Assembly (NCBI GenBank): GCA_026770705.1 | Contig: JANJGN010000004.1 | Location: forward strand, 95,790,001 to 95,854,000 | Length of the DNA stretch: 64,000 nt | Reading direction: 5' to 3' | DNA from: Isurus oxyrinchus | Lineage: Eukaryota | Shown here: positions 1 to 64,000 of the stretch, one piece after another | Numbering within the stretch: position 1 is the stretch's first letter | How the letters are laid out: every line of letters begins with the position of its first letter | The notes under the pieces: generated by a model | Told to the model about the DNA's origin: nothing | Database searches by the model: none | The model's input: the letters and a program-made list of their open reading frames with translations, nothing else | Position numbers and translations under genes: made by a program

Positions 1-1171
1 CAGCATATCTGGAATTGTAGTAGCCAAAATAAACAAAAAAACACACCACCAACTTCATGTCTTCTCCCTAGATAGATAGCTCAGACATTATAAAAATGTA
101 TGGTGTGCTAATTCTTGAAAAAGTGCTTTGAACTATTCGTATATTTTCCTCTATTATAGAGGGATCTTTGCATGGAATACCTCCTCTCCTCTTTCCACTC
201 AAGATCCATAACCATTAGAGCAACCACCTTAAATTCCAAGCTAAATTAAGGTTTGCAACTTAATTTTGCTTTTAATTCTTTTGCTGCAGCTTTATTTTCC
301 TGCTATATTTCCAGTCGGGAAAGATCCAGGTCAGGATATGAGTAACACATTGCTGAATGTCAGCCCACGTTTTATTTAAAGTTAACTACCAATATACAAT
401 TCAGAAACGATGGCATTTATCAGTGGTACATGCACCAGTGAACCCATTTCCAATGTGTAAATGCTATGCTCAAGAGAAAAGATTTTGGTGCTGGGAATTG
501 GAACGTTTCTTCTTTTGACCATCCAGGGTGAGTGTTAAATACTCCTATGTCAAATTTTCCTTTTAAACTCTTCCTCAACATGCCAAACCCTCACTCAAAA
601 GGAGACTCTTTTACTGCAAAGCTCTCCGACAAACTGTGACCCCTGAACATTGTGAACTGGCCCTGAAAAGCTCCGGTAATCAAGTTCTGCTTGCACTTAT
701 ATTTCTAATCTGCTTACTTGTGTCATTTTAATTCTGTAGGCTTGGAAATAGGGCTGCCCCTATTTCCTCACTGCTGGTAAATCCTAAATTAAAACACCCA
801 GATCTGTTAACCCAATAACAAGATACATCAAAATAATGGGAACAAGAATTATACTTCATACACAGTCTCTCGAGGCTCCATGGTATACACAAATGTGCGA
901 TCTAAAACATTAAAGAGCTTGCCCCACTCTCAACACCATTTCCATTTCCTACACCAGTCATCAAATGACCGGACTGTAATGTCCAATTTGCCAGGAAGAG
1001 TCGGTCATGGCCCATGCTATGACAAACTGGACTGGCTGCCAAAATCCCTTGTCCTCAACAAGTATTAATTAGCTTACCATCTTCTAATTCCGCAATGCAC
1101 TCAGTCCCTTGATCATACTCCGGCTTTTAAATTGGAGGTTAAATTATTTGCATATTAAAATAGTAACTTGC

Positions 1172-1426
1172 CTTGTACAACCCAAAGCCTGGATCTATGA
1201 GAAACGATCGCGTCGATGTTCCTGGACGATTTTTCTTGTTGCTTTCTGCACTGGAAGAGGTTTTGTCACACTCGCTCTGTGATGAGCTGCATCCTGAGTC
1301 ACTGTCTGAAAGCTCAACCTCATTCTCCTTTTTCTTCACTGTGGAGGAAGCAGGCTGACGAATCAAAAGCTGAATGATATCATTCAGTCCCACGTTGTAA
1401 TCAAACAGACTATGGCCATCTTCCAA
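1172..1426 (-). CDS. UHRF-family second coding exon (end of UBL domain, linker, start of tandem Tudor domain); gene continues beyond the window start
   Basis: Acceptor ttcatttttcag| at 1427/1426. Translates LEDGHSLFDYNVGLNDIIQLLIRQ...ELSDSDSGC...LIDPGFGLYK. 255 nt, phase 0, in frame with exon 25902-26054. Donor is AAG|GCAAGT. Confidence 0.93.
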
Positions 1427-1692
1427 CTGAAAAATGAAAGAAAACGTTCTGAAGTCATTAGATCGTTCAAATTGCATCAGAATTCTACAAAATCTGAGTG
1501 TCAATTTTGACTGCACAAGGGAATTCAGCTTCCCAGTTGAGGACTAAACTTCAAATAGACAAGTGTCTTATATTGCAATGCAACAAATGCAAGAGGAAAT
1601 ATTCTGCAATTTTCTTTTTAAAAAAAGGATTACCATGAAAAAAATGTTCATAATCATATTTCTGTGTCTCAGGTAGCACTTACACTTGAATC

Positions 1693-1924
1693 AAAACAGA
1701 AAATGCTGGATATATTTAGCAGGTCTCACAACCATCTGTGGAATAAGAAACAAGAGTTAAGGTTTCAGGTTGGTGACCTTTCATCAGGACACTCTGATAA
1801 AAGGTCATCGACCTGAAACGTCAACTCTGTTTCTCTCTCCACAGATGTTGCCTGACCAGTTGAGTATTTTCAGCATTTTTTGTTTTTATTTGAGATTTCC
1901 AGCATCTGTGGCGGTTTGCTTTTG
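1693..1924. mobile_element. Short palindromic element made of two head-to-head Penelope-type 3' ends, each with a degenerate hammerhead motif
   Basis: Arms ~1693-1787 and ~1794-1886 are reverse complements around GACACT. They resemble the Penelope 3' terminus at 59005-59140 (gatttccagcatctg tail). Each arm has a CTGAT(G/A)A..GAAAC motif. Confidence 0.7.
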
Positions 1925-2404
1925 TCTCAGCCTACTTTAACGCTTGTGCCACCAACTAATCCCTCAAAATTTGCACCAAGAACAGCCAGGTTTTTCCGTG
2001 AGCTACAAGGCTGTAATTAATCACCACATATACACAAGAAACTGACAGAAATAGCACAGAAAGTAAAGTTCAATAACAAAACTAAAAAAAACACCCTTAA
2101 CTTGGCCTGAAAGACTGCCAGATTATGGTCTTTTCGATTTACCCATGGTCAGCTGGACTGCCCAGCCTTGGTTCATTTAGCTTCAGATGGCCAACAAAAC
2201 AAAACTTAGATGCTGCAAGATGCAGCTATACAGACTGACAAAGAGCTACAGTTTTCAAATATAGTAAATTAGCCTGGGCTGTTACCACTGTAACCACCTA
2301 CCAGTACAAGCAATTCATGCACAAGCTCACAAAATCCAACCAAGTAAAGCCTGATGTGCTTTGTTGCCAAACACTTCCCTGAAGCTTGGATTGCACACAC
2401 GCAT

Positions 2405-3166
2405 GGGCAGAATTTAAGCTAGCTCATGGGAGCAGGCTGGGAGATAGAGGAGGGGGGATGTAAAATCGGAGTGGAAGGCAGGGATGGAGTTGCCAGTTGC
2501 CTTTCCGATTCCCTATGATACACTCAAGGGCAGGGAAGGTCGAGGACGGCCTTCCCACCCAGAGGCCAATTCCACAGCCACCATTCTACCAGTGCCGGGG
2601 TGAGCATGGAGCCTCTAGCAAGAGGAGAGGCCACCCAGTAAAAGCTGGTGGCCTCCTTGCAAACTTGGGCAGGTGGTGAAATGGCCCCTCAAGAGCCCAT
2701 GGAGGGCTCCCTTGCTGGAACAACCCCCTCACCCCTTACTTGGTTAAGGCCTGCCTGACTGAAACTGGTGAGCTCGGCCTACTTACCTGTACCCCAGGGC
2801 CTCCTCCATTGTTGCTGGTCAAGAGGCTGCTGCAGTACTAGCAGTGGCCACCACTCCAAATGGGACTGCTGAGACTGAAGGGCTGCTGGCCCTCTGATTA
2901 TTGGCTAGCAGCTCTTGGAGTGGGATCTCTGTGCTTAAAGTAAGGGAAGCCTCAACGACAAACAGTTCATTGCCTGATGGGTATAGTATCGCATTGGGGC
3001 TCCAAGAAATGGCCACAGCAGGGTTACTCTCAGCTTTCCAACCCACCATAAGGGCCACCACCACCACTATCAGCCCAACCTTCCGGTATATTTGATTCCT
3101 TCCTCCCCCACCTTAAATCACTGGAACCCGGGGGGAATCGCCACCCCAGGCTATAACATCTAGCCT
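2405..3166. mobile_element. Non-autonomous Harbinger/PIF-like element (MITE)
   Basis: Left terminus GGGCAGAATTTA, degenerate inverted right terminus, 3-bp TSD CAT at 2402-2404 and 3167-3169. Confidence 0.55.
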
Positions 3167-3411
3167 CATCTTTGCCGCACAGATCCACAACATAAAAAGC
3201 ACACATCCATGGCATCACCACAAGCTTCTCCATTTGTTTTGCTGCTAACTCTAGAGCACTTTACTAACAAAGAGACAGCAGGGCAGAGCAAACTTTGCCA
3301 CTGAACAGAGTATGCATCAGGGCCAGGAAGAACCAGATTAAACAATCACGATGATAAAAAATATTGATCTGTTGAGCTAGAACGGAAAGAGCACTGCCTG
3401 CCTCATATTTA

Positions 3412-6324
3412 CGGAAGATCATGGCATACAAGACAACCCCATTTTATAGTCGCCAAAATCACCCTTTTGTATATATCTGACACATAAAGGTGACCCCTCT
3501 TTCCAGCTACAAAATGCTACACAGGCATTAATAGTCAGCCTCAATTTTTCATCCCAGAAATGCATGTTTTACTTATCTCTGTAAGTTAGTGTATGGAATT
3601 AAGCAGGCAATCGGGTTGTGTTGCGATGATGATGGGTGGGAGTTTAAGACACGCCCACAGAGTACACTGCTCACAGCGAGTGATGAAGAGAAATGGGTCC
3701 TCCAGGAAAACAAATGAAGTATGAAGCTGCTTTCAAGCTATTTGCTAACTCATCAAATAACTATGCTGCACTATGTGAATTTGGTTTTAGTGAAAAAACT
3801 AACGTGAGAAAGGAAGGAGGAGGAATCTGCCCTGAAAGAAGGTGCCCAAGACCAAATGCGCCATCAGACCAGGGACCAGCCACCAGCCTGATCAGATGGG
3901 TCTTTGAAAATTGTCGGAATGATTACATCATGGCCAGAACTGCAAAGCGTATATATGAACTTAAGTGGGCCAAATCAAACACAGTCCAGCAAAGATTGCA
4001 AACAATACCTAGTTGGTATAGCCACTTTATGAAACTAAATAGTCTAGTGCTGCAACAAGACAGGAGACTACCAAGAGACCTCAACGCCAAAATTACCAGT
4101 TTCCAGCAGTTCTTTATAAGACCATGGCAAAATCCATGGGTATCAACAACATGGATGAAGCACCCATGAGTTTCGATATGAATTGTGGAGTGGAAAGGTT
4201 TGAAAATAGTGAAAATGAAAAGAATGAGAAGACAAGATTCACAGTAGTAGTTCCCTGCATGGCAGACAGAATGAAATTAAAGCCTATGGTTATTTTCTAA
4301 TGTAAAACAGGCCGAACGTCAAGATCCCTGCAGTCTTTGCACATGTCCACGACAACAGTTAGATGGAGTGATGCTATGGGTCGACAACGTGTGCAATAGG
4401 AGCCCCGGCGGCCAACGTAAAGAATGCAGCTTATTAGTGTGGAACTTTTTCAGATCCCATATAATCGATGATATTAAGAGAGGTCTGTGAAGAAATAACA
4501 CCCGCACTGCAGTTATACCAGGGGGTCTAATGTTCATTGTTCATCTTTTTGATGTGTCCCTCAACAAGCCATTGAAGAATCATTTCCGCACCAAATGGAA
4601 CAGCTGGATGGTTGATGGAGAAAAACACCTTCACAAAAAGTGTGATGCCCCACTTCATGTTTTGTGTGGTTTCATTATCAAATTGTAGGATGTTATTAGT
4701 TCACAAAGTGCTATTGGGTGGGGGATGGGGGGCTGGAGTGAGTTGGAAAGATGATGAGCACCATTTTTCCAAACTGATCTTGACCACAGTTAGTCAGTGA
4801 GATCCCTCGAGGTGGGAAGCGGCTCTTTTCAGCTGGGTGGAAAGGTCAGCATAAGTAGCTGACTAAAGAGACCCCCTAATGATTATGAGGCTAGCAGGTG
4901 TCAAAGATGCTCACTTGTGTGCTCCTCTCTATGGTGAAGCCTGCGTTGCAGCAAATTTTTTCCCAACTCAAGGGTCTCATGATATCAAGACCCTAGCAAG
5001 GTACAGAACTGCTGTGCATTCTGTGCCATTTGCCATCGGCTTCAGTCAGAGGCAGGGATTAATGGAGGGAGGGAGCGAGGTGGACGCCTCCAACAGACAT
5101 GGCTGGTGGAGGGCAGCCAACTTGGAACTCCAAACCTCCATCCTCCAGGTGAATTATCATGGCTGCCAAAGGATCATGCACTTGGTTTTTCTATGCTGCC
5201 AAGGCAAACATCTCTACAGATTCTCGAGGGTAGTGGAGAAATGCGGAAGATGTCTGCTTGAGGCTTCTTGCACATGGCTGTCATTACGCTGCACAAACAG
5301 CAATGTCTCCATTGCATTCATGTATGAATGGGAGGAACACCCATCTCTAGTCCTCCGGGATGTGCTTACCTGGAAGGGGTGCAGTGGAGATGCCATGTCT
5401 CAAGGGAGGCCAAATGAAGTGCTTAGCACTTGCACGCAGGACATGCTCACTTAATGTATCACTTCAATTTGTTCACTGAGGCATCGTTGATGCAGGCTGC
5501 AGACAACCCTGCCTTGGTAATGGCTCTCATCCAGATGAGGAAGGGGGCCTATTGGAAGTTGGCATGGGGCTAAGAGGAGCAAGGGCCTGAGCAGCAAGAG
5601 GCAGCGGGACCTCTAGAAGGTCAAGAGCCTGGTGAACATGGAACACTGCAATGGTGAGCACTGGTGTGACCACGGGTGTATCGCTGACAGTGCTCTTATC
5701 TAGAGATGAGCGAAAGACAATGCCAGAGGCATCCTCATTTGTCCTGGGATGTGGTTGCTCACATCTGCCAGCTTCTCCAGTATGCACTGCAGCCACAAGG
5801 ACTCTGTCAGAGTGGCGCGGAGCTCCTGGCCTGCAGTGAATGAATGTCTGCCTTTAAATATGGCATGAGGACCTTTGACCCCATAAGGTAAAAATGGGAC
5901 GGGCGACTTCCAGCCCACCCATGCCACAAGACGTGCCAAGCGGATACATAATTAATCAACTGAAATACGGAAGATTGCGCATATTCACCTGCCCTGCCGT
6001 CCAACTGCAATCACACCAACTTTTGCGGCCGTCACTGGACTTAGTCTCCAGAATGGAAAATTCTGCCCATTGTGTTGGATGCCAATGATAATGAATTTGA
6101 TGGTTTCAAAAAGCTTTGATTGTGGTTAAGGGTATATTTGTACAATAAATTCTTTCAATAAAACATGTCACGTTAATTTAATATGAATTACAAGTGGTGT
6201 GTTTTATTTTCACATTTCAAAATGGTGACCACTCACACTGACTGTTCATATTTTATACTCAGCAGATGAGTTGACCCCCATTTTTGGAGGCTTCAATGGT
6301 CAACTTATATGTTGTGATCCACAG
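3412..6324 (+). mobile_element. Decayed pogo/Tc2-type (Tc1-mariner) DNA transposon, interrupted by an insertion at ~4716-6068
   Basis: TA dinucleotides flank both ends (3410-3411, 6325-6326); degenerate TIRs match 19/29. Broken transposase: N-terminal YEAAFKL..NN (Brinker-like DBD), INNMDEAPMSFDM, RFTVVVPCMAD..KLKPMVIF, WNFFRSH, AVIPGGL..DVSLNKPLK (DDE_1 motifs). Confidence 0.8.
4716..6068. mobile_element. Harbinger-like element nested in the pogo element
   Basis: Right terminus AAAATTCTGCCC, the same TIR as other Harbinger-type copies here. Candidate 3-bp TSD ATT at 4713-4715 and 6069-6071. Left TIR is degenerate. Confidence 0.45.
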
Positions 6325-6589
6325 TATTCTGCATTGCTTGGGTAGTGATTAAATCAAATGTAAAGAGACATACTGCAGCTCACAGGATACTGGTTATTCA
6401 CACCCAACTAAGACTTTTACAGCTAATATCCCATCAAATGGAGCTTGTTTTGATCTTCATCACAAAAGTAGAAAGCATAATAACATCTGTTTTCCCCTTA
6501 TCCTACTTACCCATCAACGTTCATAACAAATACCATTTGTCATCAGCTATTACATGTGCTGCAGTTTGGCTTATTTGACTTCACTTTCA

Positions 6590-6957
6590 TCTCAGTCAGA
6601 TGACTGATGTTTCCTTCCAGGAACTAGAGCTCACCATATAGCAGACACACTAGTGCAGCGCTGAGGGAGTGCTGCTCAGGCAAGTAATTAAATTGAATTT
6701 GCCCATTTTGGACATGAAAGACCCACTGTTCAAAGAACGGCAGTAAGTGCCCTGGTCAACTTTCCTTCCCCAATCAAAACCTCCAAAAACACAGACCGAG
6801 TGGTCATTCACCTCACTGGTATGAGAGATCCTGGCACACACAAAATGGCTGACACATTGCATGGTTGTGTTCTGCAGGCAACTGATTTATTGTATGCAAA
6901 GCACTTTGAAATGTTTGATTATACACGGTGCAGTACAAATCCAAGACTTTTCTTTCT
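6590..6957 (+). mobile_element. DeuSINE-type SINE (SacSINE1/AmnSINE-like), degenerate
   Basis: gtgcagcgctgagggagtgctgc, ccctggtcaac..., gcaaagcactttg and a T-rich tail; similar to several other copies in the window. Confidence 0.55.
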
Positions 6958-8099
6958 GTTTGGAGGCATTAGAATACTGCCGTTAAGAATTAAATGACAT
7001 TTGCATGCTCAACAAATGCCATCATAAAATATATTTTATGACCCAGAACATAAGAGGAGGTACTATGGAAACAAATGTTCTCTGCCTGAGTGTATGCTTC
7101 AGACATCATTGCTCATTGAGTACATCAGCTGAGGAAAGGCAGTTGCACTCCAGATTCAGGATTTATAGTTTTACAATCAGGGATTTTCTGTTACAGTTTG
7201 CAGCGTAGCTACAGCTAGTTCTGCTTATTATTTTGCTATACTTTGAACCGCAGCAAAAGATCAGACAGCATCAGCACCAATATATTTTTAAAAAGTGAGC
7301 TTTACAGAATATGCTGTGCAGTCTATGTTTTATTTAACTTATAATTTGTGTCCCAAAATCAAATCTGAAAACCTCTGTTGCCATCAGCCTAGGACACCAT
7401 ATATATTCTTATCCTAGACAACCCATCCATGCTAAATGAAGAAAGACTGGGCCAAAAAATCGTTCTAAACAAGGGAATCTGTGCCATGGGTTGTACATAT
7501 CACTGTCTGGCAGCATGCTTAAAGAATAAATAAAATAATCCCATCTTAACGCAATAGTGACAGACATGGACATCCAGTACAAGCTGTTTGACAGCAATCA
7601 TAGGCAGGAAATCCAGGCCAGCTTGCCTTTTCCTCACCCTAACTGTGATGCTGATTGGAAAACCCTTCCCTAGTGCCAGCACTAACATTAGCTAATTCCG
7701 CACAAATCAGAAATTAAACTTGGGATCTTTTTGCTCTGCTTTGATTCAACCATGCAAAAGATAAACTGATTCAGTTATCAAGGGAACCTTCAGGACAGCT
7801 TCTACATCAGGGGTTCCAAAACTGTGGTATGCTTACCCCTTGGGGCTACATGAGACACCTTGGAGGGGGGGTGGGGGGGTAGTGTATGTGGGACAGATGT
7901 GCCTAATGGTAAATTTAAAGACTGGTGCAAACATTTAAACGTTTTCCTTCTTTTCAAAATTCATTTACTTTTCATTGCACGATGTTTATTTGCTTTGCTC
8001 GCTTATTTTTCTCAAATGCCAAAGCTTTGCAGTGTCGCTCAGATCTGTCTGAGGGAGGACAGGTCCGTATGCCATTTGGTTGTCTTCTGCCCTTTCGCA

Positions 8100-8520
8100 T
8101 CCTAGTGTGGGTCAGAGATCTCCACAGAGGACGCATCCTCTTTCAAACTACTTAAAGCTGACTGGGTCACCTGGAGCCACGCACCATCTAGTGGGGAGGA
8201 GACCACCATCACCTACACTTTCCTGTTTTTTTTGCCTGGAGATGTGCAGCAACCAGCTGGAGATGGACTTGCAGGGTCTGGAGGGACTGACGGTCAACTG
8301 CTCCAGGCTGGGAGCTGCAGGAGATGCCCTGTTTCTCCAAAGCTGACATCTCCAGGCTAGGAGGAACGTGCAATGCGCCCCTGTGGAAAGTCCTTGCACC
8401 CCCGAGAGAAGTCTAGTTCCTCTTAGATCCCAAGCTGCTAATTGATGCCATGGATCTAGACAGGGCTGACAAGGCTGGAACATTCGCAATCCCATATGGT
8501 GCAGGAGCAGGAGGGAGACA
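8100..8520 (+). mobile_element. Probable old Tx1-type LINE ORF2 fragment
   Basis: Degenerate translation (ERPP..., ELQEMPCFSK..) resembles the Tx1 ORF2 region C-terminal to RT; weak. Confidence 0.3.
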
Positions 8521-9454
8521 CTCTGCTGATCGCAGCATTGATGTAGGCAAAAAATTCAGAGATTTCTATTCTTTTAAAAATAAATACAAATTGTAACTCA
8601 ATATCACAGAATCAAAGGATTATCATTTAACACTCTATTAACAACATCTATCCTTTACACTGCATAAAAACGTGTGCACGATTTAAAGGGGCATTGTCTT
8701 GGTAAGAATAGTTCAGTTGATTTATTTGCATATATAATACAATAATCCGAATTGCAAACACAAACAAATGCTTGCGGTCATATACCCCTTTACGATAAAG
8801 AAAAACCTCCTATGGGACTTCAAGAATTGAAGTAGGAAGGTAATAGAATGAGAGCCAGAGGGACAGATTAACAGGAGATGACCAAAACCTGCCCAACCAA
8901 GGTTTTGAGAAGATTTCTGAAGGTACAGAGAAATGGGTGTACAGGGGTGGTTAGGGGGAAGAGTGAAGGTATTGCCAAAGGATACACCACTGCGAGGTAA
9001 AGGGAGAGAGTTACATAATTAAAAATCGATTCAGAGGACAGCAAGCTGTCATGGAAGGTAATATAAGGCGATAGGCATTGTAGATATCAGGTTCAGCAAA
9101 GCCGTGAAGGAATTTGATGAGAATGAGTAGTTAAAATTTAATCTGTCATGGGACAGGGGCCAGTGCAGGTCAACAACCAGTGAATGGGACCCAGTGCAGA
9201 ACAAGATGCAGGTTGTGGTGTTTCGGACCAGTTGGAGATTTTGGAGGGCATTAGAATAATCAAGTCTAGGGGTGATAAAGAATCAATAAAGTTTTCCGTG
9301 GCAGAGGGGCAGCAAAACTGAATAGATAGAAATAGGTAGTGTTGGTGATAGCTGTTTCCAACCCCCTACGCTAAGTATCAAATGGAATACCAAGGATTCA
9401 GCAGTTTGTTTCAATCTGGGAAGGGGACTGAAATCAGTGGCTGGAGAAGGGACA

Positions 9455-9790
9455 GCTAGCGTGGATTTATTAAAGGCAAAATTGTGTCTGACTAACCTGA
9501 TAAAGTTCTTTGATGAGTAGCAGAAAGGGTTAATGAAGGTTGTGAAACAGAAGTTATAGATGTGGACTTCTAAAATGCATCCCACATAACAGACTAATGG
9601 GAAAATTAAGATTAAAGGAATGGTGATAACTTGGGCATGAAATTAGCTCAGGAATAGGAGCCAGAGTATTGGTGAATAAACGTTCTTCTGACTGGAGGGA
9701 AGAATGCTGTGGGGTCTCTTAGGGCCCAGTGCCCCGGGAATGTTGTTTTTCTTGTTTTATGTATAAAAATGACCTTGGACTTGGCGATGG
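9455..9790 (+). mobile_element. CR1 LINE RT fragment
   Basis: ggatttattaaaggcaaaattgtgtctgactaacctgata (GF.KGK.CLTNL-like motif) followed by the DF.. and GVPQG-like region; heavily decayed. Confidence 0.6.
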
Positions 9791-10479
9791 CCTATGCTTA
9801 AGATTCTTTGACTTTAAGAGTTTACGGCTGCCATTTTTATTTTCACCTACCACACAGCATGATATACGGACAGTGAGAGTATTCCCATTCTCAAGGTGTT
9901 GGGAACAGTATGAAAAGATGTGATTGGAAGTACTTAAAGATAGAAAGTCTGGGCTTTGGAAGTGGGGGAGGGAACGCAGGTAAAACAGGTGCAGAGTTAA
10001 CAAAAGATTTGTTCACCCAACTGTGGGATGCACAAACATTTGGAGTTATGCTTCAGTTTGCAATTTACCGAGCAACTTGAGACTCAAACTATCACCAATC
10101 AATCCAAGCATTGTGGGCCTCAGCTTGAACAAACAAACCTCAGCCATTGCATTAATGTCAAGTAGAACAATTAAGGCATTGTTTAAGTTGGTTGCATGTA
10201 TTATAATTTCTACAAATCTTGGACATAAAAAGGGTTAAAGCATTAAGCCTGAATGCTGGTAGGGGGTTTGCTGCCAGTTGGCCGACTTGAAAGAGGGTAC
10301 ACAATGTCAAGTTTGGGAGCCTCTGCTCTACACAACAGGGAAGGTAGAGCCATTTGCTTTCTTCTGATTACTTTTGTCAAGCATCCCACTGTGTAACTGA
10401 TTCCACAGTATCACACTATAATGCTACCACAGGCAAATTCAGAATTGGAAACTTTATCAGAAAATAATTGCACTGACGA

Positions 10480-10850
10480 AAGGAAGAATAGAATGAATGA
10501 AGGACGTCCCAAAATCTTTACAGCCAATTAAATACTTTTGAAATGTAGTCACTGTTTTAATGTAAGAAATACAGCAGGTTTACACAGAGCAATCACAAAA
10601 AAATGATGATGAGTGATGTTGGTTGAGGGGTAAATATTGGCCAGGGCACTGGGGTTAACTCCCCTGCTCATCTTTGAATAGTGTCAGGAGAAGTTTTACG
10701 TCCATGTGAGGGAGCAAAAGGAACCTCCGTTTGAAGTCTCATCCAAAAGATAACATGTCCGACAGTGCAGTCTCAGTACTACACTAGCAGCATCAGTCCA
10801 GAATGTGAGATGTGACCCCAAAGCCTTCTGACTCAGAGGCAAGGCTGACA
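10480..10850 (-). mobile_element. DeuSINE-type SINE
   Basis: cccaaaatctttacagccaat...aaatattggccagggcac...gacagtgcag...gccttctgactcagaggc; reverse copy of the family at 6590. Confidence 0.65.
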
Positions 10851-13614
10851 AATAAGTCATGCTTACGCAAAGCCTATTCTGAATGCAAATAGGTCAATAC
10901 CCACCACCAGCATTCTGGTTAGGTTTGAAGGAGGAGGAAGAAAAATATCATCCCCAATGAATGCACACAAACCAGCTTTTAATGCACATCAGTGACAGGA
11001 GGACAAGAAGCAGCTGAAAGCTTGTAAACTGTGCAACAAATTGAGCGATTGCAGCCCATGTACATTTATAGCATTGGAAGCTGTTACGTATTAAGATTGG
11101 AAGAAACTAAACGTGCCAAGCTGACCTTTGCTCATTCTAATATATCTGGAACAGAACCAACCATGTGCAGCTGTAAACAAAGGTATTAGTTAGCACAGTG
11201 CTCCATCACTCAGTAAAAGAAAATTTCCGTCATTTCTCCAGTGAATAGCAAAAGCCTGCAAAGAGGCCTCACGACCTAAAATGAGCACAAACAGTACTGT
11301 AGATGTTTCATACCAAATCTGCAGACATGGAATTCATAGACTCTCCAGCAGATAGATTTAAAACTGACCTACTGATTCTTCTAATCTTTATATCCAGGCC
11401 ATTTTAGAACTTAGCTACAAGGGAGCTTAAAAATCTACTCTACATCATTTAATTAATATGTTTGAGATACTCTCCACCAAGGCACTGTTTAAAAATATAA
11501 ATACAACCTTGTCCTATAATCAGAATTATTCAGTATCTATTAGCAATGAAATACTTTTTGAAAGCTTACATTTCACATTTCCATAATTTCTCTTCCACCC
11601 CAAAAGACAAATTTAGACATTGGCAATACAATCCTAGCCTAGCTGGAATTTAGTTGCCAATTTTGTCCCCTCTCCACAAGACGTTGACTTTGCCAAGATC
11701 CACTTTCACAATTCAACAGTTCCTTCTTTCAATTGTTTCAGCATAATTCCCTCACACCTCACCAGCCCAGTATCTCGCCCAAATTAATTAATTTAATGAA
11801 TAAGCAAATGTCAGCAGGACAGTCAACTCTGCACAACATCAAAATGGAGTCAAATCATATTCTTACCCAATATGGACATACAAGAATCTCCAGGCACCAT
11901 CCATTCTCAGCTGATGTTCCCTTTCCTAACCCAGAACATAACTGCAATGCCATCTAATCAACAGACATGGGAGCTCCCTGGTCAGTGTGGCTTTGCTACT
12001 AAATTTGTTGAGTCAATAGCTCCCCATTAGCTCAAGAGGTACATGTAGCTGAGCGACAGAGATTAGCATTTTGCAAGCTTCCTGGTACGAGTGCAAATTT
12101 TGCAGTCAAGTAACCTGCGTAAATTCATTAGTGTATCCTCAATACTGCACAATAAGCACATCCTTACCCAAAATGTTAATATTTTGTTACACCAAGTATA
12201 CTTTACGAAATGTTCAACTGGACCAGCTGCTAAAATGTTTGCAGTAACCAAAAATGTTGATATGGTAATTAATTCATAGGTGCCCCCAAACCGATGGAGG
12301 GGGTGAGGGGCACAAAGAAGATGCCCCAAATATGCTCTTTACCATGTGCACAAAGGTTACTGTAAAACAGGTCTATAAATCACAGTTACATACAAGTTGC
12401 TTGTGTGTACTATAGTTGCTTATTTGGTTAAAATATTGTTGCAATGTACAAGATACTAGTTTTAGACTCTAGAACAACATGCACGAAGGTGCAACATATA
12501 GAAAGTTTTACAATAAGTACAAGCAGGTGTCTGAAGATTAAGAGAATTTTCACTCTTGACATTGTCATAACATGTTGTGACAATCTTCTGGGCATGCCAC
12601 AAAGTTACGGTATAAGTATTGTGAGCACACAAACTGCTGAGGTCTGCAACAAAAGGTTCTGCGTGCACACACTGTGGGCTTGCCTCTTGCTGCAGTGAAA
12701 ATGCATTCTAAATATTCCACAAGCGGCAACTGTCAACAGATTTCACGAATAATGATTACTTTGGCTCTCCACGGCTCATCACCTCCCTTCCACACCCACC
12801 CCACAAATTTCAGGTAGCCGTGGATTTGCTAATATTTTCTGTTGATAGTTTCAGTTATTAGTTTTCACATTCAGAATCCACTAGGTTTTATCACATGATG
12901 CCCTACAATTCCCAGCAAAAATTTCTGACTCCAGCAAACCTCTGATATAATTAAAATAATGGCACGCCAGTAGCTCAGCTTTTGAACGCTCCAGCAATAA
13001 CTTCCCTGCCAGCAGCTCCCCGGCACTGCTCAACTCCAGGGTAAGGTTGTGCCAATTCTGGGTCCAGATTACCCATCATTTGATCGGATTTGCCTCAACA
13101 CTGAATCCGATTGGGGATAAGGGGGCCATACGAAACTCACCAGTTTTCAACCACTAGAGGGAGTTTACTCCGCCAGCAAGGCTTTCTTCCTGTTTCTTAC
13201 AGCATGTCCAGTTACATGGGCAGACACACAAAGCACTTCCTGTTTGCAAGTCTATTATTATTTTTGACAACGATGTTCTGGCAGAATTGCCTGAAGCAGG
13301 AGTGTAGGACTTCACAGCTGAGACAGATACTGGCTCACCTGACACAGCCACTTGATAGCAAACCAGATGGAACCCTGGCTGATTTAAACCCCCCCCAAGC
13401 CAGGACACGAAGGCTAATTGTTATATCCCTGCCAGACCCGAAATGAGCTAACTCAGCCCACAATAACTTGACGAGTTTAAAAAGTAGGCCTCAGCTTCCA
13501 CCGTTATAGAAACAGTATCTTTTAATTTGTCAAAGCTCTTTTTAAAAATGAACTATTGCTCCCATTCCTCATCTGGAGAGAAACAACAGAAATTGAAAAC
13601 ATGAACTAAACAAT

Positions 13615-13910
13615 AAACCATTTACGTGACGTTTTACAGACATTCACATAAAAAAAGTGCAGTCTTGTTGTGCAGCCCTATGTGACAGTAAACAACATAA
13701 ACAGCAAACAACTAAATACTTGTTTTTCTACAGTCAGTTGAATGCCCGAAATGCCAGAAGAGCTCCCTGTCCTTCTTCCAATGGTGCCTTGGGCTGTTTA
13801 CATCCATCCTGAATACGAAGATGGATCCTTGGCTTAACATCTCATCTGAAGGATGGCACTTCTGCACTACACTTATGTCAGCCTAAATTATGTGGTGAAG
13901 ACCCGACTCA
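13615..13910 (-). mobile_element. DeuSINE-type SINE, degenerate
   Basis: ggtgccttgggctgtttacatcc...ttaacatctcatctgaaggatggcac...gtcagcctaaattatgtg. Confidence 0.5.
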
Positions 13911-15568
13911 GGCAGCTAGCAATTGTGTGTGTGGGAAATCTAAGCAAGCTATCAGAGACCCAATCTCATTTTCTGAGACAGCTCACAGTAAAGTGAAGTG
14001 TAAAAATAAAATGTGAATACTATGTTAATCTTGCTGCCTGAGCTGGGGGTTGACTGGGGTGGTGGGGGGCTGCATGATCGGTGAAGCAACTATAAAAGAG
14101 AGGAACTGGAGCATTTTATTTCCTCTAACATAAAGGATAAAATAACTAAGGATATGCCACTCTCCCATCCGGCTCTGCAGTCCTATTTATTAGAAGCGAA
14201 AGATAATAAAAGTTTGGTTATTCTCATCAGAGGGAGGTTATTTTTGGAAGTATTAGTTTTTAAGACAAAAGTCAAGTTTGTGAATATGCCGACATTAATT
14301 CTTTTATATACAACCATTATAAAGTCTCATTGTATAACATTTCTTTTAACATCCCCAGAGCACACAAAATATTTCCTCTTCCCCTCCAAAAAATGCAGGG
14401 TAAAATAACTAAGGCATACTGCTCTCCCGACCCCTAGTACAGTGTTACTTGGCCTGATTGAATCAAACAAAAAAGGGGGAATTTTAACACCCACCCCTCT
14501 GCTCAAAGTGGAAACAGTGGGGAGGGTTAGGGGTTGAAGACACAAGAATTAAAATGATGTGGGTCAAGTTCATTTTGGGCAGCAAAGGTAGCTGCCTGAA
14601 TTAGGCAACAGTCTTATTGGGGCCCTATGATATACATGGGACTCCCAATGGCATTTTAACCACCGACTGAAAGAGGAGACCCTGTAAGCCAAGTTTTAAA
14701 CTTGCCTTCAGGGGCCAGAAAGAGCAGCTACAAATAAAACAATTTTTCCAATTAAAAATGGAAAATATGTTGCGTCTGATTTGGGGGCATTTTTAACATT
14801 CCCTTCCTGTTCCCTTTACCTCAAACCGCCTCCAACTTTGCTGAGGGCAATCAACATTCCAAACGTGCTCACACATAACACTGTGATCCTATTACAATAA
14901 ACAAAACTCTCAAAACCACGTTGTCTATACCAGCACAACTGAAGACCAGTGAGCCCAACAGAGTGTTGGGGAAACGTTGAAACACGATAATGCGGAACAC
15001 AACTATGTGGCATTTGGAAAAGTATGGACTAACCAAGGAGGTCAGAATGGATTTGTTCAAGGCAAAACATGTTTGACTGACCTGACTGCGTTCTATGATT
15101 AAGTAACAGGGTTGATGTGGACAGTGTGGCTGTAGCTATGTATGTGGACTTTCAAAAGGCCTTTGACAAAGTACCACAAGGTATACTTGTTTGCAAAATT
15201 AAAGCATAGGGGATTAAAGGAACAGTGGCAGCATGGACACAAAACTGGCCAAAGAACAGAAAACAGAGTAGTGATGAGCAATTATTCCTTAGACTGAAGG
15301 GAGCTATATACTGGTGTTCCCCAGGGAGTCAGCCCATTTTGATAATACATTAATGATCTGGAATTGGAGGTACAGGGCATAACTTCAACGTTTGCAGATA
15401 ACACAAAATTTGGAAATGTGGAATATTATAGGAAGTAAATTGAGAAGGATAAAATTCAGGAGGACATAGACAGACAGGTGAAATGGGCAGACAGATGACA
15501 GATGGCAAATGAAAGCGCGAAGTGTTACATTTTGGTAAGAAGAATGAAGAGAGGCATTGAACTAAATG

Positions 15569-16781
15569 AAAAAAACAAAAACAGAATTACCTGGAAAAAC
15601 TCAGCAGGTCTGGCAGCATCAGCGGAGAAGAAAAGAGTTGACGTTTCGAGTCCTCATGACCCTTCGACAGAACTTCATTTCGAGTCCAAGAAAGAGTTGA
15701 AATATAAGCTGGTTTAAGGTGTGTGTGTGGGGGGCGGAGAGATAGAGAGAGAGAGAGGTGGTTGTGTGGACAAACAAGCAGTGATAGAAGCAGATCATCA
15801 AAAGATGTCAACAACAATGGTACAATAGAACACATAGGTGTTAAAGTTAAAGTTGGTGATATTATCTAAACGAATGTGCTAATTAAGAATGGATGGTAGG
15901 GCACTCAAGGTACAGCTCTAATGGGGGTGGAGGGAGCATAAAAGATTTTAAAATCTTTAAAAATAATGGAAATAGGTGGGAAAAGAAAAATCTATATAAT
16001 TTATTGGGGCAAAAAAAGGTGGAAAACAGAAAGGGGGTGGGGATGGGGGAGGGAGCTCACGACCTAAAGTTGTTGAATTCAATATTCAGACCGGAAGGCT
16101 GTAAGGTGCCTAGTCGGAAGATGAGGTGTTGTTCCTCCAGTTTGCGTTGGGCTTCACTGGAACAATGCAGCAAGCCAAGGACAGACATGTGGGCAAGAGA
16201 GCAGGGTGCAGTGTTAAAATGGCAAGCGACAGGGAGGTTTGGGTCATTCTTGCGGACAGACCGCAGGTGTTCTGCAAAGTGGTCGCCCAGTTTACGTTTA
16301 GTCTCTCCAATGTAGAGGAGACCACATTGGGAGCAACGAATGCAGTAGACTAAGTTGGGGGAAATGCAAGTGAAATGCTGCTTCACTTGAAAGGAGTGTT
16401 TGGGCCCTTGGACGGTGAGGAGAGAGGAAGTGAAGGGGCAGGTGTTACATCTTTTGCGTGGGCATGGGGTGGTGCCATAGGAGGGGGTTGAGGAGTAGGG
16501 GGTGATGGAGGAGTGGACCAGGGTGTCCCGGAGGGAGCGATCCCTGCGGAATGCCGATAAGGGGGGTGTAGGGAAGATGTGTTTGGTGGTGGCATCATGC
16601 TGGAGTTGGCGGAAATGGCGGAGGATGATCCTTTGAATGCGGAGGCTGGTGGGGTGATAAGTGAGGACAAGGGGGACCCTATCATGTTTCTGGGAGGGAG
16701 GAGAAGGCGTGAGGGCGGATGCGCGGGAGATGGGCCGGACACAGTTGAGGGCCCTGTCAACGACCGTGCGTGGAAAACCTC
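15569..16781 (-). mobile_element. 5'-truncated Penelope-like element (GIY-YIG endonuclease region plus 3' UTR/pLTR)
   Basis: Encodes NLVYCIRCSQCGLLYIGETKRKL..HF (GIY-YIG); near-identical to 59040-60236. No TSD; a few CR1 target bases appear to be lost. Confidence 0.92.
15636..15674 (-). ncRNA. Minimal type I hammerhead ribozyme motif in the Penelope 3' end
   Basis: Minus strand reads AGTT-CTGTCGA-A-GGGTC-ATGAG-GACTC-GAA-ACGT-C-AACT: stem I, core, 5-bp stem II, palindromic ACGT stem III. Confidence 0.65.
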
Positions 16782-18940
16782 AATTTGAAGGGGGTGCAAG
16801 AACAGAGACGCCCAGGGGCGCACAAGTCTTTGAAGACGGCAGGACAGGTTGTGAAGGTGGTTATAAAAGCATATGGGGTCCTTGGCTTTATTAATAGAGG
16901 TACAGAGCACAAAAGCAAGAACTTTCTGTAAACCTTTATACGACACTGGTTAGGTCTCAGCCGGAGTGGCATTCAATTCCGACCACCACACTTCAGGGAG
17001 GATGCCAACACCTGGGAGAGATTTACTAGGATTGTACTAGGGATGAAAGGCTTAAATTACGAGGAGAAACTGGAGATCTGGGGTTGTTCTCTTTAGAGCC
17101 GAGAAGATTAGAGGAAATTTGATAGAAGTGTTCAAAATCATGAAGGTTTCTGATAGAATAAATAAGGAGAAATTGGTTCCAGTGGTGAAAGGACACGATT
17201 TAAAACAGAAGAACCAGAGGCAAGATGGGGAAACTTTTTTGCACAGCGAGTTGTTCCAATTTGGCACTCACTGCCCAAAAGGATGGTGGAAGCAGATTCA
17301 ATAGTAAATTTCAAAACAGAATCTGATCAAGACTAAGAAAATTCCAGAACGATAGGGAAAAAGCAAGGGAGTGGTACTAACTGAATAACACTACCATCAT
17401 ATCATTGTATGTGTTTAACTTTCACCAGTAATACTGCATATTAATGGAAACTCTTATCAAAACGTGCAGTTGTTTATGTGCTGCACTCATTTCCACAAGA
17501 AGCCGTTTAAAATGGATCTGCAGACTGTATCTTCAAAACAAATTATTATCCGCTGTTGGCATGACACATTCATTCTTCCAAATCCCCCCCCCCCCCCCTG
17601 GAATTGATTCAAAGTTCTGTCCCGGATGCAACAGGGCAGTACCTGACTGTAATGGTTGCACCCAGTCCTTTGCCAAATACTACATTATCATGAAAAACTT
17701 ACATATATTTAAAGTGTGTCATGAACCAAATTATATCCCATGACGTCTGCATTACTGTTGGCAGCTTGCAGCAGAAGTATAAAAGCACCTTTTTTATTCT
17801 GAGAACACACTGAATCACAAAATGTTCTAAAGGTTCACATATGTTTGCTATTTGCGCTTCTGTACCATTATCTTCAGAAGCCTAGAAGCAAAACTAAAGA
17901 CTATCGTAATGCAAAAAGAAAGCAAATAGTCAAAGATTCAATGGGTAATACAGTCCTGTGACTGCCATTTAAGAGAGTCCAGGGAATAGTTAACGCTATT
18001 CCTTTCATTAACAATGGCTGACAGCTTCTTATTTTTTCCTCATCTATTTTTGTATGAATTTTTTTTTCAAACTGTCACCATCAGCGCAAACGTTCTTCGA
18101 AACATTATGGCAGCTAACAGCATAGGACAACTAAATTAACATGGACACGACTAAAATGACACCCACCCTTGAACCGTCAACTACTTTGGGTCAACAGTAT
18201 TTGCGGATGTTAAACAAGTAGTCCAGAATGAAGCCCTATAACCCACTATGTAAAACATGAGTTACCATGGTAACATTTGGCATTCCACGCTTGTTTGTTC
18301 CGTCAGTTACATCCCTCTTCCCAAAGTTATCGAATTCTCTCATTAGCAGCCTCTTGTTGTTTGATGCAGAAAACAATAAAGATTGACTATTCATCAGTGT
18401 GTTAGTTCTCATGTTTTGCCATTCTGACCTTTTAGCCAATCTTTTCTTTTACATTGTTTCCCACTTCAAAATGGACAGCAAGGACAGGAAGGAGGGAAGG
18501 GGAAGAAAGGATAAGCTCAGCAAAAATATAAACTTCCAAAAATAAGTAAAAAGACCCAAGTTGAAGATAAAACAACAATGTGGTTCAGAAGAGAGGAATG
18601 GATAAAGATGGCAATCAGGTCAATAAAATAAAGTGTGCGTGTTTCATTATTCTGATCATTCTGGGACAAGAAAACAAGGACAGGCACTTGACTGGGTTTA
18701 CCTCTTTATATCATTAAAATTTTTGTTTCTTTAAAACTGTAGAAGCGTTATGACAGTATTTCTCCAACCAATCATATACCAGCACTATGGCAATAGGATT
18801 ACTTTAGGAAAGTCTGTGGCCAACAAATACCATGGGTCTTCCAATTTTCTCCTTATAAACCTCATCAGGCTGATTTGACAGCTGCTGGCCCCAAACTTCA
18901 CAGTCTATGCAGAACCATACTACAAGGTTAGGGCCTGCAG

Positions 18941-19132
18941 CAATATTCCCTCGAAGGTGCATGGCTACATAGCCTCACAACAATCGGGAATGTACCGCAT
19001 GTAAGTGACTGCTCATAACTTTGTGGAAGTTCAGTGACTTTTAAAATATAAGCTGCCCATGACAAAAAAAGTGGTCCTCAGAGGAGTTTGTACCCACCCC
19101 TCTCCAAGTACAAAACTTTAAAGGGAACATTG
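18941..19132. mobile_element. Small MITE-like element (hAT-like termini)
   Basis: TIRs CAATATTCCCT / AGGGAACATTG (10/11 match); no convincing TSD. Confidence 0.35.
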
Positions 19133-19794
19133 ACTGGGAAGCAGCAAGCTTCCTCATCTGATGATTGCAGGCCCTGCACCAACATGAAAGCAATTACAAC
19201 ACTAATACCTTTTCTTAATAAAATGTATTTTTAAGGGCATACTGAAGTCTGGAGTAAGTATCAATATTAAAATATAATAATGGATGTAACTATCCAATTA
19301 TGACAGTGTTGGCATCATGTGGCTGGGAGTCAGAGGTGTTATGTTGGGCCAGGCAGAGAAGGATGGATCTTTACACATAAACATTTATTTGGATACAAAT
19401 TAGAAATATGCATACCCTCAGCCAACGACTGTTTTAGCCTGTTCCTTTTTATAGTATCCCAGTTAATGTCCATCACCCACAATCGACAAGTTGGAGGTGG
19501 GTTTAACCAAATTTTACCAACGTTACAAAGCCCCTCCCAGTGCACCCCCCCCCCACCCCGCCCCATCACAACAGAGAAAATGTGTAAGGCACAAGAGGAT
19601 GGGGGCAACAAAAAAATTCAAGATAAGCATAAAGGTAGCCACAGGAAACAATTTGTTTTGTTCTGTGTAAAGCCAAAGGCGAACAATCACTTGTATATGT
19701 TTCAGTGTCATGGTGCAGGAAGCTAAAAGGTTGAAAAGCCAGTTGGCTATAGGAGAAAGTGTTTCCCTAAAATTGCACTTCAAGGGTTAATATA

Positions 19795-20205
19795 AAGAAT
19801 GAACAAACTTGCACTAATATAGTTGTTCACATTCTCAGGACATCCCAAAGCACTTTGCAATGAATGATTTAGTTTTGAAGCATAAACACCATTATGAAGG
19901 TAAGTGTAGCAGCCAATTTATACATAGCAAGATCCCACAATGAGTTAAATGGCCAATTAATCTATTTTGATACTAGAGACTGAGGGTAAATGTTGTCCTA
20001 GACAATAAAAAATTCCCTACTCTTCTTCAAATGGTGCCATGAAATCTCTAACATCCACCTTAAGAGACAAGCCAGGCCTTAATTTAATATCTCACCCAAA
20101 GATGTGTAACACTCCCTCACTACTGCGCTGAAGTGCCAGTTTAGATTATGTGCTCAAGCCCTGTATTTGGGTTTGAAACCCAGACCTGACTCACATGCAA
20201 GTGTT
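19795..20205 (-). mobile_element. DeuSINE-type SINE
   Basis: cttgcactaatatag...catcccaaagcactttgc...actccctcactactgcgctgaagtgccag...tgtgctcaag. Confidence 0.65.
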
Positions 20206-20449
20206 GGTGCCTCAAATTATTATTTGAAAATATTTCATTCGAAACACTCGTCCTAAAGTTGACCTGCACTCTTGCTGGTCTCCTCGTTAGAGCTGGTATG
20301 TTAAAAGATTCCTTGAGGTTTTCAACAAAGCATCACTGGCAGCATCCGCAGTTCTCTTTGTTTTTATCACTGGATTGTCAGTTGCTGAGAGTTAGTATAT
20401 CCTTAAAAGATTACGTTACAACCAAAGAACAGAGGTAACATTCTGCAAG

Positions 20450-21050
20450 AGAAAGAAAAGCACTTGCATTTATGAAATATCTTTCAGATATCCTAATGTG
20501 ATTCACAATCAATGAAATATTTCTGAAGTGCAGTTGCTGTTGTAATATAGTGAAACACAGCAATCAGTTAGTGCACAGCATGATCCCATTAACAGCAATA
20601 ATTGGCCTAATAATTGGTTTCTTTGTGCTGTTGGTTGAGTGATACAAATTAAACATGACACCAGAAGAAATCCCCTGCTCTTTGTCCTTTAATGCATATA
20701 ATGAAGCACTCTCTTAAGTACTGCACTGAAGTGTCATCCCAGATTGAGAGTTTACTGAGTGGGGCTTGAGCTCATAACTTTCTGACTCAAAGTATGAGTG
20801 TTATCACTCTGGAAATCAGTGCAAAAAGGTGGCAACGGCAATAACGATCCAGAATTTCCTGAAAATTTTCAGTCATTATCACACTGCTGATTGTTAGAGT
20901 TAGCTTTCTGTGCACATTGATTGCCACATTTCCTAAATTGCAACAGTGACAGCACTTTAAAAAAAAATGTAGTTTATCGGCTGCAAAGCACTTTGTGACA
21001 TTCTGTGGGCCATGAAAAGCACTTTTTAAAAAGACTTCATTTTTTTTCTT
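20450..21050. mobile_element. Two DeuSINE-type fragments in opposite orientation (minus ~20450-20805, plus ~20870-21050)
   Basis: cttgcatttatg...gtactgcactgaagtgtc...tctgactcaaag on minus; ttgccacatttcct..gcaaagcactttg on plus. Confidence 0.55.
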
Positions 21051-21624
21051 TTATATTTGTTTTATGCCAACATATTGGCAAACATAAATTTCATCAATTG
21101 TATCCCAAAGCGGGATAAACATTCACCACAACACTCCAATGCGCATTTACCTCCATGCAAAAGACCAGCTAGCGCAAGATTCCTACATTTATATCATTAA
21201 TGCACTGGCGTAGATATACTCCCAAAATTCCAGGCACAGCACTGTCCAGTCACTTGATATTAATAAAAATGAGATCTGCGGTATTTGAACTGTATTATAC
21301 TAAACCACAGTGCTGGCAGTCCCAGTGCACCAGATTTTTCATACTGTGCCCGCATTGTCCCATCCCATGAACGTTCAGTTGGATTCAGCAACTGGAAAGA
21401 ACTTCCAATGGGTATATCTCTATTAGGCATAATAATAGGTAAGAAAGGAGCAGAAACAAGAGGCTGAGAGTGAGCCATGATGGCAAATGTTAGCAGTCCA
21501 CTCACTATTGCTTATGTTGCATTTTAGTTCGATTTGATCTGGGTTTTTATGATCCTGTGCAGGCAAATAGGGTCTGCAGGAAATTTCACAGAAGCCCAGT
21601 AACAAAAATGGAGTAGAAACCAAA

Positions 21625-22205
21625 AAAAATTTCAAAACAATTTCTGCATTAAGAGCAATTCAGGAAATTTCAGGCCAATTATCCAAGTACTCAAGGTTGG
21701 GAGAACAAAAGGTACCTTTAGGGCATTGAAAAATTAAGGACTATTGTAAGAAAGAAGCATTGTGATAGAGCTTTAAGCTCACTATAGTTTTTTGAGCTGT
21801 ACTGAAAGCCCACCGTTTTGTGATCTAATCTGTTGAAACAATAAAAAAGTGCATGCTCACTTTGTGCTAAGTAATTTATGCTTATAAATACCTAAAAATC
21901 TTCTTATTTCATAAATCAAAGTGGCTCCTGTAACCAAGGAGAATTATGACTTCAATTGTCAGGGGCGGGGTGGGAGGGTGCAGGAGAATAAGTAACTTGT
22001 AAAATGTAACTAATTAAAGATAGCATTTAAATGCTGCCTTATCACATCTCACAGCATTTCACACACAGTAAATTTCTTTCTTACAATAGTCTTTAATTTT
22101 TCAATGCCCTAAAGGTACCTTTTGTTCTCCCAACCTTGAGTACTTGGATAATTGGCCTGAAATTTCCTGAATTGCTCTTAATGCAGAAATTGTTTTGAAA
22201 TTTTT
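21625..22205. repeat. Near-perfect 132-bp inverted duplication (arms 21625-21756 and 22074-22205, spacer 317 bp)
   Basis: Arms are reverse complements with one mismatch by eye (aattaaGgact vs aattaaAgact). Confidence 0.95.
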
Positions 22206-22339
22206 ATGCAATGATCTCATGTAAGCAACCATGTCAAGATATTTGTCACAGAAGTTTCCATCAATGGTGACAAGATAAATTATCAATGAATTTATTTTTG
22301 AGGATAGAATTTTGGCTAAGAATCACTGCTGCTGAATCT

Positions 22340-23290
22340 ACAGCATCTTACAGCCAGTGTCATATGTCTTGACACCACTTTTGCCCATCGTCAAAGCTAT
22401 CCAGCAGTGAAGTCACCATCGGTCCTGACTCCACCACGTGCATTAAAGATGACCTGGCATGTGGAGCAATCCTGTCCAATCTTGCTCCAGATGGGATGGA
22501 GTTCCCCACTGTCTTGTGGTCCCAAAACCTCCCGTAGGAACCTCCCATCTCACAACTTGACTGGTCTCTCTGAAATTCTCTCTTGGCTGTTGTACTTCGC
22601 ATGGTTGAATCTCCTGTACGAGTTACTTCTGCATACTCTCCGCTTCCTCACGATTGCCTTCTATTCTGACATATCCTGATGTTCCATCTTGCTGTCCGGC
22701 TGAGGCAGGGACCCCAGTGGAAGGCTGACTATGCAGGGATCCTTTCCACACTATTGGAGACCTGGGAAGAGTACCGGCATAGAGAAGGCATGCAACAAAT
22801 CTTTTAAAAGTACTTTTATGGATTCCCAGGATACTTGCCTTTTTTAATGGTCCAAAAGTATAATGTTTCACAAGAATGCTGAGAGCAAGACATTACAGTC
22901 CCTATTTAGCTATGCAGAGGGGCTGCTCTGGCTACACTTCATTCATATGCACCACATCTTTGGCCACCCAATGCAGAGGGGGTGGGTAATTAAGAGGGCT
23001 TCTCCTCCTATCTCTTTGGACTCTGTACAGTCCAGGATGGACGGGCCATTTGTGAAGGAGACGTTAATGGAAAGGGTTGCTCTGCCTGGCTGGCTCTATA
23101 CCGTGATATCACCCTTGCCCAGGTGGCCTTAAACAGAGTTCATGTTGCATGAGATTTGAAACCTTCCTCAGCCCATTGGTCACTGCAGACTATAGAATAT
23201 GGCGTCTTATAGACACTAATAATAACATGCCGACATAGTTGGAACATTTCCTTTTGGTTTATTTTAGACATCTTTAACTTAATTGTTTAT
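22340..23290 (+). mobile_element. Old Tx1-type LINE 3' fragment
   Basis: Degenerate PQWKADYAGI..IGDLG.RV and FH...ES..LQSLFSY.EGLL.WLHF..IFGHP, typical of the Tx1 ORF2 C-terminal region. Confidence 0.55.
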
Positions 23291-24493
23291 TTTATTAGCA
23301 ATCAGGCGACACTGGGGCAACTTATTGTCAGTCCATTGGTGCATTAAATAGGCCCAAGGAAAATGATACTGAACAATACTTAATACTTGAAGTACATATT
23401 GCAGAACATTTGGTTGAATTCATTCCTCTAGTAACCTCTAAAAATAGAAGGTTGAAGGGTGACCTAATGGGGGTCTTTAAAATTATGAAGAGATTTGATA
23501 AGGTAGATGTAAAGAGGAAAATGGAAAAGAAAGGCATGTTGGAAGTGTCACATGAAGTGGAAGGAGGCTTGTTTGGGCCATAAACACTAGAATAAGCTAG
23601 TTAGGCCAAATAGCCTGTTTCTGCACTGTAACTTCTATTTAATACACCACTTCCTTCTAGTACACCCTAATCACTTCCTGTTTATAGTAAAAATAGGGTG
23701 TCAAAGTGAATTACAGTCAAGACTTCCACAAACACATTTTAAAATTTCTCACACAAAGCTTGTGACTCGAAACCACAACTAGACACATCAATTATGCTCC
23801 CATTTTCCAAAACGGCATATTTATTATGTAACCCCTGTTTAAAAACAGGCACAGACTCTCAACTGGTACAGGCATAGTCTATCACCTCCAAGAGTGCATG
23901 TCAACAAAACTCAAACTGCATTTTGTCACAAGTTCGCTCAGATATGATCTGCAGCTACTTGGATGGGGCAGAGCACTGCTGTGAAACAAAAGGGCCTCCT
24001 CATCCTTACCCAAGCAATAATGAAAATTTAGCTTCCTTCGACCACATGGCCACTGAAAGCAACTTTTAGGGACCTTTGGAACCTGTGACATCATAAAGCC
24101 CAAAGTTTATTTTTTTTTAAAATATAGCTGCACCAATTGGATGTTACAATCCAGTTCTATGCTTCTGCATTCAACATTTACATTTGTCAAGCCCAGGAAA
24201 CCCTTCTCTAACAGCACAAACAGAAAGCTAGGCGAAACATGGTGGTTTGGCAAACAATTCCAATCATGGAACATCCCTTCCCCCGCCTGACTCGCATTTA
24301 AACTGCAAAATCCCACCATTTACTAACACAATACAACTCCAATAAAAAGTGAAAACGGTGCACATTTTAAAAGTAGCTGGCTTCACTCAACATAACTTTT
24401 TTTGATACGCTTTTCAAAATCGTTTGCACAATTGAATGCGGAATCGAGGGAAATCTATATAGGTTATGCTGTTTATGAATGAACACAAGTCTG

Positions 24494-24494
<1 letters not shown>

Positions 24495-24520
<26 letters not shown>
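24495..24520. repeat. (CA)n microsatellite
   Basis: Direct reading. Confidence 0.9.
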
Positions 24521-24524
<4 letters not shown>

Positions 24525-25901
24525 GATTTCTGACGCGATTTTTGCCACAAGTGCTGAAGATAGGAAAGGCATCTTTTTGTTTTAGTAAAACACACGTGCT
24601 GCCTTAAGCCACAGAACGTTTCTGTGAATCTCTCGTTACTGATATTTTAAAAAAAATTAACCACTCCACAAAAAAGGAGAAAATGATATTGGGGTGAAAC
24701 CAAAACGAGGAGGTTCAAGCTCTTACCCATTTTGAAAGAGGGATGGGTGGTGTATTAAATAAAATCTGGTGAAGTGATTTCTTGGACAGACTAACCTCCC
24801 ACCCTCCTTGCCCAGAGAAGGAAGGAAGGAGTGAGCGGCGGTGCAGCACGGGCGGGGGACACAAAGCCTTCACTGCAGAGCTGCTAGAGGGCGATGTATG
24901 CAACCCAGCTTCCCCCAGGGTTGGGAGAAGAGGGGGTCACAGATTCTGTGCAACAACCCGTGTGCTGCACATTTACAGGCCCTTCATCAATTTAACTCCT
25001 CGCCACACCGGACATGGAAGCGATTGTATTGTGCGTGTGTTGTAGCGGCATCTATAAAGTCGTCACTAAATCACCAATGAAATTTGGGCACCTCAGTTCG
25101 CAATAATATTACAACAAATAAAAACTACAGTCATCTGTTTCTGGAAGAACACATTTTTTTAAGAATGAGGCCGACACCACCCACTTTCGTGACTCCTCTC
25201 CCCAGCTGCCACCCCCCCCCCCCCCCCCGCTCCCTTTCCCGCTTATCCCCAGGGCCCGAGGCTGAAACATGTTGAGCCATTGGCTCGGGCTGGGCTATAT
25301 GAAAGAGCCAAAGGCTTCGATGCCTGTAGAGACAACAGTGGATTCAACAAGAGGGGGCTCCGGCCTCTCTCAACATCCACTACCTCCAACCCAACCAACA
25401 TCCACCCCCCCCGCCCCCCAAAAAAAATACAACACCCAGCCTGGCAGTGCGGACAGGTAAGCATAACCGCAAAAAAAAATGAAAAGGAGGGCTCTCTAAA
25501 CCGAAGGAAATCCTCTCTCCTCCCCCCACCCCACCCCCCAAGAAATCGGTCGGAGCCGAACATAAATACATTTTTTAAAAACAGCTTCGGCGCGGGGGGG
25601 TGGGGGTAAATGTTGAAGCAGCAGCCGCGACGAAACCATTAATTTGCATTTTGTATTCAGCTGGCTTTCCCTCCCCTCCCCCTCCCCTCTTTCCCACATT
25701 GTGAAATGAGAAAATAAATATACTGCAAGATTCAACCGTGTGTCCACTTCTGGCTACAATCTTTCCTCGAAGGGGTTGAATGGAGGGCTAAACATCCTTG
25801 TTATGGGGGTTACTTTGTAACAGGAAACAGCAGAAGCTACAGTGAAGCTTATGGGTTTCCATTCTTGCATTTATATATATATATATATATATTTGATTTA
25901 C

Positions 25902-26054
25902 CTGTTTGCCTCTGTAGAACAAGCGTTGGCATTCCGGGTCCACATTGAAGCTCTCTTGGATTTTTAATCGCAAACATTCAATTTTGGTCAGTCTGGATAA
26001 ATCGTCTATGCAGCGCGTTTGCTTGCCGTCGATAGTCCGCACTTGAATCCACAT
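25902..26054 (-). CDS. UHRF-family (UHRF1/UHRF2) E3 ubiquitin ligase, first coding exon (ubiquitin-like domain, 51 codons)
   Basis: ATG at 26054. Translates [51 protein letters not shown], the diagnostic UHRF N-terminal UBL. Ends in a canonical CAG|GTAAAT donor at 25902/25901; 153 nt, phase 0. Paralog is ambiguous, so no symbol is given. Confidence 0.95.
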
Positions 26055-26548
26055 TTTTCCTCTCTCTCTCTCCCTCTTAACCAAAAGCAAAACAATAAAA
26101 TGAAATTAATACCATCAGCGCGGGCAACCGGTTGCAGGCGAGAAAGAAGGAATAAAAAAAATAAAAGTAAAACGCCAAGAGGGATTTTTTTTTTGGGGGG
26201 GAAATAAAATGATTTCCCCCCCGCCCCCCTCTACTAAGTGTAGCAGCTTCTAACCAGTGTGTTGTTTACTGAACTACAGGAGCAGGCACAGACACACATG
26301 GGGTCACGGCGCTAAGCAAATCTCGCGAACATATGATAATTAATTCTAGGAGGATATTAAAAAAAATTTAAAATTCAGAATCAGTCAATTCACCTTTGAA
26401 ACGTCCTTCTTTTAAAACATGTCAGAGTAATGATTATTTATTTTCACCACAAGCCTCAGGCATTGATGCCCCGCACTCCTCCAAAAGATAGATTTGGTGG
26501 TTCTTGTTGTTTTCTGTCTTCTCGTTTCGGGTTACCGGTCTTTTTTCC

Positions 26549-26568
26549 TTTTGGCGGGCTGCGGAAAA
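26549..26568. promoter_or_regulatory. Paired E2F-like sites
   Basis: TTTTGGCGGG (26549-26558) and GCGGAAAA (26561-26568; TTTTCCGC on minus) about 500 bp upstream of the ATG. UHRF1 is an established E2F target. Confidence 0.5.
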
Positions 26569-27479
26569 ACTCAAAACTCCGCCTTATTTCCAGTCATTTT
26601 TTTTAAAGTTGGTTTTGTGTGTGTGTGTGTGTGTTTGAGTTAAATAGAAATCTCTCAAAAGCCAGCCTTAGTTGAGCATTTTCCGCTGTCTCTCTCCCCC
26701 CCCCCCCCACCCCCCTTGCAAGGTGGTCCATTATTCGTAGTGAAGTAATAATTGAGACATATTTTTGCATAGGGTATGTTATTATTTGTATAACATTTAG
26801 ATATAACAAATGTCAAGGAATTGATCCAGATGAATCCATTCAGATCTATCGGCCAAAAGTAATCTATAGATAATTGAACTGCAGCGTTCTGAAGAAGTCA
26901 TGTTCGACTCTCACCAAATTCTCTTCCTACTCGAGATGTATGTATGAACTGCTTGGAAAGTACATCTTGAAATTTTCTATATACTACAACTTATGATACC
27001 TTATACATAACCCCAAAGGGCCTTACCGGGAAATGCTCAAAGTGAAGCAGGAATTCATAGGGCTGAGCACTGTAAAAGTTGAGTAGATGCAAAGAGGTTT
27101 AGGAAGAGAATTCTACAGTTGAGGGTATGTCCTGGTCAAAGCAATTCCTTGCCCCCACCTCACCTCACTAACTGCAATGATTCAGCTCTCTGAAGGCTTG
27201 GTTCTAATTGTACCTTACCTTCTCAGCATTCATTGTTCCCTTGCTTGGGCCTTTGCTGCAGATTTAATTTGCATATTTACTCTTGCTCATGCATCTTTTC
27301 CCCCATCCTGAACTTCTCACATCTTCATTTGACTTTGGCCCATTTCCCAGACCTCCTCAGTACCTACAAGCACAACGCCACTTAGGAATTGCCTTTCAGA
27401 TTTCCCCCCCACCCCAGAATTTATGATCCTTAAAGACATCCCAGAGGCAAGGCTGCTCCTAAAGGCTTCTTCCTTGATT

Positions 27480-27615
27480 GGCTCTGAAGACAGTTATAGT
27501 GGACATGAAACTTTAACTCTGTTTCAGCCTCCACAGATGCTGCGCGACCTGCTGAGTTTTTCCAGCATTATGTTTTTATTTCAGATTTCCAGCATCCGCG
27601 ATAGTTTGCTTTTAT
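27480..27615 (+). mobile_element. Old Penelope-type 3' end with a degenerate hammerhead remnant
   Basis: CTGAAGA...GAAACTTTAACTCTG...gacctgctgagtttttccagcatt...gatttccagcatcc; the same tail as the young Penelope copies. Confidence 0.6.
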
Positions 27616-27632
27616 TCTTCCTTAACTGCTGC

Positions 27633-27678
27633 GTATTGATGCTGTATCATCAGTTGTATTGATGCTGTATCATCAGTT
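27633..27678. repeat. 23-bp tandem duplication
   Basis: gtattgatgctgtatcatcagtt repeated twice. Confidence 0.9.
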
Positions 27679-27974
27679 TGCATTGCTGTGGTCACACTGT
27701 CGATGATTTTAGTTTCTCTCACACCTGGATTCAACATGATTTCTTCTAGACATTATTCATGTCCTCAGGCAGTGAGATTGAAAACAAAGGGCCTTAACAA
27801 GTGGTATAGCATCATTTTTCAAAGGTATGGTCTTCATAGAATATATGTATTTTTTTAAACTGCAGCAGTCAGATTTCTAATACTGTATTCTAAATTGAGC
27901 TCAGTTTGCATGCAGTAATGTTGAAAGACAATACAGTTATGTTTAGAATTGTAGAAGTGTAGTCTTTCCTATAG

Positions 27975-28002
27975 GTCTTGTGGCACAATGGTAGTGTCCC
28001 TA
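27975..28002 (+). mobile_element. 5' part (A box) of a tRNA-derived SINE; the remainder with the B box resumes at 39574
   Basis: TGGCACAATGG (A-box-like) before the LTR; GGTTCAAATCCC (B box) at ~39599-39610 after the other LTR. Confidence 0.7.
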
Positions 28003-29271
28003 TGTTATGGCACAGCACATGGTAAATGCTGAGTTGTTCAAATCTCAAAGAAACATGATACCCTGACAATCCAATTCCAAGTGAGTTTCCTTAACTTCAG
28101 TTTGTTGTAGACAGCAGCTTGAGGCATAGATGCTGAAGGCTTTTCACATTTCTTGGATCCTAAAATGCCTACCCTTATACACAGCTTTCACTCCTTTATA
28201 CATATTTTTCCATTTGAATTTAAATTCCCATTGTTTCACTATGTCTTTGGACTTTACCTTTCTGATAATAAAAATCTCTCATAGTACTAAGTTTTACCAG
28301 TAATCTTTGGGAAAAATAAACATACGGGGGAGAATTTTCTCCCCGTTGGGGGGATTGGGTGGAAGCGGGCATGCATGCAGCTGAGCGCCACCCGCGATCA
28401 GCTGAGCGTCGCCGTTTTACATGGGTAGGCCAATTAAGACCCGCCCAGTGTAACATGTGCCCAGAAATTCTGAGAGCTACCTGTGCGGGTGGGGTGGGGG
28501 GTGTTGCTAGAGTCAGGGAAGTGTGCTCTTCTGTGCAGAAATCTCCCTGAGGCACAAAGCTGCCTAAGGAGATTAGTTTAAGCACTGAAATTTTTAATAA
28601 ACAAAAAAAATTTTAAGGCATGTCCCCTGATGTGAAAGTGTCACATGAGCTTGGACATGTCAATGAAAGTTATTAAAAAAAATTATAAAACTTTAAATAC
28701 CTTCATGAAACCTCATCATGACTGTGGATGAGGTTCCATGATAAATGCAAAGGCTGCCTGGGCTCTTCGCCTGCCCGCCAACCTTAAGGTTGGATGGGCA
28801 ACTCAGTTTATTGTTTTAATTGATATTTAAATGGCCTTAATAGGCCTTTGACAGTTCAGCGGGCGGGCAGCTGACTCAGGTGCATGTCTGCCGAACTGAA
28901 AATCTGAATGACGCGCGGTGACGTTGTTATGTACACCCAAGGTCACTGTATGGGCCCCACCCAGCTCACCGACCCAAAAATTCTGGCCACTGTTTCTGAA
29001 CTTCACCTGACCAGGTGACACAGTTAACTCCGTCTTCAAAAAAATAATCTAGTCTGCTTTATTTCAAAATGCAAATGTTCCCTTGACCCCTATGTTTACC
29101 TACATAACATTTCAAACCTAGCCCATCTTCTTTCACATCAAAGGTTTCAGACCTGCTGCCTTTAATCCAATTAAGTCTCACACACACATATACACACACA
29201 CATATAGACACATATGCCACTATTTTACAAAAAATTCCAATAACATTGAGAATTATTATATTTTCCTGACA
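28003..29271 (-). repeat. 3' LTR (contains a MITE insertion and a ~255-bp deletion relative to the 5' LTR)
   Basis: Starts tgttatggcacagc, ends tcctgaca; colinear with 38745-39573. Confidence 0.9.
28326..28988. mobile_element. Harbinger-type MITE inserted in the 3' LTR
   Basis: Absent from the 5' LTR (aaacacactgtttc empty site). TIRs GGGAGAATTTT / AAAATTCTGGCC; 3-bp TSD with one mismatch. Confidence 0.8.
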
Positions 29272-31631
29272 TCCCCCTCCTTATTGAAAAATGAACCATC
29301 ATAATTTTAAAAAGCGACTTCATTTTTATTAACCCATCTTATACTTTCTCCTATATTTATCTATATACTTACACTATTTCATTACCAAATGCATGCAGTA
29401 ACAGAACAATATATATACAAATCCTTTGTAACAACAGAAATCAGTTCAGCTCAGTGTCCGTGTTTTAAATGTCCAATTTTCTCTTTAAGCTTCAACTCTT
29501 GATAATGCATCTGCAATCAGATTTTTTTGACCAGTTACATGTATAATCTGTAGATTAAATGGTTGCAGCAATAAACTCCATCTGAATAGCCTTGCACTTC
29601 TGTCTTGAAATTTGTCCAGAAACTTTAAAGAATTATGTTCCGTGTAAACAATTATTTATGACAACTTGTTTACAACATAAATCTCAAAACGTTGCAGTGC
29701 TAACACCAGACCATTTTCGATCATTGAATATATTCTCTGGTGTACATTCAACTTCTGTGAAAATACCCTCTCGGTTTTTCAATTCCAGTGTTGTCTTCTT
29801 GTAACAGTACGGCCCTAACGCCTATATTACTGGTGTCAATGGCTAACTAAATTTCCTTGGCATAATTGGGTACTGACAAAACTGGTATCATAGTTTTCAA
29901 CCTATCAAATGCCTTTTAACACTCGTGTGTCCATTGAAACTTCTTGTTCTCTTTTTAACAGTTCAGTCATTGGAGCAACCACACTGCTAAAATTTGGTAC
30001 AAGTTTCCGATAAAACCCACTCATGCCCAGAAATCTCAAAACTTCTCGTTTTATTGTAGGCGTGGAGAAATCCACGATAGTCTTGACTTTCACATCTCTT
30101 GGAGCCACCTTACCATGTCCAATGATATGGCCTAGATATGTAACTTGCTCTTTTGCAAATTCACCTTTAGCCAAGTTCACCACCAAATGAGCTTATTGTA
30201 ATTGATAAATAATTCTTCCAGAAGTTGTAAATGCTCCTCCCACATCTGATTGAAAACTATCAAGTGGTCAATATAAACAGCAAAATTGCTCAGACCTGCA
30301 ATTATTTGTCAGCTTTTGAAATGTTGGGGGTGTATTTTTCATGCCAAGCAGCATGAATTTAAACTGGTAAAGTCCATCTGGTGTCACAAAAGCTGATATC
30401 TCCTTTGCTCTCTCTGATAACGGTACTTACCAATATCCTTTAACAAGTCAATCTTTGTGATAAATATTGATTGTACCATTTTCTCAATACAATATTTCAA
30501 TCATGTTAAAGGATAGGAATCCACTTGTGTCACCACATTCAGCTTCCGATATTCCACACACAGTCTGTGTTCCATCCAGTTTAAGTATCAGCACACTAAG
30601 CAAACCCCAGTTACTGCAACGAGACTCAATGATACAATTTTGAAGCATGAATTTGATTTCTTTCTGTACTTGTGATAACTTTGCCGGATTTAATCTATAA
30701 GGATGTTGCCTTTGTGAAGATGAAACTTCTATAGACACATAATGTATAGCTAAATTTGTCCTTCCCAGCGTATTTCCACAAATATCTTTGTGTGACGACA
30801 ATATATTTTCCAAATCACTTTGACACTTGTCTGGAAGGTAACTCACTATTACATTTAAATTTTCAAGTACCCCCTCATTATCCAATTTAATTAGAGGAAA
30901 ATCAATTCAGAATCCTGCATTTCTACTTCTTTCTCATTATCTACCATCACTAACACCTCCTTTTGGTCCTCTTCCCTTTCAAAGTACTTTTTAAGCATAT
31001 TTATATGACGCACCCTCTGCTTCTTTCTTCTACCTGGAGTATTTATTAAAGAATTCACTTCACTCAATTTCTTTTCAATCCTGTAAGGCCCACTAAACCT
31101 TGCCTTTAATGCGTCACCCAGTACTGGTAACAGAACTAATACTTTCTCCCCCATGACAAAACTACAAGCTATAGCTTTCCTGTCTGCTTTCACTTTTATC
31201 ACTTGCCGTGATATCTTTAAGTGTTCCCTAGCTAACTCACATGCTCTGTCCAATCTCTCTCTGAAATTTGATACATAATCCAGGAGAGCAGTTTCTGAAT
31301 TTTGACCCACCAATTTCTCATGAGTCAATTCGTGTGGTCCTCTCACCTCATGACCATAAACTAGTTCAAAAAGACTGAAAGTCAATACCTTAGGAGCATC
31401 TCTAATAGCAAATAACAAGAATATAATTCCCCTATCCCAATCCTGTGGATAATTCTGACTACACACTCTCATCATAGTTTTTAAAAAGTTTGGTGCCATC
31501 TTTCTAAAGCCCCTTGTGGCTCAGGATGATAAGCTGTTGTCTTAAATTGTTTTATCCCCAAACACTTCATTACTCCCTTAAATAGCTGTGACATGAAATT
31601 TGAACCCTGATCTGATTGTATTTCTTTAGGC

Positions 31632-34600
31632 ATAAGACCATAAGACATAGGAGCAGAAATTAGGCCATTTGGCCCATCGATTCTGCTCCGCCATTCAATC
31701 ATGGCTGATAAGTTTCTCAACCCCATTCTCCCACCATTCCCCATAACCTTTGATCCCCTTACCAATCAAGAACCTATCTATCTCGCTCTTAAATACACTC
31801 AATGACCTGGCCTCCACAGCCTTCTGTGGCAATGAATTCCATAGATTCACCACTCTGTGGCTAAAGAAGTTTCTCCTCATCTCTGTTCTAAAAGAGATTT
31901 CAGAATACTCTGAGGCTGTGCCCTCGGGTCCTAGTCTCTCCTACTATTGGAAACATCTTCCCCATGTCCACTCTATCCAGGCCTTTCAGTATTCTGTAAG
32001 TTTCAATCAGATCCCCCCCTCATCCTTCTAAACTCCATCAAGTAAGACCCAGAGTCCTCAAACGTTCCTCATATGTTAAGTCTTTCATTCCTGGGATCAT
32101 TCTCGTGAACCTCCTCTGGACCCTCTCCAGGGCCAGCACTTCCTTCCTGAGATACGGGGCCCAAAAGTGCTCACAATATTCTAAATTTGGTCTGACCAGA
32201 GTCTTATAGAGCCTCAGCAGCACATCCCTGCTTTTATGTTCTAGTCCTCTCGAAATAAATTCCAACATTGCATTTGCCTTCCTAACTACCAACTCAATCT
32301 GCAAGTTAACTTCAAGAGAATCCTGGACTAGGACTCCCAAGTCCCTTTGCACTCCAGATTTTTGAATTCTCTCCCCATTTAGAAATAGTCTATGCCTCTA
32401 TTCTTCCTACCAAAGTGCATATCCTCACACTTCCCCACGTTGTATTCCATCTGCCACTTCTTTGCCCATTCTGCTAACCTGTCTAAATCCTTCTGCAGCC
32501 TCCCCACCTCCTCAATACTACCTGTCCCTCCAACTATCTTCGTATCATCTGCAAACTTAGCCAGAATGCCGTCAGTTCCTTCATCTAGATCATTGATGTA
32601 TAAAGTGAAAAGTTATGGTCTCAACACTGACACCTGCGGAACTCCACTAATCACCGGCCGCCATCCTGAGAAGGACCCCCTTATCCCCATTCTCTGTCAC
32701 CTGCCAGACAGCCAATCTTCTATCCATGCTATTACCTTGCCTCTAACACCATGGGCTCTTATCTTACTGAGCAGCCTCCTGTGCAGCACCTTGTCAAAGG
32801 CCTTCTGGAAGTGCAAGTAGATAACATCCATTGGCTCTCCTTTGTCTAACCTACTCGTTACCTCCTCAAAGAATTCTAACAAATTTGTCAGGAATGACCT
32901 CCCCTTGATGAAACCATGCTGACTTTGCCCTATTTTACTATGCACTTCCAAGTATTCTGAAATCTCGTCCTTAATAATGGACTCTAAAATCTTACCAACG
33001 ACCAGGATCAGGCTCATTGGCCTGTAATTTCCCGTCTTTTCCCTCACTCCCTTTTTAAACAGGGGGGTTACATTAGTGATTTTCCAATCCTCTCGTGTCT
33101 TCCACTGTGAAGACTGATGCAAAGTACCTATTCAGTTCTTCCGCCATTTCTTTGTTCCCCACTACTACTTCTCCAGTGTCATTTTCCAGCGGCCAAATGT
33201 CCACTTTTGCCTCTCTCTTCCCTTAAGATATCTAAAAAAACTCTTGCAATCTTCTTTTATATCACTGGCTAGTTTACCCTCATATTTAATCTTCTCCCTC
33301 CTTATTTCTTTTTTAGTTGTCCTCTGTTGGTCTTTGTAGGCTTCCCAATCCCCTGGTTTCTCACTGCTCTTTGCCGCATTGTATGCTTTCTCTTTAACAT
33401 TTATGCTGTCCCTGACTTCCCTTGTCAGCTTCGTCCTCATTTTAGTATGCTTCTTCTTCCTAGGGATGAATTTTTGCTGTGTCTCCCAAATTACTCCCAG
33501 AAACTGCCATTGCTGTTCCACTGTCTTTCCTGCTAGGCTCATCTCCCAGTCAATTCTGGCCAGCTCCTCCCTCATGCCTCTGTAGTTGCCTTTATTTAAC
33601 TGTAATACTGTTACATCTGATTCCATCTTTGTCCTCTCAAACTGCAGGGTAAATTCTATCATATTATGGTCACTTCCTCCTAAGGGTTCCTTCACCTTAA
33701 GCTTCTTTATCAAATCTGCCTCATTACACATCACTAAATCTAGAATTGCCTGTTCCCTAGTGGGCTCCACCACAAGCTGCTCCAAAAAGCCATCTCATAG
33801 GCATTCCACAAATTCCTTTTCTTGGGACCCACTACCAACCTGATTTTCCCAGTCTACCTGCATATTGAAATCCCCCATAATCACTGTAACCTTGCCTTTC
33901 TTACATGCCTTTTCTATCTCCTGGTGTATCTTGTGGCCCACATCCTGACTACTGTTTGGAGGCCTGTACATAACTCCCATTATGGTTTTTTCACCTTTGT
34001 GGTTCCTCAACTCTACCCACACAGACTCTACATCATCTGACCCTACGTCATTTTTTGCTATTGATTTAATTTCATTTCTTACTAACAAAGCAACCCCACC
34101 CCCTCTGTCAACCTGCTTATCTTTTCGATAGGATGTATACCCTTGGATATTTAGCTCCCAGTCCTGATCCCCTTGCAGCCATGTCTCCGTGATGCCCACC
34201 ACATCATACCTGCCAATTTCATTCTGCGCCACAATCTCATTTACCTTATTTCATATACTGTGTGCATTCAGACACAACACCTTCAGTCCTGTATTTCCTG
34301 TCCCCTTTCTCATTGTCGTCCCTTTATCTGATGTGCTTGAAGTTAGATTCCTAGCCCTTTCCCAACACTCTTTCCTATTTTGTGTTCTGGAGACTTTAAT
34401 AGCCTCTCCTGGGCTCTCCTTTCTTTTCAGTTTTTTCATAATTTTCCATGAAGTTGAATCCACTCCCCAACATGCTAACCTGCTGCTTTGTTTCCCATTA
34501 GTCATACTTCTTGGAGTTTTACCCTTCCCTCCGCGCCCCCCCCACTTTCTAGTTTCAAGTCCTGTTGACCACCCTATTTACCCCTTTCGCTAGAACATTG

Positions 34601-35971
34601 GTCCCAGATCGGTTCAGGTGGAGACCCAACGGTACAGATCCCTCCTGTTCCAATACTGATGCCAGTGCCCCACAAAATGGAACCCCTCTTTCCCGCAACA
34701 CTCCTTTAGCCACGTGTTTACTTCCCTTATTCTCGCATCCCTATGCCAATTTGCGTGTGGCTTGGATAGTAATCCGGAGGTTATAACCCTTGAGGACCTG
34801 TTCTTTAATTTAGTTCCTAGTTCCTGATAATCCCCAAAGAGACCCTCTTTCCTAGTCTTACTTTTGTTATTTGTCCCAACGTGGACCACAACAACTGGAT
34901 CCTCCCCCTCCCTCTCCAATATCCTTTCAAGCTGGTCAGAGATGTCCCTCACCCTAGCACTGGGCAGGCAACATACCATGTGGGACTCTCAATCCTGCTT
35001 ATAAAGGATGCTATCAATTCCCCCAATTATAGAATACGCTACAACTACCACTTGTCTTTTTGCTCCCCCCTCTTGAATGGCCTCCTGTGCCACGGTGCCA
35101 TGGTCAGCTGGCTCATCCTTCCTACAGCCCTGTTCCTCATCCACACAGGGAGCAAGTACCTCATAGCTGTTGGACAAGGTCAAGAGTTGAGGCTCCTCTG
35201 TTCCTGAACACAGGATCCCGCTACTTGCCTCACTTGCAGTCACACCCTGCTGATCCTGACCACAGACAAAATTTGAGGTACTTAATCTACCGGGTGTGAC
35301 CGCCTACTGAAACAAAGCATCCAGGGCACTCTCCCCCTCCTGGATGTGCCGCAGCATCCGGAGCTCGAACTCCAGCTCATAAATTCTGAGCCAGAGTGCC
35401 TCAGCAACACTTGCTGCAGATGTTGTCACTGCAGCGTGCAATGGGATATGCCAGTTCCCACATCATACAGCTACAGCACATCACCTGCCCAGCCATCTCT
35501 ACTTAGTTAATTCATTTATTAATTAACTTTGCAGTGTTTTTTTTTTACAAATTTGGTGCAGATTTCCTACCAACCAATCAGGTCACAGCTTTCCTGTGAT
35601 GTCCCTTTTTCAGTTTTGGCTTCAGTTACTCTGTGCCTCGAGGTCACCGCTCTGGTGCTCCTCCCTCTGAGTCTGCTCCCTGGAGACAAGGCCATGAATC
35701 CCCGAGACAAGCTAGATTTATACTCACCACTCCGGTGCTCCTCCCTCTGAGTCTGCTCCCAGGATTTACTCAACAATCAGCTGCTTTTTCTTTAAAATCC
35801 ACCTTCAGAAGAGTGTCCCTTGCAGCTCTGGTGCACTCCTGAAGGCACTGCCTCTTCCTCTCTCTCTTTTTTTTAGGTTTGAGGAGGGGGGAATGGAAAC
35901 ACTACAGCAATGTAATGTTTGGGGCTATTCCATTCTTTGACAGTGGGTCCTCCTCAATTCCCTCCTGAGTC
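31632..35971 (-). mobile_element. Near full-length CR1 LINE inserted into the Gypsy integrase
   Basis: ORF1 with a Cys-rich N-terminus and SGNH-esterase motifs (VCCLPSARV.., VVVHVGTNN). ORF2 APE endonuclease (GITETWL, YRPP, MGDFN, SDH) and RT (NYRPMSL, QHGF, FQKAFDKV, FADDTK). (TCTTATG)-type tail at ~31632-31650. Integrase is continuous across it (FFTRYG | PKEIQSDQG). Internal deletions present. Confidence 0.93.
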
Positions 35972-38744
35972 ACCATATCTTGTAAAAAAAATGTAGTTAA
36001 CTCTTCCACAATTTTCTTTGTTGTAATATTTCTTAAAGGTATTGCTTCAGGAAACCTGGTAGGCACATCCATTATTGTCAGTAAGTACTGATTTCCACTT
36101 TTAGTCTTAGACAGGGTCCTACACAATCAATCATGTCTCTAGTAAAAGGTTCTTCAAATGTTGAAATTGGAATTAAAGGTCACAGTTTAATCACTGTTTG
36201 TGATTTCCTATCACCTGACATGTGTGACATGTTCTACAGAATTTGACTACATCCCTAAGCAATCCAGGCCAATAAAAATGTTTTTGTATCTTTCCCTGTG
36301 TCTTTCTAATTCTTAAATGTCCCCCCATTGGAATTTCATGAGCTATCCTTCAGAATCTAATTTCTATATCCAAATGGTAGGACAATCTGATGTACCTCCC
36401 TCTAGCTTTCATTTGCTGAAGTATAATAAGGGCTCCATTTTCTCATTAAAATGTTACCCTTAAGGTAATAACATTCTGGAATACATTTTGCCTCTGTTTC
36501 TGAGTAAGGTATCTGATATAAATGTTTTATTTGCAAATAATTTTTCTGTAATTTCTCTAACTGCTTTGAGTTAAACACTCCAGCTGAATTGTCTTCCAGT
36601 CTTTCTTCCTGAACAACCTTATCAAACACAATGTCAGCTAATTGAATTTTCACACCTTCTCCCTGCCTTTGAACTTCCTGTTCTTCTTGTTTCAACCTAT
36701 GAGCCTGCGATCTTGTTATCACGCAACCTGGAAACACTCCAGGATTCTCTCCTTGCAACACTTATGTTGAAAACACTTCTACAAGCTGCTCAACTACCAT
36801 AGGCATCACCCTCATTTGTGATCCAGCTATGTCATTACCCAGGAAAACTTGAACACCTGCAATGGGCAATTTTTCCAGCACTCCAACAATCACTTTACCT
36901 GTTTTCCTCTTACTCTTTCAATTTATCTTCCACAATAGAATAGGTTTAGCATCGCAACAAACCCCACTTATTATCACCTGTTCCTGCAATAGTCCCTCTG
37001 AACAACAAATGTCACTATCCCACAACATTAAAGATTGACTGGCCCCTGTGTCTCTAAAAATTTTAACATCTTTACCTACTCCACCCCGTACACATGGAAA
37101 GACTTTGCCTTCACACACAAAATCTTTAAACATTCCTACAACCTGCTCCTCCAAATTCTCTTGGGTAAATTGTGAACATATTCCTAGTGCTTTACCTCTC
37201 ACTGATTCTTCCTGTTTTACCTGTACACAAAACATTGGTTTCTCCTGTGCCTGAATCTCTGAACCAACAGTACTTTTCCTTCCAGAACTTTTCTGAACCC
37301 CTATAATTCCAACAGGTTTTTCCTGCAATTTCCAGCACACAGATTTCATATGTCCAACTTCATTACAATGGAAACACCTAAATTTTTAAATGTCACTCCT
37401 ACCCTCAGCACCTTCCTTTTTATTCTCAGAAAAAAATTCCTGCAAATTTCCACCTTCTCCTTCTCTTCCCTGACAACCCACCTTCCTTACACCTTCACAA
37501 TTTCTATCCTTTTCTGATTTAATAGGGTGACGAAAAGAAGATCTGGCTCTATGAACTAACTTATAATCATCAGCTATCTCTGCTGCTTTGAACTCTCTGT
37601 TTCTCCACATGAATTCTCACTACCAAGAGGATTGAATCTTTAAATTCTTCCAAAAGAATTACATCTCTAAGAGCTGTATATGATGTCTCTATCTTTGATG
37701 CCCGTATCCATCAGTCAAAATTACTTTATTTTACTTTTTCAAATATAAACTTGCCCAGGCTGTTTTCTCATATTCCTAATTTTCTACCTATATGCCTCAG
37801 GAACCAACTCATATGCACTCAAAATAGCCTTTTTTTTAAACCACATCATAGTTCACCAACATTTCTTCTGACAGTGAAGCATGAACCTCATGCACTTTAC
37901 CCACCAACCTGGATTGTAACAACAATGTCCAATTTTCCAGTAGCCATTTCATTTGTTTAGCTATCTTATCAAATGAAATAAGGAATGTTTCTACATCTCT
38001 TTCCTCAAACTTTGGAAGAGCTTGTACAAATTTAAACATCTCCCCACTGGGCTTTATGTTAAAGGATTTTTTCCTCAGAACTTTCCTCAGAATCTGAGAT
38101 CTCTTTTTTAACTTCCAGCCTTTTAAGCTGATATGCCTTTTCTCTTTCCTTCTCTCTTTCCCTTGCCTCTCTTTCTTTATCATTTTCTCTTGTCTGCAAT
38201 TTCAGATCCAGCTTCCTTTTTACTCCTGCCTTTCCGCTTGCTCCCTTTGAAATGCTCTGTCTTTTTCTGCTGCTTCTAGCTCCAGTTTATTCATTTCCAA
38301 TTCTTTTTCCTTTTTATTTGCCTCCAATTCAAGTTTTCTCAGTTCCCTTTTGCTTGTTCAAATTCAAGCCTCTTCATTTCTAACTGAAGTCTCACTACCT
38401 CCAGCTGTTACTCACTAGTGTCAGGTATCACCTCCAACTTTAAGTGCTGTGCTATACATTCAATTATTCTTGCTTTCTTTGCCCTTGCAGGTAAACCCCC
38501 CCCCCCCCCACATTGTAATTTATCTGCCAATTCCATTGACTTTTATAAACCAGCCAAAGGTATAACTTCAACTCCCAGATAAGTCTGAGCAACTGCCAAA
38601 GCCTTACTGCAGTCTCACCACTTCAAATAAACACCTCACACTAACTCCTGAATTCAAAGTGCTTCTTGTACTGGTAACCTTAAGGTTCACCAACTCCAAC
38701 CGAATCAAGGAATTTCAAATATAACCCCAAAGAGCATCCAACTA

Positions 38745-39573
38745 TGTTATGGCACAGCTGGTGGTAAATGCTGAGTTATTCAAATCCCAAAGGGAAACTT
38801 GAAACAACTACTACAAGTTGTTTTGCAATTTGTATAAATTTTGAGATACGTGCCTTGAATTCAGGCTTATAGCTTTTTACAAAACTAAATTAAACATTTA
38901 TTAAGAGAAACGATTTTAAGCGCATACATATAATCAACAAATTACTACTATAATAACTTCTAAATCCCCTAATTAACCTGACGCCCAGTTACACTTTTGT
39001 TAAAGCAACAGTAAGACACATAGATTTTAAAAGACCCAGGCAAAGAAACATGATATCCTGACAATCCAATTCAAAGTGAGTTTCCATAACTATAGTTTGT
39101 TGCAGACGGCAGCTTGGGATATAGATACTGAAGGCTTTTCACACTTGTTGGTCCTAAAATGCCTACTCTTACACACAGCTTTTGCTCCTTTACATATATT
39201 TTCCCCTTTGAATGCAAATTCCCATTGTTTCACTATGCCTTTGGACTTTACCTTTCTGATAGTAAAAATCTCTCATGGTACTAAGTTTTACCACTAATCT
39301 TTGGGAAAAATAAACACACTGTTTCTGAACTTCACCTCGCTAGGTGACACATTTAACTCCCCCTTCAAAATACAATCCAGGCTGGTTTATTTAAAAATGC
39401 AAATGTTCCCTTGACACCAAGTTTACCAACTTAATTTAACTCATCTTGTACCACATTAAAACCTTCAGACCAGCTCCCTTTAATCCAATTAAGTCTCACA
39501 CACATCATACACATACCACTTACTTTACAATAAATTCCAATAACATTATGAGAATTATTATATCTTCTTGACA
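38745..39573 (-). repeat. 5' LTR
   Basis: Starts tgttatggcacagc, ends cttgaca; adjacent to a PBS-like sequence on minus. Confidence 0.9.
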
Positions 39574-40025
39574 TCCTACCTCTAGGCCAGGAGCTCAAGG
39601 TTCAAATCCCACTTTGGGATTTGATGGTTATGGAAAGTGTGTGCACAACATGACAAAATAGGCTAATTATTAGCCTATAAATTCTTCTAACACACCAATC
39701 AGCCATACTGCAGAAGGCATCAGTAAACCACTGCAGTACTTTGCCAAGCATAATCATGGACCAATCTAATGGAAATCCATGGTTGCTAACACTCTCTTAG
39801 GGCATGGTAACTGAAAGAGGAGGAGTCTTTCTTACATCTTGCAGTATTTGTTATGTGCCAGTGTGCCTCATGATGGTTATGGATCCAAGTACCACCAAAG
39901 TCATGACTGAAATCATGGTAAATAGTCCAGTACAATACTGAGGGAAAGTGCTATCTTTTGGGTGCGATATTAAACTAAGGGATCAAATGAATGTAAAACA
40001 ATTCAAAGAACAGCAGACTCCTTTT

Positions 40026-43000
40026 GGGTTAAATTCAATAGTCCCAAAAACAGGTGTGGGGATTGTGATGCACCTGTTGATTGCGATACAGGCAGCATGT
40101 TAACTTGGTACTGCTTGCTCATTTCAATGATTTTAGCATCGAACCACGCTAACTGTGTTGTTGATTGGTTGGACGTAAGCAGCAACAAGTAAATATTGTG
40201 AGCGGCCACCACCACTTAAAGCTGGTATGCTCTGCTTAAAGCTAGTTTACACCTATTAAAAGGTGCACCTTAGCTGGAGCAGTTGCTTGCAGTTGGGCAG
40301 GAAGTGAATTTAATGCGGGAAAGAATGGCACAATATGGAAGAGAGATGTTCCCAAAGGTTTTCAGAAGCTGCAACGGAGGCCTTGTTGGAGTAAGTGGAA
40401 AGGAGAGATGTCCTGTACAGAAGGCCTTCCAGCCATCACAATCTGAAGGCAGTGGGAGCACATAGCCATAAGGTCAATGCCAGGATCAAACCCTGAAGAT
40501 CTTGATGTCGTGCCGCAAGAAGTTCAATGACCTTACACAAGTGGCCAAGGTCATTCAATGCACCTTCTGATACCATATCCTACAAGCAGCAACATTAGCC
40601 TTGGATACTGGTCAATTCACTACACCCCCATCACCATCTTTTAAGAATCTCTAGAAATCAGGACTCCTACTTGAACATTCTGCCATTCTGCTCCTCATAT
40701 CCATGCTGGTCAACAGAGAGCTACCCAGCCTAATCCCATGTTGGGTCTGTGTCCCTGCAGATCACAGTACCTAAAGAACTCATCCAAATACTGCTTAAAT
40801 GTGGTAAGAGTTTCTAATCTACCACCCTGTCAGGCAGGGAGTTCCAGGTTCCCACCAGCCTTTGGGTGAAAAATGTTTCCTCATTTACCCTCTAATCCTT
40901 TGACCAATTACTTTAAATCTATGCCCCTAGCTTTTGACCCCTCTGCTAAGGTAAAAAGGTTATTCCTAATTTATCTAGCTTCTTCATAATTTTGTATACC
41001 TCAATTAAGTAACCCCTCAACCTCCTCTGTTCCAATTAAACAACCCCAGCCTATCCAAACATTTCCTTACTTGTTCAGCACCATTCAAGACTCCTCAGAT
41101 ACTGAAGCAGTCTATGCCCAAATGCAGCAAGACCCAGAAAATATCCAGATTTGGGCTGACAACTGGCAAGTAACATTTGTGGCATACAAGTACCAGGCAA
41201 TGTCCATCTCCAACAAGAGAGAATCTAACCATCACCCTTTACATTCAATGGCTTTACCAAAGTGCAAAAAATAAAGCTGAAGTATTGGCTACAATCTTCA
41301 GTTAGAAGTGCCAAGCGACGCTCGCATCCCATGAGCGAATATTGAAAGAAGCTAAAATTTTCCAGTCTTGGCAACACCCTCGTAAATCTCCTTTGCAACC
41401 TCTTCAGTGTGATCACATCTTTCCTATAATGTAGTGGCCAGAGCTGTATGAACTGCTCAAGCTGTGGTCTAATTTAGTGTTGATACCAATACAATCCGCA
41501 TAGAGACCGATAACTTAAATGGGGTGAATTTCCCAGTGACCAGTGGAAATTACCGAAGGACAAAATTTCACATTTTAAGACTTTTACCGTAGCAAACAAA
41601 CTTAAATCAACATAGATCAAACATTACTTAACAGGCAACAAATAGACTAAATTTAAAAAATGGTACTTAACTAATGCAATCACAATATGTCTTATAACTT
41701 TTTCATTTTGCTCACTTCTGGCAGATGTGTAGCATTACAAGAACAAGTTGACAACTACTCCTGGCTCTCCAGTAGGCTCACTTCACCCCACTATGCCAGG
41801 TCAAAACTTCCAGTGCTCTTCAAAAATTGCTCCACTTAGCCTGAGTCTTCCAGATCTGATTCTCACTAGTAAGGCCCACTTTGGTGACTTCTTATTCCTT
41901 CAGTCTCCAGGAGTCCTATCAATTCCATCCCCTTCCTTTCAAACATGACAGAAATCCTCATAAACTTGGTTGCTAACACAAAACAGTCCTTTTCTGCTCT
42001 TCATAGCCGTAGCTGCTTTGTCTCTCTCCCCACAGCAGTATCTGCCTTGTCTATCTCTATATTTCAACAGCAGCTGTCCTTTTCTTGTGAGTTACTCAGT
42101 CAAGGTGTGAGAAATGTCACTTGATTTCAATAGGTTTCTGTTTGAGTTTCTTTCCCATAGCCACCAGATCACGTAGGCATGTCCCCAAGTTAGGGTGCTT
42201 CTGGAATTCTAATTTCTATGTTAAGTTAAAGGGGGCATTTTGAAACATGACTGGCTTGTAAAGTCCAGGTTCATAACAATAGCATTCTAGCATAACCTCC
42301 CTGCTCTTATATTCCATACCTCAAGTAATAAAATAAATCACACCAAATGCCTTCTTAACTACCTTAGTGACCTGTCCTATAACCTTTTAGGTCTGTGGGC
42401 ATACAATTCAAGCTCCCTATCATCCTCTATATACTCAAGCATCCTCCCATTTATTCTGTATTCCCTTGACTTGTTAATCCTCCCAAATTGCTTTACCTCA
42501 CGATTCCCTAGATTGAATTCCATTTTCCACTTTATTGCCAAATTGACCAGGCCATCTATATCATTCTGCAGTCTAAAGCTTTCTTTGTCACTGTGAACCA
42601 CATGGCTAATTTTTGTATCATCTGCAAACTTCTGTATTATGGCCCCTACATTTAAGTCCAAGTCATTGTTATAAGTTACAGAATGCAAGGGTTTTGAGTA
42701 CTGAGTCCTGCAGAACTTTACTGGTAACAGCCCTCCAGTTGCAAAAACAACCATCTATCATTTCCCTTTGCTTTCCAACACAGCCATTTTTAGAAACACT
42801 TTGCCACTTTCCCTTCAATCCCAAGGGCTTTTCATTTGGCCTGAGTACTATGTGGGATGCTGTCGAAAGCCTTGCAAAAATCCATGTAGGCCATATCCAC
42901 CGCACTGCCCCATCAACCCAATTGTCACTTGCTCAAAAATTCAATCAAGTTAATCAGACATGACCTTCCCTTAACAAATCTATGCTGACTCACTTTGATT

Positions 43001-45212
43001 AATCTATGCCATTCTATGTGAAGGTTTACACTGTCCTTCAGAATTGACTCTAATGAATTGCCACAAAGGAATTGAAGTTAACAGGCCAATAATTATTTGG
43101 ATTATCCCTTCCTTTCTGCTTAAACATTGGTACAATGTTGACAGTCCTCCAATTCTCTAGCAAAGGAGTACTGAAATATGATAGTCAGAACCTCCACAAT
43201 TTTCTCCTTTGCTTCTTTTAACAACTCAGATAAATTTCATCCGGGCCTGGCAATTTATCTACTTTCAGAGACATCAAACCTTTAAATATTTCCACTCTTA
43301 CAGTGTTTATGCCATCCAATATTTCATCTTCTTTCTCCTTAATTACAATGTCATTATCATCCCACACTTCTGTGAAGACATCTGTAAAGGTTTCATTAAC
43401 AGCCTTACCCAAATCCTTTCACCTCCACACATAGATTACTTTTTTGGTCCTTAACAGGCCCTGCTCTTTCCTTAGTTATCCTCTTGCTCTTTATGCACTC
43501 ATACAGGGACTCGGGAATAGTCAGGGACAGTTATTGACTTTTGTATGCAATAGGAATGATTTAATTTATAAATCTGGTTGGCAATTCCTTATGTGGTGGC
43601 TTTTATTTTTGCACCATGGCCAAAGAATGTTGTAATGGTCAGTGACAGATAAGGTGTGATAAGGTGTGGGACTGTTAGTAAATGGGGAATTAGGGTTTTG
43701 GTTACTGGTATTGTACTAGGATGAGTTATTCATTGACCATATAACCAGTAAAGGCCTGTCTACATTGCCCCCTTCCTTCTTCTTCCTCCTGCTCATGCTT
43801 CTGCACCTCAGCTGTTTGCTTAACAGCTGGTGGAAAGGGCTGTCCCTTCATGATGGTGAGTTTATTCAGCATGCAGCAGACCACCACAGATTTTGACACC
43901 CGCTCTCCCAAGTACTACAGAGTTTCTCTAGAGTAGTCCAGGGAGAAGAGGCATTGTTTCATCTTACCAGTGGAAAACAGTATGGCTTTCATTGCATGTA
44001 TGCTGTGCACATCTGCATAGGTTGCACATTGGAATCATCAGCCTTATATCACCCAGTAGCCATCCACTGGTGGTGATGATGGCTCAAATGCAATGGGCAC
44101 AGTGTATTTCAGCAGAAAGAAGGATCATGATTAGTGCCAGGATCTCAAGTGTTAACCTGCATGATTTGGTGCCTAGGGGGACACACTGGTTGGACATTGA
44201 AGTGGTGGAGTCCATTTTGGTTTCTGTGTAGAGCAGATTTGACATATGTTGATAGTAAAACTATGTGTTTTGCAACCTGTACCATGTAGAAGCCTGAAAA
44301 TATTGTGAAGCCATGTGCTCTCTTGCCTGCTTCTCCCTGGCAAGAGAGAAGGAAATGTGGTTAGTTCTCAATGGATAGAGAGCGTCAGTGACTTCCCTTG
44401 CAGAACAGTGGATGGCAGACTGTGAGATGCCAAAAATATCTCCTGACACCTTATAACGTTCAGCACAATCTTCACAGCCACTAGCAATGTGGTCCTTGCC
44501 TGCTTTGTTGCAATTGGGGCTGCAGCAGGTGACAGATTTCAGTGAGGACATCCATAGGGTAGTGCAGACATCTCACACATTGCTCCCTGAAACCCTAGCC
44601 AGATATGGCCTCCTACTGAGAGCCCTTCTCCCCCTACTCCTCCTCCTTCTTCCAGCAATTTGTCCTGCTTTGTGTGACCTCTGTTTATTCTCCTAGTTAA
44701 GCCATTTCCAAGGGGAATGGCTACTCATCACACCCATGTCTGGGAGCAACCAGTTTGTGCAGAAACCTTGAAATCAGGAAAAAAAAACCTTTAACGCTTG
44801 CCATACCACTCCCTGTGGACTTTTGCAGCAGAAAAGAACCAAATAAAGCACCAAGTACTTGTAGAGTTGATGCAACTGCCAAAGGAAATCTATCAGTAAT
44901 TAACTCATAAGTAGTGGCTGATCCCATTAAACAGCATTGTGGCGTGTCCTTCCTGCTGCGGAATGCTTTTCAGCTGTGTCAGGTTAAGAAAGGGCATTAA
45001 CTCCAAAATGGCATCACTCATCAAATCAGCATTGCACACTGATTGACATCATGATGTTCGTGCTCTTGATACTTCTACCTGCTGTTCAATATGCACGTGC
45101 TGATGACCTTACCAGTATCGTATCCAGCGCATCCACCTTAAAAGGTGTGCACACTCGCCACTAAAACATTGTGGAGCCCTAAGAATGGGCACAAACAATT
45201 TCAATTTCTCGC
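40026..45212. mobile_element. Decayed autonomous-type Harbinger/PIF transposon (Myb/SANT ORF on +, ~40305-40550; HARBI1-like transposase on -, ~43720-44720), splitting a DeuSINE and containing nested LINE fragments
   Basis: CRKKFNDLTQVAK on plus. GDIFGISQSAIHCSAREVTDALY, GWLLGD and VVVCCML on minus. DeuSINE halves at ~39920-40025 and ~45213-45305. Confidence 0.7.
40720..43500 (-). mobile_element. CR1 LINE 3' half, fragmented by insertions at ~41071-41350 (CR1/L2-group piece, +) and ~41485-42278 (unclassified, LTR-like end)
   Basis: KFADDTKI, DFCKAFDSI-like, PGPDEIY and LKRLQRRFTRVLP motifs in minus frames. Confidence 0.75.
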
Positions 45213-46201
45213 TTAATGTCTCGGCCAATATTCATTCCTCAATCACTGTCATCACAACAGACTTTTGGTCACTCATCTCATGGCCATTTGTGGGAGCTGG
45301 CTGTGAAGTACTTTAGCATGTCACCAAGCACAAGAAGATCCTATAAATCTTCCTTGTGGCTTATGGAGCAAGGGGTGTTATGTGGAATTTCACAAAACAA
45401 GAGTTTACAGCAAGAGGTTTTGGAGATGCAAGTCACCAATACAGCAAGTCACTGTCCTGCTAACATTATAGAAATAAAACATTAATCCAGTTTCAGACAA
45501 AAAGCATCAATAAAATCCTCCCTGCATATAACGCACCTATGTCTTAATGAATTTGCTATAAGTATTGTTGAACTTAGTCTGATTTTTTTCAGTTCAAATC
45601 TGAATTGATTTAATTCAGATCCTTTTCTACCCTGTTATTTCCCAGCATAGTTCATGTTTTGCCAGGAGGACGAAACACTCTGTGCTGGATGTCTCTGTAT
45701 GGCCCCATCCTTGTCTCAACAAAGTTGACAGTTGCTTTTCCGCAAGTGCAACAGCTTTTGCTGCTTGCAACGTTCGGTGTTTCTTTTGATAACTTAAGGC
45801 AGGTTTTCCTAGTCCTACCACTGCAGCCAAAAGTCGGTTTCCCGCTGGTGTAAAGATAATTTGAAATTTTCCGATCCCGAACTCCATGGCAGGTCAGGTA
45901 GCCCCCCACCGCCCCCCCGCGTCATGTCGGGAATGTCATTTGCATATATTTGAAAATCATGAATACTCATTAGGAACCCAGCTCGCTAGAATCATGCCCC
46001 CACTCCAGATCAGATGGCCACACCGGCGGATAATTAGACTGGTGTGATTCATGGCTGCATGTAAGTGACGTGCATCTAGCAAACTGCATTTCACTCGGGA
46101 CCTTGAAGAGTGCACACATAGTGCTCACCTACCTTTCACTGCACTGTGTACACAGCTAATCCAACTCCCATGCCAGGGTTGCTTAGGCAAGACCAGCAGG
46201 A

Positions 46202-46258
46202 ATGCTTACCTGGCAGGGGAGAGACCTTGATCGGGTTTCTGCCAGGGAAAGGTCATCA
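46202..46258 (+). ncRNA. U1 snRNA-derived 5' head of the Tx1 LINE (not a functional U1 gene)
   Basis: 46202-46232 ATGCTTACCTGGCAGGGGAGAGACCTTGATC matches vertebrate U1 nt 1-31 at 28/31. It is followed by GGGTTTCTGCCAGGG, similar to U1 GGTTTTCCCAGGG, with part of loop I missing. Confidence 0.85.
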
Positions 46259-46262
46259 AGCA

Positions 46263-47225
46263 ATGGCTATAACCAATCAAACCCCATACTATGGGGTACC
46301 TAACACCATCTGAGTCATGGTGAAGGGCAGCGAAGAAGGAGTAGTTATGGATCGGGCCTTCTTCACCAAGAGGATCCTATACAAGGTGTGTGGTTTTGAG
46401 GCTGCAGAGATCTATTGCCTACAGGACTTCCCCAGCGCTGGATTTTTTGATGTGACGTTCAAGCAAGTGGCAGCTTGCATCAAGCTCCTGAAGGCGTTTG
46501 AGGAGAAGAGAGACCTGCCAGAGATAAAGATCCTGACAGCGGAGCCACTCTTTGCTCTGCTGTTGCAACGGGACCGGGTAGTGACGGTGCATCTTTACAA
46601 CCCCTTCGTCCCTGTCGCTGACGTGCTCACCTTCCTCACCAGGTACTTCAATAAGGTTGGGAGCTGCACCGCGGTTAGAGATGATTTGGGGATCTGGACA
46701 TGCAAACGCCAGGTTAAGGTCACGCTCAAGACCGATGATAAGGGAGCCATCTTCCACCCTCCTTCCAGATTCGCTATCGGGGGAAGCCGTGGCTACCTTG
46801 TCTACACTGGGCAACCCAAACTTTGTCGCTCATGTGGCAAGGCTGGTCATGTGGTGGCCAACTGCAGCGCCGTCCTCTGCAAGAACTGCAAACAGGAAGG
46901 GCACCAGACAAAAGATTGCAAACAGGCTAAGTGCTGCAACCTGTGTGGGGAGGCAAGTCACCTCTACAGGACCTGCCCCAAACGTTGCCGTACTTATACA
47001 CAGGCAGCCAAAGCCAATGAGGGGGAAGCAGAAGAAATGCCTCATGTCACTCCAACCACCAAGGCCCCCAGGGAGAACAACGGGACAAAGGAGGACACAG
47101 AGAGAGATAAGGTGGAGGAAAAGATTGGGGCAACAGACAGCCAATCAACAACACTGCCCCCTGAACCTCTCACTCCTCAGGTGAGTGAATCAATGGAGGA
47201 GGAGGAGGCAGCAGTGGAAAAGTAG
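46263..47225 (+). pseudogene. Tx1 ORF1 (ZCCHC3-like N-terminal region plus three CCHC zinc knuckles), disrupted
   Basis: ATG 46263; in-frame TGA at 46311 (probably CGA decay); open 46317-47225. Knuckles CRSCGKAGHVVANC, CKNCKQEGHQTKDC, CNLCGEASHLYRTC. A low-complexity tail probably continued to ~47780. Confidence 0.85.
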
Positions 47226-47787
47226 CAGGGGGAGTGAAGAGAGCCAAAAGGAAGAAGGGGCTAAGAAGGAACCAAGCCATTTCTCAGACAAGAGGCAAGA
47301 GGCATGGATAACAAGGGCAGCATCTCTTTGGACGAAGAAGGGCCAGGGCGGCACCGACAGAAGAAGCGGCAAAACGTTAGGGAGTTGGAGGACAAGACAC
47401 CCAAGCTCCAGAACATTGGAGACAATGAGGAGACCAGCGCACCCCAACTTTGCCCACAACCCGAAGAGGCCAGTGCACCACAGCCCCAGGAATCTGGAAG
47501 CAGTGAGGCGCTCAGCGCATCCCAGCTCCGGGAAGCTGGGAGCAGCAACGCCCCAGAGAGGGAGAGGATTGAAGAAGCTTCTCCAATGAAGGTTATTTCA
47601 AACCCCGCTCTCTGCACAGACCCCTAGATGCCACCCGAGCAGAACATTGCCAATGGGGAGGGTCAGGACAGTTTCCTCAGCCCATCCAAAGTAAGGCAAT
47701 ATGAGCACACTACGGGCATGAAGGAGCAGACTAAAGGTCTGGGACTCTCAGAGACAACAGGTTTGGTAAGAGAATAAATGCTTTAAA

Positions 47788-50700
47788 ATGGATTTAAAGA
47801 TTATATCCATAAATGTGCATAGCATTAAATCTACTACGTGATGTGTTGCAACCTTAGACTACTTGCCAAGGTCAAAGCTGACCTGTTGTTTCTGCAGGAG
47901 TGTGCAATACTGCACCTCAGCTCCTACAGGCAATGGTCACAATGGTGGGCCCATGGGCCATCGATCTGGTCGGGAGGAAATGACTCTCGTTCCTCCGGCC
48001 TGGGGATTCTGCTGCGGGGAGGCAACTTCACCGTCTCCCAGGTTAAGGAGGTGGAGGGCGGGCGCCTCCTCGTAGCAGACGTAATGTACAAGAATGCTCC
48101 ACTCCGGTTAATTAACGTGTACGCCCCGTCACAAGGGGCTGAGTAGCTGGAGGTTTATCAGCAGCTCCCACTGCTGCTGGTGACCTCCAGGCCGGTCATT
48201 CTGGGTGGGGACTTCAACTGCATCATCGATGCGGCTGGACGATCCAGCAAGGCCGACAGCAGATTGGACACTACATCCAGATCCCTGATGGAAACAGTAA
48301 AGGATGCCAAGCTGCACGACATCTTCTGCAACCCTGCAGACGGAGCACAGCATAGATACACCTGGTCGCGGCCTGCGGGTCCATCCATTCCGGGATAGAC
48401 TTCCTGTTTGTGTCCCGTGCATTCGCAGTCAGATCCACCGACGTCAAGCCGGTGTTTTTCTCTGACCACTGCCTCCTACTGGCTGACTGCCACTTAGAGA
48501 AAGACCAGAGTGTGGGCAGGGAGGCATGGAAGCTAAACGTGCAACTGCTGACCCCAGAGAACATTGAGGAGCTCAAGAGGGATTACAAAGGTTGGAGAAC
48601 TGTGAAACCCCTCTTTGAGTCACTGACACACTGGTGGGAATCGATCAAGGGAAACATCAAGAGGTTTTTCATCCTCAAAGGCACCCAGAAAGCTAGAAAG
48701 GAACAGAGGGAAATCTCTCGACTCCAGAAAAACATGCAGAATCTGCTCCGGCTGCAGTCGATGGGGGTCAATGTCAAGGAGGAACTCCTTGGAGGCCTCC
48801 AAGATCATCTTCCGTTCCAGAGTCCACTCCGTGGAGCGGGATGAGACGTGCTCACGTTTCTTCTTCCAAAAGGTACACAGAGAGAGCTCTGTGATCAGCA
48901 GCCTGAAGGAAGAAGATGGCTCAGTAAAGTCATCTCAATCCGACATTTTGAGGATCAGCAAATCCTTTTATGCCGGATTGTATGACGTGAAGCCCACAGA
49001 CAGCACGGCCTCCCAGTCCTTCCTGTCCTCTTAGGTCTTAGACAACAGTACACGGGAGAGCCTGGACAAATCGCTAACTCCTGACGAACTGACCAAGGCC
49101 CTTGAGTCCTTCGAGAAGAGTAAAACTCCCAGAAGTAACGGCTTGCCGGTGGAGTTGTATTCGGCTCTGTGGGACTGGATCGGCCCGGACCTGCTAGAAG
49201 TATACGAGAGTATGCTCCTGTCCGGTAGTATGTCAGAATCCATGAGGAAAGGCATTATCACCCTCATCCAAAAGCACAAGGGGGAAAGGGAGGAAATTAG
49301 AAATTGGCGACCCATTTCACTGTTGAATGTGGACTATAAGATTCTGTCCAAGGTCATCGCCAATCGGGTCAAATCCACTCTGGAATTGGTGATCCACCCT
49401 GACCAGACCTGCACTGTGCCGGACAGGATCTCTGACAGGCAATCGTATCCCTGAGCAGCGTGAGGCTATGTACAGGACAGGGGTGTGGATACCTGCCTCA
49501 TCAGCCTGGATCAGGAGAAGGCCTTTGACAGAATACATGGTGGGCATGCTCTCCAAAATGGGGTTTGGGGAGGGAATTCACAATTGGATCCAACTGCTCT
49601 ACACTAGCATCAGTAGCGCAGTCTCAATCAATGGGTGGGAATCAGATAGCTTTCCGATTAAATCTGGAGTCAGGCAGTGCTGTCCTCTCTCGCCTGTTCT
49701 TTTCATGTGTTGCATAGAACCCTTTGCTGAGTCCATCAGGAAGGATCTGAGCATAAGAGGAGTGACGATCCCAGGTAGTGGAGGCACTCAAATCAAAGCC
49801 TCCCTGTACATGGACGATGTCGCCGTCTTCTGCTCAGATCTGCTGTCGGTGCGCAGACTGATCCACATCTGCGACCAGTTCGAACTGGCCTCGGGAGCCA
49901 AGGTAAATAGTGGGAAGAGCAAGGCCATGTTCTTCGGTAACTGAGCTGACCAATCTTTTGTCCCCTTCACCGTCAGGGCTGACGGCCTGAAGGTGCTGGG
50001 GATATGGTTCGGAGGGACCAGGGCATGCGTTAGAAACTGGGAGGAGCGAGTGTCTATGGTGAAAAGGAAACTGGGCATGTGGGAGCGACGCTCCCTCTCC
50101 ATTGCAGGTAAGAACCTGGTCATCAGGTGTGAGGCACTCTCGCTGTTGCTGTACGTGGTGCAGGTCTGGCCCATTCCACGCTCCTGCGTGGTAGCAATCA
50201 CCCGAGCCATCTTCCACTTTATCTGGAGATCGAAAATAGATCGTGTCTGCAGGGACACGATATACAAGCCTCTAGATAAAGGGGGAAGAAAACGTGCCCA
50301 ACATCGCCCTCATACTGATGGCCACCTTTGTGTGTGGCTGCATCAAGCGGTGCATAGACCCTCAGTATGCAAACACTAAGTGTCACTACATGCTGAGGTT
50401 CTACCTGTCCCCAGTGTTGCGAAGGTTGGGTCTGGTCACGCTGCCGCAGAACGCTCCAAGTAGTTGGACTGTGCCATACCACTTGTCGCTCGTGGAAAAA
50501 TTTATGCAGAGAAACACCTTTGACCACAAGTCCATCAGGCAGTGGTCGGCACGTAACGTCTTAGAGGTTCTGAGGGAAAAGGAGAGGGTGGATCCGGTGG
50601 GATGCTTCCCCGAGCGGACTGTCAAAGTCATTTGGCAGAATGCCTCATCGCCAGAACTTTCCAACAAGCACCAAGACGTAGCTTGGCTAGTGGTGAGAAA

Positions 50701-51137
50701 AGCCCTCCCTGTCAGATCCTTCCTACACGCCAGGAGTCTCAGCCCCTCTGCACGTTGCCCTCGAGGTGGCTGCGGTGTGGAAGAGACCATTGTTCACCTT
50801 CTTGTAGATTGTACCTTTGCAAAGAAGGTCTGGAGAGGTATGCAGTGGTTTCTGTCGAGGTTCATCCCGAGCAGTTCTGTGACACAGGACTCTGTGCTCT
50901 ATGGGCTGTTCCCAGGGACACACCAAGACAAACATCAACTGCAGCAAGAGGATCATCAACTCGGTGAAAGACTCTGTTTGGTCTGCCCGTAACTTGTTGG
51001 TCTTCCAGTGCAAAGAGTTGTCCCTGACCGAGTGTTGCAGACTGGCACATTCCAAAGTCCAGGACTACGTGCTGAGGGATGCACTAAAGCTTGGGGCAGC
51101 TGCCGCAAAGGTGCAATGGGGAAGGGTTGCTGCCTAA
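47788..51137 (+). pseudogene. Tx1 ORF2 (APE endonuclease, RT, C-terminal zinc finger), multiple stops and frameshifts
   Basis: MDLKIISINV, FLQE, GGDFN, SDH; WRPISLLNVDYKILSK, LDQEKAF, GVRQCCPLSP, YMDD; CPRGGCGVEETIVHLLVDC. Confidence 0.92.
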
Positions 51138-51960
51138 GACCTTTCTGCCACAGTGCACTGAGGGGCTGGGAACTGTAAAGAGCCCCTCGGGATGTACAGC
51201 TCAAAATGAATGTCTGCCAATGATTGTAATATTCATTGTTTGTACTGATACACCTTGTGATTCATGTTGTAAAAGTTGAACCTGATTGTACTTTTGTGAT
51301 GGTGATTTTGAAATGGTTTGAAATGTTGTTGAAGATTTATGAATAAAGTATATTTTTGCAAAAAAAAAAGACCAGCAGGAATGCGGGGCAGGTGGAGATC
51401 AGAGCCAAGGATTCTCAGGTGAGACCAGTGTGGAGGCCCAGAGGGGCAGGGTGAGGCTTGGATGGCAAAGGCTTCACTTTGGGAGATGGAGTGAGACAAG
51501 ACAGAGGCAAGGGAAGGCAAAGGCTTGACTGGGGTTGGGGAGGAAAGGAGCCTGGGCGAAAAGGGTGCATGGAGACACATGGCTGGAGATGGGTGATTGG
51601 GGAAGAGAGCACAGGGGTACATGACTTGGGGGGCATGCAGGGTGGAGAAATTAGTCAGGGCCTGAAAGCATAGACAGTCCTGGGTAATAGCGCAAGAAGT
51701 AGTTGGGGCCAGAAAGCATAGCCAGTCCTTGGCAATGGTGCCACACTTCAGAGAGCTGTGCTTGGGACGTTTGTCCTAGTTCCAGTCCAGGGAGGGGCCT
51801 GTCAGTCTGTGTCAGTTGGGTCTAGCATGGTGTGCGGGCATGGTCAATCCTTCACACATGTTGGGTCCTGGGGGTTAGTGGCTTGATACTGGGCTGCAGA
51901 TGGCACAGTCACAGTCAGAGGAGGCATCGGCAGCCTGTATGTGGGAAACAGGTAATGTAA

Positions 51961-51989
51961 GGGGGGGGGGGGGGGGGGGGGGGGAGGGG
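51961..51989 (+). repeat. Poly-G tract
   Basis: About 24 consecutive G, then AGGGG; length may be affected by sequencing error. Confidence 0.85.
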
Positions 51990-53869
51990 CACATGATGGT
52001 CTCGGGGGGGCAGGGATGGTGGGGTCTTGGTAAGTCACAAAGCAAGGTGCCTCAAGGTGGGGAGGAGTGAGGTCTACATGGGGCACTGAGACACCAATAC
52101 CAAACAGTTCAGGGGGAAGGACAGAGATATCAATGACAATCATGGTGGGACCAAGGAGCAGAAAATCCTGCCCTTAGTGGGGAAATGCAACACCTGGTAG
52201 ATCAGTAAAATTGTTGGTTTTGCCTGTGATTTGTGCTGTTAGATAACTCAGCTGGGCGGCCTTTTACGATTGCCACAAATCACTTCAGTGCATCAAGGCG
52301 AGGCAAAGGGGGAAAAAATCCCAAGTTTTGTGCACTCGTCAGTAAATCCACTTGGAAAGTGCACATGTGCAGAACATGGAACGAGTTGTCTGGAAAATTG
52401 TGACAAATATTCCCTACAGTAGGACTCTTGTTTTCATATAACATTGAAGGAAGAGATCTTTTCTTATCACTTCCTTCTTCCTACTGGCTCTACAAGTTTT
52501 GTTTGGTTCATTTGTCTCAGCCAGTGAAGGTCTATTTGTCTGCAACTAATATATCTAGTAGATGGATTTCAACAAAATGTGATAGGGTATGGCTCAAGGA
52601 AGAACTGATTAGTTTTTGAAAAAGATGCTGACCTGAATCCAGGTTCTGGAATTTTTCTAAAGGATTAGGATTAACATTGGGAGTTAGGGTGAATTTTCCT
52701 TTTCTTTTAGAACATTGTAGGTTGTTTTATTTAGAATATGGTTGATTGTTTTAGAATGTTATGGATCGTCTCAGCTGCTATGGTGAAATTTGTCACAGCT
52801 GTCAAAAAGTGAGCAGGATTTTCAGAGCAGATTGTTGGAACTTGATTGACCTGAAGCCTCCTCAGTGAGAAAGAAGCTCTTAATAAAAAATATTTCTTTT
52901 TTCATGTTTGTAGCGATAGAGCATCAGCCAGGCAGGAAAAAGTCTCAGAAAGAGCTACATAATTGTAATAACATTGAGTTACCACAGCATGGAGGAGGTA
53001 TGCCCTCTACTCAGTGCCATCTTGACTTGTTAAATTTATGTAATTGTGCGAATGTGCCAATTAATGAGCCAGCTTGACTTTGAAAGTTACTGTGGACTCA
53101 TTTGAAGAAATTCTGTCAGTCTAATATCATTAACTGGACCATCAGTAGCAAACTCGAGAAGTATTAAAATAAGAATAATCTAATCGATACAAGACAGACA
53201 TGGCTTTTTGGGGCTGGGGATTCTGTCCAACAAGCCTCTGTGACATTTTTTCAGGAAGGGACATCCATGATGAGAGTAAAAGAAAACTACATGAGGTCAC
53301 AGATTTGGATTTATATGAAAAATTCTTTGCGAGAGCTGCCCACTATTGCAGCTGAAAGTGAGAATTCCTAATAAAACCTATATGTGGACAAGAAAGGAAA
53401 GTGTTAAGCACTAGCTAGGGAAGTGATTCAGGATTGGGGCAAGTGCTGACTAGGATGTCACAGTGTTTTGTGTTCTCAACCCCTACTGTTTTAATCTGCA
53501 TTGAAGTCTTAGTTGCACAACCCAGTGCAAACTAGTCAATTTTGCAGCTGATGCTATACTAAGGGGGGCAATTGGGATGAATGGATCAGGCAGCTACAAA
53601 AGTAATCAAGTCATACCTGCATCTAGACAAATCAGTGGCAGATAAAATGTATTACATGTAGGAGAATGGGGCTAAACATTATCAGAGGATGTCCAAAAAA
53701 TACAAGGGACAGTGTAGAAATAGCTAAAGTGAAGCAAAAAGTATTCTAGACATGATGGAAATAAATACAAAGACTTGTATGACACCTTTCACGACTTCAG
53801 GGCATTCCCAAAGTGCTTTACAGCCAATTAAGTACTTACTGAAGTGAAGTCCCTGTTGTAATCATAGAT

Positions 53870-56800
53870 TAACTGTTGGATCTATCAGGATCACTGTGGG
53901 GCAACAAAAACAAATCAAATAGAATGCCTCATTTTACAATTACAGTATACAACAAAGGCATACCCAGCCCAGCTGACTTTGCAAAGTCCTCCTTTCTCAA
54001 ATCGGGGGATGAAATTGAGAAAGTTGTCCCTCAGACTAGTCAAGGAACAGGCTGGTATCATCTTATCACAGGATCGTGCATATTACTCAATGTCTCAGGC
54101 TCATCCATCATCATTCCTGGATATGTATGCGACACTGGTAGGACAGACCCAGCAGAGGTGGGGTTCATAGTGATATAGTCAGGTGGGAATGGCCCTGGTA
54201 GTTCTCAATATTGATTGTGGATCCCATGAAGCCTCTTTTTCCCTATTCTTTCATGAGATGGGGGCTTTTCTGGCATGGCCAGCATTTGTTGTGAGGAAGG
54301 ATATTCACCCAGAGACAGTGAAGGAATGGTAATATACTTCCAAGTTAGGATGGTGTGGCTTGGAGGGAAATTACAGGTGGTGGTGTTCCCATGCATCGGC
54401 TGCTTTTGTCCTTCTAGGTGGTAGAGATCACGGGTTTGGAAAGTGCGTCAAGGGAGCCTCGGAGAGTTGCTGCAGTGCATCCTGGTACACTCTGCTGCCA
54501 CTGTGCATCAGTGGTGGAGGGAGTGAATGTTTAAACATGGTGGATGGGGTGCCAATCAAGTGGGCTGCGGCTGGATAGTGTTGAGCTTTTTGAATGGTTG
54601 TTGGAGCTTCACTAATCCAGTCAAGTGGAGAATATCCCATTACATCCCTGACATGTGTAGATGGTTCGCAGAGTCAGGAGCTGAGTTACTCGCTTCAGAT
54701 TTCCCAGCATCTGAACTGTTCTTCTAGCCACAGTGTTTATATGGCTGGTCTGGTTCTGTTTCTGGTCAATGGTAACTTCCCAGCATGTTGTTAGTGGGGG
54801 ATTCAGAGATAGTAATGCCAATGAATATCAAAGGGAGATGGTTAGATTCTCTCTTGTTGGAGATGGCCATTGCCTGGCACTTGTGAGGCATAAATGTTTC
54901 TTGCCACTTATTAACACAAGCCTGAATGTTGTCCAGGTCTTGCTGCATATAGACATGGATTGCTTTAGGCTATGAGGAGTTGAGAATGGTACTGAATGCT
55001 GTACAATCCTCAGCAAACTTCTCACCTTATGATTAAAGGAAGGCCACTGATGAAGCATTGAAGATGGTTGGGCCTAGGACACTACCCTGAGGAACTCTTG
55101 CAGCGATGTCCTGGGACTGAGATGTTTGACCTCTAATGACCACGACCATCTTCCTTTGTGCTACGTATGACTCCAACCAGAGGAGAATTTTCCCCCTGAT
55201 TCCCATTGACTTCAATTTTGCTTAGACCCCTTGATTCTACACTTGGCCAAATGCTGCATTGATGTCAAGGGCAGTCACTCTCACCTCAACTCTTAAGTTC
55301 AGCTCTATTGTCCATGTTTGGACCAAGGCTGTAATGATGTCAGGAGACATGTGGCCCTGGTGAAACCTAAACTGAGCATCAGTGAGCAGGTTATTGCTGT
55401 GTAAGTGCTGCTTGATAGCACTGTCAATGACTCTTTTCATCACTTTGCTGATGATTGAGAGTAGACTGATGGGGCAGAAATTGGCCATATTGGATTTATC
55501 TTACTTTTTCTGGATAGGACATACCTGGCCCATTTTTCACATTGTCAGGTTGTGGCTGCACTGGAATAGCTTGGCTAGGGGCACAGCTAGCTCTGGAGCA
55601 CAAGTCTTCAGTACTATTGCCGAAATATTGTCAGGGCCTTTGCAGTATCCAGTGCCTTCAGCTGTTTCTTGATATCATGTGCAGTGAACCAAATTGACCG
55701 TGGATTGAAATCCTTAATGCTGGGGACTTCATGAGAAGGCCGAGATGAATCATCCACTCAGTATTTATGGCTGAAGGTGCTTACAAATGCTTTAGCCTCG
55801 TCTTTTGCACTGATGTGCTGGGCTCCCCCATCATTGAGGATGGGGATATTTGTGCAGCATCCTTCTCTAATTTGTTGTTTAATTGTCCACCAACTAGATG
55901 TGGCAGGACTGCAGGGCTTAGATCTGAACCATTGGTTGTGGGATCACATAGCTCTATCTAGCACATGATATCTCTGCTGTTTGGCATGTGGTCCTGTGGT
56001 TATTACTTTACCAGGCTGACAGATATCTCAACTTTAGGTATAATGGGTGCTGCTCTTGACATGCCCTCCTGAACTCTTCATTGAACCAGAGTTGATCCCT
56101 TGGCTTCAGGTCAAACACAGGAAAGGAAACCTACTGATTACCAACTGCTTTCCATCCTCAACCAATAATTCAATGCCCCTCCATGTTGAACATTAATCAA
56201 GGAAGCACTGAGGGTGGCAAGGTCACAAGGTGGGGGCCATCATTGTCCATCACCAAGACTCACTTGGTAGTACCACCCATGGCCAGGTCCTGAAGGACAT
56301 AGCTGCCAGATTGGGCTTGCGGTAGGTAGCAAGTGGACCCGCATGAAGGAATAATATATTTGACCTCATCGTCACCAATCTACCTGTCACAGAAAAATCT
56401 GTCCATAACAGCATTGGTGGTAGTGATCATAACACAATCTTTCTAGAGACAGACTCTCATCTTTACACTGAGATTATTATGTTGTTTGGCACTATCAGTG
56501 TGCTAAATGAGGTATGTTAGCACCAGATCTAGCAGCTTAAAACTTAACATCCATGAGAAATTGTGGGCCACCTGAAACAGCAGAATTGTATTCCCTCATC
56601 ATTCATACTTCACAGCCTAGCATATACATCACTCCTCCATTACCCTGAAGCCAGACGACCTGCTTCTGATTCAGCAGGAGTGTAAGAGAGCATACCCTGA
56701 GGAACACCAGGCATGCATAAAAATGAGTTACCAACTTGGTTGTGCTGCAGGATTACATGCAATCTGAACAATGGACAAAGCATGCTACAGACAAATCTAA

Positions 56801-57625
56801 ACAGCCTCATAACCAATTGACCAGGTCAAGCTCTGCAGTCCTAACATATCTGGAGGCAACTGATAGTGGACAATTAAATAAGTAAATGGAGGAGGAGGCT
56901 CCATAAACATTCTCATCCTCAGTGATGGCAGAATCCAACACAAGGGTGCAAAGACAAGGCTGAAACAATCACAGTCACCAATGGCCAGGAGTGCTGAGTG
57001 CATGATCCTCTTGCCCTTCTTCTGAAATCCCCACCATCACATATTCCAATCTTTAGCCAATTCAATTTACACCACGTTATCAAGAAATGGCTGAGTGCAT
57101 TGAACACAGCAACTGCTACGGATCCTGACAACATCACAACTATAGTACCCCATAACTGGCCACACCCCTGGCCAAGCTGTTCCAGTACAGCTACAACACT
57201 GGTATCTACCCAACAATGTGGAAAATTGCTCAGGTATGTCTTGTTCACAAAAAGCAGGACAATCCAATCCAGGGATTATCAGTTCATCACACTATTCTCT
57301 CTCATTGGCAAATTGCTGGAAGATGTTGCTGACAGTGCTATCAAGCAGCACTTACTAACCAATAACCTGCTCACCAAAGTTCAGTTTGGGTTCTGCCAGG
57401 ACCACTCCACTCCAGATCTTATTACAGCCTTCGATCCAAAAATTGACAGAAGAGCTGCATTCCAGAGGTGAGATGAGAATGATTATCCTTGACATCAAGG
57501 AAGCATTTGACTGAGTGTGGCACCAAGGAACTTCAGAAAAACTAAAGTCAATGGGGATCATGGGGGAAATTCTTTACTGGTTGGAGTCATACCTAGCACA
57601 GAGGAAGATGGTTGCTGTTGTTGGA
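53870..57625 (+). mobile_element. CR1/L2-group LINE ORF2 (EN to RT), interrupted at ~54238-56100 by an opposite-strand copy of the same family
   Basis: EN motifs (IIIPGYV, DLIVTNL, IGGSDH) and RT motifs (QFGFCQDHS, DIKEAFD.VWHQG). Sequence gaagcctc (54237) continues at tggcttcaggtcaaac (56101). Confidence 0.75.
54238..56100 (-). mobile_element. 5'-truncated CR1/L2-group LINE (RT plus 3' tail), nested
   Basis: NFCPISLLSIISKVM, QFRFHQGH, VPQGSVLGP on minus; 3' tail near 54238. Confidence 0.8.
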
Positions 57626-58444
57626 AGTAAGTGTGTTTTACAGTGCTTTAAAATGTCTACTCTTTGCTCCAGCTCTGGCTTCCGGCTGTTTCTACACCTT
57701 ATTTACTTTACCACGAGTCCACACCCAGGCTTAACTAATTAAGCCCAATGAGCATAAATCAGTCAACAGACACACATAATCAAACACAGAACAGTAAAAC
57801 CATTGAACACTATATTCTCCATGTTCCTTGACATTGAACACAAGCTTCCTGACAGGCCTCTGAATGTACCAAGCATTTTGGTTTGCATACTTACCAGTCT
57901 TGTTCTGTAGCCTGGCTCATTAATACCCTCATCTGGATCCTCCACAGCAGAACTAGTGTGTAACTTCACCCTCTGGCAAGCTGACACCTGGTCTATCCTT
58001 GCCCCTTGCCCTGGTTGCAGTGCACTCGTACTTCATGTCTTACCAAGTGGGGATCCTAAATGTAAGCTTAAAATCCTCTTAAAATATGCACAATGTCAGT
58101 ATCTGATCTGGTGGCTGCAAACGTGAAATCAAACAATTATGCATCTTCATCATCTTTACTCATTTTTTAATGTTCCTCCACTACCTCACCAAGTTGCCAT
58201 GTTAATTCCAATAATTGTATGTTGAGGAAGAATGAGTCTGAAATTAGCCTGTACCTTAAAACAGACTTATTTCCAAGATAGCAAAGCAAAGTCACAGATT
58301 CTCCCAGACACTCAGAATGAACTGATTTATATACTCTCACAATGATTCCCTAATCCTTCCCAATTGGGGACAGCTGTGCTTAATTGCCAGTTTAAAGCAT
58401 GCATTTCATTGCAACACAAATTCAACATTAACACGCAGTTCTTG

Positions 58445-59004
58445 AATACAAACAGAAAATGCTGGAACTACTCAACAGGCTATGGCAGCAACTGTGGAGA
58501 GAAACAGTTAACATTTCAGGTCTGTGAACTTACCTCAGAACAGGAAAAAGTTAGAGATGTAACAGGTTTTGAGCAAGGGGTGGGTGGGACAAGGACAAAA
58601 GGAAGGTCTGTGATAGGGTGAAAGCTGGAGAGATTGAAAGGCAGAAGAGTTAATCCTCCTGGGAAAAAGAGGGTGGCGATAGGGCAAGAAAAGAAATAAA
58701 ATGATATGCCTAGAGCCGGTGTGCTACTGACTGAACAAAAACGAAACAAGGAAGGCAAAGGAAACAAAACGGAGCACAGATTATGGTTGGAAATTATTGA
58801 ACTCAAAGTTGAGTCCTGAAAGGTGTAAAGTGTCTACTTGAAAGATGAGGTGCTGTTCCTCAAATTTACATTGAGCTTCACTGGAACAGTACAGCAGGCC
58901 AAGGACGGAGATGTCAGCATGAGAGCAAGGTGGAGAATTAAAATGACAGTTCACCGGAAGCTCGGGGTCATGCTTGCAGATTGAACTGGGGTGTTCCACA
59001 AAGT
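58445..59004 (-). mobile_element. Older, diverged Penelope-like element, 3' part; continues at 63035-63140
   Basis: KHDPELPVNCHFNSPPCSHADISVLGLL..EEQHLIF. The upstream LYIGETKCELGDHFVEH lies at ~63035-63095. Degenerate hammerhead remnant at ~58505-58540. Confidence 0.85.
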
Positions 59005-59101
59005 TAAAAACAAAAAAACTGCAGATGCTGGAAATCCAAAACAAAAACAGAATTACCTGGAAAAACTCAGCAGGTATGGCAGCATCGGCGGAGAAGAAAA
59101 G

Positions 59102-59140
59102 AGTTGACGTTTCGAGTCCTCATGACCCTTCGACAGAACT
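59102..59140 (-). ncRNA. Minimal type I hammerhead ribozyme motif
   Basis: Identical motif to 15636-15674. Confidence 0.65.
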
Positions 59141-59460
59141 TGAGTTCGAGTCCAAGAAAGAGTTGAAATATAAGCTGGTTTAAGGTGTGTGTGTGGGGGG
59201 CGGAGAGATAGAGAGAGAGAGAGAGAGAGAGGTGGTGGGGGGGTGGTTGTGGTTATATGGACAAACAAGCAGTGATAGAAGCAGATCATCAAAAGATGTC
59301 AACGACAATAGTACAATAGAACACATAGGTGTTAAAGTTAAAGTTGGTGATATTATCTAAACGAATGTGCTAATTAAGAATGGATGGTAGGGCACTCAAG
59401 GTATAGCTCTAGTGGGGGTGTTTTTTGTTATAATGGAAATAGGTGGGAAAAGGAAAATCT

Positions 59461-61455
59461 TTATAATTTATTGGAAACAAAAAGGAAGGGGAAAACAGAA
59501 AGGGGGTGGGGATGGGGGAGGGAGTTGTTGAATTCAATATTCAGTCCGGAAGGCTGTAAGGTGCCTAGTCGGAAGATGAGGTGTTGTTCCTCCAGTTTGC
59601 GTTGGGCTTCACTGGAACAATGCAGCAAGCCAAGGACAGACATGTGGGCAAGAGAGCAGAGTGGAGTGTTAAAATGGCAAGCGACAGGGAGGTTTGGGTC
59701 ATTCTTGCGCTCAGACCACAGGTGTTCTGCAAAGCGGTCGCCCAGTTTACGTTTGGTCTCTCCAATGTAGAGGAGACCACATTGGGAGCAACGAATGCAG
59801 TAGACTAAGTTGGGGGAAATGCAAGTGAAATGCTGCTTCACTTGAAAGGAGTGTTTGGGCCCTTGGACGGTGAGGAGAGAGGAAGTGAAGGGGCAGGTGT
59901 TACATCTTTTGCGTGGGCATGGGGTGGTGCCATAGGAGGGGGTTGAGGAGTAGGGGGTGATGGAGGAGTGGACCAGGGTGTCCCGGAGGGAGCGATCCCT
60001 ACGGAATGCCGATAAGGGGGGTGAAGGGAAGATGTGTTTGGTGGTGGCATCATGCTGGAGTTGGTGGAAATGGCGGAGGATGATCCTTTGAATGCAGAGA
60101 CTGGTGGGGTGATAAGTGAGGACAAGGGGGACCCTATCATGTTTCTGGGAGGGAGGAGAAGGCGTGAGGGCGGATGCGCGGGAGGTGGGCCGGACACAGT
60201 TGAGGGCCCTGTCAACGACCGTGGGTGGAAAACCTCGGTTAAGGAAGAAGGAGGACATGTCAGAGGAACTGTTTTTGAAGGTAGCATCATCGGAACAGAT
60301 GCGACGAAGGCGAAGGAACTGGGAGAATGGGATGGAGTCCTTACAGGATGCGGGGTGTGAGGAGCTGTAGTCGAGGTAGCTGTGGGAGTCGGTGGGTTTG
60401 TAATGGATATTGGTGGACAGTCTATCAACAGAGATTGAGACAGAGAGGTCAAGGAAGGGAAGGGAAGTGTCAGAGATGGACCACGTGAAAATGATGGAGA
60501 GGTAGAGATTGGAAGCAAAATTAATAAATTTTTCCAAGTCCCGACGAGAGCATGAAGCGGCACCGAAGTAATCATCGATGTACTGGAGAAAAAGTTGTGG
60601 AAGGGGGCCGGAGTAGGACTGCAACAAGGAATGTTCCACATACCCCATAAAGAGACAGGCATAGCTGGGGCCCATGCGGGTACCCATAGGCACACCTTTT
60701 ATTTGGAGGAAGTGAGAGGAGTTGAAGGAGAAATTGTTCAGCGTGAGAACAAGTTCAGCCAGACGGAGGAGAGTAGTGGTGGATGGGGATTGTTCGGGCC
60801 TCTGTTCGAGGAAGAAGCTAAGGGCCCTCAGACCATCCTGGTGGGGGATAGAGGTGTAGAGGGATTGGACATCCATGGTGAAGAACAAGCAGTTGGGGCC
60901 AGGGAACTGGAAATTGTTGATGTGACATAAGGTGTCAGAGGAATCACTGATGGAGGTGGGAACGGACTGGACAAGGGGAGAGAGAAGGGAGTCAAGATAA
61001 CGAGAAATGAGTTCCATGGGGCAGGAGCAAGCTGAGACGATCGGTCTACCGGGGCAGTTCTGTTTGTGGATTTTGGGTAGGAGATAGAAGCAGGCCGTCC
61101 GAGGTTGGGCGACTATCAGGTTGGAAGCTGTGGGAGGGAGATCCCCAGAGGAGATGAGGTCAGTGACAGTCCTGGAAACAATGGCTTGATGTTCAGTGGT
61201 GGGGTCATGGTCCAGGGAGAGGTAGGAGGAAGTGTCTGCGAGTTGACGCTCAGCCTCCGCGAGGTAGAGGTCAGTGCGCCAGACAACAACAGCACCACCC
61301 TTGTCAGCGGGTTTGATGACAATGTCAGGGTTGGACCTGAGAGAATGGAGCGCAGTAAGTTCAGAGAGAGACAGGTTAGAATGGGTGAGAGGAGCAGAGA
61401 AATTGAGGCGACTAATGTCGCGCCGACAGTTCTCAATAAAAAGATCGAGAGAAGA
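59461..61455 (-). CDS. Penelope-like RT plus GIY-YIG endonuclease, 5'-truncated but uninterrupted frame
   Basis: KPADKGGAVV, YLLPKIHK, GRPIVS, MDVQSLYTSIP, GVPMG, YIDD, FLDL; linker CPRKRCNTC; NLVYCIRCSQCGLLYIGET. The native stop is removed by a 14-bp deletion near 59524. No native start codon. Confidence 0.85.
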   Translation of the reverse strand, partial: SSLDLFIENCRRDISRLNFSAPLTHSNLSLSELTALHSLRSNPDIVIKPADKGGAVVVWRTDLYLAEAERQLADTSSYLSLDHDPTTEHQAIVSRTVTDLISSGDLPPTASNLIVAQPRTACFYLLPKIHKQNCPGRPIVSACSCPMELISRYLDSLLSPLVQSVPTSISDSSDTLCHINNFQFPGPNCLFFTMDVQSLYTSIPHQDGLRALSFFLEQRPEQSPSTTTLLRLAELVLTLNNFSFNSSHFLQIKGVPMGTRMGPSYACLFMGYVEHSLLQSYSGPLPQLFLQYIDDYFGAASCSRRDLEKFINFASNLYLSIIFTWSISDTSLPFLDLSVSISVDRLSTNIHYKPTDSHSYLDYSSSHPASCKDSIPFSQFLRLRRICSDDATFKNSSSDMSSFFLNRGFPPTVVDRALNCVRPTSRASALTPSPPSQKHDRVPLVLTYHPTSLCIQRIILRHFHQLQHDATTKHIFPSPPLSAFRRDRSLRDTLVHSSITPYSSTPSYGTTPCPRKRCNTCPFTSSLLTVQGPKHSFQVKQHFTCISPNLVYCIRCSQCGLLYIGETKRKLGDRFAEHLWSERKNDPNLPVACHFNTPLCSLAHMSVLGLLHCSSEAQRKLEEQHLIFRLGTLQPSGLNIEFNNSLPHPHPLSVFPFLFVSNKL

Positions 61456-62573
61456 TCCTTGTTGCAGTCCTACTCCGTCCCCTTCCACAACTTTTTCTCC
61501 GGTACATCGATGATTATTTCGGTGCCGCTTCATGCTCTCGTCGGGACTTGGAAAAATTTATTAATTTTGCTTCCAATCTCTACCTCTCCATCATTTTCAC
61601 GTGGTCCATCTCTGACACTTCCCTTCCCTTCCTTGACCTCTCTGTCTCAATCTCTGTTGATAGACTGTCCACCAATATCCATTACAAACCCACCAACTTC
61701 CACAGCTACCTCGACTACAGCTCCTCACACCCCGCATCCTGTAAGGACTCCATCCCATTCTCGCAGTTCCTTCACCTCCGTCGCATCTGTTCCGATGATG
61801 CTACCTTCAAAAACAGTTCCTCTGACATGTCCTCCTTCTTCCTTAACCGAGGTTTTCCACCCACGGTCGTTGACAGGGCCCTCAACCGTGTCCGGCCCAT
61901 CTCCCGCGCATCCGCCCTCACGCCTTCTCCTCCCTCCCAGAAACATGATGGGGTCCCCCTTGTCCTCACTTATCACCCCACCAGCCTCCGCATTCAAAGG
62001 ATCATCCTCCGCCATTTCCGCCAACTCCAGCATGATGCCACCACCAAACACATCTTCCCTTCACCCCCTTTATCGGCATTCCGTAGGGATCGCTCCCTCC
62101 GGGACACCTTGGTCCACTCCTCCATCACCCCTTACTCCTAAACCCCCTCCTATGGCACCACCCCATGCCCACGCAAAAGATGTAACACCTGCCCCTTCAC
62201 TTCCTCTCTCCTCACCGTCCAAGGGCCCAAACACTCCTTTCAAGTGAAGCAGCATTTCACTTGCATTTCCCCCAACTTAGTCTACTGCATTCGTTGCTCC
62301 CAATGTGGTCTCCTCTACATTGGAGAGACCAAACGTAAACTGGGCGACCGCTTTGCAGAACACCTGTGGTCTGTCCGCAAGAATGACCCAAACCTCCCTG
62401 TCGCTTGCCATTTTAACACTCCACCCTGCTCTCTTGCCCACATGTCTGTCCTTGGCTTGCTGCATTGTTCCAGTGAAGCCCAACGCAAACTGGAGGAACA
62501 ACACCTCATCTTCCGACTAGGCACCTTACAGCCTTCCGGACTGAATATTGAATTCAACAACTTTAGGTCGTGA
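61456..62573 (+). pseudogene. Penelope RT C-terminus plus GIY-YIG in the inverted arm, with one nonsense codon (TAA 62139-62141)
   Basis: Same protein as the minus arm; retains the native end FNNFRS-stop. Confidence 0.85.
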
Positions 62574-62981
62574 GCTCCCTCCCCCATCCCCACCCCCTTT
62601 CTGTTTTCCCCTTCCTTTTTTTTTCCAATAAATTATAAAGATTTTCCTTTTCCCACCTATTTCCATTATATAAAAAAAAATTTAAAAAAAATTAAAAAAA
62701 ACACCCCCACTAGAGCTATACCTTGAGTGCCCTACCATCCATTCTTAATTAGCACATTCGTTTAGATAATATCACCAACTTTAACTTTAACACCTATGTG
62801 TTCTATTGTACTATTGTCGTTGACATCTTTTGATGATCTGCTTCTATCACTGCTTGTTTGTCCATATAACCACAACCACCCCCCCACCACCTCTCTCTCT
62901 CTCTCTCTCTCTATCTCTCCGCCCCCCACACACACACCTTAAACCAGCTTATATTTCAACTCTTTCTTGGACTCGAACTCA

Positions 62982-63020
62982 AGTTCTGTCGAAGGGTCAT
63001 GAGGACTCGAAACGTCAACT
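62982..63020 (+). ncRNA. Minimal type I hammerhead ribozyme motif
   Basis: AGTT CTGTCGA A GGGTC ATGAG GACTC GAA ACGT C AACT; predicted cleavage after C63016. Confidence 0.65.
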
Positions 63021-63034
63021 CTTTTCTTCTCCGC

Positions 63035-63140
63035 TGTTCCACAAAGTGGTCACCCAATTCACATTTGGTCTCCCCAATGTAGAGGAAAGCTAACTGTGAG
63101 CAGTGATTGCACTAGACTACTAAATTGAAGGAAGTTCTTG
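63035..63140 (-). mobile_element. Remainder of the older Penelope copy (GIY-YIG)
   Basis: Minus translation NLV..NHCSQLAFLYIGETKCELGDHFVEH joins 58781-59004 across the TSD. Confidence 0.8.
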
Positions 63141-63169
63141 GATATTTGAAAGGATAAAGGCACAAGGGT

Positions 63170-64000
63170 AAGGTTGTGGTGAGAGGAGCAAAAGTGGTCA
63201 GGAGTGCATGCTTACATCACCTGCATCGTGTAAATCAGAGAATGTGTGGGATATGGGGGAAGTGGGATGTGGAAAGGATCATTAGATATGAGGATACTGT
63301 AAACTTTGATAGCTTTAGCTCAACTGACCATGGCCTCTGCATGGCCATTCCAACAACCAGCAGTAATGTCTTCTGCATGGGGCTTAGGATAGGGAGGTGT
63401 GCCTGTCTCTTTCCAGTTAGCTCTTGCTGCCTTCGTTTGTGTGCTACCTTGTCCTGCAAGAGAGAAGGAAGTGAATGTTGTGCAATATGTTTGATTAATG
63501 TGGCTGCCATGGTTAAATGTGTAAACTATGAGATTGGGGTGTTGCAGCAGTGTGTGAGAGTCAAGTGAAGCGTATGAATATTAGACATGAGTCCTGATTG
63601 GTAGAGATAGTTGGGGAGTGATGGGGTTGTGGTGAATAGTGCATGAGGTTAGTGTTGCAGTTGGTAGGATATGCCATTTGAAGATACAGGCACTGACCTT
63701 GAACACTTGTGTGAGATCATTGAACTTCTTGCGACACAGCACCCAACTTCTCGGGACTTGAGTCCTGACATCGATCTCCATGGCTATCTGTTCCTATTAT
63801 CTTTTGAGCGTGTGTCTAGAGGGCCTTCTGTCCACTACAGAACAGGACATCTCGTCTACTTTCCATCTCCTCCACCAAGACCTGCTGAGCATGCAGCCAA
63901 TGAGGAACAGCACAGTTAACACTGGCTGTAGGCAAAAATAATGATAATGAGCAGGCAGCACCAAGTTGGTGTACTGCCTGCATTTTGATCAACGACCCTG
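63170..64000 (-). mobile_element. Harbinger-associated Myb/SANT gene fragment with an intron (63454-63697)
   Basis: PRSWVLCRKKFNDLTQVFK|gtcagt ... ctctcttgcag|DKVAHKRRQQELTG; homologous to 40480-40550. Confidence 0.65.

What the first reader, a model, noticed from the sequence alone, without database searches (positions are those of the whole stretch)
46189..46320. Tx1-clade LINE whose entire 5' UTR is a U1 snRNA 5' end (U1-headed autonomous LINE)
Seen: directly inside the left copy of a 17-bp TSD the sequence matches U1 snRNA nt 1-31 at 28/31, including the 5'-splice-site-pairing CTTACCTG. Weaker U1 similarity continues to ~46258, and the ORF1 ATG follows at 46263. There is no room for a conventional internal-promoter 5' UTR. 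The U1 piece lies between the TSDs, so it was part of the integrated cDNA. The last TSD bases (ATGC) overlap U1 ATAC, giving 5' junction microhomology exactly at U1 +1. Established: U1 has an external (PSE/DSE) promoter; the Tx1-clade Keno elements target U2 genes; crocodilian SINEU elements have U1/U2 heads; U6-L1 chimeras arise by template switching. Inference: the source element may sit in, or be fused to, a U1-type gene and use its promoter and cap site, so that dispersed copies carry the U1 leader. I do not know of a described autonomous LINE family with a fixed U1 head.
Basis: partly seen in the sequence, partly recalled or inferred. Interest (0 to 1): 0.88.

Follow-up and report, generated by a model that had tools for sequence, protein, structure and literature searches.

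The report
Shark Tx1-type LINE with U1 leader
This is an old, broken copy of an abundant shark jumping gene (a Tx1-type LINE) whose short leader was borrowed from the start of the U1 spliceosomal RNA; the leader is real and shared by the whole family, but LINEs of this type with U1 heads were already described in crocodilians.

Summary
A 5.16-kb polyadenylated LINE (46206-51367) lies between perfect 17-bp target-site duplications. Its first ~57 bases before the ORF1 ATG (46263) resemble the 5' end of U1 snRNA (Rfam U1, 16 bits, E 0.014 in an 80-base search; far below gathering).

It is not a one-off chimera. Contigs of two DNA runs from two organisms show summed depth jumping about 30-100-fold at 46205/46206. 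26 and 27 contigs match from 46205 onward, and upstream they share only the letters ATA before running into unrelated flanks. So full-length family members begin at U1 +1.

The stop at 46311 is private to this copy. Two shark gene models carry the same leader or the same ORF1 N-terminus.

Kojima 2015 (PMC4494074, section 16) reports crocodilian Tx1 families (Tx1-2_Crp, Tx1-2B_Crp, Tx1-4_AMi) with U1-originated heads.

Whether source copies sit in U1 genes and use the U1 promoter was not testable in this window. Three contigs join U1 nt ~25-31 directly to different ORF1-internal positions, which hints at it.

This scan has already noted the same head on other pieces of this genome, including two Tx1 copies said to split a U1 gene. 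Verdict: new member of a known kind, moderate interest.

The parts
46189..46205 (+). Left target-site duplication (17 bp; the first two A's could equally belong to the tail at the right copy)
   Evidence: family D4, 100% identical to 51368-51384
46206..46232 (+). Strongly U1-like part of the leader (U1 nt 5-31). With TSD letters 46202-46205 it reads as U1 nt 1-31; other copies have ATA before 46205
   Evidence: Rfam U1 alignment; table 7 (loose ends before 46205 end in ...ATA)
46233..46262 (+). Rest of the 57-nt leader, weakly U1-like (CCAGGG..AGG). A 7-letter length variant at 46252 distinguishes subfamilies
   Evidence: table 4 (7 left out at 46252: X1 4 contigs, X5 11 contigs)
46263..47800 (+). 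ORF1 (type I: two ZCCHC3-type RNA-binding domains plus CCHC knuckles). In this copy it is broken by in-frame stops at 46311, 47223 and at least three more further on; the end coordinate is approximate
47829..48395 (+). ORF2 endonuclease region (AP-endonuclease type), two stop-free pieces
   Evidence: Exo_endo_phos E 0.012 (profile 24-103) and E 0.00097 (profile 139-182), both below Pfam's cut-off but colinear
49035..50376 (+). ORF2 reverse transcriptase region, in pieces on two frames
   Evidence: RVT_1 E 2.5e-14; human LINE-1 ORF2p about 1e-19 vs R2 2.5e-5
50276..50989 (+). ORF2 C-terminal zinc-binding domain (zf-RVT)
   Evidence: PF13966, E about 6e-12
51342..51367 (+). AATAAA signal (51342-51347) and A tail (51360-51367)
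51368..51384 (+). Right target-site duplication

Best explanation
Window 46206-51367 is one dispersed, long-dead, full-length copy of an abundant shark LINE of the L1/Tx1 group: a type I ORF1 with CCHC knuckles, then AP-endonuclease, RT, zf-RVT and a poly(A) tail.

The family's whole 5' leader (about 50-57 nt) derives from the 5' end of U1 snRNA. The leader is inherited with the element. It was not made at this insertion. The RNA that was copied here began at or within four bases of U1 +1, and the 5' junction formed on a short AT.C overlap with the target.

Shown: family-wide head, start at U1 +1, unrelated flanks, private stops.

Inferred (about 0.4-0.45): the head originated, and may still be propagated, because source copies lie inside U1 genes near stem-loop I. 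There they would be transcribed from the external U1 promoter, as Keno is in U2 genes and R2 in rDNA. Off-target L1-like integrations, such as this one, would then carry the co-transcribed U1 piece along.
For: Between-TSD position and tail.

U1 model match.

Family-wide head:
- Summed contig depth is 177-320 in the four bins 46094-46189. In the three bins 46190-46261 it rises to 6779, 29799 and 10282 (X1) and 774, 8739 and 22015 (X5), and it stays in the thousands to 46650.
- Loose ends 'before 46205' occur in 26 (X1), 27 (X5) and 3 (X16) contigs. Their 30-letter upstream consensus has agreement of only 0.41-0.63, yet it always ends in ATA.
- Records X17-17 (its letter 1 lies at 46205, running to 46530), X17-18, X16-9 and X16-10 carry head and ORF1 contiguously in other copies.
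- At 46311 nearly all other depth reads another letter (4418.5 of 4576.1; 59657 of 59800.9; 42.7 of 42.7; 236.7 of 236.7).
- A 7-letter head variant is present in different proportions in the two organisms.

Proteins: the part of P0001 (Cetorhinus maximus) upstream of ORF1 is colinear with the translated leader. P0009 (Carcharodon carcharias) starts MAIT... like the codons at 46263.

Precedent: Kojima 2015, section 16.

For the inferred step: joints 46226>46417, 46231>46563 (X1) and 46232>46486 (X5), each at single-copy-like depth of 17-20 (table 5). Scan notes s1-863549 and s1-901366 are unchecked.
Against: - All runs were Logan contigs, so depth is not copy number and contig ends do not prove RNA starts. 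The 'RNA?' labels are guesses.
- The three joints have sides of 22-27 letters, under the 30 that the tool advises.
- This copy's 3' flank is not U1. Its best similarity to the head (GGCAGG-GGAGA) is reached by 122 of 2000 random window segments.
- The 26-27 unrelated flanks show that most full-length copies are not in U1 genes.
- U1 likeness continues weakly past nt 31. This fits a single capture of U1 nt 1 to about 60 with a small deletion better than a target junction at nt 31.
- From recall, not tested: transcripts from snRNA promoters are normally processed at a 3' box and elongate or polyadenylate poorly. That sits badly with a 5-kb polyadenylated RNA.
- The RT phylogeny for Tx1 was not done.
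Confidence: 0.8

Rival explanations
1. The U1-derived leader, perhaps with the start of ORF1, acts as an internal or initiator-type promoter or as an RNA 5'-end module. Every dispersed full-length copy could then be transcribed from U1 +1 without any U1 gene context. The head would be an ancient single capture that is now an ordinary LINE 5' UTR.
For: The family is abundant and dispersed, with unrelated flanks at 26-27 full-length starts. Two head-length subfamilies imply several successive master copies (table 4). The leader folds into a hairpin somewhat better than shuffles (-24.1 kcal/mol, z -2.53, 5 of 200 shuffles as good). Weak U1 colinearity runs up to the ATG.
Against: No internal promoter is known for U1 genes (Kojima 2015, Introduction passage). 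57 nt is very short for a LINE promoter. Nothing here measures transcription.
Confidence: 0.3
2. U1 5' sequences were added to LINE cDNAs recurrently by template switching or 5' addition, which is Kojima's model for SINEU heads. Heads would then be independent acquisitions rather than inherited.
For: Kojima 2015 sections 17-18: 26 SINEU-2 copies carry U1-like 5' extensions whose 3' truncation points differ by at most 22 nt. Here three contigs join U1 nt ~25-31 to different ORF1-internal positions (table 5).
Against: Full-length copies share one junction, one shortened stem-loop I and the same leader up to the ATG. The head variants behave as subfamily markers. Only the first ~31-60 nt of U1 are present, never the 3' part expected if a mature snRNA were copied from its 3' end.
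Confidence: 0.1
3. This is a one-off U1/LINE template-switch chimera made at this insertion, like human U6-L1 chimeras.
For: The short overlap (AT.C) at the 5' junction could be read as a switch point.
Against: Dozens of other contigs carry the same head fused at the same place to ORF1, in two organisms. P0001 from another shark species has it too.
Confidence: 0.02
4. The similarity to U1 arose by chance or from low complexity.
For: The Rfam score is only 16 bits against a gathering score of 69.5, and the match is absent from the wider searches.
Against: 11 of the first 12 model letters are identical and colinearity runs through stem-loop I. Other copies restore the ATA of the U1 start. The same kind of head is documented in crocodilian Tx1.
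Confidence: 0.01

Closest known systems
Crocodilian Tx1-Mar families with snRNA heads (Tx1-2_Crp, Tx1-2B_Crp, Tx1-4_AMi with U1 heads; Tx1-11_Crp with a U2 head) and SINEU (Kojima 2015, PMC4494074)
   Same: These are autonomous Tx1-type LINEs whose consensus 5' end is a U1-originated sequence. The U1 part is of similar size: the SINEU-2 U1/U2 junction lies at about positions 53-58 (section 12). They are polyadenylated, and how they are transcribed is an open question there as well.
   Different: The host is a shark rather than a crocodilian. The flanks here are unrelated and look AT-rich by eye in the consensus lines, with no shared transposon target such as Mariner-N4_AMi. Stem-loop I is about 6-7 nt shorter here. 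Whether the two heads are homologous could not be tested, because fig. 1B and the supplements are not held.
Keno (Tx1 clade, inserts in U2 snRNA genes) and other target-specific LINEs co-transcribed with their target (R2 in 28S rDNA)
   Same: Same LINE group. The snRNA gene could serve as host and external promoter. Co-transcribed upstream target sequence would explain a head that starts at snRNA +1.
   Different: This copy and most full-length copies seen are not in a U1 gene. [quoted passage not shown]
U6/L1 and other snRNA-L1 template-switch chimeras in human (as summarised in Kojima 2015 Discussion)
   Same: An snRNA sequence lies 5' of LINE sequence inside one pair of TSDs.
   Different: In those chimeras each junction is unique and the LINE is variably truncated. 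Here one fixed junction is shared by a whole family and only the U1 5' end is present.
Dada-U1 DNA transposons (PMC8869645, passages)
   Same: A transposon associated with U1 genes in fishes.
   Different: That is a DNA transposon with 6-7 bp TSDs inserted in U1 genes. It has no U1 head carried to new sites.

Membership tests
Tx1 clade (L1 group) non-LTR retrotransposon | RT domain groups with L1/Tx1 rather than with other LINE groups | tested here: met
   the RT piece matches human LINE-1 ORF2p at 8e-20 to 2.2e-19 and R2 proteins at 2.5e-5 or worse. This shows the L1 group only, not Tx1 against L1.
Tx1 clade (L1 group) non-LTR retrotransposon | RT phylogeny places it inside Tx1 (RTclass1/Repbase references) | not testable with these tools
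   No Tx1 reference sequence was available. Protein names and the atlas were uninformative.
Tx1 clade (L1 group) non-LTR retrotransposon | Type I ORF1 (RNA-binding domains plus CCHC knuckles), not Transposase_22 | tested here: met
   (PF23057, PF23058, zf-CCHC). one search gave only nucleocapsid-type knuckle hits and no L1 ORF1p. Passages of Ivancevic 2016 (PMC5203782) say such ORF1 variants in non-mammalian animals are consistent with Tx1.
Tx1 clade (L1 group) non-LTR retrotransposon | AP-type endonuclease N-terminal to the RT | tested here: inconclusive
   two colinear Exo_endo_phos matches (15.8 and 19.4 bits), both below the 24.5-bit cut-off; the gene is decayed.
snRNA-headed Tx1 families (Kojima 2015) | A U1- or U2-originated sequence at the 5' end of the family, not of a single copy | tested here: met
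   (26 and 27 contigs starting at the same U1 position; head contiguous with ORF1 in 4 listed records).
snRNA-headed Tx1 families (Kojima 2015) | Membership in the Tx1-Mar lineage or preference for Mariner-N4_AMi-type targets | tested here: not met
   the upstream flanks have a consensus agreement of 0.41-0.42, so there is no shared target. Lineage relationship was not tested.
Target-specific (snRNA-gene-homing) Tx1 such as Keno | The element is flanked on both sides by the target gene at a fixed site | tested here: not met
   This copy: the 3' flank has no Rfam U1 hit and no significant head similarity, and the 5' flank is unrelated. At family level the test is inconclusive (three joints; unchecked scan notes).
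snRNA/L1 template-switch chimera | A unique junction per insertion, with the snRNA copied from its 3' end | tested here: not met
   the same junction occurs in many copies.: only model positions 1 to about 60 are recognisable.
U1 snRNA gene or pseudogene | Full-length U1 with stem-loops II-IV and an Sm site, reaching the Rfam gathering score | tested here: not met
   no match at gathering; 16 bits against 69.5, cut off at the 3' side.

The most novel reading that the evidence does not exclude
The family is, or descends from, a Tx1 lineage that homes to U1 snRNA genes near stem-loop I and is transcribed from the external U1 promoter. The U1 nt 1-31 head would then be co-transcribed target sequence. 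That would make it the first LINE known to target U1 genes, and a case of an snRNA-type promoter producing a 5-kb polyadenylated, protein-coding retrotransposon RNA that also spreads off-target genome-wide.
Probability: 0.35. Interest if true: 0.7.

Novelty: new member of a known kind. Interest (0 to 1): 0.4.

Why it matters
The finding extends U1-headed Tx1 LINEs from crocodilians to cartilaginous fishes, so the association of Tx1 elements with spliceosomal snRNA heads is either very old or recurrent. The shark family is abundant and its starts are sharply defined at U1 +1. That makes it good material for the question Kojima left open: how retroposons with snRNA heads are transcribed when U1 has only an external promoter. 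If source copies in U1 genes are confirmed, it would add U1 to the short list of snRNA targets of LINEs. For annotation, the head explains spurious 'U1-like' hits and chimeric gene models such as P0001 and P0009.

Tried and rejected
- Rfam at gathering on the whole window found nothing. A 401-base E-value search gave only chance hits: MIR164, snoZ256 and SNORA77.
- There is no second copy of the element or head in the window.
- I tested whether the target site is U1-like. The 3' flank shares GGCAGG-GGAGA with the head, but 122 of 2000 random window segments and 255 of 2000 shuffles score as well. Rejected.
- Clade naming by protein search failed. The RT piece gave 15 proteins among 58 candidates, all unnamed or 'uncharacterized'. 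The atlas gave generic RT clusters.
- The metagenome scan with ORF1 confirmed 20 loci out of 143 matched stretches. All were 25-40% identical, nearly all over the knuckle region only, and none was a relative of the family. L001-L020 were not used further.
- Searching the scan's findings by sequence and by six words gave nothing.
- Paper searches for a shark or U1-targeting Tx1 returned only Kojima 2015 and papers that do not describe such a family. One search (ZCCHC3 + Tx1 + ORF1) returned 0. (SINEU) was swamped by SINEUP papers. Repbase and Dfam are not searchable here, and the supplements of Kojima 2015 (figs S1-S6) were not seen. Those supplements and fig. 1B could bear on whether the heads are homologous.
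- Expression is not shown. The 'RNA?' runs are guesses, and contigs cannot show starts.

Full report
**What is there**

Window 46189-51384 holds one LINE insertion on the + strand. A perfect 17-bp direct repeat (AAGACCAGCAGGAATGC) lies at 46189-46205 and 51368-51384. The right copy is preceded by AATAAA (51342-51347) and an A-run (51360-51369). The insert is therefore 46206-51367.

Its coding content is as follows:
- **ORF1:** two ZCCHC3-type RNA-binding domains and CCHC knuckles (PF23057 at 9.7e-15, PF23058 at 1.8e-24, zf-CCHC at 2.9e-6).
- **Endonuclease:** two colinear but sub-threshold Exo_endo_phos pieces.
- **Reverse transcriptase:** RVT_1 pieces (E 2.5e-14).
- **C-terminal domain:** zf-RVT (E about 6e-12).

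The RT piece matches human LINE-1 ORF2p at about 1e-19 and R2 proteins at 2.5e-5 or worse. ORF1 finds only nucleocapsid-type knuckles in the PDB and no L1 ORF1p.

This is the L1 group with a type I ORF1. Passages of Ivancevic et al. 2016 (PMC5203782) call that combination consistent with Tx1 in non-mammalian animals. I could not run an RT phylogeny, so 'Tx1' is an architecture-based label.

The copy is dead:
- ORF1, read in frame from 46263, has stops at 46311 and 47223 and at least three more before about 47800. Relatives read through the region downstream of 47225 (70% identity to P0002 over 101 residues).
- ORF2 is scattered over three frames.

No other copy lies in the window.

**The U1 likeness**

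Rfam's U1 model aligns 46202-46275 to model positions 1-85 with 16 bits, E 0.014, when only 80 bases are searched. It is absent at gathering and absent from a 401-base E-value search.

In the alignment, 11 of the first 12 letters are identical, including CUUACCUG. Stem-loop I is recognisable with a loop 6 letters shorter than the model. After it, only 10 of 25 aligned letters are identical.

The 64-nt leader folds into a hairpin at -24.1 kcal/mol (z -2.53; 5 of 200 shuffles fold as well). That is unremarkable on its own.

**Is it a one-off?**

No. One run search listed 24 runs of two coded organisms, 20 of which hold the stretch or a part of it. All are kept as Logan contigs.

I laid two DNA runs (X1, organism A; X5, organism B) and two small runs guessed to be RNA (X17, X16) on 45950-46650 at 80% likeness.

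- **Depth step.** Summed contig depth is 177-320 in the four bins 46094-46189. It jumps to 6779, 29799 and 10282 (X1) and 774, 8739 and 22015 (X5) in the three bins 46190-46261. It stays in the thousands through ORF1. Depth of contigs is not copy number, but the step marks the family's boundary.
- **Shared start.** Contigs that fit from 46205 onward and run into unlike sequence before it number 26 (X1), 27 (X5) and 3 (X16). The consensus of their upstream 30 letters has agreement of only 0.41-0.63, so the flanks are unrelated. It ends in ATA every time. Other full-length copies thus begin ATA + C + TTACCTGG..., which is the start of the Rfam U1 consensus. This copy has ATGC there because those four letters are target DNA (TSD).
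- **Head joined to ORF1.** Four listed records carry head and ORF1 contiguously in other copies: X17-17 (46205-46530, beginning at its own first letter), X17-18 (46206-46560), X16-9 (46206-46363) and X16-10 (46211-46320).
- **Head variants.** A 7-letter length variant at 46252 is seen in 4 contigs of X1 (279.5 of 2672.8 depth) and 11 of X5 (20227.8 of 23886.9). At 46234 nearly all others read C. The head therefore has subfamily structure and evolves with the element.
- **Private stop.** At 46311 almost all other depth carries another letter (4418.5 of 4576.1; 59657 of 59800.9; 42.7 of 42.7; 236.7 of 236.7). The stop is private to this copy, and the family's ORF1 starts at the ATG at 46263.

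Only the best-supported rows of each table were shown. Not shown were 146 other-letter rows, 11 joints, 372 loose ends and 2077 records.

Independent protein evidence agrees:
- The best ORF1 relatives are basking-shark models (P0001 79%, P0002 84%), from 9 proteins at E<=1e-10 among 588 candidates.
- Upstream of its ORF1 part, P0001 reads RGDTMVLPRQGRDGRPITNRNPNLYRGLPITVRVTVK. This is colinear with the window leader translated in the same frame, RGETLIGFLPGKGHQAMAITNQTPYYGVPNTI*VMVK.
- P0009, a white-shark model, begins MAITSRAPYHGVRNTVRMLVK. That matches the ATG at 46263 and puts a residue where this copy has its stop.

**Age**

X1 record 1 (1207 letters) covers 45950-46232 with 0 differences, and X5 record 25 (1206 letters) covers the same span with 5. 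Both reach only 27 letters into the insert, short of the 31 the tool asks for in a bridging record. A shared (orthologous) insertion in organism B is therefore likely but not strictly shown. The many stops and frame breaks also point to an old insertion.

**How it works**

Everything between the TSDs was cDNA, so the template RNA began at or within four bases of U1 +1. That step is shown.

The head is inherited. It has one fixed junction to ORF1, a shared shortened stem-loop I, and subfamily-specific variants.

Where the source copies get their promoter is not shown. Two readings remain.

(a) Source copies lie in U1 genes and are co-transcribed from the external U1 promoter, as Keno is in U2 genes or R2 in rDNA. 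Dispersed copies would then be off-target products.
- In favour: strong U1 identity ends at 46232.
- In favour: three single-copy-depth contigs join 46226, 46231 or 46232 directly to ORF1-internal positions 46417, 46563 and 46486 (table 5). This is the pattern of 5'-truncated insertions behind a fixed target site.
- In favour, as leads only: scan notes on other pieces of this genome report Tx1 copies splitting a U1 gene at stem-loop I (s1-863549 with a follow-up, and s1-901366). I could not check them.
- Against: the joints have sides of only 22-27 letters.
- Against: most full-length copies have unrelated flanks.
- Against: this copy's target is not U1-like.
- Against, from recall: snRNA promoters are coupled to 3'-box processing rather than to long polyadenylated transcripts.

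(b) The head plus downstream sequence suffices for initiation at U1 +1 in any location.
- In favour: the family is abundant and dispersed, and the head variants imply successive masters.
- Against: no internal U1 promoter is known (Kojima 2015, passage).

I put (a) at about 0.4-0.45 and (b) at about 0.3. Recurrent 5' addition gets about 0.1. A one-off chimera is excluded.

**Comparison with what is known**

I read the abstract, sections 12, 16, 17 and 18, and passages of Kojima 2015 (PMC4494074). I did not see its figures or supplements.

[quoted passage not shown] The U1 part of SINEU-2 ends near positions 53-58 (section 12), a length similar to the shark leader.

What differs here is the host (a shark), the lack of a shared transposon target, and the shorter stem-loop I.

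Passages of Kojima & Jurka 2015 (PMC4640811) list only Keno and Utopia (U2), Dada-U1 and Dada-U6 as snRNA-gene-targeting transposons. My searches found no paper on a shark Tx1 with a U1 head or on a U1-targeting LINE. Repbase and Dfam could not be searched.

**Verdict**

- Observation: confirmed.
- Interpretation: partly supported.
- Novelty: new member of a known kind.
- Interest: moderate (0.4). The open part is the possible U1-gene homing and the U1 promoter.

The scan has already recorded this head on several other pieces of the same genome.

I therefore could not fetch the genomic flanks of P0001, P0002 and P0009.

Noticed in passing
window 45950-46100: The 5' flank of the insertion is itself a repeat. 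Summed contig depth is 540-2230 there, against about 180-320 just upstream of the TSD. Many contigs are 80-90% alike, and several contigs skip 68-126 bases between about 45993-46076 and 46120-46173 (tables 2, 5, 8). The repeat was not identified.
   Followed up: no
window 45950-46232: Organism B (X5 record 25) has the same flank-to-head contig with 5 differences in 283 bases, so the insertion is probably older than the split of the two coded organisms. The contig reaches only 27 letters into the insert.
   Followed up: partly
P0001 (Cetorhinus maximus) and P0009 (Carcharodon carcharias 'hyaluronidase-5-like'): Public gene models incorporate this LINE's ORF1. P0009 starts with about 77 residues of ORF1 N-terminus before its hyaluronidase part. 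P0001 reads through the U1-derived leader behind an unrelated N-terminal part. These are probably annotation chimeras or exonised LINE fragments.
   Followed up: no
window 46205-46213, minus strand: The reverse complement of the head's first letters reads CAGGTAAGC, a near-consensus 5' splice site. Antisense copies of this family in introns could therefore offer strong donor sites. This is read from the sequence, and the splice-site consensus is recalled.
   Followed up: no
records X17-18 and X16-9: Both small 'RNA?' runs, one from each organism, contain a contig in which the same 30 upstream letters precede the head at 46206. This is one particular copy present, and perhaps transcribed within a longer RNA, in both organisms.
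   Followed up: no
window 46252-46258: This copy carries the longer of two leader variants (7 extra letters). The shorter form predominates in organism B's run and is the minority in organism A's (table 4). This fits the scan note of a '49-nt leader' elsewhere (s1-898288).
   Followed up: partly
window 58992-63047: Other scan notes on this window describe a head-to-head Penelope palindrome with hammerhead ribozymes. I did not examine it.
   Followed up: no
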